Notes: generated by a model not told the origin, from the sequence alone. A stretch of 64,000 nucleotides of DNA from Thermodesulfobacteriota bacterium (GCA_049320885.1 JBMORA010000028.1:1-64000); one strand, 5' to 3'; shown: positions 1-64,000, counted from the stretch's first letter. A program made the numbers and translations.

Positions 1-237
1 GGCAGAAAGAAAAAGCAGCCGGGAAGCTCTTCCGTTCTTGAAACGCCTTTTTCAGCCCCCAAAACATCGTTCTAAGACCTCAAAATGGCCAGTTTTTTAT
101 CCTAACCAATTGATAGTAATTGGTTCTTCTTGGTCCGACAAGAAACCAGAAATCGCCTGATGAACCCGTCGGAACAACCTCTTTACAATCCCCATATATA
201 TTGATAATCATATTTTCGAGCCTGACATGGCGGCTCA

Positions 238-369
238 GTTCAACCAATTTTTATCCATCATCCCGCTGAGACATATCTAACTGTTTTCACCTGATCGCTG
301 TCAGAGGCGGAATGACAGCCAGCGCTTCTCCTACATGCGGGACGCTGGATAAAAATCTATACGTTAAGC
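238..369 (+). repeat. attC-like imperfect palindrome (integron recombination site candidate)
   Basis: RYYYAAC (GTTCAAC 238-244) and GTTRRRY (GTTAAGC 363-369) bracket an 18/20 inverted repeat (247-266 vs 337-356); spacer geometry is not fully canonical. Confidence 0.55.
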
Positions 370-385
370 GTAGACAAATAGAGCC

Positions 386-778
386 ATGAAGATCAAACCC
401 ATAGACGAAGCCAATCTAGAGCAGATTTCAAACGTCCTCGGTGACACGGAGACCGGTCTGACCGGGAACGAAATTGGGCGCTATCTCGGCGAGTGCGGTA
501 TCCCTGACCCGCTGCCTGAGATGACCAAACGCATTCGCCTCTTCGAGGCACTTCGGGCACAGCAGCGGTCCGACGGTTGCGGCAACCACATATGCGCCTT
601 CATTCACCGAACCATGAACCCTGTGCTCCACGTCAGCTCTCACGGGTACTTTGTGGCCAAGCAATCAGAACTCAACCGGGTTCTGGCTTTCGAGGGCTTG
701 CGACTGAACGACGAAGGGAAACTCGAATCGTGCAAACAAGCGCGAACGATTTCCCAGGCGGATGAGACGGGCGCTTAA
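386..778 (+). pseudogene. TIGR02391-like protein, N-terminal half only (probable internal deletion), cassette-borne
   Basis: LGDTETGLTGNEIG...TKRIRLFEAL...MNPV...LNRVLAFEGL resembles the TIGR02391 family N-terminus; 130 aa is about half the usual length; the stop overlaps the cassette inverse core CGCTTA. Confidence 0.55.
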
Positions 779-872
779 TCGGGTAAGGGCGGGTCTCTCT
801 CCCGCTCTCCCCACACCACCTATCATGCGGGTCCGCACTAGGCGGTTCCCAGAGGATACCGAGCCGTAGCCG
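778..872 (-). mobile_element. Group IIC intron 3' remnant (domains V-VI) inserted in attC inverse core
   Basis: Minus strand reads GAACCGCCTAGTGCGGACCCGCATGATAGGTGGTGT...ACCCGAT (DV with CGC triad, AY end); 88/95 identical to 3665-3759. Confidence 0.85.
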
Positions 873-944
873 TTTGCGGCAGGTGGTGCCTCCGCCAGTT
901 CTTCCAAAATGACCGCGTATTGCATTAACCAAAGGAGATAAACA

Positions 945-1952
945 ATGAAGTTCAGTCTTAAACAGTTGCTCATAGTGGGTGCTCTGTTCGTTCATTCAGC
1001 AGGCTATGCTGCGGAACTCGTCACGGTCGACAACTTCGTCCGCGCGGAGACCGACATGACATTCAACCGCTACGTCAAGCAGGGTGCTTTCGGCAAGTTC
1101 CTGCACATTCGCCAGCCCACACCGATCGACAAGCAGGATGTCATCCGCATGAACCGCGACACGCTCTACTCGGCCGGCGTGTTCGACCTCAGTGACCCGG
1201 TCACCATCAGCAAGCTGGATTCCGCTGGTCGGTTCCAGTCGATGATGGTCATCAGTCAGGACCACTCGATGCTCCCCGTCGAGCATGGCGCTGGCGAGTT
1301 TACATTGACCAAGGAGAAAGTCGGAACGCGCTTTGCGATTGTCATCTTCCGCACATTTGTCAATGCCAATGATCCGCAGGACATCAAGGCCGCTAACGCC
1401 ATGCAAGACACGATCTCCGTGCGACAGAAGAACACCGGAGCGTTCGAAATTCCGGATTGGGATGAGGCGTCACTGAAGAAGGTCCGTAATGCGATCAACG
1501 TTCTGGCGGCGACCCGAACCAGTGCCAGGGGCATGTTCGGCGACAAAGCCAAACTCGACCCGATCAGCCATCTGCTGGGCACTGCCTTCGGCTGGGGCGG
1601 AAACCCCGAACAAGCCGCCATGTATGACAACGGTGTGCCGGAACAGAATGACGGTAAAACACCTTACCGGGTAACCGTGAAGGATGTACCGGTCGACGGT
1701 TTCTGGTCCATTACCGTCTACAACAAGGCGGGTTTTATGGAGAAAAACGACCAGGACCGCTATTCGTACAACAGCGTGACCGCCGAAAAAAACGCGGACG
1801 GAAGCATCACGATCAATTTCGGCGGCGGCCCCGGCGCTATCAACAATCTGCCCATCACTCCCGGATGGAACTACACCGTGCGGATGTATGAGCCGAAACA
1901 GGAGATCATCAACGGTTCATGGAGTTTTCCCAAGGCACAGCCGGCAAAGTAA
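945..1952 (+). CDS. Secreted DUF1254/DUF1214 domain protein
   Basis: Signal peptide; VTVDNFVRAETD, IRMNRDTLYS, VPVDGFWSITVYN, GWNYTVRMYEP motifs; RBS AAGGAG. Confidence 0.85.
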   Translation: MKFSLKQLLIVGALFVHSAGYAAELVTVDNFVRAETDMTFNRYVKQGAFGKFLHIRQPTPIDKQDVIRMNRDTLYSAGVFDLSDPVTISKLDSAGRFQSMMVISQDHSMLPVEHGAGEFTLTKEKVGTRFAIVIFRTFVNANDPQDIKAANAMQDTISVRQKNTGAFEIPDWDEASLKKVRNAINVLAATRTSARGMFGDKAKLDPISHLLGTAFGWGGNPEQAAMYDNGVPEQNDGKTPYRVTVKDVPVDGFWSITVYNKAGFMEKNDQDRYSYNSVTAEKNADGSITINFGGGPGAINNLPITPGWNYTVRMYEPKQEIINGSWSFPKAQPAK

Positions 1953-2025
1953 GTAGCGAAGATTGCAACATAGAAAACAGGTACACCAACCACCGTTACA
2001 AGACGGTAAACACGAGGAGATGAGC

Positions 2026-3543
2026 ATGAAGATAGTTAAAACGATGACCGTACTGGCCCTTGCGCTGCTGGGTGCCATGACACCGGCCCTGGCCGAACAG
2101 AAAGTTGCCCTGAAGGACCCTTGCCCGGTCAAAATTGAGAACTGGCGCGGCAAGGCCTTCTACGAAATTCTGTTCATGAACCGTAAGGACGACGGAAGCG
2201 GGGTCGGCCACTACTACAACTCTCTGGGCAAGGACCTTGAGGCGACCAACGAGGTGATGGACGCCCGCTTCCGCGCGCTGAATGCCGATACCCTGAAAAA
2301 GGAGTACGGGAGCGATGGCATCCTCTTCAATGGCCCGCGCCGTCTGGTGGCGAACGGCATAACCGGGATGGCCTGGGATGGCTGCAAGGAGAGGATGATC
2401 ACCACGATACCCTTCCGCGTGCTCGGCATCTTCGAAACCCCTGACCTCAGCAAGGCCGTTTCCGGAACGCTTCCTGCTTACAAGGTGCTGGTCTCCAGAC
2501 GTAGCAATACCTTTAGCTTCAATGCGGGCGAAACGCTGTATGAGCTGATCACTCCCGAGGGCGCCGTATACACGATGTTCAGTCTGTCCCTGAAGCTGGA
2601 CCCCAATAACACCATCGAGAACCTGCCAACACTGGGCAAGCGCCTGACCTTGCCGCAAGGCTGGCAATTCAGATCACGCAAGCTGGACAAGGATATGACG
2701 CTGACGTCCACCGTCGATTCCAACCCGCCCAACACCATCGTTCTCGACGAGCTTGAGGGCAACTATCAGTACAACGCTGGCGCCAGCGCTAATGCCGAAC
2801 AGAAATCCTCTCCCCTGGCAGTCTCCACGGAGCCCAAGGTGATCAAGGACGGCAGCAACGCAAAACCTGGTCGTGTCGAGAACATGCACATGACGCGCTA
2901 CATTGAGATGTTCCTCGCCTTCCGAGACCCGCAGAACGGGAAGTTTGTCGCGGCCTGCTATAACCCGATGTTCAGCGCCAACGGCATCCCCTCGACAAGG
3001 GATACCGCACCGCAGGCGCTGGTTGAAGGCCTTGACTTTGAGAAGATCAAAAACGAGTATAACCTCGCCGGCGCATCGCTGAACGGCCCGAAACTCTGGA
3101 CCCCCGATTGGAGCGAAGTGGAGGTGGGCGTCGAGCGAGATTTCAACGGCATCAAGGCGCCCTGGGTTGCCCAACTGAACATGGGCGACAAGCCCGTCGC
3201 TGTTTCGGAAAATGCGCCGTATGCCCCCATGACCATCGCGCGCAGGAGCGCGTTAGGCTGGAAAAAGGGTACGACCGTTTTGCTTCTGGATGACGCCAGT
3301 GGCAATACTTACGTCATGAAGGGCTTTCAAGTCGGCATTGCCCCGAAGTACAGCTACGAACAATTCGTTGCCGCTGGTCAAAGCCAGTTCAAGCAACTCC
3401 CGGCGGGTTGGAAGTTCCGTGTCAAGACGCTGGATAAAGAGCTGATTGAAACACCGCAGGATGGTATCGCCACGATACTTGCAGACGAGTTCTTCAACGT
3501 CTACGACAAGACCGGACCAGGCATGACCAACTACAAACCGTAG
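2026..3543 (+). CDS. Secreted hypothetical protein made of two tandem homologous domains
   Basis: Signal peptide after RBS GAGGAG; repeated motifs NGP[RK], RRS, LP[QA]GW[QK]FR..LDK, DE...Y in both halves. Confidence 0.8.
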   Translation: MKIVKTMTVLALALLGAMTPALAEQKVALKDPCPVKIENWRGKAFYEILFMNRKDDGSGVGHYYNSLGKDLEATNEVMDARFRALNADTLKKEYGSDGILFNGPRRLVANGITGMAWDGCKERMITTIPFRVLGIFETPDLSKAVSGTLPAYKVLVSRRSNTFSFNAGETLYELITPEGAVYTMFSLSLKLDPNNTIENLPTLGKRLTLPQGWQFRSRKLDKDMTLTSTVDSNPPNTIVLDELEGNYQYNAGASANAEQKSSPLAVSTEPKVIKDGSNAKPGRVENMHMTRYIEMFLAFRDPQNGKFVAACYNPMFSANGIPSTRDTAPQALVEGLDFEKIKNEYNLAGASLNGPKLWTPDWSEVEVGVERDFNGIKAPWVAQLNMGDKPVAVSENAPYAPMTIARRSALGWKKGTTVLLLDDASGNTYVMKGFQVGIAPKYSYEQFVAAGQSQFKQLPAGWKFRVKTLDKELIETPQDGIATILADEFFNVYDKTGPGMTNYKP

Positions 3544-3664
3544 CGAATCGGCCAGACCATAGGCCAGTGGGTGGCGCCCGGTTTCATCATGATCGATCCA
3601 CCCACGAATGCCACATTGTTAGAGGTTGGCCAACCAATCACTGTGCAAGCGACATCGCCGCATA

Positions 3665-4591
3665 ATCGGTTAAGGGCGGGTCTCTCTCCCGCCCTCCCAA
3701 CACCACCTAGCATGCGGGTCCGCATTAAGCGGTTCCCAGAGGATACCGAGCCTTAGCCGGGTAATGACTGTTGACCCATAGTTCTTTGACAGATAGCAAA
3801 CCTTGATCCTGAAGCCATTCATTGGTCATGCCTGACTGGGTTGCCAGTGTTCTGGACAGCCTCCACGGTCCTTTACGACTCAGGCCCGGGGATATCGCTT
3901 CCCGAAGGCTGGTGACAAGCTTCACCAACTCGCGGACCTTGGTGCGATACCAGCGCCACTGCTTTACATAACACATGCGCAGGCGTCTGCGGAGCCAATG
4001 GTCAATTTCAGGGATCGGACGATAGTACTCCGAAATCCCATAATAGCCCATCCAACCCCGCAGATATTCCGCCAGTTTTGTGTAGCGATATTCCATGGAC
4101 ATGTTCCGCCCGTTGCTTTCGGTATTTCCACCCGTCTGACCGGCAAGGGTTGATAGGTACCTGCCAGAAGTGACGCACGGATTGAATCCCAGTGTTTGCG
4201 GGCGAATTCCATGAACTTGTCCACCGGCATGTGATCAATGCCGGGGGCGCCTTTGTTGGCCTTCACCCGTTTCCAAGCCTCGATCATGTTTTCTCGGGAT
4301 AGAATCCGCCCCAACAGGTCGACTTTGGGTCTTTCGCTACACAACCACGCCATTTACCCTATCTCCTCAACCCTGGGCTTCGTCATGTTGTGCTGACTTG
4401 CCCGGAAACTGGGCCTTGTATGTCGTTTCTGTTCGTCGGCTCATAGCTTTGCACTCCGGCTTCCTTCAGACGGTCCCTCGCGGTTCCGCCCTTGCCTTCG
4501 GCTAATACTTATACTAATAAATCAAAAGACTTATTAGCAGGATTCACGTACAGGGGACTTTCACCCCATAAAACCGCGCCCATGCCGGGCG
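3665..4591 (-). mobile_element. Group IIC(-attC) intron, internally deleted and missing its first ~3 nt
   Basis: 5' end CGCCCGGCATGGGCGCGG...GTGAAAGTCCC typical of class C; 3' DV/DVI GAACCGC...ACCGAT; antisense insertion right after GCCGCATA (attC R'' interrupted at TA|AC). Confidence 0.88.
3725..4353 (-). pseudogene. Group II intron reverse transcriptase/maturase pseudogene (RT0-1 joined out of frame to domain X; RT core including YADD deleted)
   Basis: AWKRVKANKGAPGID...YQPLPVRRVEIPK.GG then jumps near 4102 to LRGWMGYY...IDHWLRRRLRMC; stop falls inside DV. Confidence 0.88.
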
Positions 4592-4672
4592 TTATGCCTT
4601 TAAAAAAAACAGTTGATTGCACCTACGTTTGTATGTTATTGCGTACAAAATTAATACCAAAAGAGGTACAAA

Positions 4673-4954
4673 ATGCAAAAGTTCAAAATCGATCAAGACA
4701 TCAGGTCAATGTCGGAAGTCAGAAATGCCATGGCTTCTTACATCAAACAAGTCCATGAAACCAAGCGTCCAGTTATAATTACGCAGCATGGCAAGGGTGT
4801 CGCTGTACTTTTGGGGGCAAACGAGTTTGAAGCTATGCAAGAAAAAATCGACCTTCTTTCAGATGTCCAAACCTCTCTCAACCAACTGACAAAAGGCGAA
4901 GGAATTTCCCACCAAAAGGCAAAAGCCACATTATTGGAACGAGTCCCCAAATGA
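4673..4954 (+). CDS. Phd/YefM family antitoxin
   Basis: QVHETKRPVIITQHGKGVAVLL motif; ATGA overlap with toxin. Confidence 0.9.
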   Translation: MQKFKIDQDIRSMSEVRNAMASYIKQVHETKRPVIITQHGKGVAVLLGANEFEAMQEKIDLLSDVQTSLNQLTKGEGISHQKAKATLLERVPK

Positions 4955-5247
4955 AAATAGTGTGGTCTCCCCTTGCTGTGGAAAGGTCGTCAGAAATAGT
5001 TGATTACATTTCGCAAGATAAACCTTTAGCAGCAGACAATTGGATTCATGCAGTCTTTTCAAAGGTTGACCAGCTTCGAGCTAATCCGGAAATTGGACGG
5101 ATTGTCCCTGAAATGAATGAGCGTCAGTTTAGGGAGTTAATTTACGGAAATTATTGAATCATCTATCAAATCGGAATAAAACAAATTTCTATACTTACTA
5201 TTCGACATGGAAAACAGATATTGCCAATCGATGAAATAAAGGCATAA
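4951..5247 (+). pseudogene. RelE/ParE family toxin with in-frame TGA at 5155-5157
   Basis: MKIVWSPLA...GRIVPE...RELIYGNY*IIYQI...ILTIRHGKQILP; frame continues to TAA 5247; TGA sits where YRIIY Arg (CGA) is expected. Confidence 0.85.
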
Positions 5248-5279
5248 CCGCTTCCAGCCGACGCTCGTTCCTCGCGCGG
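5242..5279 (+). repeat. Truncated attC site (left half)
   Basis: GCATAAC overlapping the toxin stop, exact complement of GTTATGC at 4591-4597; followed by TTCCAGCCGACGCTCGTTCCTCGCGCGG, then cut off. Confidence 0.7.
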
Positions 5280-5462
5280 GTGGACCGGTTTCGGCTCCGC
5301 ACCCGCTATTTTTCCGATTCCGGCATCATCGGCGGCAAGGCCTTTGTCTCCGGCCTGTACCAGCGGTTCAAGGATCATTTTCACACCAGCCGGGAGAAAA
5401 AGCTTAAGCGCATCAAGGGTCTTGATGGAATTTATTCCCCGAAACGGCTTGCGGAGGCATAA
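5280..5462 (+). pseudogene. C-terminal fragment of a transposase-like protein (possibly Y1/RAYT type)
   Basis: DRFRLRTRYFSDSGIIG.KAFV...KGLDGIYS.KRL recalls C-termini of deltaproteobacterial transposases (from memory); no N-terminus. Confidence 0.45.
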
Positions 5463-5476
5463 ATCCAGGCTGCCGA

Positions 5477-5539
5477 GGCGACCAGTGCCCCCCAGCTCTT
5501 GATGAAGATGCCGGTGGGAATAGAATACATGTTGGCCAC
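5477..5539 (-). repeat. 63-bp direct repeat of FNT gene 3' segment (copy of 23017-23079)
   Basis: 59/63 identical, 34-bp perfect core; encodes VANMYSIPTGIFIKSWGAL versus VANMYFIPTGIFIKSWGEL. Confidence 0.9.
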
Positions 5540-6059
5540 ATATCTGGCATATCCCACCAGTTTACGCATTGGGCTTCGACTTGACAAGTCAATGCCATAA
5601 ACGGGAATTCTTGTTGAAATTCTCAAAGGACCACCACCGATGACTTCAATGGTTCTATGAAGCGAGAAAACGATACGGACTTAAAATTATTTAATATCTG
5701 TATGTTAACTTGGGAGACCCGGTGCGCTGACAGCGGCGGCCGTTATATCTTATTCGGTCCTGAAAAGCCGCCGGCGAAGGCCGAAGTGGCTTTCATGGTC
5801 AGAAAAGGCCATCAAAGTCTCGGGCTGGCCGGGAATACTGCTCAGACACCTTGCCGGCATGCAGGGCTTATGGAACATAAAAGGTGACCTTGAGCTGTTT
5901 ATTTTCTTTGGCAAGCCTCTGGAAAACGTCACTTGGCTTAATGGCCGGGATGATTTCCCGGTTAGCGTCGTCAGTCATCAGAAGTTTCCTGATTTACAAT
6001 CAGCCGATTACATGTTTATGTTATTTTAAATACAAACCATCGGGATAAGGGAGGCCATC

Positions 6060-6611
6060 ATGCCGGTTAATGAAAAAAAATCCGTTGCCACCTGTCTTAC
6101 ATACGGAATCCCTATGACAATGGTCCTGCTCTTTGATCTGGCCGTTCCCTTGGGCGTGTCCATAGGTGTTTTGTATATCCCTCCCATCCTGTTTTCCCTC
6201 TGGTTTTCCCACAGAGAATTCACCCTGCTGATAACCTTGGTTGCCACTTTTTTTACGATTTTCGCCTTTTTCTGGCAGCCGGGAGTCAATGACATGTGGA
6301 AAGTGGTTTTCAATCGTGCCCTCGCGCTATTTGCCATATGGGTGACGGCCATCCTTGGCCTGAAACGCAAGACCATGGAACTGAAACGCGAGAAAGCGGT
6401 CCGGGAACGGGAAGAAGCCTTGAAGCAGGTACAGATTCTTCGTGGTTTTCTGCCCATCTGCGCGGCCTGCAAAAAAATCCGCAACGACCAAGGCCATTGG
6501 GTCCAGATCGAGGAATACATCAGGGACCACTCGGAAGCGGAATTCAGCCATAGTATTTGTCCGAGCTGTGCCTGCAAATTATATCCGGAGATTTATTCCC
6601 CTCAAGAATGA
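6060..6611 (+). CDS. Membrane protein with C-terminal Cys/His-rich domain (LPICxxCKKIR...SHxICPxC)
   Basis: Three to four hydrophobic helices, a coiled coil, then LRGFLPICAACKKIRNDQGHW...FSHSICPSC. Confidence 0.75.
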   Translation: MPVNEKKSVATCLTYGIPMTMVLLFDLAVPLGVSIGVLYIPPILFSLWFSHREFTLLITLVATFFTIFAFFWQPGVNDMWKVVFNRALALFAIWVTAILGLKRKTMELKREKAVREREEALKQVQILRGFLPICAACKKIRNDQGHWVQIEEYIRDHSEAEFSHSICPSCACKLYPEIYSPQE

Positions 6612-6728
6612 GACTTCTGGCCGTCGGTTCCTTTTGTGGTGTTTCCGGTCATCAGCCGATCCCGCTTTCCCACGGCCGTCGCAGCGGTCCCAAAATCTCA
6701 CTCAGGGTTTCGGCAAATTCACGGCCGC

Positions 6729-7700
6729 TTACCGGTTTTCGAAGCAGTTTGTGGATCCCAACCTGCCGGATTTTGTCTCCGGGGATGGCGTCCGAATGAC
6801 CGGTACTAGTATGACCGGAATGTCTTTGCGGATTTTCCGGAAACGGAGGGCCAATTCATAACCGTTAATTTTGGTCATGCTGAAATCCGTAATAATCAGG
6901 TCGAATCGTGCTGGCGCTTGACAATGCTGTGGACCATGGCCATCCCCATGCCGATATCCTTGGTAGGGCGGCACTGGCCTTGGCCAGTTCGCTGGTCTTG
7001 ACCTCCATCGCCTCGTTCATGGTGATCAATTCCTCATTGGCGGCCTGCAGCTTCTCGCTGGTGGCTTGCAATTCCTCATTGGTGGACTGGAGTTCATCTG
7101 GCCTGGACAAAAAACTGCCCCAAGATGCGCTTGGCCACGCCAGAGGCCCCCGTTTCCGTGTAGGTACCTTTGCGGGCCATGGCAATAGCGGCGGCCTCGA
7201 AATCCGTGGCGAAAATCTGGATTTAATAGCCACCGATATTATCCGCCAGGACCTTGGCCAGGGTGATGGCAATCGAATAGACCTCCTCGCCGGTGGAGCA
7301 CCCGGCGCCCAGATACGGATGTTCTTTTCCACATCGCGCTGTTCCACCATGCTGCGGAAAAAGTTTTCCAAGGTCATGAACGCTTCCGGATCCCGGAAAA
7401 AACTGGTCACGGAAATCAAGAGATCCTTGAACAGCATTCGGATTTCGTCCTCAGAATCCGACAGATGGTCGGCATAGCGCTTCGGTCCACGAGATTGTCG
7501 ACGGAGATCCTACGGCCGATGCGGGTATGGTGATTGCTGCGGGAAAGGGACTCGAAAAAAGATTCAATGGAAGGGATCGGCAGCTGGGGTCATTGAAAAG
7601 CTGTAGCTGAAAGACATTGTTTTCCAGGAACACATGGTGTCTCGGCGGCGGCAGATAAATCCGGTCCGGCACCAGCACCAGGCCCTGATCCACGATGCTG
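6729..7700 (-). pseudogene. Shattered CheB/CheR-type hybrid sensor kinase remnant
   Basis: Ordered out-of-frame fragments: CheB-like RIYLPPP, CheR LLISVTSFFRDPEAF/IRIW, QSTNEELQ coiled coil, kinase-box remnant, receiver FDLIITDFSM. Confidence 0.7.
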
Positions 7701-7764
7701 ACGGGCAGGGTCGCGGCCTCGGACAGGAGCTTCCAAAGCAGGGGGACGCATGTAAACAGATCTC

Positions 7765-8655
7765 TCAGGACTTGAATATGGAGGTTCTATTGAGTTCCGG
7801 AAGCAACGCCAACATCACCGCATTCCAGCCCTTGCTTCCATGATAAGGCGCCTTGATGAGCCGCGACAAATTAAAGGCCTCATACGTTCCATCCGGGTGG
7901 GGAATCAGTACCGGAATGTCGACGCTGCGCAGCAAGGGCAGGTCGTTGGGGCTGTCACCCAAACCGATGGTCAGGATTTTTTCGGAAAAATGTCTTTGAA
8001 AAATGGTTGCCGTAAGTTTCACCGCCACCCCCTTGTCGTTGTGCTCGTCGATAAGATGATGGAAACGGCCACCACGAATGACACGCAATCCGGCCGCCCG
8101 TGCAGAAGTAAACAAGTCGTGCTTGCGGGTCGTATCATTCAGCAGCAAAGGCTCGCTGAACTCTCTTTGTTTGGCCAATACGGCTTGGTCGACAGAAAGT
8201 CCCGTCTCTTCGGCGATTTCTTCCGCCTCCATATCGTTGAATCCTTGCAATGATGAATGTTGCCGCACATGTTCGACAACGATGCGGGCCAAAGGATAAG
8301 GTGCCCCCAGCATGATCCGGCGGTACCCATTCCGCGCCTTAGATTCCGGAATATCAAAACCTCGGTACTCTTCCGGAAAGAAAACCCCGCCGCCGTTTTC
8401 CACGATAAAGGGCTCGTCTAATTCCAGGATGCCGCGCAGTTCTTCGACTTCGCTGCGGGTTTTGCTGGTACAAAAAATCAAGGGGATGTTGCTGCGCTTT
8501 ATCAGTTCCAGGGCTGGGAGCGCATCGACAAAAGAATAATCGGCATGATTCAGTAAGGTTCCATCAAGATCAGTGAAAATTACAAGCAATCCCGGTTTTT
8601 TCACCCGAATTTTACGGAGGTCTTCCCACACAGTGTTTCCAATAATGTCCTTCAT
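7765..8655 (-). CDS. mpgP: HAD-IIB mannosyl/glucosyl-3-phosphoglycerate phosphatase family
   Basis: FTDLDGTLL, CTSKT.E, FIVENGGG, REFSEP, GGRFHH, GLGDSPND motifs. Confidence 0.85.
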   Translation of the reverse strand: MKDIIGNTVWEDLRKIRVKKPGLLVIFTDLDGTLLNHADYSFVDALPALELIKRSNIPLIFCTSKTRSEVEELRGILELDEPFIVENGGGVFFPEEYRGFDIPESKARNGYRRIMLGAPYPLARIVVEHVRQHSSLQGFNDMEAEEIAEETGLSVDQAVLAKQREFSEPLLLNDTTRKHDLFTSARAAGLRVIRGGRFHHLIDEHNDKGVAVKLTATIFQRHFSEKILTIGLGDSPNDLPLLRSVDIPVLIPHPDGTYEAFNLSRLIKAPYHGSKGWNAVMLALLPELNRTSIFKS

Positions 8656-9082
8656 CCTCTTTCCTCTAATCTCGGAGGACACATACCTGATTCAACATCA
8701 GTGATTCTTGACAGCAGTATGTAGAAAACGGTTCCCTGTTTCTACTTGTTTTTAAGGCCTCCCTATTTTTAAGATTTTGAGATATAACACTTTTCCCACT
8801 AATTTTCCACCTATAATCCAAGAATGGAGCAAGGTCTTCCATCCCATAGCCGAATCGTTTATATGGGTGAGTATCAAAATACATCCTTTTCTGTATTTCA
8901 TCCCATATACGATATTCCTATTGTAGATATCATCTAAAGAGGTTTTTGGAAAAAATGAGCGGAAAATTTGCCGCAAACAACTGAACTGTTGCGAGCCGCT
9001 GTCAGTTTTTCGATAGAGCGCGGCAGCGTCGTGGCAAAAACCATTGCCTCTGATATCAAATCAAACAGAGAGGAGCAAACAA

Positions 9083-9859
9083 ATGCTCGGACCAGAGACC
9101 CGACAACAATTACAGCAAATCCTGGTGAACCTCAGGCAACAAATTCTGGCCAACCGCCGCTACCTGGATTCCGCGTGGTTGAAATTGAATGAGCCGGAAA
9201 AAGAACTGGAAGAATACGCCAGAAAGCTCACCATGGCTCAAAAAATCGTGATGCTGGAGGGCATCGATCAAAAGCGTTTTCATCTGATAGAAGCCGCGCT
9301 CGAAAAAATGGACGCTGGGGAATATGGCCGCTGTGAAGATTGCGGTCAGCCCATTGCCGTAAAACGCCTGCAAGCGCTTCCCTGGGCTCTTTGCTGTGTC
9401 GAATGTGCCTCAGAACAGGAGAAAACCCTGCGATCTCCGGCAACGCAGTCTTCGTCTGCGCCACCGCCGGAATCCATGGGTGACCGGGAAATTTTGGTGG
9501 CCGTTCGGAAAGAAATAGCTGAGACTGAGGACATGGGGGATATCTCCGTGACCTGCAACAATGGGGTGGTGTACCTTGTAGGTTTATTGCCCAATGAGCA
9601 CAGCCGGCGGAACCTCAAGGAAACCATAGAGGATGTCCTTGGTGTGGAAGAAATTGTGGACCATACCAGCATCGAACAACAAAACTGGCCCCCCATGGAA
9701 CCGGGGGCCGAGGATTCCGTGGAGCCGCCGCTGGACAAGAAAACTCCGGAAGAAATTTTGATGAACGGGGAAGATGTCGACGACGATATTCTCGCCGCCT
9801 TACAGGAGGGAACACCCATCATTCCGCCGTCGAAATTCATTCCCGAAAAAAAACCATAG
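9083..9859 (+). CDS. TraR/DksA C4 zinc finger protein fused to a BON-like domain and acidic tail
   Basis: YGRCEDCGQPI..RL.ALP....CVEC; then ISV..NNGVVYL.G...V.GVEEIVD; RBS GAGGAG. Confidence 0.8.
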   Translation: MLGPETRQQLQQILVNLRQQILANRRYLDSAWLKLNEPEKELEEYARKLTMAQKIVMLEGIDQKRFHLIEAALEKMDAGEYGRCEDCGQPIAVKRLQALPWALCCVECASEQEKTLRSPATQSSSAPPPESMGDREILVAVRKEIAETEDMGDISVTCNNGVVYLVGLLPNEHSRRNLKETIEDVLGVEEIVDHTSIEQQNWPPMEPGAEDSVEPPLDKKTPEEILMNGEDVDDDILAALQEGTPIIPPSKFIPEKKP

Positions 9860-9946
9860 ATGGGATTTCCCGCCCCGATAAATGATTGGGGTCGCTTTTC
9901 TCCACGATCCCGTCTTCATGACCACTGATCTTCGGATGGTGGAGAC

Positions 9947-11401
9947 CTATGCCCGGGTTCCTCCCTTGGAATGGAGATCGGAAAGAAACCGAATTTTCCC
10001 TTGTAAAATACTGCCCCCCGGGACGATTGCCTGGGAGGAACGCAGATTTTCAATGCGGACATGTCCCTTGATGATCACTCCAGGCTCGAACTTCACATCC
10101 CCCGCGATTTCCAGCGAATCGCAGAATTGCAATGACGGAATGGCCGGAAGGCGTTTGAAAAAGCCATCCATGGTCTTGAAGTATAGCGGGTCGAGTTTTA
10201 CAAACGGCAGCCGCCTCCGGCGGTTGGGTTGGGTAACCACCCGGCCGTCTTCGCCCAACCGCATCAGGTCCGAACGGACGATGAGCAGGTCGCTGCTTTT
10301 TTTCACCGGCAGGAACCGGCGTCTGGGAACCAGCACGGCCGTGGCTTTTGGAAACAGACCGATGGCATGTCCCATGGCCGTTTCGATCTGGTAAACAGCC
10401 GGCGAACGTGCATCGGTGGGATCCAGGGTTTTTGGATTGGCGAAAAACGGCAGGCGGAATCCTTGACCGGCAGACATTATTTCTTTCACATGTCCCAAAT
10501 GCAGCCAAATGTTGTTGGTGTTGAACAGCCGATGGCGCCGGATATCGCTGAAAGCATTCAGATCCTGCCGGGGACATTGCGCCAACTCCCGCAATACCAG
10601 GGTGCCATCGGCGCGGCAGGCCAAATGGCCGCCCTTCTGGTCATTCCGGATTCTCTCAGCCACTTCCATCATGAAGGCCAGGTCGTGGGCGGCGAAATAC
10701 CCCAACAGGGAAGGCTCCACCACGGCGCCGAGATTGTCCGCATTGGAAACAAAGGCGTATTTTATACCCTTATTCAACAATTCCTGCAAAATGCCCGAAA
10801 AATACAACGCGGCAAACAGATCCCCATGTCCGGCCGGGCTCCATTCCAACCGGGGATCGATGGGCCACTGGGCCGGTGCGAAATCATCCTGAAGCACTTT
10901 CGGGAATTGGTGCTGGAGAAAAAATAGCGGCATGCTGCGCGGCTGGATTCGATGGATGGCCGCTCTTGTTTCCGCGTGGGTATGAAAGCTGTTCATCAAC
11001 ACCAATTGAACATTTTGAACATCCGCCTGGTACAGGATGGTTTCCAGAAAACTTTTGCCGTTAAGGGCTTTCAGCAGAGATTTCGTGCGTCTAAGCCCAA
11101 GACTGGTTCCCAAACCTCCGTTCAGCTTGATCATGGCGGTTTGATTCAACAGTTTACCACCAATTCTTGAATAGCCTTCCAGGTGGGCCGCATGTGGAAG
11201 CGCCTCCGGTGCCAGGGGCCGGATGGCAACCTCGTGGATCAAGCCCGTGTTTCCCGCCGCCAGGCGCCCATAATAATAGGCAAAGGTTTCTTGAACGGCC
11301 TCAGGCAGTCCAACACGGTTCATTTTTTCCATGAACTGCGGGAGGTGGGCCGGCAAACTTGAATTTTCAGGCTGTTGCAGACCTTTCGCTCGTTGGGTCA
11401 T
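9947..11401 (-). CDS. UTP--glucose-1-phosphate uridylyltransferase, eukaryote-like UDPGP family
   Basis: KLNGGLGTS.G, MNSF.T, W.P.GHGD, FVSNADNLGA, KGGHL, FNTNN.W, ETAMG, RFLPVK. Confidence 0.9.
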   Translation of the reverse strand: MTQRAKGLQQPENSSLPAHLPQFMEKMNRVGLPEAVQETFAYYYGRLAAGNTGLIHEVAIRPLAPEALPHAAHLEGYSRIGGKLLNQTAMIKLNGGLGTSLGLRRTKSLLKALNGKSFLETILYQADVQNVQLVLMNSFHTHAETRAAIHRIQPRSMPLFFLQHQFPKVLQDDFAPAQWPIDPRLEWSPAGHGDLFAALYFSGILQELLNKGIKYAFVSNADNLGAVVEPSLLGYFAAHDLAFMMEVAERIRNDQKGGHLACRADGTLVLRELAQCPRQDLNAFSDIRRHRLFNTNNIWLHLGHVKEIMSAGQGFRLPFFANPKTLDPTDARSPAVYQIETAMGHAIGLFPKATAVLVPRRRFLPVKKSSDLLIVRSDLMRLGEDGRVVTQPNRRRRLPFVKLDPLYFKTMDGFFKRLPAIPSLQFCDSLEIAGDVKFEPGVIIKGHVRIENLRSSQAIVPGGSILQGKIRFLSDLHSKGGTRA

Positions 11402-11924
11402 GGGGTTTACCTCCTATTCATGTTAATTGGGAAATCGCCTCTTCTCGTGGAGCCTTCAGGAAACTGGTCATCCGGCAGCGGTTTACCCGCATCAAAGCAA
11501 TTCCTGATGGGTGAGTTCAACTATTTGATTTCTGCCGGCCAGAGGATGGTTGGCATCCAGGGTCACAGTCGTGCCGATTCACCCGATTTTCGTTTTGTAT
11601 CTTGTTCAGAGATCAACATTGATAACAATGGGGCCAATTCTGTAGATCCGGAGACATTCTTCTGTATTCAATAATCAATCGGCAGCAAGTCGACCGCCGA
11701 CCCAGGAAATCCCCATCGTCAATTCCAAGATTTTAAAAAAGATTGCAGATCTAATTTGTTATCGATATAAGTGATCTGTCTTTTCCTTCCGTTAAAGGTG
11801 CCGGTGTTTTTACGGCAAACGATGGGACAATGTTGAAGTCAGAATTTTTCTGCGCCAGTTGCAGGGTTGTCGCCCGTTGCACTTTTTGTTTTTTAACAAA
11901 AACCACCAAGTGTAGACAATTGCG

Positions 11925-13106
11925 ATGAAAAATCTCAACGGGAATTGCTATACACTGACTTTGTTCGTGGCCGGAACTGGAAAATCATCAACCATAGCAA
12001 GACGGAATTTGGAATGTATTTTCCGTGAGGAACTAAAAATCGACTACGCTCTCCGGATTGTCGATGTGCTGGAAACCCCCCAGGCTGCTGTGGCAAACGG
12101 AGTTGTTCTAGCGCCGTCACTACTACTGGTGGAGGCAAATAGCCGGCCCGTGCTGATTGTCGGTGACCTGAGCGACACTGCTCGAATAAATACCGCATTG
12201 GGGCTTTCGTCGCCCATTCAAACAAACCCCGGTGCATCCCGACAGGACGAGGTTACCCTTGCATTGCAACATGGCCAAGTGGATGCGGTTGTCGGACTCA
12301 ACGGCATTTACCTGGTACAATCCAGTGAGTTGGAAGAAAAACGGCGGCACAGCGAAACTGAGCTTCGCAATATCGTAGATAATCAACACGAAATCATTCG
12401 GGACAACAATCGCCTGCTGCAGGCCCTGAGCACAAAATTGAGTGAGCTTTCCTATCAGACTCTGCAATGCATTGAAAACGAGAGAAAAATAATCGCCAGA
12501 GAACTGCACGACAGCATCGGCGCCAGCCTGACAGCCATCAAATTTGGTCTGGAAAGCCGGCTGCTCAAAATGGATCAGCCGCCGGAGCCGGATGTCATCT
12601 CCTTTGAACAACTCATCGACTACCTAAAGGACGCCAGCCGGGAAACCAAACGGATTTCAGACGGCTTGCGGCCCAGCTGGCTGGATGAGAGAAATCTGTT
12701 GGAGGCCGTGCAGCAGCATATTGAGCAATTTCGGGAATATCATGCCCATATCGAGGTGCAAACCCAAATCGACGTGGAGGCTACATCCCTTACACCCCGT
12801 TTCAAAATCGTCCTGTTCCGCGTGCTCCAGGAGGCCTTGAACAACATCGTCAAACACAGCCAGGCGGACCGCGTGGAAATCTTCCTGAGACGAAATGGCA
12901 ACTGTATAGAATTACAGGTCAAAGATAATGGTTGCGGCTTTGAAGCCGAAAAGGGGTCAGAAAAACAGGGCCGGCCGGCTGGTTTCGGCCTGATAAGCAT
13001 GCGCGGCCGGGTGGAGCTTTGTAGCGGCTGTTTCGAAATCTGTTCCAAACCCGGTCAAGGCACAACTATCAGCGTTGCGTTACCATTGGAACAGATCAAC
13101 GGATAA
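11925..13106 (+). CDS. KaiB-like domain fused to HisKA_3 histidine kinase
   Basis: N-terminal YTLTLFVAG...S..A..NL...YALRIVDVLETPQ.A....V..P.L (KaiB-like); ARELHDSIG H-box, QEALNNIVKH, DNGCGF, GFGL. Confidence 0.85.
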   Translation: MKNLNGNCYTLTLFVAGTGKSSTIARRNLECIFREELKIDYALRIVDVLETPQAAVANGVVLAPSLLLVEANSRPVLIVGDLSDTARINTALGLSSPIQTNPGASRQDEVTLALQHGQVDAVVGLNGIYLVQSSELEEKRRHSETELRNIVDNQHEIIRDNNRLLQALSTKLSELSYQTLQCIENERKIIARELHDSIGASLTAIKFGLESRLLKMDQPPEPDVISFEQLIDYLKDASRETKRISDGLRPSWLDERNLLEAVQQHIEQFREYHAHIEVQTQIDVEATSLTPRFKIVLFRVLQEALNNIVKHSQADRVEIFLRRNGNCIELQVKDNGCGFEAEKGSEKQGRPAGFGLISMRGRVELCSGCFEICSKPGQGTTISVALPLEQING

Positions 13107-13281
13107 TCAGCAACGGTTGAAAAAATATGTAATTATTTTTTCTATTATTCTAAACTATTATTCCATATGCTGGCCATCCCATTTCAAGGGCAACCACCGA
13201 TTTTTCCCACCATGGGTTGCATTTTGGCGCTTCGCCTGCTACCGTTATCCGTAACAGGAGAATGACCAAGGAGAACCGCTA

Positions 13282-14184
13282 ATGATCATCACCATTGGAG
13301 AAGTGGTGACGGATCATTTCCCGAAGTATCGACGCATCGGTGGGGCGCCGCTCAATTTTGCCTGTCATCTACAAAAATTCAGGGAGAATGTGGTCCTGAT
13401 CACCCGTTTGGGTAACGATGCCGACGGAGATGAAATCCGAAGCTTGATCCGCGACCACGGCTTGCCATCTGCCTTTATCCAGCGCGACCGGCACCACTCC
13501 ACCGGTCGGGTGCATGTGACCCTGGATGCCCAGGGGGGGCCGAATTTCGATATCGTCATCGGCACTGCTTATGACCATATCGAGCTGGATCCCTCTGTTT
13601 TCAGCCGCCTGGCGGGGGAACAGACGCTTATCTACTATGGATCGCTGATTCAGCGCAGCACCAATGGTTTTACACAGCTCCGACGCTTTTTGGAAAGCCG
13701 GCCGAAAAGCGCAAAATGCTTCTGCGACATCAATCTGCGCCCCCCCCATTTCCGCCACGAAGTCATCGAGCAATGTCTGCACTACGCCGACATTCTCAAG
13801 CTCAATGAAGAGGAACTTATGACCATAGCGGCAATGCTGACAGTTTCCGGAACAGCACCGGACATGGTCGCGGCGTTGATGGATCGGTACCGTCTCGAGA
13901 TGGTCGCCGTCACCCTGGGAGCGGGCGGCAGTTTCGTCGTACACGCAAACCAGCGCTATGACGCTCCCCGACCGAAGACAGAAGACCTGGTGGATACCGT
14001 GGGTGCAGGGGATGCTTTCGCCGCTGTACTCGCCTTGGGATACCTGCGACAGCTACCCCTGAACCTTGTCCTGAAGGTGGCGACGGGTTTCGCCGCCGAA
14101 GTTTGCCGACGCCCGGGAGCGATACCCGCGGATGATGCCCCTTATGAGCGAGTCGAACGCCAACTAAAGGACTCTCAGAGATGA
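13282..14184 (+). CDS. PfkB-family fructokinase
   Basis: GGAPLNFA, DINLRP, LKLNEEE, VDTVGAGDAF; first gene of the sps-sus operon. Confidence 0.85.
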   Translation: MIITIGEVVTDHFPKYRRIGGAPLNFACHLQKFRENVVLITRLGNDADGDEIRSLIRDHGLPSAFIQRDRHHSTGRVHVTLDAQGGPNFDIVIGTAYDHIELDPSVFSRLAGEQTLIYYGSLIQRSTNGFTQLRRFLESRPKSAKCFCDINLRPPHFRHEVIEQCLHYADILKLNEEELMTIAAMLTVSGTAPDMVAALMDRYRLEMVAVTLGAGGSFVVHANQRYDAPRPKTEDLVDTVGAGDAFAAVLALGYLRQLPLNLVLKVATGFAAEVCRRPGAIPADDAPYERVERQLKDSQR

Positions 14185-16427
14185 CCGACAGCTTACCCTA
14201 CATCCAGATGTTCAGCCTGCATGGACTGATCCGCAGCAGGAACATGGAGCTTGGCAGAGACGCTGATACCGGCGGACAGGTGAAATACGTCATTGAACTC
14301 TGCCAGCACCTGAGTCGACAGCCGGAGATCGGACGGGTCGATCTGTTTACCCGCCTGGTGGCCGACAAACGCGTCTCGGAAGACTATGCCCAACCCGTCG
14401 AGGTGGTGAACCCCAAATTCCGCATTATCCGGATTCAGTGCGGCGGCCGGAAATATATCCGCAAAGAGCTGCTGTGGCCCCACCTCGACGAATATGTGGA
14501 CAAATGCGTCAAATTCATGAAGCGCGAGAAGCAGGCCCCCGATGTGCTACACGGCCATTACGCCGATGCCGGATATGTGGCCTTGCAGCTGGCCGACTTT
14601 TTCGGCGCGCCGTTCATTTTCACCGGCCACAGCCTGGGCCGTTCCAAGCTGCAAAAACTGCTGGACGACGGAATGACCCGGGAGGACATCGTCAAAAAAT
14701 ACAAGATCGACCATCGCATCCAGGTGGAGGAGACCATTCTGGCCCATGGGGATCTCTTGATCACCAGCACCCGCCAGGAGATGGAGGTGCAATACGGCCA
14801 ATACGACTACCACGACCTGCCCACCTATGCCATCATTCCGCCGGGGATCGACATCGACAAGTTTTATCCGTTCTACCACCACCTTCTTTCGGAAAACGGG
14901 GTTTCGGAAAACGCCATGTTCGCCCAGGCCTCCATGCTGAAGGAACTCAACCGCTTTTTCCTAAAACCGGACAAGCCGCTTATCCTGGCCCTATGCCGAC
15001 CCGACAAACGCAAAAACATTTCGGGACTGATCCAGGCCTATGGGAAAGATCTGGAACTGCAGGCCATGGCCAACCTGGCGGTTTTCGCCGGTATCCGTAA
15101 GGATATCGACACCATGGAGGAAAACGAACGGGACGTGCTCACCGGCATGCTCCTGTTGATGGACAAATACGACCTGTACGGCAAAATGGCCATCCCGAAA
15201 AAACATGATGTCGAATATGAGGTCCCCGCCCTTTACCGCATCGCCGCGGAGAGCCGGGGGGTATTTGTCAATCCGGCCCTTACCGAACCCTTCGGCATCA
15301 CCCTGCTGGAGGCCTCGGCCACCGGTCTGCCCATTGTCGCCACCAATGATGGCGGTCCCAAGGACATTCTGCGGAATTGCAGCAACGGCATCCTGGTGGA
15401 TCCCAACAGTTCACGGGCCATTTCCACAGCCTTGAAAAAAATCGTCGCGGACCCGGAGCGCTGGGAAAAGTATTCCAAAAACGGCATCCTAAACGTCCGG
15501 AAGCACTACACATGGAAGAGTCACGCGGAGGCCTACACGGAAAAACTCCGGGACCTCGTCCGCAAGCATAAGCCGTACCACCTGGATGCCGTGGTGCCCA
15601 CCGATGCCATCGGACGCCGCTTAATGGAACTGGACTACTTCCTGATCACCGATATCGACAACACCTTGATCGGTAAAGACAACACCCGCTTGGCCGAACT
15701 CTTGGAGCTGCTGGAAGCCCACCGCCATTCTATCGGCTTCGGGGTCGCCACCGGCCGTACCGTCGAATCCGCCTGGGAGATCCTGTCCAGACACGGCGTG
15801 CCGGCTCCGGACATCATCATCGGTTCCGTTGGAGCGGAAATCTACTATGGTCCCCAGCGGCAATTCGGCCAAGGCTGGGGCACCCATATCAGCCACAAAT
15901 GGGAGCGGGAGAAAATCGTCGAACTGCTTTCGGACTTTTCCTTTTTGTCTTTTCAGGAAGCCGATGCCCAGCGGCCGTTCAAAATCAGCTACTATATCGA
16001 ACCCGGTAAAGACCGGCTGGCGCAGATCCACCATCGCCTAAACGTGCACAAATGTCGCTATAACCTGATCTATTCCCACGAACGCTATTTGGATATTCTT
16101 CCGTATCGCGCCTCCAAGGGCAAGGCCATCCGATACCTGAGTTACAAATGGGAGATCCCGCTGCAGAACTTTCTTGTCTGCGGCGATTCAGGCAACGATG
16201 AAGAAATGCTGCGGGGCGAACCGCTCGCCGTGATCGTCGGTGATTACAGTCCCGAGCTGGAAATGCTCAAAGGCGCCCCCAGTGTCTTTTTCGCCGAAGC
16301 GCCATGTGCCGGCGGCATCCTGCAGGGATTGAAACGCTATCATTTCCTTGAAAAGGCGAGTGAAACGTGTGAAGCACATGGTAACCAGCAGACGGGAATC
16401 CGCGAAAAAAAGGAGGAAGTGGCGTGA
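14181..16427 (+). CDS. sps: Sucrose-phosphate synthase with C-terminal sucrose-phosphatase HAD domain
   Basis: ELGRDADTGGQVKYV, HGHYADAG, FTGHSLG, EPFGITLLEA; HAD motifs DIDNT, ATGR, GDSGND intact. Confidence 0.92.
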   Translation: MTDSLPYIQMFSLHGLIRSRNMELGRDADTGGQVKYVIELCQHLSRQPEIGRVDLFTRLVADKRVSEDYAQPVEVVNPKFRIIRIQCGGRKYIRKELLWPHLDEYVDKCVKFMKREKQAPDVLHGHYADAGYVALQLADFFGAPFIFTGHSLGRSKLQKLLDDGMTREDIVKKYKIDHRIQVEETILAHGDLLITSTRQEMEVQYGQYDYHDLPTYAIIPPGIDIDKFYPFYHHLLSENGVSENAMFAQASMLKELNRFFLKPDKPLILALCRPDKRKNISGLIQAYGKDLELQAMANLAVFAGIRKDIDTMEENERDVLTGMLLLMDKYDLYGKMAIPKKHDVEYEVPALYRIAAESRGVFVNPALTEPFGITLLEASATGLPIVATNDGGPKDILRNCSNGILVDPNSSRAISTALKKIVADPERWEKYSKNGILNVRKHYTWKSHAEAYTEKLRDLVRKHKPYHLDAVVPTDAIGRRLMELDYFLITDIDNTLIGKDNTRLAELLELLEAHRHSIGFGVATGRTVESAWEILSRHGVPAPDIIIGSVGAEIYYGPQRQFGQGWGTHISHKWEREKIVELLSDFSFLSFQEADAQRPFKISYYIEPGKDRLAQIHHRLNVHKCRYNLIYSHERYLDILPYRASKGKAIRYLSYKWEIPLQNFLVCGDSGNDEEMLRGEPLAVIVGDYSPELEMLKGAPSVFFAEAPCAGGILQGLKRYHFLEKASETCEAHGNQQTGIREKKEEVA

Positions 16428-18817
16428 GTAAACAGCTGGAGGCACTACTTCTGGAGAACCAAAAAGATGTATTTCGTTTTTTAAGCAAGGTGGCCGCCCA
16501 TGAAAAAAAACTGTTCGTCAAAGGCGATCTGCTGGAAATCCTGGAGTGCTACAAGGCCGAAAGCGGCGAGGAACATCATGCCGCCATCAGCGACCTTGCG
16601 CGGAAGATCAACGAAGGAGTCGCCATCGGCAGCTGCATTTATTTCGAGTTTCGCGAAAAGATTGGTTTTTCAGAATGTTATATCTTTAACCTGGAAGAGC
16701 TCGCCTTCAACCAGATCAGTGCGGCGCAATACCTGAAGGCCAAGGAGACCTTCATCAAACCGGAACAGACGGAAGACCTGTTGACCCTGAATTTCAGAAC
16801 GTTTTACGACAAGTTCCCCAGCGTCCGGGAATCCAAGAATATCGGGCATGGCGTCGAATACCTCAACCGGTATCTGTCTAGCAACATGTTCACCAATCCG
16901 GCCAAACTGAGTGCCGCCCTTTTCGATTTCTTGTTTCTTCACAAAATCGGCACGCGCCAGCTGGTGCTCAACGACAGGGTCAACAGCCCCGAAAAACTCT
17001 CGGCGAGCATCGAGAAGGCCAAGAAGTTCTTGCAGAAACAGGCGGACAACGAGCCGTATGAAAACATCAAACAGGTCCTGCAGGAGTTTGGATTAGAACC
17101 CGGCCTGGGAAATACTGCTGCCAAGATCATGGAAAGCCTGGAATTGCTCGATACCATCATGTTGTCCCCCGACCCCCAATCCCTTAAAGCCTTTCTGTCC
17201 CGGATTCCCATGATTTTTAACATCGCCGTCATTTCCCCCCACGGCTATTTCGGCCAAGAAGGGGTGCTGGGTATGCCCGATACCGGCGGTCAGGTCGTGT
17301 ATATCCTGGATCAGGTCAAGGCCCTGGAGCAGGCCATGGCCGAATCGTTTTTGGAGTCTGGCGTCACCGCGCGGCCAAAAATCATCATCCTGACCCGTTT
17401 GATCCCCAATGCCGGGAATACCTGCTGTAATCAGCGGTTGGAGAAAGTGCATGAAACCCGGAACACCTGGATCCTGCGGGTGCCCTTTCGCCAGCACAAC
17501 AAGCGCGTCACCGACAACTGGATCTCCCGATTCGAAATATGGCCCTATCTGGAGGAATTCGCCCTGGATGCCTGCCGGGAACTGTTGACCGAATTCGGCC
17601 AAAGGCCGGATCTCCTCATCGGCAATTACTCGGACGGCAATCTGGTGGCCTCCATCCTTTCCCGGAAACTGGGCGTCACCCAATGCAATATCGCCCACGC
17701 CCTCGAAAAGAGCAAGTACCTGTTCAGCGCCTTGTACTGGGAAAGCATGGAGGAACAATATCATTTTTCCAGCCAGTTTACCGTGGATCTTCTGGCCATG
17801 AACAGCGCCAACTTCATCATCACCTCCTCGTATCAGGAAATCGCGGGAACCGAAGAAAGCATCGGGCAGTATGAGTCTTATCTCAATTTCACCCTGCCGG
17901 GTCTGTATCGCGTCACCGGCGGGATCAATCTGTTCCATCCCAAGTTCAACATCCTGCCGCCGGGCGTGAACACGAAAGTCTATTTCCCTTATACCCGCAA
18001 GAAAGAAAGAAGAGAGAAAACCTGCCGCGAACTGACCCGACTGTTGTTCGAGAATGCTGAGGATCCGGAAGTCTTCGGCCGCCTGACGGAGCCGGATAAA
18101 GTCCCGATTTTTTCCCTGGCGCGGTTGGATAAAATAAAAAACCTGTCCGCCTTGGTTCAATGGTTCGGAAAAAGCAAGGAACTTCAGGAACAGGCGAACC
18201 TGATCATCGTGGCTGGCAAGGTCGACCCGGAGCATTCGACGGACGGCGAGGAAAAGGAGCAGATCCATCTGCTCCATGCGCTCATCGGCACCTATGACCT
18301 GCAGGATAAAATCAGGTGGATCGGCAAGCTGTTCCGCAAGGAGCAGACCGGCGAAGTGTACCGCCTCATCGCCGACCGGAAAGGGGTGTTCGTCCAGCCG
18401 GCCCTGTTCGAAGGCTTCGGTCTGACCGTGCTGGAAGCCATGCGTTCTGGGCTCCCGGTCTTCGCCACCCAATATGGCGGCCCCTTGGAGATCATCCAGG
18501 ACGGTCGCTCCGGATTTCACATCGACCCCATCAACGAAGTCGAAACCATCGACAAATTATCAGGATTCCTTCAAAAATGCGCCATCGATGCCGGCCATTG
18601 GACGAGAATATCTAAAAATGCAATCGAACGGGTGGATACAACCTATAATTGGGGACTCTATTCCAGGAACCTGCTGTCCCTGGCGAAAATCTACGGTTTC
18701 TGGCGCTTTTCCACCAATATCGAAATGGAGGAAATGAATGCCTATCTCGATGTGCTATACCATTTGCTGTACCTGCCCATGGCCAGAAAAATCATGGATA
18801 TGCATATGCAGCGATAA
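16424..18817 (+). CDS. sus: Sucrose synthase
   Basis: SPHGYFGQ..VLG.PDTGGQVVYILDQV, WISRFEIWPYLE, IGNYSDGNLVA, AHALEK, VQPALFEGFGLT. Confidence 0.95.
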   Translation: MSKQLEALLLENQKDVFRFLSKVAAHEKKLFVKGDLLEILECYKAESGEEHHAAISDLARKINEGVAIGSCIYFEFREKIGFSECYIFNLEELAFNQISAAQYLKAKETFIKPEQTEDLLTLNFRTFYDKFPSVRESKNIGHGVEYLNRYLSSNMFTNPAKLSAALFDFLFLHKIGTRQLVLNDRVNSPEKLSASIEKAKKFLQKQADNEPYENIKQVLQEFGLEPGLGNTAAKIMESLELLDTIMLSPDPQSLKAFLSRIPMIFNIAVISPHGYFGQEGVLGMPDTGGQVVYILDQVKALEQAMAESFLESGVTARPKIIILTRLIPNAGNTCCNQRLEKVHETRNTWILRVPFRQHNKRVTDNWISRFEIWPYLEEFALDACRELLTEFGQRPDLLIGNYSDGNLVASILSRKLGVTQCNIAHALEKSKYLFSALYWESMEEQYHFSSQFTVDLLAMNSANFIITSSYQEIAGTEESIGQYESYLNFTLPGLYRVTGGINLFHPKFNILPPGVNTKVYFPYTRKKERREKTCRELTRLLFENAEDPEVFGRLTEPDKVPIFSLARLDKIKNLSALVQWFGKSKELQEQANLIIVAGKVDPEHSTDGEEKEQIHLLHALIGTYDLQDKIRWIGKLFRKEQTGEVYRLIADRKGVFVQPALFEGFGLTVLEAMRSGLPVFATQYGGPLEIIQDGRSGFHIDPINEVETIDKLSGFLQKCAIDAGHWTRISKNAIERVDTTYNWGLYSRNLLSLAKIYGFWRFSTNIEMEEMNAYLDVLYHLLYLPMARKIMDMHMQR

Positions 18818-18931
18818 CGGAGAGCGTGGCGCAACCGTTGAGTGGGAGGTGCAAAGATGTTTGACGGAAGAAACCTATATCATACTGCACGGACCGGATA
18901 ATGATTCGGCGAGTCATTTAATCTTCTGGCT

Positions 18932-19609
18932 TCAGGACTCGGTGGAGATGCTTACGAGGCGCTTCTCGATGGCATAAGCCGTGAGTCCGGAGGCGTTGTG
19001 GATATCCAACTTACTCATTATATTGGAGCGATGCTTGCTCACCGTTTTTTCGCTGATGCATAAGAAATCCGCGATCTCCATATTTTTATAACCCTCGCCG
19101 ATGAGCTTCAGGACTTCTTTTTCCCGCTGGGTCAGAGTGTCCCAGGAGGTTTTCTTTTTAAGGCGTTTCTTGCCTTCAAGATATCCTTCCAGAACCTTGT
19201 CTGAAATCGCCGGGCTCAAATAGGTTTTTCCGTCCATTACTGTGGTCATGGCCTTGAGCAGATCCTCATAAGAATCGTCTTTCAGGCAGTAACCATTGGC
19301 GCCGGCTTGAAAAGCGTCTATAATGAACTCGTCGTCGGCATGGATGGTAAGGACCAGGATTTTGATGGCCTGTGTTTTTCTCCGGATTTCGTTGATAGCC
19401 GGAATACCGTTCATTTTGGGCATGGATAAATCCAGCAAAATCAGATCCGGTTGATGTTTATCCGTTACGCGTATGACCTCCAAGCCATCTTCCGCCTCCC
19501 CCACTACGCTAAATTCACCCGAGGCTTCCAACAAGGCGCGCAAACCCTGTCGCACAATGGTACTGTCTTCGCCAATTACAACTCGGGTGCTTTTTCGAAA
19601 TTGGTTCAT
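18932..19609 (-). CDS. NarL/LuxR family response regulator
   Basis: Receiver LLDLSMP plus HTH LTQREKEVLKLI...ISEKTV..HRSNIM.KL. Confidence 0.93.
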   Translation of the reverse strand: MNQFRKSTRVVIGEDSTIVRQGLRALLEASGEFSVVGEAEDGLEVIRVTDKHQPDLILLDLSMPKMNGIPAINEIRRKTQAIKILVLTIHADDEFIIDAFQAGANGYCLKDDSYEDLLKAMTTVMDGKTYLSPAISDKVLEGYLEGKKRLKKKTSWDTLTQREKEVLKLIGEGYKNMEIADFLCISEKTVSKHRSNIMSKLDIHNASGLTAYAIEKRLVSISTES

Positions 19610-20745
19610 CTCGTTTCTCCTTTCTGTTCATTTGATTGCATTTGGCGCAGATCATCCGATAGCATTTTCAAGATATGGGCGTTCGGCCAGGAAGCCTTAA
19701 TCGAGGTGCCTTGGGCGTTTTGGGAAGAAATATGGAAGCTGCCGCCGATAAATTCCGCTCTTTCTTTCATGCTTTCCAGTCCCATGCCTGGATTCGTTAC
19801 GTTTGTCCCAAGGGTCTCGCCGACATCAAAACCGATGCCGTTATCGAAAATCTCGAAATCAATCCGTTCATTCTGTTTCTGCAAGCGTATGGCGATATGA
19901 TCGGCACGGCTGTGCTTCACAATATTGGCAAGGGCCTCCTGAAGGATTCTGAAAATAACGATCTTCAACGGTTTGGGCACATCCGTTTCCGCAATTCCGA
20001 TCTGCACATTGATCTCAACACATGGGGTCACCAAATTAAATTTACGGCAGTACCAATGGATGGTCCTGATAATACCCAAGTCGTCCAACAGTGTGGGGCG
20101 GATATTGGAATAGATATTCCGCAGGTCATGCAGCGCCTTCTTGACCAGGGGCAGCATTTCCTGTGCGGATTGGGATTGCCTTCCCGATTCAAGCGGGAGA
20201 CGGATGACATTTTCCAACCCGAGTTTGATGGCAGTGAGACTGCTGCCGATATTATCATGGAGTTCCCGGGATAGTTTTTTGCGTTCCTCCTCCTGGGTGT
20301 GGATCAATTTTGCGGAGATAACCCGCAGGCGCTGTTCGGTCTTTCTCAGGGTTACCATATTCCGCATTTTTTCGATGGCGTAGTGAATGCAATGCACGAG
20401 CAATACCGGTGTCAGGTGTTCTTTTTCGATCCAATCCATGATTCCCGGCGGAAAGCGACTGGACAATACTTTGCTGTCTTGTTCTTCCACTATCACAACA
20501 ACTGGGCAGGCCAGCGCTTCCTTACTCAAGACTTCCAGTAAATCCGTTAGGCTTTGCATCGATAGAACTGCATCGATAAAACAAACATCCATCATTCTCT
20601 GCTTCAGCAGCAGCGAAGCTTCTTTAATGGTTCGCGTCCATTCCAGTTGCACCTGAAAGGCCTCGACTTGCCGGGTCATCTCTTTTAAAAGAGTATAGCT
20701 TTCTGCGTGATGGGCAACCAGCAAAATTTTCAAGTCTTGCCTCAT
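19606..20745 (-). CDS. Receiver-like domain plus HisKA_3 histidine kinase
   Basis: SRELHDNIG, QEALANIVKH, DNGIGF, GMGL; likely start MRQDLKILLV; overlaps the regulator start. Confidence 0.85.
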   Translation of the reverse strand: MRQDLKILLVAHHAESYTLLKEMTRQVEAFQVQLEWTRTIKEASLLLKQRMMDVCFIDAVLSMQSLTDLLEVLSKEALACPVVVIVEEQDSKVLSSRFPPGIMDWIEKEHLTPVLLVHCIHYAIEKMRNMVTLRKTEQRLRVISAKLIHTQEEERKKLSRELHDNIGSSLTAIKLGLENVIRLPLESGRQSQSAQEMLPLVKKALHDLRNIYSNIRPTLLDDLGIIRTIHWYCRKFNLVTPCVEINVQIGIAETDVPKPLKIVIFRILQEALANIVKHSRADHIAIRLQKQNERIDFEIFDNGIGFDVGETLGTNVTNPGMGLESMKERAEFIGGSFHISSQNAQGTSIKASWPNAHILKMLSDDLRQMQSNEQKGETR

Positions 20746-21277
20746 CGTGCGATCTTTGCGTCTGGTCTTCATGATTTGGGATATACAATCAAAAAATGCA
20801 TAGAACAATAAAACAAATTTATACCATTCAGTCAAATTTTCATCAAAATTTTTTATCTGTCTCACCCTTAAATGCGTCTGTGAGAACTGCGCTTTCCCAA
20901 TTGACCACCGGCAATTTGGGACCTCCTCCTTGCCCCACAATAACGGATTCAGTTTAATATAGAAGAAGATTTCAGCCACAATGCCAATCTCAAGCCGGTA
21001 AAGATGGCCGTTGCAGTACATATTGTATACTGGACCGGCTGAATTGAAATACTGGTTTGGCAGTATTTTTATTTTGCGCCTTGTGAAGTAATAGACGTAT
21101 CGATATCAAAAAAATATTTCAAGACCTCAAGGAGGGATTATGCGTGCTAAGCGGAATGAAAACAGGTTGGCAGATATCCCGCAGCCAGATTTGACGCAAC
21201 CCAAGTTGATATCAGCAGGTGTTGGAAGTAATTCGAGCCCCGCTAATTTGAATTCAAGCCAACAGGAGAGCAGCATC

Positions 21278-21538
21278 ATGGAAAATCGTCAATTCGTAAG
21301 ACAAATTATCGAATTAAATCGTGAATCAGTGGATACTATTTTCGACACATTGACTTGGCTGCACATGCAAACAGAAAAGATGACCGACCGCATGATCAAC
21401 AATGGTATTTGGCTGCCGGAGGAGGGACGAAACCTCATATCGGAATGGAACGCGGCCTGCAGGAAAGGGCAAGAAAATTTGAAAAAATCCATCAATGCTT
21501 ATTTTGAGCAAACAGCCGTCATTTTGAAAGTGGATTGA
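21278..21538 (+). CDS. Small helical hypothetical protein (phasin-like, deltaproteobacterial)
   Basis: RBS AGGAG; QTEKM...WLPEEG...EW..A..KG motif. Confidence 0.6.
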   Translation: MENRQFVRQIIELNRESVDTIFDTLTWLHMQTEKMTDRMINNGIWLPEEGRNLISEWNAACRKGQENLKKSINAYFEQTAVILKVD

Positions 21539-21689
21539 TTTCAGAATCGACCTCATCGATCCACTCCGGATCAATCATCTGACAACGTACCGATGTCTTT
21601 GAAGCCCGGCTGTCATTTCCAAATTCTTTTCATGCACAGGTCGGCACCAACGCATTGGGAATTTGCTGCCCTAAAGGATAGCCGCAAAG

Positions 21690-22748
21690 ATGATACTGGA
21701 AACCATTTATTATCATAATACCGTCCGCAGTTGGCTCGCAGCCGTCACCATTTATATTGTCGTTTTTCTGTTCCTGGTTATTGCCAAAAAATTGGCCTAT
21801 CGGAAATTGACTGTCTGGACTTCCCAAACCGTTTCAGAATGGGACGATCTGATCCCCCATCTGATCCAGCGCCTGAAACTAGCTGTCATTTTCGCCCTCA
21901 GCCTTTATGCTGGTACCGCGGTATTGACACTATCCGAAGGTTTGCACCTGCTCATCCACAAACTCTGTCTGGTTGTGCTGCTGCTCCAATCGGCCATATG
22001 GGTATCCTATAGCATGAGTTTTTGGCTGGCCCTGTACCGGAAACAGCAAATGGTTATCAATGCGGGTGCGGTCACCACGGTCAGCGCCATGGCCTTCATA
22101 TTGCAGGTATTGCTGTGGACAATCATTCTATTGTTAATCCTCTCCAATCTCGGCGTGAACATTACGGCCCTGATCACCGGCCTTGGCGTGAGCGGTATCG
22201 CCATGGCCCTGGCGGTTCAGAATGTGCTCGGTGATTTATTCTCATCCTTCTCCATCGTTCTGGACAAACCTTTTGTCATTGGCGATTTCATCATTGTGGA
22301 CGACTATCTTGGTACGGTTGAAAAGGTTGGCATTAAAACCACGCGCATCCGGAGCCTTTCCGGGGAGCAGCTGATTTTTTCCAACACTGACCTCTTGAAT
22401 AGCAGGATCCGAAATTTTAAGCGCATGGTGGAACGGCGAGTGGCTTTTCACCTGGGGCTCGTCTATCAGACAAGCCTTGCACAGCTTGAGGCCGTCCCAC
22501 GGATCTTGCGAGAAGTCGTCGAAGCGCAATCAGGTGTCCGTTTTGACCGGGCCCATTTTAAAGAATACGGTGAATACGCCTTGAATTTTGAAATCGTCTA
22601 CTGGGTCGAAAACCCGGATTACAATTTCTACATGGATGTTCAACAGGCTGTCAACCTGACGATCTACAAACGCTTCCAGATTGAAAACATCCGATTTGCC
22701 TACCCAACCCAGGCTCTTCTCCATTTGCATCCGGAGACAGGGGTCTGA
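21690..22748 (+). CDS. mscS: Small-conductance mechanosensitive channel
   Basis: GLGVSGIA.ALA.Q, DKPFVIGD, GIKTTRIRSLSGEQ, FDRAHF, FAYPT. Confidence 0.92.
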   Translation: MILETIYYHNTVRSWLAAVTIYIVVFLFLVIAKKLAYRKLTVWTSQTVSEWDDLIPHLIQRLKLAVIFALSLYAGTAVLTLSEGLHLLIHKLCLVVLLLQSAIWVSYSMSFWLALYRKQQMVINAGAVTTVSAMAFILQVLLWTIILLLILSNLGVNITALITGLGVSGIAMALAVQNVLGDLFSSFSIVLDKPFVIGDFIIVDDYLGTVEKVGIKTTRIRSLSGEQLIFSNTDLLNSRIRNFKRMVERRVAFHLGLVYQTSLAQLEAVPRILREVVEAQSGVRFDRAHFKEYGEYALNFEIVYWVENPDYNFYMDVQQAVNLTIYKRFQIENIRFAYPTQALLHLHPETGV

Positions 22749-22803
22749 GGCGTACCCATAAAGCAGCATCACGGGTGGGAGGTTTAAATTGAGAAAAGGC
22801 GAT

Positions 22804-22830
22804 GGAGGGCGGTTCTGGCTCCCGCCCTCC
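22804..22830. terminator. GC-rich hairpin between convergent mscS and FNT genes
   Basis: GGAGGGCGG / CCGCCCTCC 9-bp stem; no clear U-tract. Confidence 0.45.
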
Positions 22831-22839
22831 CCGCCCAGA

Positions 22840-24132
22840 TCAGGAGGATGTACGCCCCTCGGCCTTTTTCTGGGGGTTGGCAGGCTTCAGATACGCCCCC
22901 CAATAACTCATGCCCACGAACACCGCCCCGCCGATGATGTTGCCGATGGTCACCGGCAGGAGGTTTTTCCACAGACAGTTGACCCAGGTCAGGCCCTCGG
23001 CGTTGATGGCCTGAATGGCGGCCAGTTCCCCCCAGCTCTTGATGAAGATGCCGGTGGGAATGAAATACATGTTGGCCACGCAGTGTTCGAAGCCGATGGC
23101 GACGAACCCCATGATGGGAAAGAAAATGGCGAAAATTTTACCGACGGTCTGCCGGGCCGCCAGGGCCATCCATACCGCCAGGCAGACCAGCCAGTTGCAG
23201 CCGATGCCCCGGAAAAGGGCTTCGCTGAATCCCAGGGTTGATTTTTTCAGGGCGATGGTGACCGCGGCGGCCCCCAAGGCGCCGTCTCCGGTTTTCCACA
23301 GGCCGGAAAAATAAAACAGCAGGGCGATAACCAGCGACCCCACGAAATTGGCCAGATACACCACGGACCAGCGTTTGAGCATGTTGCCGATGGTGATTTC
23401 CCGGCTCAAGACACTGGAGACCATGAGATTGTTGCCGGTGAAGAGTTCGGCCCCGGCAATGACCACCAGCATCAGTCCGAGACTGAAAGCGGCGCCGGCC
23501 ATGACCTTGGACAAGCCGACGCCGGTGATGGGCGCCATGTCGAAGGTGACGCTGGTGGACAGCAGGCCGCCGAAGCCGATATAAGAGCCGGCCAGGACCC
23601 CCAATACCGTAACCGTCAGCCAGGGGGAAGTCACCTTGCCCACGCCGATGGTGGACGCCACCGTTTCCGCGATGGTCTTGGGTGCCTTGTCTTCCATGCC
23701 CGGAACCGGAAACTGCAGGGATTTGATGATGTTTTCAAAGCGGCCCAGAACCTGTTTTTCCGCCGTCAATTTGCGCTGGATCGCCCTTGTGACCGTGGCG
23801 TATATTTCTTCCGGAGTGAACGGCTTGGCCACATAATCCATGGCGCCCCGCTTCATGGCCTCGGTGGCCCGCCCCACGGAAGGAAAACCGCTGATCATCA
23901 CCATGGCGGATTCCGGCGATCTTCGATGGAGTTCCTCGATCACGTCGAGACCGTCGAAACCGGGCATTTTCCAGTCGCACAGAATCACATCGAAGGCGGA
24001 ATCCCCGGCGAGCCGGAGCCCTTCCTGGGGACTCGATGTGATCACCACGTTGAAACCTTCCGCGCTGAAGATCCTCCGACAGGAATTCAAGACGATTTCA
24101 TCGTCATCAATGATCAGCATGGTCTGGGTCAT
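22840..24132 (-). CDS. Receiver domain fused to formate/nitrite transporter (FNT) channel
   Basis: REC (IIDDD, LCDWKMP, SG, KPF) in frame with FNT motifs GAELFTGN, GIGCNWLVCLA, GFEHCVANM. Confidence 0.92.
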   Translation of the reverse strand: MTQTMLIIDDDEIVLNSCRRIFSAEGFNVVITSSPQEGLRLAGDSAFDVILCDWKMPGFDGLDVIEELHRRSPESAMVMISGFPSVGRATEAMKRGAMDYVAKPFTPEEIYATVTRAIQRKLTAEKQVLGRFENIIKSLQFPVPGMEDKAPKTIAETVASTIGVGKVTSPWLTVTVLGVLAGSYIGFGGLLSTSVTFDMAPITGVGLSKVMAGAAFSLGLMLVVIAGAELFTGNNLMVSSVLSREITIGNMLKRWSVVYLANFVGSLVIALLFYFSGLWKTGDGALGAAAVTIALKKSTLGFSEALFRGIGCNWLVCLAVWMALAARQTVGKIFAIFFPIMGFVAIGFEHCVANMYFIPTGIFIKSWGELAAIQAINAEGLTWVNCLWKNLLPVTIGNIIGGAVFVGMSYWGAYLKPANPQKKAEGRTSS

Positions 24133-24140
24133 GGGGCCTC

Positions 24141-24767
24141 CTACTGTTTCATGTGCTTCTTCCCTTCCGTCAGCCAGTGCTTCTGTTCCGGCTTGATCAT
24201 GCCCAGCTGATCCTCCAGCCAGTCGACATCCCCGGTGACGATCGCCAGCTTTTCATTGGCGGTCAATTTGTACGGGCCCAGGGCCTCGCCCCCCTCTTCA
24301 AAGACCTTCCGGGCAAAATCCGGCTCCGCAGCTCCTTTCATCAGCACCTTCCGGACTTCCTCGGCATGAATCAGGGTCTGCTCTTCCGGAACGCTGCCGG
24401 TGGCGGCTTCGATGGCCGATACCACAATCCGGATCAGTTCTTCCGGATCGAACGGTTTTTCAATGTAGTTGACGGCCCCCAGTTTCATGGCCTGGACCGC
24501 CGAAGCCACGCTGGCATAACCCGTTATGATCACCACGGGCATCTGCGGCTTCTGACGTTTGACATCCCGGACAACCGTCAACCCATCCACGTCCGGCATC
24601 CGGATATCAGTGAGAACGATATCGTAGGATTCCTCGGCAGCCATGCGAATCCCGGCCCTGGCGCTCAGGCTGACATCCACCTCGAATCCTTCCTCCGTCA
24701 GCACCCTGCGGATACTCTCCAGGACGATCGCCTCGTCATCAATGGCCAACACTTTTTTCCCCTTCAT
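24141..24767 (-). CDS. Response regulator with small helical C-terminal domain
   Basis: REC LTDIRMP/KPF; C-terminal DFARKVFEEGGEAL..YKLT..EKLAIVTGD. Confidence 0.88.
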   Translation of the reverse strand: MKGKKVLAIDDEAIVLESIRRVLTEEGFEVDVSLSARAGIRMAAEESYDIVLTDIRMPDVDGLTVVRDVKRQKPQMPVVIITGYASVASAVQAMKLGAVNYIEKPFDPEELIRIVVSAIEAATGSVPEEQTLIHAEEVRKVLMKGAAEPDFARKVFEEGGEALGPYKLTANEKLAIVTGDVDWLEDQLGMIKPEQKHWLTEGKKHMKQ

Positions 24768-24848
24768 GAAATCACCTCACATGGTTGTTGTTAGCTGCAT
24801 GCACGGCTTTGTTCCTTCACCGCCAATCGGTGTGTTCCCAGCGGCGGA

Positions 24849-25475
24849 TCACCATATCTCGGCACCCAGTCGGGCCTCCAGCCAGACTTTCTGATCGGGG
24901 CTGAGGGCGCCGACATGCGCTTCTATCCAGGCGATGTCGCCGGTGATGATGGCCAGTTTCTCCGGACCGGTGAGCTGGAAGCCGTCCAGCGCATCCGCGC
25001 CGTTGTTCAACAACTCGCGCCTGAAATCGAAATCCACGGCACCCAGTTCGAGGACCTTGAGAACTTCCTCCTTGTGGATGATGGCCTGCTCCTCCGGCTG
25101 CTCCTCGGCGGCCCGATGGATCGAACCGCTAACGGCCTTGACCAGCTCATCCGGACTGAACGGTTTTTCAATGTAATCCGCGGCGCCGAGTTTCATGGCC
25201 TGAACCGCGGAACGCACCGAGGCATAGCCGGTGATGATCATCACCGGCAAGGACGGTTTGGCGCGCTTGACGTCCCGCAGCACAATCAAACCGCCGATAT
25301 CCGGCATGCGGATATCGGTCAACACCAGATCGTAGGCCTGGCTGATCGCCTTTTCAATGCCTTCCTTTCCGCCGAGGCATTGATCCACCTCATAGTTTTC
25401 CGCCATCAGAATCTTCCGGACACTGTCCAGTACAACCTGCTCATCGTCAATGACCAGCACTCTTTGCTTACTCAT
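24849..25475 (-). CDS. Response regulator with small helical C-terminal domain (paralog of the preceding gene)
   Basis: REC LTDIRMP/KPF; C-terminal DFRRELLNNGADAL..FQLT..EKLAIITGD. Confidence 0.88.
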   Translation of the reverse strand: MSKQRVLVIDDEQVVLDSVRKILMAENYEVDQCLGGKEGIEKAISQAYDLVLTDIRMPDIGGLIVLRDVKRAKPSLPVMIITGYASVRSAVQAMKLGAADYIEKPFSPDELVKAVSGSIHRAAEEQPEEQAIIHKEEVLKVLELGAVDFDFRRELLNNGADALDGFQLTGPEKLAIITGDIAWIEAHVGALSPDQKVWLEARLGAEIW

Positions 25476-25837
25476 GGGGCCTCCTTTTGTATCGCCTGCC
25501 GGACGCTTTTCAGCAGTTCATCCGGGGTAAATGGTTTGGCTATGAAATTGCTCGCGCCCATGTTCAGGGCTTCCGCGATCATGTCTTCCGTATTCAATCC
25601 GCTCATCAGGATCACCGGGATATCGACCTGCCGCTCTCTCAGTTCGCGCAACAAATACAATCCGTCATGCACCGGCATTTTGATGTCCACCAAAAAAGCG
25701 GTGGGTTTTTCCGCCTCCAGGGCTTTCAAAGCCTCCAGGGCCGATGCGACCACCAAGACCTCGAAACCCTCCGGCTCCAACACCCGCCGGCAGCTTTCGA
25801 GCACAATCCGTTCGTCGTCAACCACCAGGATTTTCAT
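25472..25837 (-). CDS. Single-domain response regulator
   Basis: MKILVVDDE, VDIKMP, SG, KPF. Confidence 0.88.
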   Translation of the reverse strand: MKILVVDDERIVLESCRRVLEPEGFEVLVVASALEALKALEAEKPTAFLVDIKMPVHDGLYLLRELRERQVDIPVILMSGLNTEDMIAEALNMGASNFIAKPFTPDELLKSVRQAIQKEAP

Positions 25838-27803
25838 GTTCTTCCACCTGTCTTTCAATGGGTAGCCATATAAAAAAGCTGGAACCCTTGCCGACTTCGC
25901 TCTGCACCCGGATATTGCCGCCGTGCTCCTTGACGATCCCGTAGGAAACCGACAGTCCCAATCCGGTTCCCTTCCCGACTTCCTTGGTGGAAAAAAAGGG
26001 ATCGAACAGTTTGTTCATGTGTTCGGGAGGGATCCCGCAGCCGGTGTCCGTAATGGTGATTTCCACACCCCGGTGGCCGGTATCGCTGGCGGACAGAGCC
26101 GCCGCCGTGGTCACGGTGATTTTGTCGGAAGGCTTGGTGGCATCCAGGGCATTGATCAGGATGTTCAACAACACGCTCTGGATCTGACTGCGATCCAACA
26201 CCAGTGTCGGCAGCTCCTGGCCGGGATGGAACTGGATGCTCACCCCTTTGAGCAGGGCCTGGTTTTCCATCAGTTTGATGGACGCCTCCACCAGCCGGTT
26301 GACATCGCTCTCTTCGGGGTCGAGCCGGGTCTGCCGGGAAAAATCCAGCAACCCCTTGACGATCTTGCGGACCCTTTCGGTGGATTCGGCGATCACCTGG
26401 AGATCCGTGCGCATATCGTCCGGCAGATCCTTCCGCCGCAGAAGCATGTGGGTGTAGGTCAGCACCCCGGTAAGGGGGTTGTTGATTTCGTGTCCCACCC
26501 CCGCCGCCAGACGACCCACCGTGGCCTGCTTCTCGGAATGGATGATCTGGCTGCGGCTCTCGTTGCGGCGGCGCTTCATGGAACCGACCATCTCCAGAAA
26601 AGTCGTCTGCAATACGGCAATTTCCATGTCCTTGGAAATCGAACCGATATCCGGGGAAACGTTTCCCTCGGAGACTTCCCGGCTCGCCCGGATCAACCGG
26701 TGAATGGGGCCCAGAATCCGCCCGGCCAGGAAGAACCCCATGACCACGGCGATAAGGCCGCCCATCCCCATGGACAGGACGAAATACAAAATGAATTTGT
26801 GTTGAATCCCGGAGTAATTGGACTCCGGCACGGCGATGGCGAGCATCCCGACCCGTTTCCCGCCGATATCCTCCAGGGGGCTGTAGGTGGCGATGCACCG
26901 CTCCGTCACGCAGAAATGTCTGGCGGTCCATGGTTTCCCCAGGCCGAGCACCTGATCCCGCACCTCATCCGTCACCATTGTTCCCACGGCGCGTCCGCCG
27001 GTTTCATCCATCATGTTGGTCGCTACCCGGATTGTATCGAACAATATGCTTGCGGTGGGCGGCTTGGCTCCGGCCTGGATCCCGGCCCCCAGGAAGGATT
27101 TTTGCACCAGGTCCACGATATCGGTGCGCTGATGGAGAACCACACCGCCATAAAGCACCCCCAGCAGTTCCCCGCCGTCGTGATTGGCGTAAACGGGGAT
27201 GCCGGCGGCCACGGCCAGGCAGGCTTTGGTCCCTTCGGCAGCCGTATTTTTCCCGTCATCAGCGGCAGACGTGTAGAACTGGATCCGTCCGGCCAGTTCC
27301 GGATTTTCGGTGGTCAGGAAATCCCGCGTCAGCACCACCGTGCCGGCAACGGGCAACCGGCTTGCCCTGACCGCCTGAACAACCGGGTTTTCGGCCTGCC
27401 GCTGCCCCTCCGGAATCAGCTTGGGCGTCGGTCGACTGATGGATCGGCCGTCGGGCAGCACGATCCCGGCAAAATCCAGATCGGCATGGATCGAAAGACG
27501 CTGCAGACGTTCATATAATTCCTCCGGATTGGCTTCCGTGAAGGCGTTGCGAAAGCCTGGTCCCAGACTGGTGATCTCCAGGGCCAGTTTAATGAAACGG
27601 GTGCGGGAACGATAGGCGTCGTCCGCCGCGTTCAAAGCCAGACCGACCTGGCTGGCGGCCTCCTGGACAACCCGGTTGTACAGCAGATAACCGGCGATTA
27701 ACAACGACAGGCCGCCCACCAGAAAAGAAACGAGCAGGAAACCAATGACCAGTTGAAAGCGCGTGGAATGCAACATGCCGTTTTTCCCATATTTATCAAT
27801 CAT
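25818..27803 (-). CDS. Membrane sensor histidine kinase (periplasmic Cache-like, HAMP, HisKA, HATPase)
   Basis: Two TM helices; RVATN..GRAVGT Cache motif; HEINNPL, DTGCGI, FDPFFSTK, GTGLGL. Confidence 0.92.
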   Translation of the reverse strand: MIDKYGKNGMLHSTRFQLVIGFLLVSFLVGGLSLLIAGYLLYNRVVQEAASQVGLALNAADDAYRSRTRFIKLALEITSLGPGFRNAFTEANPEELYERLQRLSIHADLDFAGIVLPDGRSISRPTPKLIPEGQRQAENPVVQAVRASRLPVAGTVVLTRDFLTTENPELAGRIQFYTSAADDGKNTAAEGTKACLAVAAGIPVYANHDGGELLGVLYGGVVLHQRTDIVDLVQKSFLGAGIQAGAKPPTASILFDTIRVATNMMDETGGRAVGTMVTDEVRDQVLGLGKPWTARHFCVTERCIATYSPLEDIGGKRVGMLAIAVPESNYSGIQHKFILYFVLSMGMGGLIAVVMGFFLAGRILGPIHRLIRASREVSEGNVSPDIGSISKDMEIAVLQTTFLEMVGSMKRRRNESRSQIIHSEKQATVGRLAAGVGHEINNPLTGVLTYTHMLLRRKDLPDDMRTDLQVIAESTERVRKIVKGLLDFSRQTRLDPEESDVNRLVEASIKLMENQALLKGVSIQFHPGQELPTLVLDRSQIQSVLLNILINALDATKPSDKITVTTAAALSASDTGHRGVEITITDTGCGIPPEHMNKLFDPFFSTKEVGKGTGLGLSVSYGIVKEHGGNIRVQSEVGKGSSFFIWLPIERQVEEHENPGG

Positions 27804-27850
27804 ACAGTCCGGAAAAGGGACTATCCGCCCCCATGGCTATCCCTTGCTTG

Positions 27851-27866
27851 TGCAATTCGCTTGCCA
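27851..27866 (-). promoter_or_regulatory. Sigma54 (-24/-12) promoter candidate for the kinase-REC-FNT operon
   Basis: Minus strand TGGCAAGCGAATTGCA: GG-N10-GC; AT-rich tract upstream. Confidence 0.7.
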
Positions 27867-28046
27867 TCGGCCCGAATAATATTATATATATGTTTTTATT
27901 GGTTATTTATACAAATGAAGGCCATCGGGCAGGTCCGGGGAAAATCCACCGCCGCCCCGGGGTCTGATAAGGTTTTTTTCAAGGTGTAAAAAAAACCGAC
28001 GCCCCCCGGTTTTCCGGAAAATCCCGGGCTGTTCCGGAGGGTGTTG

Positions 28047-30575
28047 TTACAGCATCCCCCGGATGGTCGCAGCCGCCCTTTCCGCCGAGGGCAGCATGGC
28101 GTTTTCCAGATTCTTGGCGTAGGGAATGGGACAGTCCGGCGCGCTGATCTTGACCGGCGCGGTTTTCAAGAGGCTGAATCCCGCCAGGGCCACCCGGGAG
28201 ATGACCTCGGAGCCGATGCTGTTGCTGAAATGGGCTTCCTCCAAGACGGCCAAGCGCCCGGTACGGGCCACGGACCCAAGAATGCTTTCGGTATCCAGGG
28301 GATAGAGGGTCACCAGATCGATGATTTCGGCCTCCACTCCTTCCCGTTCCAGGATCCCGGCCACGCTTTTGGCAATGCCCACTCCCAGGAGGTAGGTGAC
28401 GATGGTGACATCCCGCCCCGGCCGGACGGTCCGGGCCTTGCCGATGGGCAGGGTGTATTCCCCGGCGGGCGCTTTTCCGGATTCGGCGTACAGGAGCTTA
28501 TGCTCGAAGAACAGCACCGGGTTGTCCGAACGGATGGCCGATGCCAGCAACCCTTTGGCGGTGAAGGCGTCACTCGGCGCAACCACCATCAAACCGGGAA
28601 TGCCGCAAAAGAATTTTTCCATGGACTGGGAATGCTGGGCCGCCATGCCGATGCCGCTGCCCAGGGGGGTCCGAATCACCAGGGGAACCGACACCTGCCC
28701 GCCGGTCATGTAGCGCAATTTGGCCGCCTGATTGACGATGGGATCCATGCAGCAGGTCAAAAAATCGGCGAAGAGGATTTCCGCCACCGGCCGCATTCCG
28801 GTCATGGCCGCGCCCACGGCGCCGCCCACGAAAGCGTTCTCCGATATGGGGGTATCGATGATCCGGCCGGTTCCGAAACGATCCACCAGGCCTTCGGTGA
28901 CATTGAAATACCCTCCTAGGGTCACGTCCTCGCCCCACAGGAAAACGCGCTCATCCCGATCCATTTCCTGGGCCAGGGCCATATTGATGGCCTGGGATAC
29001 CGAAAATTCCGCCGCGTCGTCCGGCACCTGGAAACTCCCGGAAAAGAGGGCGCGGTCCTCGGGACTGTAAATGTCCCGGCTCAGTTCCCCGGGTTGGGGT
29101 TCGGGGGCCTGTTCGGCGAACCGGACCGCCGCCGCGATGGTTTCCCTGACGGTTCCGCGGAGCCCCTCCAGTTCCTCCGGTGACATCCCGCCGCCCACCA
29201 GCTCCTGCTCCAGGCGCCGGACGGGATCTGCTTTGGCATGCAGGGCCTTCTCTTCCGGACCGCGGTATTGCTGCTGATCCCCTTCCATATGGCCGTGCCA
29301 GCGGTAGGTCATCAGCTCCACCAGCCGCGGCCGACCGTCGGCCCGCATCCCGTCGATGATCCGGCCCACTTCCGCGAATACGGTGCGGGCATCGTTGCCG
29401 TCGAACCGGTGGGACGCGACGCCATAGGCCTCGGCCCTGCGAAACACCTCGGTGACCGCCGAGTGCCGCTCGATGGCGGTGAATTCCCCGTAGCGGTTGT
29501 TTTCCACCACCACCAGCACCGGCAGGTTGAATACGGCGATCATGTTCATGGCTTCGTGGAACATGCCTTGATTGACGGACCCGTCGCCGGCGATGACCAC
29601 TGAAATATCGTCGCTCTTGCGATAATGCTTGATGGAAAAACCGGCCCCCAGGGCCAGAAGGTAACCGGCGCCGACGATCCCGTTGGCCCCCAGCACGCCG
29701 ATCCGGCCGTCGGTGACATGCATGGAGCCGCCCTTGCCCTTGCAAAGGCCCTCGGCCTTGCCGTAAATTTCCGCCATCATCCGCTGGACGTCGGCGCCCT
29801 TGGCGATGATATGCCCGTGCCCGCGATGGGTGGTATTCAGGTAGTCGCTGTCCCGCAACTGCATACAGACTCCGGCGGCCACGGCTTCCTGTCCGATGGA
29901 CAGATGGATGGCCTCGGTGGGCAGACGGCCGGCCTGAAAGGCCTCCGCCAGATGCTGCTCGAAATAGCGGATGGTCAGCATGGCGGTCAGGAGGTCCACG
30001 GGGCCGACGTCTTTTCGCCCCCCCGCCCTTCCCGGACCGGACGCCGGTGTACCATGGCCGGCAAATTCCAGGGGGAATTCCGGAATCCGCTCCGGCTGGA
30101 CAGTTCCGCGTCGTTTGCCGAAAAACCATCCCAAACGTCGTCTGGCCTTGCGTTGCGGCGCCGCCGGCAACAGATCCGCCCTTCCCAGCTCCCGCAGAAT
30201 CCGGGGATAGAGGACAAAAGCCGGTTTCAAGGCCGGAACCAGTTTCAGGGCCTTTTGCACCGAGCCCTTGGCCACGATTTTCCGCGTGGCCAGCGCCAGG
30301 GGCACATTCAGTTGCTCCATCCAGAACAGATGGGCGGTTTCGGAGGAGAGAATCATTTCCACGTCGAAATCCCGGTTGTCCGGGTCGGCCCAGAAGTAAC
30401 GCGGCGTTTCGCCGCTGATATCGATCATCAGGGCCGTGGGGAAATCCGTATACCGGAACTTGGCGATGAGGCGGGAGCCGGAAACCGACCGAACGATTTC
30501 CGGGGTGGCGAAAATGGCCTCCCACAGAGCCGACAGCACCCGGACCAATTCTTCCTGGTTGTGAAACGCACCCAT
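28047..30575 (-). CDS. SCP2-like domain fused to ThDP-dependent E1 alpha and beta (acetoin/2-oxoacid dehydrogenase family)
   Basis: N-terminal FW...LNVPLALA.RKI..KG (SCP2-like); HLSIGQEA, THRGHGH, GDG...NN, TYRWHGH; DTPISE, AAQHSQS. Confidence 0.88.
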   Translation of the reverse strand: MGAFHNQEELVRVLSALWEAIFATPEIVRSVSGSRLIAKFRYTDFPTALMIDISGETPRYFWADPDNRDFDVEMILSSETAHLFWMEQLNVPLALATRKIVAKGSVQKALKLVPALKPAFVLYPRILRELGRADLLPAAPQRKARRRLGWFFGKRRGTVQPERIPEFPLEFAGHGTPASGPGRAGGRKDVGPVDLLTAMLTIRYFEQHLAEAFQAGRLPTEAIHLSIGQEAVAAGVCMQLRDSDYLNTTHRGHGHIIAKGADVQRMMAEIYGKAEGLCKGKGGSMHVTDGRIGVLGANGIVGAGYLLALGAGFSIKHYRKSDDISVVIAGDGSVNQGMFHEAMNMIAVFNLPVLVVVENNRYGEFTAIERHSAVTEVFRRAEAYGVASHRFDGNDARTVFAEVGRIIDGMRADGRPRLVELMTYRWHGHMEGDQQQYRGPEEKALHAKADPVRRLEQELVGGGMSPEELEGLRGTVRETIAAAVRFAEQAPEPQPGELSRDIYSPEDRALFSGSFQVPDDAAEFSVSQAINMALAQEMDRDERVFLWGEDVTLGGYFNVTEGLVDRFGTGRIIDTPISENAFVGGAVGAAMTGMRPVAEILFADFLTCCMDPIVNQAAKLRYMTGGQVSVPLVIRTPLGSGIGMAAQHSQSMEKFFCGIPGLMVVAPSDAFTAKGLLASAIRSDNPVLFFEHKLLYAESGKAPAGEYTLPIGKARTVRPGRDVTIVTYLLGVGIAKSVAGILEREGVEAEIIDLVTLYPLDTESILGSVARTGRLAVLEEAHFSNSIGSEVISRVALAGFSLLKTAPVKISAPDCPIPYAKNLENAMLPSAERAAATIRGML

Positions 30576-30585
30576 GAACGACCTC

Positions 30586-31578
30586 CTACCATTTGGCGTA
30601 ATGATCCTCGGCCCAGGCCGGGCAGTTGTCCAGCCGCACCTGTTCGCCGGCGTCGGTGGTCAGGCGGCCTTCCAGGGTGCCCATGAGCTGGGTGAAACGG
30701 GAGGCGATGAGCCCCACGTGGATTTTCTCGCTCCGCTCGCGTTCCGGATGAAACAACAGCTCCACCTTGCCGTCCTGGGAAGCCATCCGCCACGGTCGAT
30801 ACAAATCCCGGGAGTCGAAAACGAAATTGACCGTGTCGACCTTGGTCATGACGCCGTCCAGCCAGAAGGCATTCTCGGTGAAACCGGTTTCGTTCACCCC
30901 GCAGGCCAGGTTCAGACCGAAAGTCCGGCCGTCCTTAAGGGTGGCGGCGGTGGCGGCCCAGTTCCAACAGGTGTGTTTGCGCATGAACCCTCCGGTCCAG
31001 TCCATCAGGCCCATATATTCCGGCGACGCCACCGCATGGGTTTTGCCGTTGCAGAAAATCGTGCCTTTCACGGGGATGGGGCTGGTCTTCTGGGTGTACA
31101 CCCAGCCGCGGTATCCGGCCCGGGTGCAGATCCGCAAGGGTCTGGTCTTTTCCAGGGCTGTTTCGATCTCAAGCCGGATGTTCCGGCCCTCGGCCTCCAT
31201 CCGGTTGCCCTTCATGGAGATCCGGAAATCCCCGGACTCAAAGACGCTGTCCACCTGCGCGGGATTCAGGCGGATGCAGGTCTTGCCGCCGGGAAGGGCC
31301 AGCTTCTTGGTTTCGATCACCTCTTTTTTCCCACGGTCATAGAGATAGAAAAACCCGTTGGTGACGAGTTTGAGGTTCACCACGGCCATGCCGGCCATCA
31401 ATTCCGGCCCCATCAACCCGAAAAAATGAAACTGGTTGAACTTGAGGGACTTGAGAAATCCGGGCACCGGCAATCCCATGGGAGTGCGCAGGCTATAATC
31501 GCCGAAATTGAGTTCCCCGATCACGTCATCGTAAATGCCGAATGCAATGGTGCCGTCCTGCTCGACCAGTTTGCGCAT
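30586..31578 (-). CDS. DUF2804 family protein
   Basis: W.YTQK, DW..G......WNWA, GLNLACGVNETG.TEN..W.DG, S.F.Q..G, EDHYAKW. Confidence 0.8.
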   Translation of the reverse strand: MRKLVEQDGTIAFGIYDDVIGELNFGDYSLRTPMGLPVPGFLKSLKFNQFHFFGLMGPELMAGMAVVNLKLVTNGFFYLYDRGKKEVIETKKLALPGGKTCIRLNPAQVDSVFESGDFRISMKGNRMEAEGRNIRLEIETALEKTRPLRICTRAGYRGWVYTQKTSPIPVKGTIFCNGKTHAVASPEYMGLMDWTGGFMRKHTCWNWAATAATLKDGRTFGLNLACGVNETGFTENAFWLDGVMTKVDTVNFVFDSRDLYRPWRMASQDGKVELLFHPERERSEKIHVGLIASRFTQLMGTLEGRLTTDAGEQVRLDNCPAWAEDHYAKW

Positions 31579-31672
31579 TTTTCCTCCCTTGAACCTGTTA
31601 GAATGCCCGGTTTGATATAAAACGCCCGGTCTTCCGCCCCCGGGATCAACAACCGGATTCCAAAAACGGACA

Positions 31673-32158
31673 TTAAAAAAAGAACCGGATTCCGATCCCG
31701 CCTTCCAGATCGAAATCCGTATCCGGCGTGAGATTCAATACCGGCGCGATTTCGGCGAAAGCGCCCAGGGGCAGATCGGCGAATTGATATTCGACTCCGG
31801 CCGGAATGCGCACCCCGAATTTATCGTCCTTCTTGTCCCGGCTCAGGAACCGGAGCCCGGCGCCGAAATACACGGGCAGCCGGCCCTTGGGAACCCGAAT
31901 CAGATGATACAGGTGATACAGACCAGTGCCATACACATGCAATTGATCGTCGCTGCTGGTGGACCAGCCGGCGCCGCCGTCGATGGAAATGGCCTGATCG
32001 ATATTGAATTTCACCGTTATTCCCGTGGGGACTCCCGCCACCACGCCGATGCCGAATTGCTTTTGTGGCCCCGTTGTGTTCCGCGAAGACCGGGCCCATG
32101 CGGTCGGCGGGGAGAAGCTGGCGGAAACGAGCAACAGAAGGAGAATCCATTGATACAT
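31673..32158 (-). CDS. Small outer-membrane beta-barrel protein
   Basis: Signal peptide; FGIG...G.PTGIT.K; GVRIP.G; terminal GGIGIRFFF. Confidence 0.7.
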   Translation of the reverse strand: MYQWILLLLLVSASFSPPTAWARSSRNTTGPQKQFGIGVVAGVPTGITVKFNIDQAISIDGGAGWSTSSDDQLHVYGTGLYHLYHLIRVPKGRLPVYFGAGLRFLSRDKKDDKFGVRIPAGVEYQFADLPLGAFAEIAPVLNLTPDTDFDLEGGIGIRFFF

Positions 32159-32283
32159 GCGGGGCTCCTTTTATCAGTGAGGTTGTATTGACTCTGCCAA
32201 TAAATGAAACCGGATGAAGAATCAAGTGTTTTCAGCCGGAATTTGTCTTGCAATCCACTCCGGATGGGATACATTGCCCGGTC

Positions 32284-33159
32284 ATGAAGCGCGCCGTCTG
32301 GTTTCCCGTCTATTGTCTGATCCTGGCCATGGTTCTCTGGGCCAGCTCTTTCATCGCCCTGAAACTGGCCTTTCGCGCCTATCACCCCATGGTGGTCATC
32401 TTCGGGCGCATGCTGACGGCCAGTATCTTTTTTGCATTTCTATGGCCGCGGTTCCGGTCCATTCCCTTTAACCGAAGGGATGCGAAATTCATCCTGCTGA
32501 TGGCCTTCTGCGAGCCCTGTCTGTATTTTCTGTTCGAGGCCAAGGCCATCCAGAACACAACGGCCTCCCAGGCCGGCATGATCACCGCCATACTGCCCCT
32601 GATGGTGGCCGTCGCCGCGCATTTCGTCCTGAAAGAGCGCATCGGCGGGCGTACCCTGGCCGGTTTCTTCCTGGCCATTTTCGGGGCCTGCTGGCTCAGC
32701 GTCGGCGGCCGGCCCTCGGCGGACGCCCCCAATCCCGTGTTGGGAAATTTTTTGGAATTCATGGCCATGGTATGCGCCACCGGCTATACCATTACCCTGA
32801 AGCGGTTGACGCCGGTGTATCCCCCCCTTTTCCTCACCGGCATCCAGGCGTTTGTCGGCACTCTTTTTTTTCTGCCTTTTTTGTTCCTGCCCGCCACCAC
32901 CCTTCCCGATTCCCTGGAACCCATCCCGGCAGCGGCGATCTTCTATCTGGGGGCCGTCATCACGCTGGGAGCCTACGGGCTCTATAACTTCGGCGTCAGC
33001 CGGATACCCGCCAGCCAGGCTTCGGCCTTTGTCAATCTGATTCCGGTATTTACGGTCTTACTGGGCTGGCTGATCCTGGGCGAAACCCTCACCATGAGCC
33101 AGTGCGCGGCGGCCGTGGTGGTGTTCATGGGCGTCATGATGAGTCAAAAATGGGGTTAG
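32284..33159 (+). CDS. DMT/EamA family transporter
   Basis: LWASSF, LKE, AS.ASAFVNLIPVF..LLG.LILGE; about 10 TM helices. Confidence 0.88.
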   Translation: MKRAVWFPVYCLILAMVLWASSFIALKLAFRAYHPMVVIFGRMLTASIFFAFLWPRFRSIPFNRRDAKFILLMAFCEPCLYFLFEAKAIQNTTASQAGMITAILPLMVAVAAHFVLKERIGGRTLAGFFLAIFGACWLSVGGRPSADAPNPVLGNFLEFMAMVCATGYTITLKRLTPVYPPLFLTGIQAFVGTLFFLPFLFLPATTLPDSLEPIPAAAIFYLGAVITLGAYGLYNFGVSRIPASQASAFVNLIPVFTVLLGWLILGETLTMSQCAAAVVVFMGVMMSQKWG

Positions 33160-33824
33160 ATGCCGGGCAAATTCTCCACCAGCCAGTCGAAAAAAAGCAC
33201 GAACAGGCCGATGGGCGCCAGCAGCCCCAGCACGGAGCCGATGACGTAATCCCGGAAACGGATATTCGTCAGCGCCATGGCGTAATTGAGGGACGGATGC
33301 AGCAATAAGAAAGTCCGGAGGAAAATGATGCTGCGGACGGGCTGTTGATCCAGTCGGGACAGGATCCTGCGGATCCAGGGTTTTTCAATGTCGCTGAACG
33401 GACGGCCGCCGATGAGCCGCATCAATTGAAAGCTCACGCAGATGGCGACGGTCCCCCCGACCATGGCCAGGATAAAACCCGTGGTGCGACCGTACACATA
33501 GACCCCGGCGGCCACGAAAAGCAGACCAAAGACATGGCATATCTCACCGATGACGAACAGCAGGATGTACAGGAGGTATCCCCAGGCGCCGGCATCGGCG
33601 ATGGTTTTCCGGAGGGTCCGCAGGTTGAAGAACTCCTGTATTCCCAGATAATGGGCCAGGATCAACAGGAGGGCAACCGTCAGAACGACGGCGACCAGAC
33701 GGATATGCCGATACGAATCGGAAGAAAGACGGGATGTTCGATGGCCGCTCACGTTGAAACCGCTAACAGAAAAAGCGGAGAAAAGCAACTCTCCGCTTTC
33801 TGTCCGTCGGCCGTCGGCCGGCAT
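33156..33824 (-). CDS. DedA/TVP38 (VTT domain) membrane protein
   Basis: Hydrophobic; FLR.......LNYAMALT.IRFRDY..GS.LG; start uncertain. Confidence 0.75.
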   Translation of the reverse strand: MPADGRRTESGELLFSAFSVSGFNVSGHRTSRLSSDSYRHIRLVAVVLTVALLLILAHYLGIQEFFNLRTLRKTIADAGAWGYLLYILLFVIGEICHVFGLLFVAAGVYVYGRTTGFILAMVGGTVAICVSFQLMRLIGGRPFSDIEKPWIRRILSRLDQQPVRSIIFLRTFLLLHPSLNYAMALTNIRFRDYVIGSVLGLLAPIGLFVLFFDWLVENLPGI

Positions 33825-33896
33825 GCGCGGGCCGGAACAACCTCGCTGATGTGGCCGGCATCCGCCGCGGGGATACGGGACGCCGGGGGGATGGGG

Positions 33897-34511
33897 TCAA
33901 CCCGCCTTTTTCATTTCGACGCTCTTGGGCACGCCTTCGAAAGGCGTCCATTTGCCGCTCTTCAGGCTCTTGGGATCCCGCATTTCCTTCAGAATTTCAA
34001 TGCTGGTCTTGTACCCTTTGTGGAGACGGCAGATATCGATGCTCAACCCCGCGATCTGCGCCAGGGCCTGGACCAGATTCACGTCGTTCAGCGTGAATTC
34101 CCAAGGATCGGCTGTATACACCCGCAATGCGCCGATCATGTTGCCGTGGATCACGATGGGGACGGACAGAATCGACTTGATGCCCTCTTTCTTGGCTGCT
34201 TCGGGATACTGAATCCGCGGGTCATCGCTGATGTCATAAATCGCCACGGGTCCCTCCTGCATGGACTGGGCAATGGATTTCAGCGCACTGACAGGGCCCT
34301 TATTGAGATATTCCTGGCTCAATCCGTGAGCAGCGACGATTTCCAGTTCATTGGTTTTGCTGTTCATCAGAAACATGGCGCATCCCTTTGCCTTGAGAGC
34401 GCTCCTCACGCCATCCACCGTCATCAGAGCCACCTCCTCCGGCTCCTTGCTCATGGTGATGGCCCTGCTCAGTCGCAACAATGTATCGTAATTCATGGCA
34501 TGGTGACTCAT
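33897..34511 (-). CDS. Stand-alone GAF domain protein
   Basis: GLSQEYLNKGP, DPRIQYP..A.KEGI.SILSVPI, IGALRVYT; RBS AAGGAGG. Confidence 0.85.
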   Translation of the reverse strand: MSHHAMNYDTLLRLSRAITMSKEPEEVALMTVDGVRSALKAKGCAMFLMNSKTNELEIVAAHGLSQEYLNKGPVSALKSIAQSMQEGPVAIYDISDDPRIQYPEAAKKEGIKSILSVPIVIHGNMIGALRVYTADPWEFTLNDVNLVQALAQIAGLSIDICRLHKGYKTSIEILKEMRDPKSLKSGKWTPFEGVPKSVEMKKAG

Positions 34512-34791
34512 ACGCACCTCCTTCTGGATAAAAAGGGTGAACCACGGATGCTGCCTGCGAAGGTCGGCCCTGAAATCAGGTAACCGCATGGCGGTTCATG
34601 GCCTCTGGATGAAACAGCAAAAGCGCTTCAACAAAACAAACCGGACATCGTTACAGACGGACCGGCGGCAAGGGAACAGGACACACCAGTTGCGATGGGA
34701 GAGCTGGCATTCACATGACAGCGAAAATGAGTGGATTACGAATGGAATACCTATATCGGATTATGGCGGGAGCTGTCAAGCAAAGAACCGT

Positions 34792-35190
34792 TCAGTGCAG
34801 CATGGACGGGGAATTGCCCATCATCTTGTGCAACACGTCCCGGACATCGGAAAAATCGCTGTCGGCATAGCCGACGTAACGGGGACGCAATGCATGCCCC
34901 TGGGCAATGGTCTGGCTTTCATGGTCCGGCAGGATGACGATTACATGAGTGCGCAGCAGCAAATCGCGGAAAGGCAGCAAATCCCGCAGTTCGCTTTCCG
35001 TGGACTCGAAAATCACCGTGGCCGCGACACCATGCTGGGGGTTCCGCAGGATCCGAACGAGGTTTTTCGCGCTCCGCACCACAATGATATTCTTGTTGAC
35101 GGCGACCCCTTCGACGATTTTCTGCAGCCGGGCTCCGTTGCGATGCTCCGGGTTCAAGAGCAAGAGGATGTTTTCGTTTTCCATTCCCAT
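34792..35190 (-). CDS. Hypothetical protein, degenerate receiver-like
   Basis: IVILPD......AQGH.LRPRY motif; no canonical acidic pocket. Confidence 0.55.
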   Translation of the reverse strand: MGMENENILLLLNPEHRNGARLQKIVEGVAVNKNIIVVRSAKNLVRILRNPQHGVAATVIFESTESELRDLLPFRDLLLRTHVIVILPDHESQTIAQGHALRPRYVGYADSDFSDVRDVLHKMMGNSPSMLH

Positions 35191-35254
35191 GGCGATCCTT
35201 TTCAGTATTATGAATCATCAGGTTGACATACCCTGGCAACCTGTCTAAATATCA

Positions 35255-35270
35255 TTCAAAAAGCAGGCCA
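35255..35270 (-). promoter_or_regulatory. Sigma54-like promoter variant
   Basis: TGGCCTGCTTTTTGAA (GG-N10-GA) upstream of 35190. Confidence 0.4.
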
Positions 35271-35412
35271 AGATCATGGAAAAACCGATAAATATATTTT
35301 TATTTCATTTCAGTATTTTATATAATAAGCTGCCTCTCCCGGCCAATGATTTCCCCGGTGCCGGCGGGAAATGTTCTGTGCAATTGGACAAAATTCCAAC
35401 AGAAATGGACGG

Positions 35413-36477
35413 TTACCCGCGGGCAATCGGTTTGTCGCTGCGTTGTCGGTGCAATTCCGCCACCCGCCGATCCATGATGGCCCGCCAGAGCGGGGGAACG
35501 GCCGCCAGCAGCACCATGCCGGCGTAGCCCGTGGGCAGCTGGGGGCTTTCCTCGAAATGCCGCAAGGCCTGATATCGTCTTCCCGGTTTGTAATGATGGT
35601 CGGAATGCCGCTGGAGATTAAACAGAAACCGATTGGTCAGCCAGTTGCTGGAATTCCAGGAATGCAGCGGCGTCACGGGCTCATGGCGGTTTCCCGGGAT
35701 TTCCCTTCTAAAAAGACCGTAATGTTCCACGTAATTCACTATTTCCAAGAGTGAAATCGCGATGAAAGCCTGTAAAATAAAAAATATCAACCCTTTCCAT
35801 CCGAACATGATCGCGACGAACAAGATCAAAACAGATTGCAGCAGAAGACCGGAGGCGACCCGATTCCGAAGATTCCAGGGGCCCAGGCCGTTCCGGCGAA
35901 GCCGCTCGGCTTCGAATCGAAAGGCGCTGCCGAACCCCCCGAAAACCGTTCGCGGCCAGAAGGCATAAAAAGATTCTCCGAAACGGGCGGTCGCCGGGTC
36001 GGCCTGGGTGGCCACACGGCGATGATGTCCCACCACATGCTCCAATCCCCAGTGCATGTAACAAACCGTGCACAGCATGATTTTGGAAAGGAGCGGCTCC
36101 ATTTTTTCATTGACCCGGTGGGCCAGTTCATGGGCGACATTGATCCCCATCACGCCCGAGGAAACACCGACGGAAGCCGCCATCCCGCAATATTCCAGAA
36201 CCGAAAAACCGCCGCCGGAAGCCAGGCGGCAGGCCCAGAACACCAGCAGGACCTGCAGCGGGGCGCATATCCAGGTGACTATCCGATATCCTACCCTTGT
36301 TTCCAGTTGCCGGAGTTCATCCCCACTCGGGTTGTTCGTTTCCCTTCCGATGATGACATCCAGGATCGGAACCACGCCGAACACCATCAGCGGTGTCAAA
36401 AAAGTATACCAGCCACCCAGGACGGTTCCGGCAATAACACTTATCGGCACAAGATAAACTAATGTAAACGACCACAT
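35413..36477 (-). CDS. alkB: Alkane 1-monooxygenase (membrane di-iron hydroxylase)
   Basis: His boxes AHELAH, EHVVGHH, NYVEHYG, LQRHSDHH; DPATARFGES; PQLPTGY; RBS GGGGAG. Confidence 0.92.
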   Translation of the reverse strand: MWSFTLVYLVPISVIAGTVLGGWYTFLTPLMVFGVVPILDVIIGRETNNPSGDELRQLETRVGYRIVTWICAPLQVLLVFWACRLASGGGFSVLEYCGMAASVGVSSGVMGINVAHELAHRVNEKMEPLLSKIMLCTVCYMHWGLEHVVGHHRRVATQADPATARFGESFYAFWPRTVFGGFGSAFRFEAERLRRNGLGPWNLRNRVASGLLLQSVLILFVAIMFGWKGLIFFILQAFIAISLLEIVNYVEHYGLFRREIPGNRHEPVTPLHSWNSSNWLTNRFLFNLQRHSDHHYKPGRRYQALRHFEESPQLPTGYAGMVLLAAVPPLWRAIMDRRVAELHRQRSDKPIARG

Positions 36478-36618
36478 ATCAGTATTCTCCCCGCTATTTT
36501 TAATAGTGTATAGTTTTACTTTTCACTATATAGTTCAAGCAGGTGGGGAATTCAAGCGGAATTCCGCAGAATCACTGTCCCCGGCGGAATGGAAAAAAGA
36601 GGAAGTCGGTCTTGGTTC

Positions 36619-38103
36619 TCAGCCGCAATGATCGGAGATGGAACTCTTTTCCGTTACCGTGACCGGAATCCGGATCAGAAAGACCACCCCCTGTTCCGGG
36701 GTGCTGGTGCACTCGATGCTGCCGCCCAATGAATGGCTCACCAGGTTGTACAGGATGGACATTCCCAACCCCGTGCCGCCGTAAGTCCGTTTGGTGGTGA
36801 AAAACGGATCGTATATTTTTTCCAGGGTCCCTTTGTCCATGCCCCTGCCGTTATCCGTGTAACAGAAAGAAATCCAGCCGCCCTCCGAACGGAAATCCAT
36901 GCGGATCTCCCCCTGCGCAACTCCGTCGAAACCATGGACCAGGGAATTCATGATCAGGTTGGTGACCATCTGGGAGATGGCCCCCGGGTAGCTTTCCATT
37001 TCAATATGTTCCGGACAATGCATCACGATCATATGCCGGGTGGTCCGGATCTTCGGCTGCAGACTGCACAGCAGCTGATCCATATAGGTCTTGAGGTTGA
37101 ATTTCCGAACGGTTTCGCTGGTCCGGTCGGCCGCCACCTGTTTGAAGCTTTTCACCAGCAGGGCCGCCCGATCCAGATTGCTCAGGATCATCGAAGACGT
37201 TTCCGTATTTTTATGAATATATTTTTCCAGATCCGTGCGGGTCATTTTCCCGGAAACGAACTGGGCCTGGAGCTTCCGGCTGATATCCTCCAGAAAAGAT
37301 GCGGCGGTGATGCCGATTCCCAGGGGTGTATTGATTTCATGGGCGACACCGGCCACCAGTCTTCCCAGCGAGGCCATTTTTTCCGTCTGGATCAATTGCT
37401 GCTGGGTCATCCTCAAGGTTTCCATCGAAGTCAGCAGGGCCTCGTTGGCTCTCTCGGCGCGGTTTTTGGCGGCGGCCAGTTTCCGCTGCTCCTCCTGCAG
37501 CTGCGAGTGCTCCCTGTTCAGGCGTTCCTGATAAATGAACCGGGTGGATTCAAAAATGAAGGCCATGCTGCTGAGAACCAGAAAACTGATAAGGTAGCGA
37601 ACGATAAATTCCGGATGATAATTCACTCCCCCCATCAGGGATGGCATGGGCGATAGAAACAGGATGATCAGCCCCAGAAACTGGCTCAGCACCCAGATCC
37701 CCCCTTCCCGTTTGCCCAGCAGGAAAAAAGCGACCATGGGGAAGGAGAAGGTCCACAGACTCATGGAGCCCTGCGGGCCGCCCCGGGCGGTGAAAATCAA
37801 TGTCAGGGCGCTGAACAGCCAGACACAGATCCGATAGAGCCATTTCGCATGACGGATGCGATGCAGGAAGGCCAGGGATACCCCCATGCCGGTGGCGACG
37901 GCGATGTCCACCAGGGCCAGACCGAACGTCCGGTTGTGGATGTGATAGATCCCGAAAGCATACAGGGTGGGTATGCCGATGAACAGAAACAGGGCCATCA
38001 GCACCCTTCTTCGCCGTTCCTCCAGCTGATGCTCCGTTCCGATCACTGCCGTCAAGAACCGCTGGAAGTGCTTTTCCGGGTTGTATAACCAATCACGCAT
38101 CAT
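36619..38103 (-). CDS. Multi-TM sensor histidine kinase
   Basis: About 6 TM helices; HEINTPLG, FKQVA.D, NSLVHGF, DNGRGM, GTGLGM; start uncertain. Confidence 0.88.
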   Translation of the reverse strand: MMRDWLYNPEKHFQRFLTAVIGTEHQLEERRRRVLMALFLFIGIPTLYAFGIYHIHNRTFGLALVDIAVATGMGVSLAFLHRIRHAKWLYRICVWLFSALTLIFTARGGPQGSMSLWTFSFPMVAFFLLGKREGGIWVLSQFLGLIILFLSPMPSLMGGVNYHPEFIVRYLISFLVLSSMAFIFESTRFIYQERLNREHSQLQEEQRKLAAAKNRAERANEALLTSMETLRMTQQQLIQTEKMASLGRLVAGVAHEINTPLGIGITAASFLEDISRKLQAQFVSGKMTRTDLEKYIHKNTETSSMILSNLDRAALLVKSFKQVAADRTSETVRKFNLKTYMDQLLCSLQPKIRTTRHMIVMHCPEHIEMESYPGAISQMVTNLIMNSLVHGFDGVAQGEIRMDFRSEGGWISFCYTDNGRGMDKGTLEKIYDPFFTTKRTYGGTGLGMSILYNLVSHSLGGSIECTSTPEQGVVFLIRIPVTVTEKSSISDHCG

Positions 38104-38434
38104 ACCGGCATCCCATGAATCCTTCCAGGTGATGGTCCAATGAAACTCTTTTTGCGAAAACCCGCCCCCGAAAGGCGGTCCTGTCACATCCTCGGGCAGG
38201 TCCGGAAAGTATGACGCAACCGGGATATCAAAGTCAACCGTTTGTGATTCAAGCTCCCTGCGGAGCGATGGCGAACCGCTCAGCGAGGTGTCGCGCCTCC
38301 GCCTTGTCCGCAAATTTATCTTTTTCAGATGAGTTGGAATGTGATAGTGTTGCATTGAAATCAAATGAAGTCAAAACCGGCCGGGATTCTTTCGGTCCTC
38401 AACCGCAACCATCAATAATACGCCCGCAGAAACC

Positions 38435-39160
38435 ATGAGACTGGCGGTTCTTTCCGATATCCACGCCAATTTGGAAGCCCTGGAGAAGGTCCTGGAAGAC
38501 ATCGACCGGTGCAACGTGGATGACACGATCACCCTGGGGGACAACATCGGATACGGTCCTGATCCGGACGGAGTCATCGATATTCTTTGCCGCCGGCAAG
38601 TGGGGACCATCATGGGAAACCATGAACTGGCGCTGAGCCGCCCCAATTATCTGGCCTGGTTCAACCCGGTGGCGCAGAAAGCCCTCGTGCGAACCATGGA
38701 AATGCTGTCTTCCGGAGCCATGGAATGGATCGCCGGCCTGGATGTCTCGATGGTCCGCCATGGGTTCCGGTTCGTCCACGGGTTTCCACCCGATTCCGCC
38801 ACCAGGTATCTTTTCCAGGTGGCGGCGGCTGATATGCCCAAAGTGTTCCAGGAACTGAAGGAGCCCGTCTGCTATATCGGCCATACCCATGAAGTGGCCA
38901 TGATTTCGTTTGACGGTGACGTGGTGGACTACCCCCGTCTGACCCCGGGTATCCACCGGTTGCAGCCGGATCACCGGTACATCATCAACGTCGGCAGCGT
39001 CGGCCAGCCCCGGGACCGGGACCGTAATGCAAAATATGTCATCATGGACACGGAACTACGGAGCATAGAACTTCGCATTGTCGAATACGACCGGCTGAAG
39101 ACCGCGGCAAAAATCATCCGCGCCGGACTGCCCAAACTATATGCCGACCGGTTGCTCTAG
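38435..39160 (+). CDS. Calcineurin-like metallophosphoesterase
   Basis: SDIHAN, GDNIGYG, GNHE, VHG, GHTH, NVGSVGQPRD. Confidence 0.9.
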   Translation: MRLAVLSDIHANLEALEKVLEDIDRCNVDDTITLGDNIGYGPDPDGVIDILCRRQVGTIMGNHELALSRPNYLAWFNPVAQKALVRTMEMLSSGAMEWIAGLDVSMVRHGFRFVHGFPPDSATRYLFQVAAADMPKVFQELKEPVCYIGHTHEVAMISFDGDVVDYPRLTPGIHRLQPDHRYIINVGSVGQPRDRDRNAKYVIMDTELRSIELRIVEYDRLKTAAKIIRAGLPKLYADRLL

Positions 39161-39189
39161 CCGCCTTGCGGGTCATCCAGGATGGGAAT

Positions 39190-40614
39190 GTGAGAACAAT
39201 CGACAAATACATCATCCGCGGACTCCTGGGACGCGGCGGGATGGGCAAGGTTTATAAGGTCGAAATCCCGGTGATATCCAAAATCGCCGCCCTGAAACAC
39301 CTGGACCCGAATCCATTCCTGGTCCGCATGATGGGGCTGGAGGCGATCCGGGATCTGTTTGTTGCCGAAGCCGTGACCATCGCCGGCCTGAGACATCCGG
39401 CCGTCGTGGATATCTGGGATTACGGTGAAACCGACGGCCGCCCCTTTTATCTGTTCGACCTCTATTCCAACAACCTGGGCACCGTCATCGGAGAAACCTA
39501 CCGCACCGAGGAACCGTCCCGCAGACTCCCCGTTGAAAAGGCCTTTGCGTATACCCGTCAGATTCTTGCCGGTCTCGACTGCCTGCATTCCGCGGGAATC
39601 GTCCATCGCGACATCAAACCGTTCAATATCCTGCTGACCGACCAGGACGGGGTTAAAATCGGCGACTTCGGGGCGTCGAAACTGCGGGGGGAGGTCCGGG
39701 AAGATCCCGCTGGACTGAAAATCGGAACGCCCTGGTATGCGGCCCCGGAGCAGGAAGCGGACCCCCGGCGGGCTGACGAACGCGCCGATCTGTATTCCAC
39801 CGGGGTCATGCTGTACCGGATGATCACCGGCAACCTGCCGTCGCTCGCCCTTTCCGAGGCCCATCCGGTGTTTTCCATCCCCGGCGTCCCCTGGAAGGAC
39901 TTTTTTACCCAAGCCCTGTCGCCGGCCCCGAACCAGCGCTATGCAAGCGCCGATGCCATGAAGAATGCCCTGGACGAGCTGCAACAATCCTGGGAGCTTC
40001 ATAAGGAGCAGATCTGCCATTTGCCAGACGAAGACCGGCCCGAAACCCGGGCCTTGAATTCCCCCCGGCCCGCGTCTTCCCGGAAAAAACCCATTAAAAC
40101 GCCGCGAAAGGCGGCCCGGGCCCTTTTTGAACTGGACCAGCGGTGGCAACCGTCCCGCCGGATCCAGAACGATTTCAGCTCCCATCCGGCGGGCTGCATC
40201 ATGGACCGGAGCACCGGACTGATCTGGCAGCAAAAAGGCTCCGCCTATCCCTTGAACTGGCACCGGGCCCAGGAGTATATTGCCCGATTGAATCATGCCG
40301 GCTTTGCCGGATACAGAACCTGGCGCCTGCCCACCGTGCCGGAACTGACCACCCTGCTGATGGCCGATCCCCAGCGGAACGGCCTGTGTATCGAACCGGT
40401 GTTCAACCCGGAGCAGAAATGGCTGTGGAGCTGCGACCGACAATCCTTCATTTCCGCCTGGTATGTCAGCCTGGAAATGGGATATGTCGCCTGGAATGAT
40501 TTTTCAGCCCATTATCATGTCAAGGGCGTGTGCGATGCGCTTCCTGTGGAACCCCGGGCGTCCGCAGACAGGCAGACATCCCAAGATTCCTTGATGGAAA
40601 GAGGTCGCTCATGA
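39190..40614 (+). CDS. Hanks-type Ser/Thr kinase with C-terminal DUF1566 (Lcl-like) domain
   Basis: GRGGMGKVY, HRDIKP.N, DFG, GTPWYAAPE; D.STGLIWQ, W..A..Y, WRLPTV.EL. Confidence 0.88.
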   Translation: MRTIDKYIIRGLLGRGGMGKVYKVEIPVISKIAALKHLDPNPFLVRMMGLEAIRDLFVAEAVTIAGLRHPAVVDIWDYGETDGRPFYLFDLYSNNLGTVIGETYRTEEPSRRLPVEKAFAYTRQILAGLDCLHSAGIVHRDIKPFNILLTDQDGVKIGDFGASKLRGEVREDPAGLKIGTPWYAAPEQEADPRRADERADLYSTGVMLYRMITGNLPSLALSEAHPVFSIPGVPWKDFFTQALSPAPNQRYASADAMKNALDELQQSWELHKEQICHLPDEDRPETRALNSPRPASSRKKPIKTPRKAARALFELDQRWQPSRRIQNDFSSHPAGCIMDRSTGLIWQQKGSAYPLNWHRAQEYIARLNHAGFAGYRTWRLPTVPELTTLLMADPQRNGLCIEPVFNPEQKWLWSCDRQSFISAWYVSLEMGYVAWNDFSAHYHVKGVCDALPVEPRASADRQTSQDSLMERGRS

Positions 40615-42107
40615 ACAAATTGCCACAAAAACCGGAAGGATCTGCACCAGAACGGGAAAACCACCTCAAGCGGCTGCACGCAGCGGAAGCGCGCTGCGAA
40701 CAGGCCGAAAAACTGGTCCAGGAAATCGAGAAGCGCAACCGCTTGCTGGGAGACAGCGCCCCCTTCGGTATTTTCACCATGGACATAACGGGTCACATCA
40801 CGGGCATGAACCGCAAAATGGAAGAAATGTTTCCCCGGACCGCCGGCGAAGGAACCGTGCTGGTCAACCTCTTTGAATTCCCACCCCTCCGGGAAGCCGG
40901 CATTGTTCAGGATGTTGAGCGCTGCATCGAACAGCGGCAAACCGTCATCAACAGCCATCCCTGCGTGAACGCCAACGGGAATTGCCTTCAGCTGCGCTAC
41001 ACGGTCAGTCCCGTATTGGACGACACGGGAACGGTGACAGGGGTTTTGGCCTTTGTGGAAGACATCACCAACCTGAAACTGGCGGAAGTGGCGATCCGGG
41101 AAAGCGAGGACCGCTACCGCTTGCTGTTTCAATCAGCGCCGGTGGCCCTGATCGAAAGGGACGCGTCCCTGCTCAAAATCCATCTGGAGACCCTGCGGAA
41201 GAACGGCGTTCAAGACTTCCACGCATACCTCACCGACAACCCCGAAGCCATCACCGCCTGCATGGGCATGATCCGGACGGTGGATTACAACGAAGCCTTC
41301 CTGAAGTTGATGGAGGCCCGGGACAGGGAAGAACTGGCCCAAGGTTTCCTGCCCGTTGATCCCGAGGAATACATTCGCATGGCCAGGGAGATCATCGTGA
41401 TGTGCGCCGACGGGAACCTTGCCCGCGAACGGGAGGAAACCGTTCGAACCATCAGGGGCAACGTCAAAAACGTGATCATCAAGTCCCTGCTGGTCACCGG
41501 CCATGAAGACACCTACGCCCGGATCGTCATTTCCCTGGTGGACATCAGCATGCGCAAACAGGCGGAGGAGGCCCTCCGCGCCAGCGAGCAGCATTTCCGG
41601 GAACAGGCCATGCGCGACATTTTGACCGGGCTTTACAACCGCCGCTATCTCTACCATTCCCTCGACGAATTGATCTCGGCGGCCAGACGGCTCCAATCCA
41701 CCGTTTCCGTTGTTTTCATGGACCTGGACGATTTCAAGAAGGTGGTGGACACCCACGGTCATCTGAACGGCAGCCGGGCCATTCAGGAAGTGGCCGCGAC
41801 CATCAACGCGACCATGGAGAAACCGGCCTATGCCGTGGCCTACGCCGGCGATGAATTCGTGCTGGTGCTTCCGGGTTACGAACAGGCCCGGGCCGAGGAA
41901 AAAGCGCGCCAGGTCCGCTCCCGGATCCGGGCAACAACATATCTTCGGGAACTCGGTATCTCCCTGCAGCTTCAGGCAAGTTTCGGCATCGCCACCTTTC
42001 CTTATCATGCCGCCGACATGAACGGGTTGCTGGCGTCGGCCGACAAGGCCTTGTTTTCCATCAAAGCCAAGGGCAAAAACGCCATCGGCTGGGCGGAGCC
42101 GGCCTAA
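40611..42107 (+). CDS. PAS-domain diguanylate cyclase (AGDEF variant)
   Basis: D.LTGLYNRR, DLDDFK.V.D.HGH..G, YAGDEF; ATGA overlap with kinase. Confidence 0.88.
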   Translation: MNKLPQKPEGSAPERENHLKRLHAAEARCEQAEKLVQEIEKRNRLLGDSAPFGIFTMDITGHITGMNRKMEEMFPRTAGEGTVLVNLFEFPPLREAGIVQDVERCIEQRQTVINSHPCVNANGNCLQLRYTVSPVLDDTGTVTGVLAFVEDITNLKLAEVAIRESEDRYRLLFQSAPVALIERDASLLKIHLETLRKNGVQDFHAYLTDNPEAITACMGMIRTVDYNEAFLKLMEARDREELAQGFLPVDPEEYIRMAREIIVMCADGNLAREREETVRTIRGNVKNVIIKSLLVTGHEDTYARIVISLVDISMRKQAEEALRASEQHFREQAMRDILTGLYNRRYLYHSLDELISAARRLQSTVSVVFMDLDDFKKVVDTHGHLNGSRAIQEVAATINATMEKPAYAVAYAGDEFVLVLPGYEQARAEEKARQVRSRIRATTYLRELGISLQLQASFGIATFPYHAADMNGLLASADKALFSIKAKGKNAIGWAEPA

Positions 42108-42148
42108 ACCCGGTCCGATTCAATGGCTGGAAGCATGAACGAAAGGGA

Positions 42149-43060
42149 TTACCATTTTTTATACCGCCAGAAGGCGAAAAAACCGGCAACCGAAATAGCG
42201 GCCAGCAATAGAATCCCGTAAAAGGCATAGCCGAGTCCGGAAAAAGGAATCGGCACATTCATCGAGAAGGCGCTGACCACGAAGGTGGGAACCATGATGG
42301 CGATGGTGATGATGTTCAATGTCTTCATCAGGATGTTCAAGTTGTTGCTGACAATGGAAGCCCTCGCATCCATCATGCTGGATAGAATATTGGAATAAAT
42401 CTCGGCGATGCGGTAACACTGGCTGTTATCGATGGACAGGTCCTCCACCATTTCCTTTTCCAGCTCGTTGAGCTGGATCTTCTGGGTGTTGGTGAGTCGC
42501 TGCAGCAACATGCCATTGGAATTAATGGCATTCAGGTAGTACACGAGCCCCTTGCTGAGAGAAAACATGAAAATCAGGTATTTGTTTTCCATGGACTGGT
42601 TGATCTTGTTTTCCAGGTCGTCGGAAATCTGATTGATGATACGCAGATGTTCCATAAAATGATAGATGCAGTACCCCAACAGTTTGAGAAGCAGGGATTT
42701 CAGGCTGGTGATCTTGGCGAACCGTTTTTCGGCCGCAAAGGGGATATCGGTATCCGAAACAATGAGGATTTTGTTGTCAAACAGAAAAATTCCCATGGAA
42801 GAAACCTGGAACTTGAACATGTCGTCACTGGAATAGCTTTTCGGTTTCTTCACGATCAAGGCGACATGATCGGTCTCGAACTCGATGCGGGAGATCTCAT
42901 CCGGATCCAAGGCCGACTGCAGGGTGTGCTCGTCCAGATGCTCCCTGCCGATCAGGGTTTTCCTTTCCTCTTCGGTGGGGTTCAGAATCAAAAAGACAAC
43001 CGCCCGTTCCGGCTCGGAAACGACAATTTTTCGGTCTTCGATGGTATAATATTGAATCAT
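42149..43060 (-). CDS. corA: CorA family divalent cation transporter
   Basis: ALDPDE.SRIE, NN.LN.LMK.L, two C-terminal TM helices with FSMNV, KKW end. Confidence 0.85.
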   Translation of the reverse strand: MIQYYTIEDRKIVVSEPERAVVFLILNPTEEERKTLIGREHLDEHTLQSALDPDEISRIEFETDHVALIVKKPKSYSSDDMFKFQVSSMGIFLFDNKILIVSDTDIPFAAEKRFAKITSLKSLLLKLLGYCIYHFMEHLRIINQISDDLENKINQSMENKYLIFMFSLSKGLVYYLNAINSNGMLLQRLTNTQKIQLNELEKEMVEDLSIDNSQCYRIAEIYSNILSSMMDARASIVSNNLNILMKTLNIITIAIMVPTFVVSAFSMNVPIPFSGLGYAFYGILLLAAISVAGFFAFWRYKKW

Positions 43061-43295
43061 GTTGAATGCCTCATGTATCGCACGCCGATAGACCCGACCG
43101 GACAAACCCGCACTTCCCGATCCTTTTCTCACAGACCCGGAAAAATCGCAAGATTTCTGATGGGTTCATGACGGAACCGGCGACATTATGGATTCCCATC
43201 CGTGTCCGGCTGTGGTATTATCCTGAAAATTTTCCTTGTGGGAAAGGTGAAAAAATACGGATCATTATCCCCCCCCCAAAAAACAGGAGGAGCCC

Positions 43296-44138
43296 ATGGG
43301 CAACAACCCCTTTACCCATCGAATTGTCTTGGTCGGCATGCTGATGACCCTCGCCGGTACATGGGCGTACGGTCTGGAAACCACAGCCGGATTGCGGGAA
43401 GTCTCCACCGGAGATGAGCATTATTTCGTCCGCGAAATCAACGGCAAAGAACAGAAGAACGGACCGTACACGAAATTTCACGAGAACGGACAAAAACTCA
43501 TGGAGGGAAATTACAGCGAAGGACGCAAAGAGGGCAAATGGTCCTACTGGAGCGATGACGGAAAATGTATCAAGGAGGAATCCTATCTGGACGGTAAAAA
43601 GCACGGCCAATGGAGCGAATGGTATTTCAACGGGAAAAAGCGCTTTGAAATGGAATATCGGGACGACAAGCCGGTGGGAACCCGGCAGGAATGGCACATG
43701 GACGGCAGCAGGAAATCCGAAACCGTCTACACGCACAATGGGAACGATTTGTCGGCGGTTCAAACCGGCTGGTACACCAACGGCAAGCAGGAGTCCAGGG
43801 CGGAATACGTCAACGGCCGATTGAACGGTGTGGAGACCCGCTGGTATCCCAACGGACAAAAGAAAAGCGAGTTTCACTATCAAAACGGGCAACGCAACGG
43901 TCGGTGTGAAGAATGGCATGACAACGGCAAACCGAAATCCGCCGACACGTTTGTCCTGGGGAAAAAAACCGGACGGTCAACGGAATGGTTCGAAAACGGT
44001 CAAAAAAAATCCGAAGGCTCTTATGACAGCGGCAAGCAGGGTCTATGGACCTTCTATGACCAGACCGGGAAAATTGAGAGGCAGATCCGCTATCGGAACG
44101 GCCTGGTCATGCCGGACGATGATAAAACCGATGAATAG
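43296..44138 (+). CDS. Secreted MORN-variant (YwqK-like) repeat protein
   Basis: Signal peptide; repeated W(Y/H).NG.K..E..Y..G...G units. Confidence 0.82.
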   Translation: MGNNPFTHRIVLVGMLMTLAGTWAYGLETTAGLREVSTGDEHYFVREINGKEQKNGPYTKFHENGQKLMEGNYSEGRKEGKWSYWSDDGKCIKEESYLDGKKHGQWSEWYFNGKKRFEMEYRDDKPVGTRQEWHMDGSRKSETVYTHNGNDLSAVQTGWYTNGKQESRAEYVNGRLNGVETRWYPNGQKKSEFHYQNGQRNGRCEEWHDNGKPKSADTFVLGKKTGRSTEWFENGQKKSEGSYDSGKQGLWTFYDQTGKIERQIRYRNGLVMPDDDKTDE

Positions 44139-46593
44139 ACACCGCATGCCGGTCGGCGAAAACCGAATTGGGAAGATGATGGGCAAGGGGAAGCAGAAAA
44201 TAAGCATTCAAAGACTTTTCCGGCGGGGCATGATGGTTTCGGTCCTGTTTTCCATCGGGCTCCTGAACCTGATCTGGCTGGAAAATGAATATTCGGCTTT
44301 TGTTTCCGAATCCGAATCCGTCCGCGCCGATTATCTGAGCAGGCAGCAGAACCAGCTCCGAAAAGAGGTGCGGGATGTGGTGGCGTATATCCAGTACATG
44401 AAAGCCCAGACGGAAACCCGGTTGAAAACCTCCATTCGGAACAGGGTTTACGAGGCTTGCCAGGTGGCCCAATACCTGCATGAACAACATTCGGCCGGCA
44501 AATCGCCGGACGAAATCAAAAAGATGATCAAGGACGCCCTGCGTCCGGTGCGCTTCAACAACGGCCGCGGTTATTATTTCGCCTTTACCCTGGACGGCAT
44601 CGAGGAATTGTTCGCCGACCGCCCGGAAATGGAAGGCAGGGACATGCTCGAGGTCCAGGGCGCAAGCGGGGAATATGTTGTCAGGGACATGATAGCCCTC
44701 ATCCGCGACCAGGGGGAAGGCTTCTACCAGTATACCTGGTCCAAGCCCAATCAGGCCCGGGGGCATTACCCGAAAATCGCTTTCGTCAAATTGTTCGAGC
44801 CTTTTGGCTGGGGAATCGGCACGGGCGAATACCTGGATGACGTGGAAGCCGAAATCCAGGACGAAGCCCTGGAACGCATCGTCACCCTGCGATTCGGCGA
44901 GGAGGGCTATTTCTTCGGCAGCGTATACGGCGGCGCGCCCCTGTTCACCAACGGCAGGATCACCAGAGGAAGCGCCTCCATCTGGGAACTGACGGATCCG
45001 GACGGCGTCAAAATCATCCAGGAGCAGCAGAAAGCGGCGGGCAAGCCGGAAGGAGGGTTCGTCTTCTACAGCTGGAATAAACTGAACTCCGCCTCCCCCT
45101 CCCCCAAAATGTCTTTTGTCATGGGGGTTCCGGAATGGAAATGGATCATCGGCGCCGGTCTGTATATCGACACCGTGGAAGCCAAGATCGCCGCCAATGA
45201 AACCCTGCTCCGGAAAAAACTTCTGGAATCCATCCTCAAGAGCGGAATCATTCTTGTCCTGCTGTTACTCGTCATCTTTGTCTGGGTCCATCACCAGGCC
45301 AATCGAATTCGAAGCGGATTGCGGATCTTTTCCGATTTCTTCCAGAAAGCCGCCACCGAACTCAGCCCCATGAATCCGACGGTCCTCCCCTTTCAGGAAT
45401 TCGATGAAATCGCCGTTTCCGTGAACCGGATGCTTCAGGACCGCGGGGAAGTGGAAGCCCATCTGAAAGCAAGTGAGGAACGCTTCCGCACCCTGGTGGA
45501 ACAGGCCGGGGATGCCATCTATTTCGCCGATTTTTCAACCGGCGCGCTGCTGGACGTGAACCAGGCGGCGGTCCGGGAGCTGGGATATTCCCGGGAGGAG
45601 CTCCTCGGCATGCACGTCATGAATATTGACGGGGAGTTCACGAAATATGAAAGCGTGAAAACGCTGTGGGAAAAATTGACCCCCGGCCAGCCGGTCACCT
45701 TTGAAAGCAAGCACACCCGTAGGGACGGCTCGGTTTTTCCGGTGGAAATCCGCATCGGCCTCATCGAAATCCAGGGCAGGCATGGCGTCCTGGGCATCGC
45801 CCGCAACATAACGGAGCGCAACCATCTCCTGCAGCAGGTCCAGCAGGCCCACAAAATGGAGGCCATCGGAACCCTGGCGGGCGGGATCGCGCATGATTTC
45901 AACAATATTCTGGGAATCATCATCGGCAATGCGGAACTGGCCGTCGACGATGTTCCGGACTGGAACCCGGCCCGCTCGTTTTTGGAGGAAATCCGCAAGG
46001 CGAGCCTGAGAGCCAAGGAGGTGGTCCGCCAGATCCTCAGTTTCAGCCGCATGAACGAGGAACGGCGGGAGCCGCTCGACATCCTTCCGATCATCCAGGA
46101 ATCCATCCAGATGTTGCGCTCCATCATTCCGGCCGATATCGAATTCCGCGCCCACCTGCCCGCGGAATGTCCGGCCGTGATGGCGGATGCCACTCAAATC
46201 CACCAGATCATGATCAACCTCTGCACCAACGCCGCCCATGCCATGGAAACAAGCGGCGGGGTTCTGGATATCATCCTGGCGGAAATCCAGGTGACAGGGG
46301 AGGACCTGAGACCGGGGGACGAAACCCTGCCGGGGGCCTATCTGCGCCTGACCATCCGCGATACCGGCCCGGGCATCGCCCCGGAACATCTGCCGCGGAT
46401 CTTCGATCCCTATTTCACCACCAAGGAGATCGGAAAAGGATCGGGCATGGGGCTGGCAGTGGTTCATGGGATCGTCAAACGCCACAACGGATTTATCCGG
46501 GTGAACAGCCAAGTGGATCAGGGAACCGCCATGGATGTATACCTGCCGGTGATTTCAGACAAGAGTTGTCCGTTGCCGCAAGGGAGCCACTGA
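44131..46593 (+). CDS. Cache/PAS sensor histidine kinase
   Basis: TM, RF..GRGYYF and Y.W.KP Cache motifs twice, PAS, AHDFNNIL, DTGPGI, FDPYFTTK; start uncertain. Confidence 0.9.
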   Translation: MNRHRMPVGENRIGKMMGKGKQKISIQRLFRRGMMVSVLFSIGLLNLIWLENEYSAFVSESESVRADYLSRQQNQLRKEVRDVVAYIQYMKAQTETRLKTSIRNRVYEACQVAQYLHEQHSAGKSPDEIKKMIKDALRPVRFNNGRGYYFAFTLDGIEELFADRPEMEGRDMLEVQGASGEYVVRDMIALIRDQGEGFYQYTWSKPNQARGHYPKIAFVKLFEPFGWGIGTGEYLDDVEAEIQDEALERIVTLRFGEEGYFFGSVYGGAPLFTNGRITRGSASIWELTDPDGVKIIQEQQKAAGKPEGGFVFYSWNKLNSASPSPKMSFVMGVPEWKWIIGAGLYIDTVEAKIAANETLLRKKLLESILKSGIILVLLLLVIFVWVHHQANRIRSGLRIFSDFFQKAATELSPMNPTVLPFQEFDEIAVSVNRMLQDRGEVEAHLKASEERFRTLVEQAGDAIYFADFSTGALLDVNQAAVRELGYSREELLGMHVMNIDGEFTKYESVKTLWEKLTPGQPVTFESKHTRRDGSVFPVEIRIGLIEIQGRHGVLGIARNITERNHLLQQVQQAHKMEAIGTLAGGIAHDFNNILGIIIGNAELAVDDVPDWNPARSFLEEIRKASLRAKEVVRQILSFSRMNEERREPLDILPIIQESIQMLRSIIPADIEFRAHLPAECPAVMADATQIHQIMINLCTNAAHAMETSGGVLDIILAEIQVTGEDLRPGDETLPGAYLRLTIRDTGPGIAPEHLPRIFDPYFTTKEIGKGSGMGLAVVHGIVKRHNGFIRVNSQVDQGTAMDVYLPVISDKSCPLPQGSH

Positions 46594-46602
46594 AAGGATA
46601 AC

Positions 46603-48747
46603 ATGACAAAACAGAGACTCACCCGCTTGGTCGTGATCGCCCTGATCGCGCTGCTGACCTACTGCTTTCTGGCCTACGACCTGGGCCGTTTTCTGACCCT
46701 GGCGTATCTGAAAAACCGTCAGCAGGCTTTTCTGGATGTTTATGCCAGCCATCCGGTGATGACCCCGGCGGTCTATATGGGGATCTACATCCTGACCACC
46801 GCCCTCTCCCTTCCGGGAGCGGTCGTGCTCACCCTGGCGGGGGGCGCCCTGTTCGGTCTGTTCACCGGAGTCGTCCTGGTTTCCTTCGCCAGCACCATCG
46901 GCGCCACCCTGGCATTCCTGGCTTCCCGCCTTTTATTGCGCGATTTCGTCCAGAAACGATTCGGGGACAAACTTGCCGCGGTCAATAAAGGCATCGACCG
47001 GGACGGCGAACTCTATCTGTTTACCCTGCGCCTGGTGCCGCTGTTCCCATTTTTCGTGATCAACCTGGTCATGGGCCTGACGTCCATCCGCGTCGCCCGG
47101 TTTTATGCGGTCAGTCAACTGGGCATGCTGGCCGGCACCATCGTTTATGTCAACGCCGGGACCCAGCTGGCCGGAATCGATTCCCTGCAGGGGATTCTGT
47201 CTCCCGGCCTGTTGCTGTCGTTTGCCCTGCTGGGAATCTTTCCCATCGGCGCCAAAAAGCTGGCGGCTCTGCTCAAGACCCGCCGGACCCTTGGACGGTA
47301 TTCAAAACCCCCGCGCTTCGATTACAACCTGGTGGTGATCGGCGCCGGCTCCGCCGGTCTGGTGACCGCCTACATCGCCGCAGCCGTCCGCGCCGAGGTC
47401 GCTCTCATTGAGAAGCACCGGATGGGCGGCGATTGCCTCCATACCGGCTGCGTACCGAGCAAAGCGCTGATCCGTTCGGCGAGGATCCTGTCGCTGGGCC
47501 GCCGCGCCCGGGAATTCGGCCTGGAATCCATCCAATTGGAATTTGATTTCGCAAAGGTCATGGAACGGGTGCGGGAGGTGATCCGAAAGATCGAACCCCA
47601 TGATTCGGTGGAACGCTACACCGGGCTGGGGGTCCGGGTCTTCGAAGGAGAAGCCCGGGTGCTCACCCCCTATGAGGTGGAAGTAGACGGACGGCGGTTG
47701 ACCACCCGCAACATCGTCATCGCAACCGGCGCCCGGCCCGTGGTGCCGCCCATCAAGGGAATCGAACAAATCCCCTACCTGACCTCGGATAATCTCTGGG
47801 AAATCCGCGAACTGCCCCGGCGCCTGATCGTGCTGGGCGGCGGACCCATCGGCTGTGAACTGACCCAGGCCTTCGCCCGCTTCGGCTCCCGGGTGACCCA
47901 GGTGGAGATGACCCCGCGCATCCTTCCCCGGGAAGATCCGGAAATCAGTGACCTGATGCTACAGCGCTTTGCATCCGAAGACATCCGGGTGTTGACCGGG
48001 CACCGGGCCCTGGAAGTGCTGGTGGACAAGGGTCGGAAAATCCTGGTGTGTGACCACCGGGGAGGGCTCGTCCGGTTGGAATTCGACGAAATATTGATTG
48101 CCGTGGGGCGCATCGCCAACACCAGCGGGTTCGGCCTGGAGGAACTCGGTATAACCGTCGCCCGGAATGGCGCGCTGGAAACGGATCCCTTCCTGCGAAC
48201 CAATTTCCCGAACATCTATTGCGCCGGTGACGTGACCGGCCCCTATCAATTCACCCACGCCGCGGCCCATCAGGCCTGGTATGCGGCGGTGAATTCCCTG
48301 TTCGGCGGGCTGAAACGCTTTCCGGTGGATTATCGGGTGATTCCCTGGTGCACCTTTACGGACCCGGAAGTGGCCCGGGTGGGAATCAATGAAACCGAAG
48401 CCCGGGAAAAGGGCATTCCCCATGAAGTCACCCGTTACGGCCTGGAGGATCTGGACCGGGCCATCGCCGATGCCGAGGATCGCGGCCTGGTGAAAGTACT
48501 GACCCCGCCGGGCAAGGACAAGATTGTAGGCGTAACCATCGTCGGCCCCCATGCCGGCGACCTTCTCGCCGAGTATGTCCTGGCCATGAAACACGGTCTT
48601 GGGCTCAACAAAATTCTGGGAACCATCCATATTTATCCGACCCTGGCGGAAGCCAACAAATACGCGGCCGGCGCCTGGAAAAAAGCCCATGCGCCGGAAA
48701 AACTGCTCCGCTGGGTGGAAAAATACCATGCCTGGAGGAGAACATGA
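46603..48747 (+). CDS. DedA/VTT domain fused to pyridine nucleotide-disulfide oxidoreductase (LpdA/MerA-like)
   Basis: LSLPGA..LTL.GG, LRLVP.FPF; GAGSAG, GGDCLHTGCVPSK, GGGPIG.E, HIYPT; no C-terminal Cys pair. Confidence 0.9.
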   Translation: MTKQRLTRLVVIALIALLTYCFLAYDLGRFLTLAYLKNRQQAFLDVYASHPVMTPAVYMGIYILTTALSLPGAVVLTLAGGALFGLFTGVVLVSFASTIGATLAFLASRLLLRDFVQKRFGDKLAAVNKGIDRDGELYLFTLRLVPLFPFFVINLVMGLTSIRVARFYAVSQLGMLAGTIVYVNAGTQLAGIDSLQGILSPGLLLSFALLGIFPIGAKKLAALLKTRRTLGRYSKPPRFDYNLVVIGAGSAGLVTAYIAAAVRAEVALIEKHRMGGDCLHTGCVPSKALIRSARILSLGRRAREFGLESIQLEFDFAKVMERVREVIRKIEPHDSVERYTGLGVRVFEGEARVLTPYEVEVDGRRLTTRNIVIATGARPVVPPIKGIEQIPYLTSDNLWEIRELPRRLIVLGGGPIGCELTQAFARFGSRVTQVEMTPRILPREDPEISDLMLQRFASEDIRVLTGHRALEVLVDKGRKILVCDHRGGLVRLEFDEILIAVGRIANTSGFGLEELGITVARNGALETDPFLRTNFPNIYCAGDVTGPYQFTHAAAHQAWYAAVNSLFGGLKRFPVDYRVIPWCTFTDPEVARVGINETEAREKGIPHEVTRYGLEDLDRAIADAEDRGLVKVLTPPGKDKIVGVTIVGPHAGDLLAEYVLAMKHGLGLNKILGTIHIYPTLAEANKYAAGAWKKAHAPEKLLRWVEKYHAWRRT

Positions 48748-49499
48748 ACATATTTGCAACAAGAAGTTTCGCTTTACTGGCCTTGGCCTCGGTTTTCTCC
48801 GTCACCGGCCGGGCGATTCCCGCGGAAATCGCCTCCCATGACATCCTGGACGGATTGCTGCAACGCCATGTCCGGGACGGCCTTGTCAATTATTCCGGCT
48901 TCCAGCGGGAAGAGGCCCTTCTTGACCGGTATCTCGCCATCCTGGAAACGGCGGCGCCGGACAAGATGACGCGCAACGACCGCTACGCGTTTTACATCAA
49001 CGCCTACAATGCCTGGACCATCAAGCTGATCCTGTCAAAATACCCGGACATCCGCTCCATCAAGGATCTCGGCGGCCTGTTTTCCAGCCCCTGGAAAAAG
49101 AAAATCTGCCGGCTCAATGGAAAGCTCCTCACCCTGGATGACATCGAGCATGGTATTTTACGTCCCCAATTCCAGGATCCCCGGGTCCATTTCGCCGTCA
49201 TCTGCGCATCCAAAGGCTGTCCGGCGATTCGAGCCGAAGCCTACCGCGGCGAAATTCTGGACCGGCAGCTGGATTCGGCGACAGAGGATTTTCTGAACGA
49301 TCCCCGCAAAAACCATCTCAAAGGCGACACGCTCTATGTCAGCAAAATTTTCGACTGGTTTGAAGAAGATTTCCAGGGCGATGTGCCGGGGTTCTTTCTG
49401 AAATACGCCGGAAAGGAGCTGAAAGCAGCCATCCGGCAGACCGGCAGCCGCCTCCGGATCGCCTATCTGGACTACGATTGGAGTTTGAACAAGAACTGA
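48744..49499 (+). CDS. DUF547 domain protein
   Basis: AFYINAYNA, TLDDIEH, DPRVHFA..CASKGCP, SKIFDWF, YDWSLN. Confidence 0.88.
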   Translation: MNIFATRSFALLALASVFSVTGRAIPAEIASHDILDGLLQRHVRDGLVNYSGFQREEALLDRYLAILETAAPDKMTRNDRYAFYINAYNAWTIKLILSKYPDIRSIKDLGGLFSSPWKKKICRLNGKLLTLDDIEHGILRPQFQDPRVHFAVICASKGCPAIRAEAYRGEILDRQLDSATEDFLNDPRKNHLKGDTLYVSKIFDWFEEDFQGDVPGFFLKYAGKELKAAIRQTGSRLRIAYLDYDWSLNKN

Positions 49500-49505
49500 C
49501 CTTTT

Positions 49506-50762
49506 TTACTGTCGGCGTTTTTTCGCCCGAGCGGCCCGCCGGAGGGAACTGGTGCGCTGAAAACCGAAAAAAAGCCGTACCACCCAGGCCATGATTTTCA
49601 TGCCGCTTCCTTCGAATGTCCGGGCCACATCCTCCAGCAGGGACTGGATGGGCAATCCCTGGGGGCAGGCCTTTTCGCATTGCCCGCATTTTTCGCACAG
49701 CGACGCATGGGCCGGATTGGTGCCGAAGGCCCCGGACAGTCGGCTCAGGTAAAACAGGCGGGCGGTCTTCTGGTCGTCAAACATGTGAAAACTGTTATAG
49801 ATCTCGAAGCAACCGGGGATATCCACACCCGCGGGACAGGGCATGCAGTACCGGCAGCCGGTGCAACCGGCTTTCATCAGCCGGCGATAGGTTTCCTCGA
49901 CGCGGTCCACCAATGACAGTTCCTGATCCGACAGGGAATGGGGCCGTCCTTCCGCGGCGATGCGGATATTTTCAGCGATGTGTTGCTCCTCGTTCATGCC
50001 GGAAAGCACCATGGTGATTTCCGGATGATTCCAGAGCCATCGGAACGCCCATTCCGCCGGAGTGCGCTTGACAGGGGCTTCGTTCCAGACGGCCGCCACC
50101 TCCCGGGGCACCCTCCCCGCCAGATTCCCGCCGCGCAACGGCTCCATGATGACGATACCCAGTTGTTTCCCGGCCGCATATTCCAGTCCGGCTTTCCCGG
50201 CCTGGGAAAAACGGTCCAGAAAATTATACTGGATCTGACAGAGTTGCCAATCATAGGCATCCACAATTTCCGTGAATGTATCGGGGGCGCCGTGAAACGA
50301 AAACCCTGCATGGAGAATGCGGCCATCCTGTCTGGCCCGGTCCAGAAATGTCAGGACATCCATCTGCAGCAGTTTGTTCCAGTTTTTCTTCTCCAGGGCG
50401 TGCAGCAGATAATAGTCGATGTGATCCGTCCGCAACCGGTCCAATTGGGCGTTCAGAATGCGATCCAAATCCTCGGCTTTTTTCACCGACCAGGGCGGCA
50501 GTTTGGTGGCGATCCGGACTTTCGCCCGCAGGCCGTCGGCCAATGCGTTTCCCAGAAAGGGTTCGCTGTCGCCCATGTGGTAGGGCATGGCCGTATCCAG
50601 ATAATTGACCCCCTGATCCACCGCCTGATGGAGCTGACGAAGCGCCCTCTTTTGATCGATTTTTCCGTCCCCGGCTTTTCCCTTTGTCTGGGGCAGCCGC
50701 ATGCAGCCGAATCCGAGGATGGATAGCCTGTCGCCTGTTTTCGGAACATCGCGGTACAGCAT
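49506..50762 (-). CDS. Aldo/keto reductase with C-terminal Fe-S domain
   Basis: LGFGCMRLP, DTA.PYH, IATKLP, MEPLRGG; CTGCRYCMPCP, CEKCGQCEKACP. Confidence 0.9.
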   Translation of the reverse strand: MLYRDVPKTGDRLSILGFGCMRLPQTKGKAGDGKIDQKRALRQLHQAVDQGVNYLDTAMPYHMGDSEPFLGNALADGLRAKVRIATKLPPWSVKKAEDLDRILNAQLDRLRTDHIDYYLLHALEKKNWNKLLQMDVLTFLDRARQDGRILHAGFSFHGAPDTFTEIVDAYDWQLCQIQYNFLDRFSQAGKAGLEYAAGKQLGIVIMEPLRGGNLAGRVPREVAAVWNEAPVKRTPAEWAFRWLWNHPEITMVLSGMNEEQHIAENIRIAAEGRPHSLSDQELSLVDRVEETYRRLMKAGCTGCRYCMPCPAGVDIPGCFEIYNSFHMFDDQKTARLFYLSRLSGAFGTNPAHASLCEKCGQCEKACPQGLPIQSLLEDVARTFEGSGMKIMAWVVRLFFGFQRTSSLRRAARAKKRRQ

Positions 50763-51120
50763 GGTGGTTGTCTCCTGTCGGGAAAAATCCGCTACGGAAT
50801 GAATATTCATTCCGAATTAGGCAAGCTGGATCGATTTGTCAATAAAAAAAAGACCGCTACCCGCCCCGGCTGCGGGAGAGCGGCGCCCGATATCCAGAAA
50901 ATACCATGTATTATAATGACTTGACACTATTTTTGACTTCAGTGTATATTGCCATTACATACAGTTCTCATCAGCTGCCTTGAAGCCGGATGTCCCTTGT
51001 TATTTCTCTCCTCTTTCCCTGCACCGGCTGACAACGATTTCCGGGCTCATGTCGGTTTGCCGGAGTGGTGAATCCGTTCCAAATCCAGCTGGAACAATGA
51101 CCTTCTCAAGGGATCATGTC

Positions 51121-52635
51121 ATGACAAAAGAAAAAATGATCGTCTTTCTGATCGGAGGCGACGAAACGGAACAACAAATCATCTCCCGGCAACTTCATCA
51201 GGATTCCCTATACGACACCATCACCGCCACCTCGGTGGAAGAAATCCACCATCAAATGGGAAAACATCCCGTGGACGTTATTCTTCTGAATCATGGCGAT
51301 CCGGGGGTCCCCGACCCGCCTTTTCTTCCGACGATCGCGGAACGCCCCGTCATCCATCTCATTCCTGCTGACAGGAAATATCTGGAAAGCCGGATCATGA
51401 AAGACGGAGCCATCGATTACCTGCTCAAAGATTCCGAAGGCCATTATCTGTCGCTGCTGCCGCTGGCAATCCGAAATACGTTGATGCGCCGGCAGCAATT
51501 TTTGAGCCTGGTCAACGACAAGAAAATGAAGGCCATCACATCCCTGGCCGGAGGCATCGCGCACCAGTTCAACAACAAACTGGTCGGCATATCCGGCAAT
51601 CTGGAGTTGTTGGAAATAGCTCTTCCCGATAATCCCGCTGTCAAGAAATACGGTGAACGGATCAAAAGCGCCGTGAAGCAGATTTCCTATTTTACCGAAC
51701 AACTCCTGGCGTATTCCCGTCAGGGTAAACACCATCCCCAGAAAACACCCTTGAACGCTTTTATCCGCAGCGTTTTGCCGGCCCTCGATTCCGTCAAGAC
51801 AAAGCATATCCACCTGGAACTGACTTTTTGCGACAGGGACGTATTGGTGGATATCGACTACTCCCAAATGCGATTAGTCCTTGCAGCGGTCATCAACAAC
51901 GCCGTGGAGGCGGTTGCGGATAACGGATGGATACAGTTGTCCACCGGCAGCAGCCAAGTGAAGCTCCCCCGGAATCCGGGCAAGCCTTCAGCGAGGAACG
52001 GACTCCATGCCTGCATCACCGTTACGGACCATGGAAAGGGCATGGAGGCGGAAACCGCAGATCGCATTTTTGAACCGTTTTTCACCACGAATTTCCAGGG
52101 TCGCGGCTTGGAAATGGCGGCGGCACACGGCATTGTCAGTAATCACAACGGCTGGATCACCGTCGCTTCGGAACCGGGCTCCGGCACCACGGTGGCCATA
52201 TTTCTTCCGGCGGAGCCCCTTCATGAGGAAACAAGCACGCCTGAAATGCCGGTCCGGAATCATCGGTCAAAGGGAGCCGTCCTGTTGATCGATGATGAGG
52301 AGCTGGTGATCGAGGTCGGAACGGAGATGCTGAAAAAAATGGGCTTCGACGTGATCATCGCCAGAACCGGCGAGCAGGCGCTCCGGATTGCCGAAACCTG
52401 CCGCGACCCCATCGATATTGTCCTGTTGGATATCGGTCTGCCGGATATGAGCGGGAATGAGATCTATCCCCTCTTGACGGAAGTACTGCCGAACATCAAG
52501 GTGATTGTCTGCAGCGGATATTCAATTGACGGAAAAGCGGAGGAAATTCTGAAAGCCGGCGCCCATGGCTATATTCAAAAACCATTTGCATTCGGTGAAT
52601 TCTCCGCAAAGCTGACATCCGTCCACCAATCCTGA
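51121..52635 (+). CDS. Hybrid histidine kinase (REC-like, HisKA, HATPase, REC)
   Basis: AHQFNN.L, DHGKGM, FEPFFTT, GRGLEM; C-terminal LLDIGLP..KPF. Confidence 0.88.
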   Translation: MTKEKMIVFLIGGDETEQQIISRQLHQDSLYDTITATSVEEIHHQMGKHPVDVILLNHGDPGVPDPPFLPTIAERPVIHLIPADRKYLESRIMKDGAIDYLLKDSEGHYLSLLPLAIRNTLMRRQQFLSLVNDKKMKAITSLAGGIAHQFNNKLVGISGNLELLEIALPDNPAVKKYGERIKSAVKQISYFTEQLLAYSRQGKHHPQKTPLNAFIRSVLPALDSVKTKHIHLELTFCDRDVLVDIDYSQMRLVLAAVINNAVEAVADNGWIQLSTGSSQVKLPRNPGKPSARNGLHACITVTDHGKGMEAETADRIFEPFFTTNFQGRGLEMAAAHGIVSNHNGWITVASEPGSGTTVAIFLPAEPLHEETSTPEMPVRNHRSKGAVLLIDDEELVIEVGTEMLKKMGFDVIIARTGEQALRIAETCRDPIDIVLLDIGLPDMSGNEIYPLLTEVLPNIKVIVCSGYSIDGKAEEILKAGAHGYIQKPFAFGEFSAKLTSVHQS

Positions 52636-52699
52636 CCAGCGGATTTTCCGCCCAGGGGCCGACTGACCGCCATTTCACCCGGACGCCTTCCTTTCCGGT

Positions 52700-53596
52700 T
52701 CAAGCGGAACCGTCCGCATGAGGGAAATACATCTCGATGCCGGTGCCCTCCGCACCGGTTCTGATCTCGATATGGCCGTGATGGGCCAGAACCACATGCC
52801 GGACGATGGTCATTTCCAGGCCGGTCCCGTTTCTCCCCATGACCTTGCGGGTATAAAAGGGATTGAAGATGCCGGCTCGATCCGACTCGGAGAGGGCGGC
52901 CCCATTGTCGGAAACTTCCAAAACCACATACCTCCCCGGACGCCAGTCCGCAAATCCGCGCAGGGTTTGATCCAGATCCACCCGCCGGGTCCGGATCAGG
53001 ATCAGGCCGTTTTCTTCCAGGGGATTCCGCGATAAATCCGCGGCCGCATTGACAATGAGATTCGTCAGCGCCTTGCAGATAAGCCCGAACGATCCTTTCA
53101 GCCGCAGGGGCTCATCCGCCAGTTCGGTCCTCATCCGGAAAAGTGGATTGGTTTTTTGAATACCCTTGAATTCCGGCGACATCAGGCAATTTTTCACCAG
53201 GGTGTTCATATCCAGCGTTTCCGTTTCATCGTCGCGCCCCCTGGCCAGGATCGCCAGCTCGGCCACCAGTTCCACGGCGCGCCGGCCGGATTGCCTGATC
53301 ATTTCCACGGCCCGTTTCTGCCGTTCATTCAGATCAAGGGAGAACAAGAGCAAATCGGGAAGAGTCGCGATTCCGGAAAGGATGTTGTTTAAATCATGGG
53401 CGGTTCCGGCGGCAATGGCCCCCAGATTTTCCATGATCCTTACCCGATCCAGTTTTTTTTCCAGGAGTTGTTTTTCGGTTTCCGCGATCCCAAGCCGCTC
53501 TTTCAAGGATTGGACGGTTTCCTCCTGGAGCTGAAGCTGACGCCCCATTTCACGGATTTGTTCTTCCATGGTCATTCCGCTCGTCATCGGCTTCAT
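52700..53596 (-). CDS. Sensor-less histidine kinase with degenerate ATP-binding boxes
   Basis: AHDLNNIL, NL..NA, DNGAAL, FNPFYT.K, GTGLEM. Confidence 0.8.
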   Translation of the reverse strand: MKPMTSGMTMEEQIREMGRQLQLQEETVQSLKERLGIAETEKQLLEKKLDRVRIMENLGAIAAGTAHDLNNILSGIATLPDLLLFSLDLNERQKRAVEMIRQSGRRAVELVAELAILARGRDDETETLDMNTLVKNCLMSPEFKGIQKTNPLFRMRTELADEPLRLKGSFGLICKALTNLIVNAAADLSRNPLEENGLILIRTRRVDLDQTLRGFADWRPGRYVVLEVSDNGAALSESDRAGIFNPFYTRKVMGRNGTGLEMTIVRHVVLAHHGHIEIRTGAEGTGIEMYFPHADGSA

Positions 53597-53870
53597 ACTC
53601 CTTCCCCGGATATCCTGAATTGATATCGAATATTGGCGAGAGTCGAGACGTTCCGCATGCATCATAAAGATATGCCGCATAGTATACCGAAGTCGAAAAA
53701 GCCTGTCAATTTCCCCATCGGAACCGCGACGAGACCGGAATGTGTTCCTTTACACGCCATGACGGAACGTGATATGCGTTCTCCTGGAAACGGTGGATGT
53801 TGTATTCATGTTTCATTATCGTACGGTGACTTCTTGACTCCGCGGAAGCCCTCCCGGCAAAGGAACGAAC

Positions 53871-54722
53871 TTGGATTTACGCGAAGCCTTCAAGCATGCG
53901 ATCGCCATTAATCAGAGCAACTGGAACCGTTTCGCCGGGTTGTTCCAATGGATCAACCGGCTGGCGCCCTATTCCCAATCACCCCTGGCGGGTCCCTTTC
54001 TGAAACACATCCTGAAATTCGACCGACCCGACAGAAATTTCACCCAGGGGTTCACCCTCGCCATCAACCGGTCCATAAAAAACAACTGCCGCAACGCCAT
54101 CCTTCCCGTCCAGATCGTCCGCAACACGCTGCTCCATTCTTCCTACCGGGCCATCATGCATAAATGCCTCTGCCGTGACGGCGGCCGCTGTTCCCGTTAC
54201 CCGTTGGATTTCGGATGCATTTTCATCGGCGAAGGATCACGGGTGACGGAAGCAAGGGGGATTTCCCGATCGGTGAGCGTGACGGAGGCTTTGGCGCACC
54301 TGGAACAAGCCGCGGATCTGGGACTGGTCTGTCAGTGCATCTGGGTGGAAGCCGAGGAGTTCGTCTGGGGCATCCGGCGGAAAAACCTGCACCGTTTCCT
54401 GGAAATCTGTTTTTGCTGTCCCTGCTGTTGCATCGCCCTGAAAAATCTCAAACACGTGGGACCCGACATCCGCGAGCGGTTTCGTTCCGTCGGTTGGCAG
54501 GCGAGGTCGACAATCCCCTGCAGCGGCTGCGGGAAATGCGCGAAAACCTGCCCCGTGGGCGCCATCCGCATTCAAGCCAACGCCGCAGTGGTTTCCGGAC
54601 AATGCATCGGTTGCGGCATCTGCCTGCATCGTTGTCCCGAAAAGGCGCTTGAACTGACCCCCACCGGGGAAACAAAATCCCGGATTCATGATTATTTCCG
54701 AGGATTTTCACTGGATGTATGA
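53871..54722 (+). CDS. 4Fe-4S dicluster domain protein
   Basis: CLCR....C, ICFCCPCCC, CSGCGKCAKTCP, CIGCGICLHRCP; TTG start after AAGGA. Confidence 0.85.
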   Translation: MDLREAFKHAIAINQSNWNRFAGLFQWINRLAPYSQSPLAGPFLKHILKFDRPDRNFTQGFTLAINRSIKNNCRNAILPVQIVRNTLLHSSYRAIMHKCLCRDGGRCSRYPLDFGCIFIGEGSRVTEARGISRSVSVTEALAHLEQAADLGLVCQCIWVEAEEFVWGIRRKNLHRFLEICFCCPCCCIALKNLKHVGPDIRERFRSVGWQARSTIPCSGCGKCAKTCPVGAIRIQANAAVVSGQCIGCGICLHRCPEKALELTPTGETKSRIHDYFRGFSLDV

Positions 54723-54864
54723 GCAACGGAACGTCTGCTGGCGGACCCCAGTGGATTTATCGTCGAATTCCGCCAGTATGGCCTGAACATTTTTGAAAGC
54801 GACCTGATCCGAAACAAATACCGCTTCCATATGCAACCGGGGAAAAATGACCGGTAAAAATCGC

Positions 54865-54922
54865 TTGACAGATAATATATACTTTCTATATATGCTTTTT
54901 ATATATTCATCGTATATAAAAA
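54865..54922 (+). promoter_or_regulatory. Sigma70 promoter overlapped by two palindromic operators (probable PadR sites)
   Basis: TTGACA 54865-54870; ATATA-N7-TATAT at 54875-54891 and 54901-54917, the second within a perfect 10-bp inverted repeat (54896-54922). Confidence 0.7.
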
Positions 54923-54943
54923 CCTGTTTCAGAAAAGGGCGTC

Positions 54944-55495
54944 ATGGCCATCAAATATTCCATTCTCGGATTGCTGCATTACAAGGACATGCACGGATAC
55001 CGGATCAAGGAGCATATCGAGCGCAATTTCGGCCATATGTGGTCCATCAATTACGGTCAGATCTATCCCAACCTGAAAAAGCTCTGCGATGACGGACTCA
55101 TCCGGATGCATGAGAAGACCCGGAACGGCGACAAAGGCGGCCCGCCCCGCAAGCTCTACTCCATCACCGAAAAAGGCCGGGAGGAGTTCGTCCGCTGGCT
55201 GCATGATTCTCCGGAACGGACCATGATCATGCGCGACCCGTTTCTGATGCGCTTTGTCTTTTTCGGTTTCGGGGACCGGGACAAGGCCCTGGAGCTGATC
55301 GACGAGCAGATCCGGGAATACGAGCTTCAACTGAAGCGGCGCGGGCTGAACAAGACACGCTGGTCGGAATTGGGCGACTACGTCCGCATGGTGGCCGACC
55401 TGGGCATCACGTTCAATGAAATGTACCTGGACTGGCTGAAGCGGGCGCGGGACGAGATCGCCCAAAAGCCACCAAGTCAAAGGGGTAACCCATGA
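54944..55495 (+). CDS. PadR family transcriptional regulator
   Basis: ILGLL....HGY.IK, GQIYP.L..L, RKLYSITEKG. Confidence 0.92.
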   Translation: MAIKYSILGLLHYKDMHGYRIKEHIERNFGHMWSINYGQIYPNLKKLCDDGLIRMHEKTRNGDKGGPPRKLYSITEKGREEFVRWLHDSPERTMIMRDPFLMRFVFFGFGDRDKALELIDEQIREYELQLKRRGLNKTRWSELGDYVRMVADLGITFNEMYLDWLKRARDEIAQKPPSQRGNP

Positions 55496-56487
55496 AAACC
55501 TCAGACATTTGCCTGGTAACCGGCGCTGCCGGATTCATGGGCAGTCATGTGGTGGAAGAGCTGGTCCGGACCGGCGCCCGGGTGATCGCCACCAGCCGTC
55601 CGCGCAGGGACACCTCCTTTTTCGACGCCCTGGGGGTCCGGTACATTCCGGCGGACCTGACCCGTCCCGATACGTTGATCCCGCTGTTTGCGGAAAAGGT
55701 GGAGCGCGTTTTTCATCTGGGCGCCGTCTGCAATTTTTCCACCCCCTATGCGAAGCTGCACCCGACCAACGTCGCCGGCGTCGATTGCCTTACGGATCTG
55801 GCCCGACAGCATGCGGTGGGTTGCTTTGTGCATGTCACCTCCACCAGCGTATACGGCTATTATCAGGGGACACCCTTCACGGAGGAATCGCCGCGAAGCC
55901 CCATGGACGATTACGGCCGCAGCAAGCGTGACGGTGAGGACATCGTCTTCCGCAAAATGCAACTCGGTCTGCCAGCAATCGTGGTCAGACCCTGCACGGT
56001 CTATGGCCCGCGATGCAATGACGGGGCCGGCAAGGTATTCTCGCGGCCCGGAGCCATCAAGGCGATACCCGGCAGCGGGAATCAAAAACTCTCCAACATC
56101 CGTGCCGAGGATGTGGCTGCCGCCGTGGTGTATCTCTCGGAAAGGGAAGACGCCAGGGGTCGGGTCTACAACCTGGCCGACGACTCCCATCCCACCGTCG
56201 GCGAAGCGCTGCGGACGGCCGCGCTCACATTCGGAACTCCGGTGCCTTCCCTGCATTTGCCTTTGTGGCTGGTCCGTTTCGTGGCCCGCCTGGAGGGCTT
56301 GGTCTGCCGATTCCGCAACCGCATACCGGAGCTGGAATACGATGCCGCCAGATATCTCGCGGCGGATTATATCGTGGACAACAGCCGCTTGAAGCAGACC
56401 GGATTCCGTTTCCGTTATCCGGACTTCGCAGCCTCCATGGAGCAATTGGGCGCCGCCTTCCGGTCGGATCGTCCATCGAAACCGTGA
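55492..56487 (+). CDS. Extended SDR (NAD-dependent epimerase/dehydratase, 3beta-HSD-like)
   Basis: TGAAGFMG, VFHLGA, STSVYG, YGRSK, RP..VYGP. Confidence 0.88.
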   Translation: MKTSDICLVTGAAGFMGSHVVEELVRTGARVIATSRPRRDTSFFDALGVRYIPADLTRPDTLIPLFAEKVERVFHLGAVCNFSTPYAKLHPTNVAGVDCLTDLARQHAVGCFVHVTSTSVYGYYQGTPFTEESPRSPMDDYGRSKRDGEDIVFRKMQLGLPAIVVRPCTVYGPRCNDGAGKVFSRPGAIKAIPGSGNQKLSNIRAEDVAAAVVYLSEREDARGRVYNLADDSHPTVGEALRTAALTFGTPVPSLHLPLWLVRFVARLEGLVCRFRNRIPELEYDAARYLAADYIVDNSRLKQTGFRFRYPDFAASMEQLGAAFRSDRPSKP

Positions 56488-56501
56488 ATAAAGGGGGGAA
56501 T

Positions 56502-57332
56502 ATGGGCAACGTGATCGTCATTACAGGACTGGCGGAAGGAATGGGGCGGGAAGTGGCCGTGATGTTGGCCCGGTCTGGAGACACCATCGCCGGATTCGAC
56601 ATGAATTCCGCGGGTATCGCCGCATTGGAGCAGGAGCTGAAATCCCATGGGAATCCGTTTTACCTGGAAACCATGAACATAACGGACCGCGGTGGTATTC
56701 AGCGGTTCCGGGATACGGTGCTGGATCGATTCGGCCAGGTGGACACCGTCGTTTCCAATGTGGGGATCGGTTTTTTCGGCCCCTTTGAGGAAACTGATCT
56801 CGAAAAGGCCATGAAATGCCTGGAAATCAACGTGATCGGAGCCGCGGCCATATTTCAGGCCTTTCTTCCGTCCATGCGCCTGAAGCGTCGCGGCAAACTG
56901 GTGGCCATGTCCTCCCTGGTGGGCCGGATCCCCTTTCCCTTCGAGTCCATTTATACGGCCTCCAAATTCGCCCTCCAGGGAATGATGGAGGCCATCCAAT
57001 ACGAGGTCAAACCTTTCGGTATTGACGTGGCCTTGGTGGAACCGGCCCAGGTTTCCACCAATTTCGCGGCCAAAATCCATCAGCTGCCGCCGGAAGGAAG
57101 CCCCTATCGCGATCGGGCGCGGCGTTTCATCGAGAGAGACAATGCCCTCATCAAGACCGCCACCACGCCCCGGACGGCGGCGGAAAAAATTGTCCGGGTG
57201 ATCCGCGACCATCGTCCCCGGCTGCATAACCAGGTGGATTTCATGAGTACCGTTTTTCTGGCCCTGAACCGGATTCTTCCCAAATTCGCGCGGGACATGA
57301 TTCTCGTGAACTACATGGATATTCGTGCATAA
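56502..57332 (+). CDS. Classical short-chain dehydrogenase/reductase
   Basis: TGLAEGMG, SNVG, SS, YTASK; RBS GGGGGG. Confidence 0.88.
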   Translation: MGNVIVITGLAEGMGREVAVMLARSGDTIAGFDMNSAGIAALEQELKSHGNPFYLETMNITDRGGIQRFRDTVLDRFGQVDTVVSNVGIGFFGPFEETDLEKAMKCLEINVIGAAAIFQAFLPSMRLKRRGKLVAMSSLVGRIPFPFESIYTASKFALQGMMEAIQYEVKPFGIDVALVEPAQVSTNFAAKIHQLPPEGSPYRDRARRFIERDNALIKTATTPRTAAEKIVRVIRDHRPRLHNQVDFMSTVFLALNRILPKFARDMILVNYMDIRA

Positions 57333-57342
57333 AGGAGGCCCC

Positions 57343-59724
57343 ATGGAAACAGCCCGGGCATTGTCGACGATTCCCGCCGAAACACGGGTGGGCCGGCTCC
57401 GGCGCCGCATTATCGAGGCTCCCCAGGAAATCTGCGTGGAGCGGGCCCGGTATCTCACCCAGGCCATGGCGTGGCACTGGGACAAGGATCCCCTAACCCG
57501 CATGAGCCTGGCCCTCGAACATATCCTTTCCCGGATACGCGTCATTATCCGGCCGGATGAACTGATCGTGGGCTGCCGGACCAGCAAGCTCAAGGGCGCC
57601 CCCTTGTTTCCGGAGAACAAGATCCGCTGGATCGAAGGCGACGTGGAGAATTTCGACCGGCGGGTGGTCCAGCGCGCCTTGATCACCGAGGAGGAGAAAG
57701 CCGAAGTTCTGCGGGACATCGTGCCCTTCTGGAAAGGCCGGTCCGTCGAGGAGCATTTCGAATCGCTGCTGCCGGCGGACGTGGCCGAGGACATGGACAA
57801 ATATATCTTCACCATGATGCTGGAGATCACTTACGGCATCGGACATTTCACCATGGACCATCCCCGGGTGCTCCGGGAAGGGCTGTCCGGAGTCATCCAC
57901 CAATCCCGGGAGGCTTTCGCGGCGCTGTCCCCTTCCGAGCAATCATCGGAAAAAGGCCGCTTCCACCTGGCGGTGATGCGCAGCCTGAAGGCCGCCATTC
58001 ATTTCGCGGGACGCCATGCGGATCATGCTGAAACATTGGCCGCCGCCGAACCGGACCCTGTGCGCAGGCAGGAACTCCAAATGATCGCCGCGGTCTGCCG
58101 GCAGGTTCCCGAACATCCGGCCCGGACCTTTCACGAGGCGGTCCAGGGGCTCTATTTCATCCATCTCATCGCCCAGATCGAGTCCGGCGGCAACTCGGTT
58201 TCGTTGGGCCGCATCGACCAGATTCTCCAGCCCTACTATAAAAAGGATTTGGAAGCAGGCCGCATCACGCCGGATCAGGCCCGGGAACTCATGGCCTTGC
58301 TGTTCCTCAAAACCAACGAAATCTGGAATGTTCTGGAGGAAGCCTACATTCCGGGAGGGGAAGGAACGGAAGGCAAAACCACCCAGAACGTCACCGTGGG
58401 CGGCGTGGATGCCGCAGGCAGGGACGCCACCAACGAACTCAGCTTCATCGGCCTGGACGCCTATTCCCAAATCCGTACGGTCCAACCCAATTTCGGCGTG
58501 CGCATCAGCGCCGGGACGCCGGAGTTGTTTTTCATGAAAGCCGCGGCCTGCGCCAAAGACGGCGTATTGCTGCATTTTTTCAACGACGACGCCATCGTGC
58601 CCTCCCTGATCCTGGCGGGACATTCGGAAGCGGACGCCCGGGATTACGGCGTCGTGGGCTGCCTGGAGCCCAACGCCCAAGGTAAATCCTTCGGTTCCAC
58701 GTTCGCGGCCCAATTCAATCTCATCAAATGCGTGGAGTTGGCCCTGAGCAACGGCATCGACAACATTTTCGGGTATCGCACCGGACTCGAAACCGGCGCG
58801 CCGGAAACATTCCGCTCCTTTGAGGACGTCTTTCGGGCTTACGACCGTCAGGTTTCCCATTTCATCGGCCAGCTCACCAGGGGCATGGAATGTCTGGACC
58901 GCGCCATAGCGGAACGGCTGCCCTCGCCCTTCGCTTCCGCCATGATCCAGGGAACCCTTGAAACAAGCCGCGACCTCACCCGGGGAGGAGCGCGCTACAA
59001 TTCCACCGGTATCCAGTTCATGGGTTTTTCCAACACCGCGGACAGTTTGTATGCCGTGAAAACAGCCGTCTATGATGAAAAATCCGTCCGCCTGGAGGAA
59101 TTGGCCGCCTGGCTGGGCGACGACTGGACGGACGCGGAAGACAAAAGAACGTATTTTCAGAACAAAATCCCCAAGTACGGCAACGACTGCGATCCCGTGG
59201 ACCGCATGGCCGCAATGGTGGCCAACCATTTTTGCGATCTGCTGCAACGCCACCGGAATTTCCGCGGCGGTCATTACTGGCCGGGGATTTTCTCCGTGGG
59301 GTTCCACGTATCCATGGGGGCTTTCACGGGCGCGACGCCGGACGGGCGGTATGCCGGAGAAGTCCTGGGCAACGGGGTCACCCCGAGCAACAGCGCGGCG
59401 CTCAAAGGCCCCACCGCCATCATGAACTCCGTCACCCGACTTCCCCTCCGGCGGGTGTATAACGGCATGAACCTGAACATGCGCTTCCAGGGAAAACAGG
59501 TCAAGGCGGCCAACCTCATGAACCTGATCCGCGCTTATTTTGAAAAAGGCGGATTTCAGGTGCAGTTCAACATGGTGGACAGCGCCACCTTGCGCAAGGC
59601 CCAGCAGCATCCGGAACAGTATCGCGATCTCATCGTGCGCATCAGCGGCTATTCCGGCATTTTCATCAATCTGAGTGATATCGCCCAGGACGAGATCATC
59701 AGCAGAACCGAACAGACCCTGTAG
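57343..59724 (+). CDS. Glycyl radical enzyme (PFL2/eliminase-like, substrate unknown)
   Basis: DELIVG, GRIDQ, VGCLEP Cys loop, PKYGND, ATPDGR, QFN, RISGYS Gly loop; RBS AAGGAGG. Confidence 0.93.
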   Translation: METARALSTIPAETRVGRLRRRIIEAPQEICVERARYLTQAMAWHWDKDPLTRMSLALEHILSRIRVIIRPDELIVGCRTSKLKGAPLFPENKIRWIEGDVENFDRRVVQRALITEEEKAEVLRDIVPFWKGRSVEEHFESLLPADVAEDMDKYIFTMMLEITYGIGHFTMDHPRVLREGLSGVIHQSREAFAALSPSEQSSEKGRFHLAVMRSLKAAIHFAGRHADHAETLAAAEPDPVRRQELQMIAAVCRQVPEHPARTFHEAVQGLYFIHLIAQIESGGNSVSLGRIDQILQPYYKKDLEAGRITPDQARELMALLFLKTNEIWNVLEEAYIPGGEGTEGKTTQNVTVGGVDAAGRDATNELSFIGLDAYSQIRTVQPNFGVRISAGTPELFFMKAAACAKDGVLLHFFNDDAIVPSLILAGHSEADARDYGVVGCLEPNAQGKSFGSTFAAQFNLIKCVELALSNGIDNIFGYRTGLETGAPETFRSFEDVFRAYDRQVSHFIGQLTRGMECLDRAIAERLPSPFASAMIQGTLETSRDLTRGGARYNSTGIQFMGFSNTADSLYAVKTAVYDEKSVRLEELAAWLGDDWTDAEDKRTYFQNKIPKYGNDCDPVDRMAAMVANHFCDLLQRHRNFRGGHYWPGIFSVGFHVSMGAFTGATPDGRYAGEVLGNGVTPSNSAALKGPTAIMNSVTRLPLRRVYNGMNLNMRFQGKQVKAANLMNLIRAYFEKGGFQVQFNMVDSATLRKAQQHPEQYRDLIVRISGYSGIFINLSDIAQDEIISRTEQTL

Positions 59725-59740
59725 GATACGGAGGAATTCA

Positions 59741-60676
59741 ATGAGCAAGGTCATGAGCACCAAGGAGGCGGTTTCCCGGTTTATCGGCAACGGCGCCTTC
59801 CTGTATATCGGCGGCTACGTATGCCGCCCGCCTTTTGCCGTCATCCATGAGATCATCCGTCAGGGGATCAGGGACCTGACCATCACCCGCAGCAATGCCG
59901 CGGATGATTTCGATCTGCTCATCGGCGCGGGCGCGGTGAGGCGTTTCATCGGCACCTTTCTGTCCCTGGGACTGTACGGGCTCGGAAGGTGTTATCGCCG
60001 CGCCATGGAAAAAGGCATCCCCCACCCTCTTGAAGTCGAGGAATACACCAATCTTTCCCTGCCCATGATGCTCATGGCCGGCGCTCTCGGCATGCCCTTC
60101 GTGCCGGTGAAAGACATGCTGGGGTCCGATTTGCTCAACGTGCGGTCATTCCTGGGCGACAATAAATACAAGCTGATCTCCTCTCCCTTTGACGGCAGTC
60201 CGGTGCTGCTGGTGCCGGCGCTGAAACCGGACGTGGCCGTCATTCATGTCCAGCAGGCGGACGAGGACGGCAACGCCCAGATGTGGGGCATCGGCGGGGA
60301 CTGCCAGCAGGGCGCCAACGCGGCCGGAAAGGTGATCGTGAGCTGCGAGCGCATCGTATCCCGCGAGACCATCGGCAAGGATCCGTCACGGACCATCGTG
60401 CCGGCCATGAAAGTCGCCGCCGTGGTGGAAGAGCCCTTCGGAGCCCATCCCGGTTACACGCCGGGTTTCTATGATGTGGATTTTTCATTCGGATACGTCT
60501 ATCAGCAGGCCTCCAACACCGTGGAAGGCGTCAACGCTTTTTTGCAGGAATGGGTCCACGGCGTTCCGGACCGGACGGCCTATGTCCAGCATTACATCCA
60601 GAAATTCGGCTTCGGCGCTTTTCGGAAACTCCAGGCTGACTTCGATTACGCCTTTCCGGTGAGTTATGCCTATTGA
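59741..60676 (+). CDS. Family I CoA-transferase subunit A (glutaconate CoA-transferase-like)
   Basis: RPP.A..HEIIRQG, AGALG.PF.P, PAL.PDVA.IHVQ.AD..GN, PFGAHP. Confidence 0.88.
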   Translation: MSKVMSTKEAVSRFIGNGAFLYIGGYVCRPPFAVIHEIIRQGIRDLTITRSNAADDFDLLIGAGAVRRFIGTFLSLGLYGLGRCYRRAMEKGIPHPLEVEEYTNLSLPMMLMAGALGMPFVPVKDMLGSDLLNVRSFLGDNKYKLISSPFDGSPVLLVPALKPDVAVIHVQQADEDGNAQMWGIGGDCQQGANAAGKVIVSCERIVSRETIGKDPSRTIVPAMKVAAVVEEPFGAHPGYTPGFYDVDFSFGYVYQQASNTVEGVNAFLQEWVHGVPDRTAYVQHYIQKFGFGAFRKLQADFDYAFPVSYAY

Positions 60677-60736
60677 TGTGTTGACGCGGCAACACCTTTT
60701 GAAAATGCACCCATTGACCAACAGGGAGACGAATCT

Positions 60737-61537
60737 ATGACAACCCATCCGGCCGGTTACATCAAACCGGAACTCATGGCTTGTTGCGGCGCCCGGGAAA
60801 TCCAGGATCACGACGTGGTCATCGTCGGCACCGGCTTTCCCACCATGAGCGCCAATATCGCCAAACACCTGCATGCCGTCCATGCGGTCATGATGCAGGA
60901 ATCCGGCGTCATCGATGCAAGACCCAGGCGCCCCGCCCTTTCCGTGGGCGATCCCTGCCTGAATCCGGGAGCCGCCATGATCGGCGGCCTGGTCGACATC
61001 ATGGGCATGTGCCTCCAGGCCGGCATGGTGGACGTGGGATTTTTGTCCGGCAGTCAGGTGGACCAATTCGGCAATATCAACACCACCGCCATCGGCAGGT
61101 ACAACCAGCCCAAAAGCCGCCTTCCCGGCAGCGGCGGCGCCAACCCCATCGGCTCCCTGGCGAAACGCACCCTCATCATCACCCTGCACGACAAGCGCCG
61201 GCTGGCAAACAAAGTGGATTTCATCACCACCCCGGGCTATATCGACGGTCCCGGTGCCCGGGAAAAATGGGGCCTGCCCAAGGGGACCGGACCCCATTGC
61301 ATCATCACCAACAAGGCGATTTTGCGTTTCGACCCTTCCACCGGCACGGCTTACCTGGCTTCCTACCATCCCGGATGCTCGGTGAAGGAAATTCAGGATA
61401 ATACCCCCTGGGATCTGAAGGTGGCCGATGATGTTCATGAGACCGAACCGCCCCGGACGGAGGAACTGAGAGTGATCCGGGAAGTGCTCGACCCCCATCG
61501 CATGATCCGGATTTATGAACAGCGCGGATACGTATAA
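60737..61537 (+). CDS. Family I CoA-transferase subunit B
   Basis: VGTGFP, QESG (catalytic Glu), QVD.FGNINTT, RLPGSGGA, VDFIT.PG. Confidence 0.88.
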   Translation: MTTHPAGYIKPELMACCGAREIQDHDVVIVGTGFPTMSANIAKHLHAVHAVMMQESGVIDARPRRPALSVGDPCLNPGAAMIGGLVDIMGMCLQAGMVDVGFLSGSQVDQFGNINTTAIGRYNQPKSRLPGSGGANPIGSLAKRTLIITLHDKRRLANKVDFITTPGYIDGPGAREKWGLPKGTGPHCIITNKAILRFDPSTGTAYLASYHPGCSVKEIQDNTPWDLKVADDVHETEPPRTEELRVIREVLDPHRMIRIYEQRGYV

Positions 61538-61573
61538 ACGGATACATATAAACAGAATATCGCGGAGGAACGC

Positions 61574-62941
61574 ATGGAACATACCCGCAACCTGGCAACA
61601 TTTTGCGCGGAACTTACCTTTTCGAGCCTGCCGGCCGATGTCGTCCACAAGGCCAAACTGTGCCTGCTGGATTATGTGGCCAACATTTACGGCTCCCTGG
61701 AATTGTCGGCGGTGAGTCAGGTGATCGACCACGTCCGCTCCCTGGGGGACGGCAACGCCGCCACCGCCCTCGGTTGCGGCTTCAAGACCAACCTGCTGCA
61801 AGCGGCGTTCATCAACGGCACCCTGGCCGAAGCCATCGAGGCCCAGGACGGGGTCCGGTTCGGCGGGAATCATCCGGGAGCGGCGGTGATCCCCGCCGCC
61901 ATGGGCATCGCCGAGCAGCTGCATCTGGACGGCAAGGCCATGATCGGCGCCATCGTGGCGGGTTATGAAGCCGCCAACCGGCCGGCGGCCGCCATGCACC
62001 CCTGGCACACCCTCTCCGGATTTCTTCCCACCGGCACCTGCGGGGCCTTCGGCGCGGCGGCGGCGGCCGGATATTTATATGGATTCGGCCCGGAAAAAAT
62101 GCTGCATGCCATCGGCAACGCCGGCTATCTGCTGCCCTTGTCCATGGCGGAACATCTGATGGCCGGCTGCACCATCAAAATCGTTCAAGGCGGTCAGGCG
62201 GCCTCCGCCGGTATCCTGGCCGCCGGTCTGGCCGGCAACGGCCTGACCGGCTCGACCCAGGTATTGGAGGGATCGGCCCTGAAAGGCGGATTCACCCAGA
62301 TCACCACCCGGGCCGAACCCAAGGTTGAAAAAATCAGCGACAACCTCGGAAAGTCCTTCTCCATCATGGACGTGTATTTCAAACCCTATACCGCCTGCCG
62401 CCATACCCACGGCGCAGCCCAGGCTGTCCTGGGGCTTTTGGAGGAAACGCCCATCGCTGCGGACATGGTGGAGCGGATCGATGTATATACTTACGGCATC
62501 GCCCAGCTGGCGGTGGGCAAAAGCGTGGACGCAGGCAGCTCTTTCGTTTCCGCCCAGTTCTCCATTCCCTATGTGGTGGCCGCCTGTCTTCTGGACCGCG
62601 CCCTGGGTCCCGGGCAGCTTACCGAAAAGCGCATGACGGACCCGGCGATCATGGACCTTTCGAAAACCGTCCGGGTCCATACGGACGACGAGCTGAACCG
62701 GCGCTACCCGGATGTTACCGCCTCGCGGGTGGCCGTGACGATGAAAGACGGCCGCTGTTGTGAACGGCAGATCGACATCCCCAAGGGCGATCCGCGGGAT
62801 CCCATGACGGCCGGCGATATTGCGGAAAAGGTCCGTTTTTTCGCCGGGAATCGAAATCCGGATACGATCGATGAAGTCATCCGGATGATTTTGAAACTGG
62901 AAACCGTGACGGATATGGCCGACATCGCCACCCGGATTTAA
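61574..62941 (+). CDS. MmgE/PrpD family protein
   Basis: AAF.NG, HP, GYE, GF.PTGTCG.FGAA, FKPY..C..TH, AQFS.PY, PKGDP. Confidence 0.9.
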   Translation: MEHTRNLATFCAELTFSSLPADVVHKAKLCLLDYVANIYGSLELSAVSQVIDHVRSLGDGNAATALGCGFKTNLLQAAFINGTLAEAIEAQDGVRFGGNHPGAAVIPAAMGIAEQLHLDGKAMIGAIVAGYEAANRPAAAMHPWHTLSGFLPTGTCGAFGAAAAAGYLYGFGPEKMLHAIGNAGYLLPLSMAEHLMAGCTIKIVQGGQAASAGILAAGLAGNGLTGSTQVLEGSALKGGFTQITTRAEPKVEKISDNLGKSFSIMDVYFKPYTACRHTHGAAQAVLGLLEETPIAADMVERIDVYTYGIAQLAVGKSVDAGSSFVSAQFSIPYVVAACLLDRALGPGQLTEKRMTDPAIMDLSKTVRVHTDDELNRRYPDVTASRVAVTMKDGRCCERQIDIPKGDPRDPMTAGDIAEKVRFFAGNRNPDTIDEVIRMILKLETVTDMADIATRI

Positions 62942-63041
62942 CGGCGTCTTCTTCCCTCCGCCGGATTCGCACAGAGGCATACCGGACGAAGGCACATCGG
63001 ACGGCAAAAGCATTGCTTAATTATCAAGGTAAGGAGGATTT

Positions 63042-64000
63042 GTGGATTTTAGCCTGAGCAAAGAGCAGACCATGCTGATCCAATCCCTGCGGGACATGGG
63101 GAAACGGGAAAAATTCGATGAACTGGCCGCCCGGATCGACGCCACCGCGGAATTTCCCCATCACCTACTAGGAAAATACGCGGACCTGGGCCTTCTGGGC
63201 ATGGTGTTGCCCACCGAATTCGGCGGCGAAGGGGAAACCTCCCTCACCGCCATCCTGGCCATCGAGGAACTGGCCAAATTCAGCCCCATGATCGCGGCAC
63301 CGGTGTTCGAATCCAATGTGGGGCCGGTGCGGGTGATCGCCATGTTCGGCACGGACGAGCAGAAACGCCGGATTCTTCCGGGTGTCTGCAAGGGCGAACA
63401 CAGCGTTTCGGTCTGCATGACCGAGCCGGAATCGGGTTCGGACTTGACCGCCCTGTCCACCCATTTGAAAGAGGACGGGGATGGATATGTGCTGAACGGC
63501 AGAAAGGTGTTTATCACCGGCGGCGGCGAGGCCAGTCATTATATGGTCTACGCCCGCTTCGGGGACATCTCCGGCTACAAAGGCATCGGAGCGGTGATCG
63601 TGGAGAAGGGCGCACCCGGCTTCACCTTCGGCAAGCAGGAAACTTATATGGGGTTGCGCGGCATGCCGTCCTGCGATCTGTTTTTCGACGACGTCCGGAT
63701 ACCCCGGGAAAATGTGGTGATCCGCAGCGGTGAATTCGGCAATCTGATGCTGACCTTCGATATCGAACGATGCGGCAATGCGGCCATGTGCCTGGGCGTT
63801 GCCGGCGGCGCCATGGAGGCCGCCAGAAAATACGCCCTGGAAAGGACCGCGTTCAACCGCCCGATCTGCGAATTCCAGGATATCCAGTTCATGCTGGCGG
63901 ACATGGCCATGAAGCTCGATGCGGCCCGTCTCCTGGTCTATCGCGCGGCCAGCAACGCCGGCCAGGGTCTCCCGTCCGTCTACGAAGCTTCGATGGCCAA
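63042..64000 (+). CDS. Acyl-CoA dehydrogenase (truncated by window end)
   Basis: GTG start after AAGGAGG; MDFSLSKEQ, P.EFGG, MTEPESGSDL, LNGRKVFIT, MGLRG, R.AF.RPI..FQ.IQF.LADM. Confidence 0.9.
   Translation, partial: MDFSLSKEQTMLIQSLRDMGKREKFDELAARIDATAEFPHHLLGKYADLGLLGMVLPTEFGGEGETSLTAILAIEELAKFSPMIAAPVFESNVGPVRVIAMFGTDEQKRRILPGVCKGEHSVSVCMTEPESGSDLTALSTHLKEDGDGYVLNGRKVFITGGGEASHYMVYARFGDISGYKGIGAVIVEKGAPGFTFGKQETYMGLRGMPSCDLFFDDVRIPRENVVIRSGEFGNLMLTFDIERCGNAAMCLGVAGGAMEAARKYALERTAFNRPICEFQDIQFMLADMAMKLDAARLLVYRAASNAGQGLPSVYEASMA

Follow-up and report, generated by a model that had tools for sequence, protein, structure and literature searches.

The window analysed, a stretch of 64,000 nucleotides from a Thermodesulfobacteriota bacterium, ends in a tight run of eight genes on the + strand (54944 to 64000), whose order, given in a first-pass annotation, agrees with the Pfam assignments. 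They encode a PadR-family regulator (54944..55495, 183 aa; PF03551 and PF10400, Vir_act_alpha_C), an extended SDR (55492..56487, 331 aa; Pfam Epimerase, motifs TGAAGFMG and YGRSK), a classical SDR (56502..57332, 276 aa; adh_short, YTASK), a glycyl radical enzyme (GRE; 57343..59724, 793 aa; PF02901 at 635 bits and PF01228 at 97 bits), the GctA-like alpha and GctB-like beta subunits of a class I CoA-transferase (59741..60676, 311 aa, and 60737..61537, 266 aa; both PF01144), an MmgE/PrpD-family protein (61574..62941, 455 aa; PF03972 and PF19305, the domains scoring 174 and 128 bits against a threshold of 32) and an acyl-CoA dehydrogenase (ACAD; 386 aa, Pfam) that starts at 63042 and is cut by the window edge at 64000, its end lying at 64202 of contig C28. 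Intergenic gaps are -4, 14, 10, 16, 60, 36 and 100 nt, the third counted from the true GRE start. The gene order and quoted motifs of the first-pass annotation stand, but its GRE start and its operon end at 64000 needed correction. The GRE begins at ATG 57343 behind AAAGGAGG, not at GTG 57325 (relatives are also 793 aa long). Beyond the window, out of sight of the first-pass annotation, the operon continues on the same contig and + strand with genes for an SCP2-fold protein (64277-64714, 145 aa), its most distinctive component and a predicted GRE accessory subunit, and an aldehyde dehydrogenase (ALDH; 64732-66159, 475 aa).

The GRE and its eight partners form an operon of nine genes that is conserved among anaerobes known only from uncultured genomes. 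Among 44 well-covered loci of relatives from several phyla, every one a MAG, all eight partner genes of the GRE occur together in 38, a co-occurrence far above chance; conservation of the neighbours among homologues, on which the original proposal had been made to depend, thus holds. Individually, the regulator is found in 41 of the 44, the classical SDR in all, the extended SDR in 42 (it is missing from, and dispensable in, some loci), the CoA-transferase in 41 (alpha subunit, median identity 77%), MmgE/PrpD in the same 41, ACAD in 43 and the SCP2-fold protein in 42. ALDH, replaced in other loci by aldehyde:ferredoxin oxidoreductase (AOR), is seen within the fetched flank of no more than 21 of the 44 loci, and 6 of 80 loci have an inserted gene for a paraoxonase-like lactonase. 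In Chloroflexota loci the CoA-transferase and PrpD are lost together and an AMP ligase is present instead; PrpD was not found in the four Chloroflexota genomes. In a sample of 301 genomes of the phylum the GRE family occurs in 24; it is also present, with near-identical operons, in MAGs of Spirochaetota, Chloroflexota, Actinomycetota and SAR324. We found no paper describing the operon.

Upstream of padR is a putative promoter/operator (54865..54918, + strand) with TTGACA at 54865 and TA-rich sites resembling TATATA-N5-TATATA at 54876, 54889 and 54902; a sigma-70 scan did not call the promoter at 54865. The motif (at most one mismatch) occurs in 53 of 67 padR upstream regions, versus a mean of 1.8 (maximum 5) in dinucleotide shuffles, and the site upstream of padR is its top-scoring match genome-wide. 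Motif versions with spacers of 3 and 7 score too, so that N5 is one of several candidate spacings. The TA-rich sites are likely the PadR operator, where PadR would repress its own operon until an inducer binds.

The central protein is an oxygen-sensitive, PFL-like glycyl radical enzyme. Numbered from ATG 57343, it carries every motif cited in the first reading: GIGHF (165-169), ESGGNS (280-285), a GCLEP loop with one Cys (439-443), GSTF (451-454), RISGYS (766-771) and the unusual loop IPGGEGTEGKTT (336-347). The comparison drawn there with GHV, ESNGHS and GWHD of glycerol dehydratase (GD) is borne out by alignment. C440, G769 and R788 are invariant among 40 aligned rows, as are the CxE motif (C440-L-E442) and H168, the equivalent of H164. 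Acidic residues near the site (E161, E340, E343) are conserved, and K345 is invariant. The AF2 model (pLDDT 82.7, pTM 0.88) has 1r8w as its best Foldseek match (TM 0.92, 36% identity); in the monomer pLDDT is below 50 for residues 329-346, the lid loop, and for the greater part of 652-677.

Rather than clustering with a characterised GRE, an outcome that would have told against the original proposal, the protein belongs to a clade that stands apart: identity is 63-82% among its members, 43% to the next representative and about 34-37% to characterised GD and propanediol dehydratases (PD). The closest solved structures are nonetheless GD (C. butyricum, 1r8w/1r9d) and PD (5i2a, 9rco), which share the fold, the single-Cys CxE and the H164, S282 and Gly-loop equivalents. 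Assignment as GD or PD was rejected on a comparison of H164, H281, E435, D447 and the Y339/F344 pocket: H168 and E442 are kept, but N284, F454 and T347 stand in place of H281, D447 and Y339, W445-H446 is replaced by S-T, Y640 by F and N645 by H. Unlike GD and PD systems, the operon lacks an adjacent activase or microcompartment (BMC) genes and has an SCP2 partner and an acyl-CoA module. We take H281 and D447 to be the diol-binding residues of GD. Its aromatic pocket residues Y339, F333 and W445 correspond to the small T347, G339 and S452, and the pocket side-chain volumes sum to 1680, against 1955 for GD and 1577 for YbiW, a crude measure at hand-picked positions.

Other assignments were also rejected. 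The single Cys (VGCLEP) in place of adjacent Cys-Cys and a TIGR01255 score of 160 (cut-off 994) exclude pyruvate formate-lyase. HypD, CutC, HpfG, HpsG, IslA/IseG, IAD and HPAD are PFL-like GREs with CxE too, but our GRE scores 287-554 bits against cut-offs of 1000-1150 for the six with an NCBIfam model, and the HypD and CutC site residues differ; the equivalog score for PflD is likewise below cut-off. Among NCBIfam models only the subfamily TIGR01774 is passed (697, cut-off 678). Identity of 24-25% to BssA and MasD, and the lack of a recurring small Fe-S gene, speak against an X-succinate synthase. The first-pass annotation had pointed to missing BMC, small Fe-S subunit and P5C reductase genes, and the neighbour clusters that recur in 80 loci include none of these (the Fe-S search covering ORFs of 80 aa or more). 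A 2026 review gives the roles of CxE and H164 equivalents in C-O eliminases, and treats CxE as the mark of GRE 1,2-eliminases, present also in GRE isomerases and some decarboxylases (section 5.6). That sharing of CxE, together with the changes at GD H281 and D447, weighs against the C-O elimination that we favour below.

The 145-aa protein has an SCP2 alpha/beta fold in its AF2 model (pLDDT 95): the top Foldseek matches are SCP2 proteins at probability 1.00 (1ikt, 8af3, 1c44, 4jgx and others) and Atlas SCP2 clusters score 0.95, with no Pfam match, PF02036 included. It is 63-90% identical across phyla, and from the fold we infer that it binds a hydrophobic ligand. Co-folding with the GRE scored 0.64, versus 0.00 for the best of three controls; the mark it passed is reached by 116 of 157 solved pairs and 2 of 215 mismatched pairs, counts that are rough with the present alignments. 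Between runs at least 83% of contacts are the same, partner pLDDT is at least 86, and the predicted site includes GRE lid residues 333-337 and residues 778-780. The model thus supports binding of the SCP2-fold protein by the GRE. In five GREs from genomes without an SCP2 orthologue, consensus identity at 31 interface positions is 0.52. Positions matched for conservation give 0.79 +/- 0.04, none of 2000 draws being as low, and active-site residues of the five are essentially unchanged; the SCP2 absences amount to only two to three independent losses in incomplete MAGs (three changes on the tree, with starred branches also compatible with a single one). Conservation is higher on the interface side of the SCP2-fold protein (0.88) than over its remainder (0.79), and related GRE clades have N-terminal SCP2 domains (P0124, P0130). 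It is possible, though we think it improbable, that the protein is instead a free carrier of aldehyde or acyl-CoA for ALDH, AOR or ACAD and does not bind the GRE. Its gene follows that of ACAD in 35 of 46 loci, whereas it comes after the GRE in just 3, and it is fused to ALDH in locus L001; three SCP2-bearing GREs (L010, L075, L050) have interfaces about as divergent as those of SCP2-less ones, which keep their active site. Against this stand the complex model with its three controls at 0.00, the eroded interface of SCP2-less GREs, the fusions to GREs and the conserved interface side.

No activase gene is present on contig C28. The genome encodes four, on contigs of four of its five other GREs; operon-linked activases occur in 6 of 80 loci and are heterogeneous, and no operon-specific activase was found for the family. 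The GRE would be activated in trans by a shared activase.

The classical SDR falls in a group resembling 17beta-HSD1 and ketodihydrosphingosine reductase: its best PDB matches are 17beta-HSD1 (E 3e-27), and its scores with PRK06179 (177 bits) and KdsR (148 bits, cut-off 400) are both under cut-off. The extended SDR reaches no NCBIfam cut-off. The beta subunit of the CoA-transferase has glutaconate CoA-transferase B as best PDB match (E 1.5e-56), with E55 aligned to the VESG Glu of 1poi, which we take to be catalytic; QESG is conserved in at least 90% of 59 rows. By alignment, the transferase is of the two-subunit GctAB class I type, with a putative catalytic Glu in beta. The ACAD has E242 in DIERCG and no Glu in GIAGG. 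It is 41% identical to an NCBI-annotated 3-sulfinopropanoyl-CoA desulfinase (Acd), with CxTEP and xGG motifs common to both, and 51-52% identical to ACADs of aerobic Rieske clusters, the nearest of which adjoin MaoC, thiolase/OB-fold and 2-oxoacid dehydrogenase genes. Presumably E242 is at the catalytic Glu position, where Acd has Gln, and the Arg of Acd is replaced here by Pro. Assignment as the desulfinase was rejected on E242 and an NF042439 score of 267 bits for the in-window part (cut-off 600); the protein is probably a true dehydrogenase. In MmgE/PrpD, aligned to the B. subtilis homologue 7bra, E89, H100, K202 and K270 are kept, and E86, T146 and L151 are remodelled. The site residues described for succinate-type epimerases (Msi, IDS epimerase) are His88, Glu91, His102, Tyr148, His152, Lys202 and Lys266 (PMC12290011). 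With four of seven kept, in a mapping via 7bra and not the P. aeruginosa protein, assignment to that type was rejected.

We consider it slightly better than even (probability about 0.55) that the GRE is a C-O eliminase with a lipid-carrier subunit, at the head of a route from a bulky hydrophobic diol or hydroxy-ether to an aldehyde, an acid, a CoA ester and its dehydrogenation product. In this reading the substrate would be bulky and lipid-like and carry a vicinal diol or a beta-hydroxy-ether. The two SDRs would set carbinol stereochemistry or oxidation state ahead of the radical step. The SCP2-fold protein would, as modelled, dock near the lid and glycyl-radical domain and shuttle greasy substrate in and product out. 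The C440 thiyl radical would abstract hydrogen at the carbinol carbon, E442 would deprotonate the hydroxyl and H168 would protonate the leaving oxygen, giving an aldehyde, a chemistry suggested by the residues compared above. ALDH or AOR would oxidise the hydrophobic aldehyde to the acid, and the GctAB-like transferase (in Chloroflexota the AMP-forming ligase) would, judging by family, make the CoA ester. The dedicated ACAD would desaturate a beta-substituted acyl-CoA beyond the reach of general beta-oxidation. In the weakest step, MmgE/PrpD would act on the free acid taken up or released by the transferase, through one-base alpha-proton chemistry; the free acid, and not the CoA ester, is what one characterised MmgE/PrpD isomerase uses (PMC12290011). 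Most of what the first-pass annotation proposed persists here, namely an unassigned GRE with an eliminase-type core, a hydrophobic substrate, CoA activation and acyl-CoA dehydrogenation. As for its proposal that the substrate is already a carboxylate, one arising after the GRE step fits better, since ALDH or AOR accompanies the operon in 21 of 44 loci and ALDH is fused to the SCP2 protein in L001. In line with the favoured reading, AOR also comes directly after SCP2 in 16 of 46 loci; the fusion is a single locus. Our leading, tentative guess at a single substrate is a 1-O-alkylglycerol-type ether lipid, which we hold to be unlikely in itself. The GRE and its SCP2 partner would dehydrate it to 3-alkoxypropanal, and ALDH/AOR, CoA-transferase and ACAD would lead to a 3-alkoxyacryloyl enol ether, whose hydration would free the fatty alcohol.

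The alternative closest to the first-pass annotation, which we regard as rather unlikely, starts from a hydroxylated acid or lactone: GRE and ALDH would give a 2-substituted succinate, which a PrpD epimerase, a stereoselective transferase and ACAD would process as in methylsuccinate degradation. CoA-transferase, MmgE/PrpD isomerase and ACAD form a characterised methylsuccinate module in the itaconate/methylsuccinate cluster of Pseudomonas and Cupriavidus (Ict, Msi, Mcd), which has no GRE, SDR or SCP2, and all characterised MmgE/PrpD substrates are C4 1,4-dicarboxylates (PMC12290011). The likeness to glutaconate CoA-transferase, the lactonase in 6 of 80 loci and the gene neighbours of the nearest aerobic ACADs are in keeping with it, and the invariant K345 and the glycine-rich loop could bind a carboxylate. 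However, our PrpD lacks (via the B. subtilis homologue) the epimerase Tyr148 (T146) and the two carboxylate-binding residues His88 and His152 (E86, L151), and the Chloroflexota loci do without PrpD and transferase. A succinate adduct would reach the same downstream trio if the GRE were a divergent fumarate-adding enzyme with SCP2 replacing the Fe-S subunits, which we judge very improbable. The downstream trio is a module of succinate type, the SCP2 site is comparable in role to the beta position of BSS/MASS, and PFL2 of A. fulgidus, whose standing as a fumarate-adding enzyme is debated, is the fourth PDB match; identity is 25% to BSS and 24% to MASS, CxE is present, and the SDRs and ALDH/AOR would have no role. 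We take the fumarate-binding Arg of BssA to follow the Cys loop at the position of S452/T453. Residues 450-456 of our protein hold no Arg.

Ring opening of a hydrophobic cyclic ether or amine, or of a steroid or aromatic compound, by an isomerase of the YbiW/PflD/HplG type is quite unlikely in our estimate. Such isomerases keep CxE, the H164 equivalent is present in YbiW and PflD of E. coli, YbiW breaks the C-O bond of an ether and also lacks a D447 equivalent, and both SDRs resemble hydroxysteroid dehydrogenase groups. Yet these enzymes are only 28-33% identical to ours, sit in other clades and act on sugar-phosphate or hydroxyproline in other contexts. Moreover, of 24 GRE-positive genomes 2 have a benzoyl-CoA ring-cleavage marker, which was not found in the genome of the window; 3-ketosteroid dehydrogenase (NF005882) was not found there either (one family, one genome, 98% complete). 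Even less probable is a C-N eliminase converting a sphingoid base or lipid amino alcohol to a 3-hydroxy- or 3-oxo-alkanal or alkanol: E161, E340 and E343 near the site, the KdsR score of the classical SDR, though far under its cut-off, and a neutral ceramidase in the genome of the window agree with it, but that ceramidase is found in none of the 23 other GRE-positive genomes (E 1e-40) and in 4 of 301 of the phylum sample, CutC residues are not kept, and the dedicated ACAD and PrpD would be left without a role. The ceramide, aromatic-ring and steroid-ring routes are thus weakened.

Turning back to C-O elimination with a lipid-carrier subunit, the predicted complex can be set beside known small subunits. 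The 2026 review lists these for only three GREs (BSS, MASS, HPAD), all iron proteins, and contains no occurrence of SCP2; in BSS and MASS the small partner lies over the substrate channel and makes contact with the glycyl-radical domain (section 4.2). The SCP2 site on lid and residues 778-780 would be a putative equivalent, although the known subunits are HiPIP- or rubredoxin-like and ours has an SCP2 fold. A lipid carrier as subunit would, if true, be an architecture new to GREs and account for the access of a greasy substrate to a buried radical site. The substrate can be sought through the operon itself, by way of the regulator and its predicted operator, the carrier, which should bind a ligand, and the candidate activases. 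That the operon is an anoxic route for the glycerol backbone of ether lipids we consider a doubtful but specific prospect; if so, this would be the first enzyme of the GRE superfamily with a lipid-carrier subunit, and would bear on ether-lipid turnover in anoxic sediments and digesters. Because the GRE family is common (24 of 301 genomes) and its operons near-identical, the substrate may be an abundant natural compound whose anaerobic fate is undescribed.

Eight tightly packed genes on the + strand begin at position 54944 of the window (G000:C28:1-64000), encoding a PadR regulator, an extended and a classical SDR (eSDR and cSDR), a glycyl radical enzyme (GRE), the CoA-transferase subunits GctA and GctB, an MmgE/PrpD protein (PrpD) and an acyl-CoA dehydrogenase (ACAD). 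Pfam confirms each of the gene families named in the first-pass annotation, and all of the GRE motifs quoted there were found in the protein (start codon ATG at 57343, 793 aa). The operon extends past the window: ACAD ends at 64202 and is followed on the contig by genes for a 145-aa SCP2-fold protein (G000:C28:64277-64714, +) and an aldehyde dehydrogenase (ALDH; G000:C28:64732-66159, +). An upstream 4Fe-4S gene (53871-54722, +) was rejected as part of the operon, as it was found in 1 of 80 loci.

The catabolic operon around this uncharacterised GRE clade is real and strongly conserved. We detected 158 genome loci and fetched the best 80, every one a MAG, from Thermodesulfobacteriota, Spirochaetota, Chloroflexota, Actinomycetota, SAR324 and others. 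Among the 44 well-covered loci (at least 2.6 kb upstream and at least 6.5 kb downstream of the GRE), cSDR is present in 44, ACAD in 43, eSDR and SCP2 in 42 each, and PadR, GctA, GctB and PrpD in 41 each; 38 have the full set of eight partners. ALDH or aldehyde:ferredoxin oxidoreductase (AOR) is present in 21 and an activase in seven. Median identities of the partners across loci are 62-78%. Insertions among the best 80 of 158 loci include an MFS transporter (9), DUF362 (7), a paraoxonase-like esterase (6) and Fe-ADH (5). A ~270-aa protein with a weak Fe-S match, QueG-like in appearance, follows SCP2 in loci L106, L109, L113 (two copies) and L018. An apparent eSDR-cSDR fusion in L007 was discounted, given that the linker resembles a read-through intergenic region and the GRE of this locus is split too. 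The TPP enzyme of L036 was uninformative as a pathway clue (best match BbmA, then acetolactate synthases and other ThDP families).

In 53 of 67 regions, including that of the source genome (G000), a TA-rich repeat following TTGAC lies upstream of padR, versus 1.8 in dinucleotide shuffles. G000 has three copies (54876-54918), to which PadR presumably binds. When G000 was scanned with the operator matrix, the operon's own sites ranked first, fourth and fifth, and none of the top 25 of 141 sites lies before an activase or clear pathway gene. The genome encodes six GREs and has four activase genes, all of them located off contig C28. Across the best 80 of 158 loci there are eight activases, two of which go with a second GRE. 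No clear G000 orthologue of the operon-linked activases was identified (none of 4; 38-45% identity to those of L005, L055, L059 and L061); the C25 activase is 56% identical to that of L001, and the C46 activase 49% to that of L053. A second GRE without an adjoining activase is encoded at G000:C9:13615-16170 (+). This genome, with its six GREs and dsrAB-like genes, also encodes a fatty-acid-desaturase-family protein (window 35413-36477, -), which resembles an AlkB alkane monooxygenase, an O2-dependent type.

The GRE belongs to the PFL-like GRE superfamily and falls in none of the characterised classes. A homologue search gave 1433 proteins at E 1e-50 out of 8000 scored candidates, and the 119 matches listed apart from the query share 67-82% identity. 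When 1.84 billion proteins are reduced to representatives at 50% identity, one of these is 71% identical to the GRE and the next 43%, a drop that marks the family as a discrete clade. In a sample of 301 genomes of the phylum, 24 (G000 counted) encode it. Among solved structures, those of glycerol dehydratase (GD) and propanediol dehydratase (PD) are closest (34-37% identity), and no NCBIfam equivalog cut-off is reached. In a FastTree phylogeny of 83 rows (SH-like support only; GD, PD, HypD, CutC, YbiW and PflD references picked by annotation and context; HpfG, HpsG, IslA, HplG, BSS and PFL2 rows not included), all ten rows of the family fall on the same side of a branch and outside the GD/PD/HypD/CutC/YbiW/PflD group. 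The nearest row in this tree, from which several characterised classes are absent, is the representative P0121. An NCBIfam scan at E 1e-245 of 60 of the 150 representatives assigned no characterised class to any of them. The accessible portion of a 2026 GRE review describes no enzyme like this one (PMC13450708), and the literature covered, with subscription papers mostly outside it, yielded no paper on the clade, on a GRE with MmgE/PrpD or on a GRE with SCP2.

P0121 itself (43% identity) reads AGGVEL at the Cys loop, so that the catalytic Cys is missing, and its Gly loop reads RFGGYP; judging from these motifs, it is possibly an inactive or non-thiyl paralogue. P0164, another representative, is an activase-GRE fusion of 1095 aa. 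GRE and activase genes occur on plasmids of the aerobes Acinetobacter towneri and Moraxella osloensis, and there is a GRE match on a Novosphingobium plasmid (L089:5956-9331; hits H18 and H28). The A. towneri plasmid GRE groups with the C46 GRE of G000 in the 83-row FastTree phylogeny.

We compared the active site with that of C. butyricum GD. Retained are H164 (H168 in the GRE), S282 (S285), C433 (C440), E435 (E442) and G763 (G769), and changed are H281 (N284), Y339 (T347), W445/H446 (S452/T453), D447 (F454), Y640 (F650), S642 (V652) and N645 (H655). The compared residues are invariant across the 40 rows of the GRE alignment. Summed side-chain volume at 13 hand-picked positions, a crude measure, is 1680 cubic angstrom versus 1955 in GD, with YbiW lower still; the small residues at aromatic positions of GD hint at a larger pocket. 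In the parts of the review available, E435 is the base and H164 the acid in C-O elimination by GD, and the CxE motif is common to GRE eliminases and isomerases, with a like Glu in two decarboxylases (PMC13450708). From the kept residues and these roles, the likeliest chemistry would be cleavage of a C-O bond adjoining a carbinol, and we give slightly better than even odds that the enzyme works like a C-O eliminase.

The CoA-transferase is GctAB-like and retains the beta-subunit Glu. ACAD retains E242 and lacks the C-terminal Glu; it shares 41% identity with an annotated sulfinopropanoyl-CoA desulfinase, yet is without the Gln and Arg that have roles in that enzyme. These residues, and the orthology of ACAD between loci (57-86% identity), suggest that its substrate is probably a special, beta-substituted acyl-CoA. 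The aerobic clusters that contain the nearest ACADs were set aside as a guide, as they could be linked to no characterised pathway; the available text of the Variovorax auxin papers has no occurrence of acyl-CoA dehydrogenase. One such cluster recurs in Alphaproteobacteria (L090-L093 and L095) with varying combinations of Rieske alpha subunits, ACAD, MaoC, thiolase plus OB-fold, CoA transferase, 2-oxoacid dehydrogenase complex and ThuA, and no described pathway could be matched to it in the sources at hand.

CoA-transferase, MmgE/PrpD and ACAD together also form the methylsuccinate module, in which the MmgE/PrpD isomerase acts on the free acid; the characterised substrates of this family given in the accessible text are all C4 dicarboxylates (PMC12290011). 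Mapped through 7bra, the operon PrpD retains the catalytic His, two Lys and Glu, but the epimerase Tyr and two His that bind carboxylate are missing; these losses weaken a succinate reading but leave it standing. Chloroflexota loci lack both the CoA-transferase and PrpD, with SCP2 directly after the GRE, and most carry an AMP-forming ligase; PrpD was not found in these 4 genomes (incomplete MAGs). Free-acid preference would account for PrpD accompanying a transferase rather than a ligase. As for other routes, neutral ceramidase is present in G000 but in 0 of 23 other GRE-positive genomes, which weakens a ceramide route, benzoyl-CoA ring hydrolase is in only 2 of 24, which weakens a benzoyl-CoA route, and a steroid-ring route is weakened by the absence of ketosteroid dehydrogenase from the marker search of G000. 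Together these results point towards an aliphatic substrate of lipid type. An alkylglycerol ether would make sense of the KdsR/17beta-HSD-like SDR, of a GRE similar to GD that has room at C3, of SCP2 and ALDH/AOR, and of an ACAD acting on a 3-substituted propionyl-CoA; this fit of parts makes such ethers a tentative and, taken singly, rather unlikely candidate. Further candidates are hydroxy-lactones and diols with a long chain or a polyol side chain.

The 145-aa protein has no Pfam match, and its model (pLDDT 95) resembles SCP2 domains. Co-folding with the GRE scored 0.64 versus 0.00 for the best of three controls, against a threshold that 116 of 157 complexes of known structure clear, along with 2 of 215 mismatched pairs (figures that are only approximate with the alignments used); contact agreement is at least 83% and partner pLDDT at least 86. 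We know of no solved GRE-SCP2 complex that the model could recall. The predicted GRE interface residues fall within 95-109, 152-154, 333-337, 474-478, 594-596, 656-672 and 778-780, and would comprise the beginning of the lid loop, the NIFGY segment particular to this family and the last part of the glycyl-radical domain. The beta subunit of benzylsuccinate synthase and the beta/delta subunits of methylalkylsuccinate synthase, as described in the available review text, cover the channel and contact the glycyl-radical domain (PMC13450708), a position that the predicted SCP2 site appears to resemble.

In five GREs whose genomes lack an SCP2 orthologue, consensus match at 31 interface positions is 0.52 versus 0.79 +/- 0.04 at matched positions (0 of 2000 draws as low), in a comparison of 74 near-complete rows, 21 of them in neither group. 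Identity elsewhere is normal and the active site is essentially unchanged. These five represent 2-3 losses only, and the interfaces of SCP2-bearing GREs in L010, L075 and L050 are about as divergent. The orthologue is present in 17 of 23 GRE-positive genomes of the phylum sample; the six lacking it are one family.

Fused SCP2 domains occur in related GRE clades (representatives P0124 and P0130). A GRE of 983 aa that has a long extension at its N-terminus and is flanked by a TetR-like gene and its own activase (G000:C53:45539-48490, -) may be a similar SCP2-GRE fusion. The window also encodes an 842-aa fusion (28047-30575, -), behind a DUF2804 gene, of an SCP2-like N-terminal domain (27% identity to the operon SCP2) with 2-oxoacid/acetoin dehydrogenase E1 alpha and beta. 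Another SCP2-like gene (33%) lies beside an ALDH (42%) and a Zn-ADH-like gene at G000:C9:210538-219087 (-), with two flavin oxidoreductases and an AMP ligase, which suggests a further cluster for a hydrophobic substrate. At L062:4858-5295, SCP2 directly follows the GRE, yet on the opposite strand; L066:8470-9459 encodes a fusion of SCP2 with a hexapeptide-repeat domain, and L069 has a similar-looking separate gene after SCP2.

In one locus SCP2 and ALDH form a single fused protein, and in 16 of 46 AOR comes after SCP2, arrangements that would put the aldehyde oxidase at the GRE exit. The co-folding model supports, without showing, binding of SCP2 to the GRE, to which we assign a probability of about 0.75. 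SCP2 is an accessory, non-essential partner, and this probable SCP2-fold subunit would be a new element of the GRE system.
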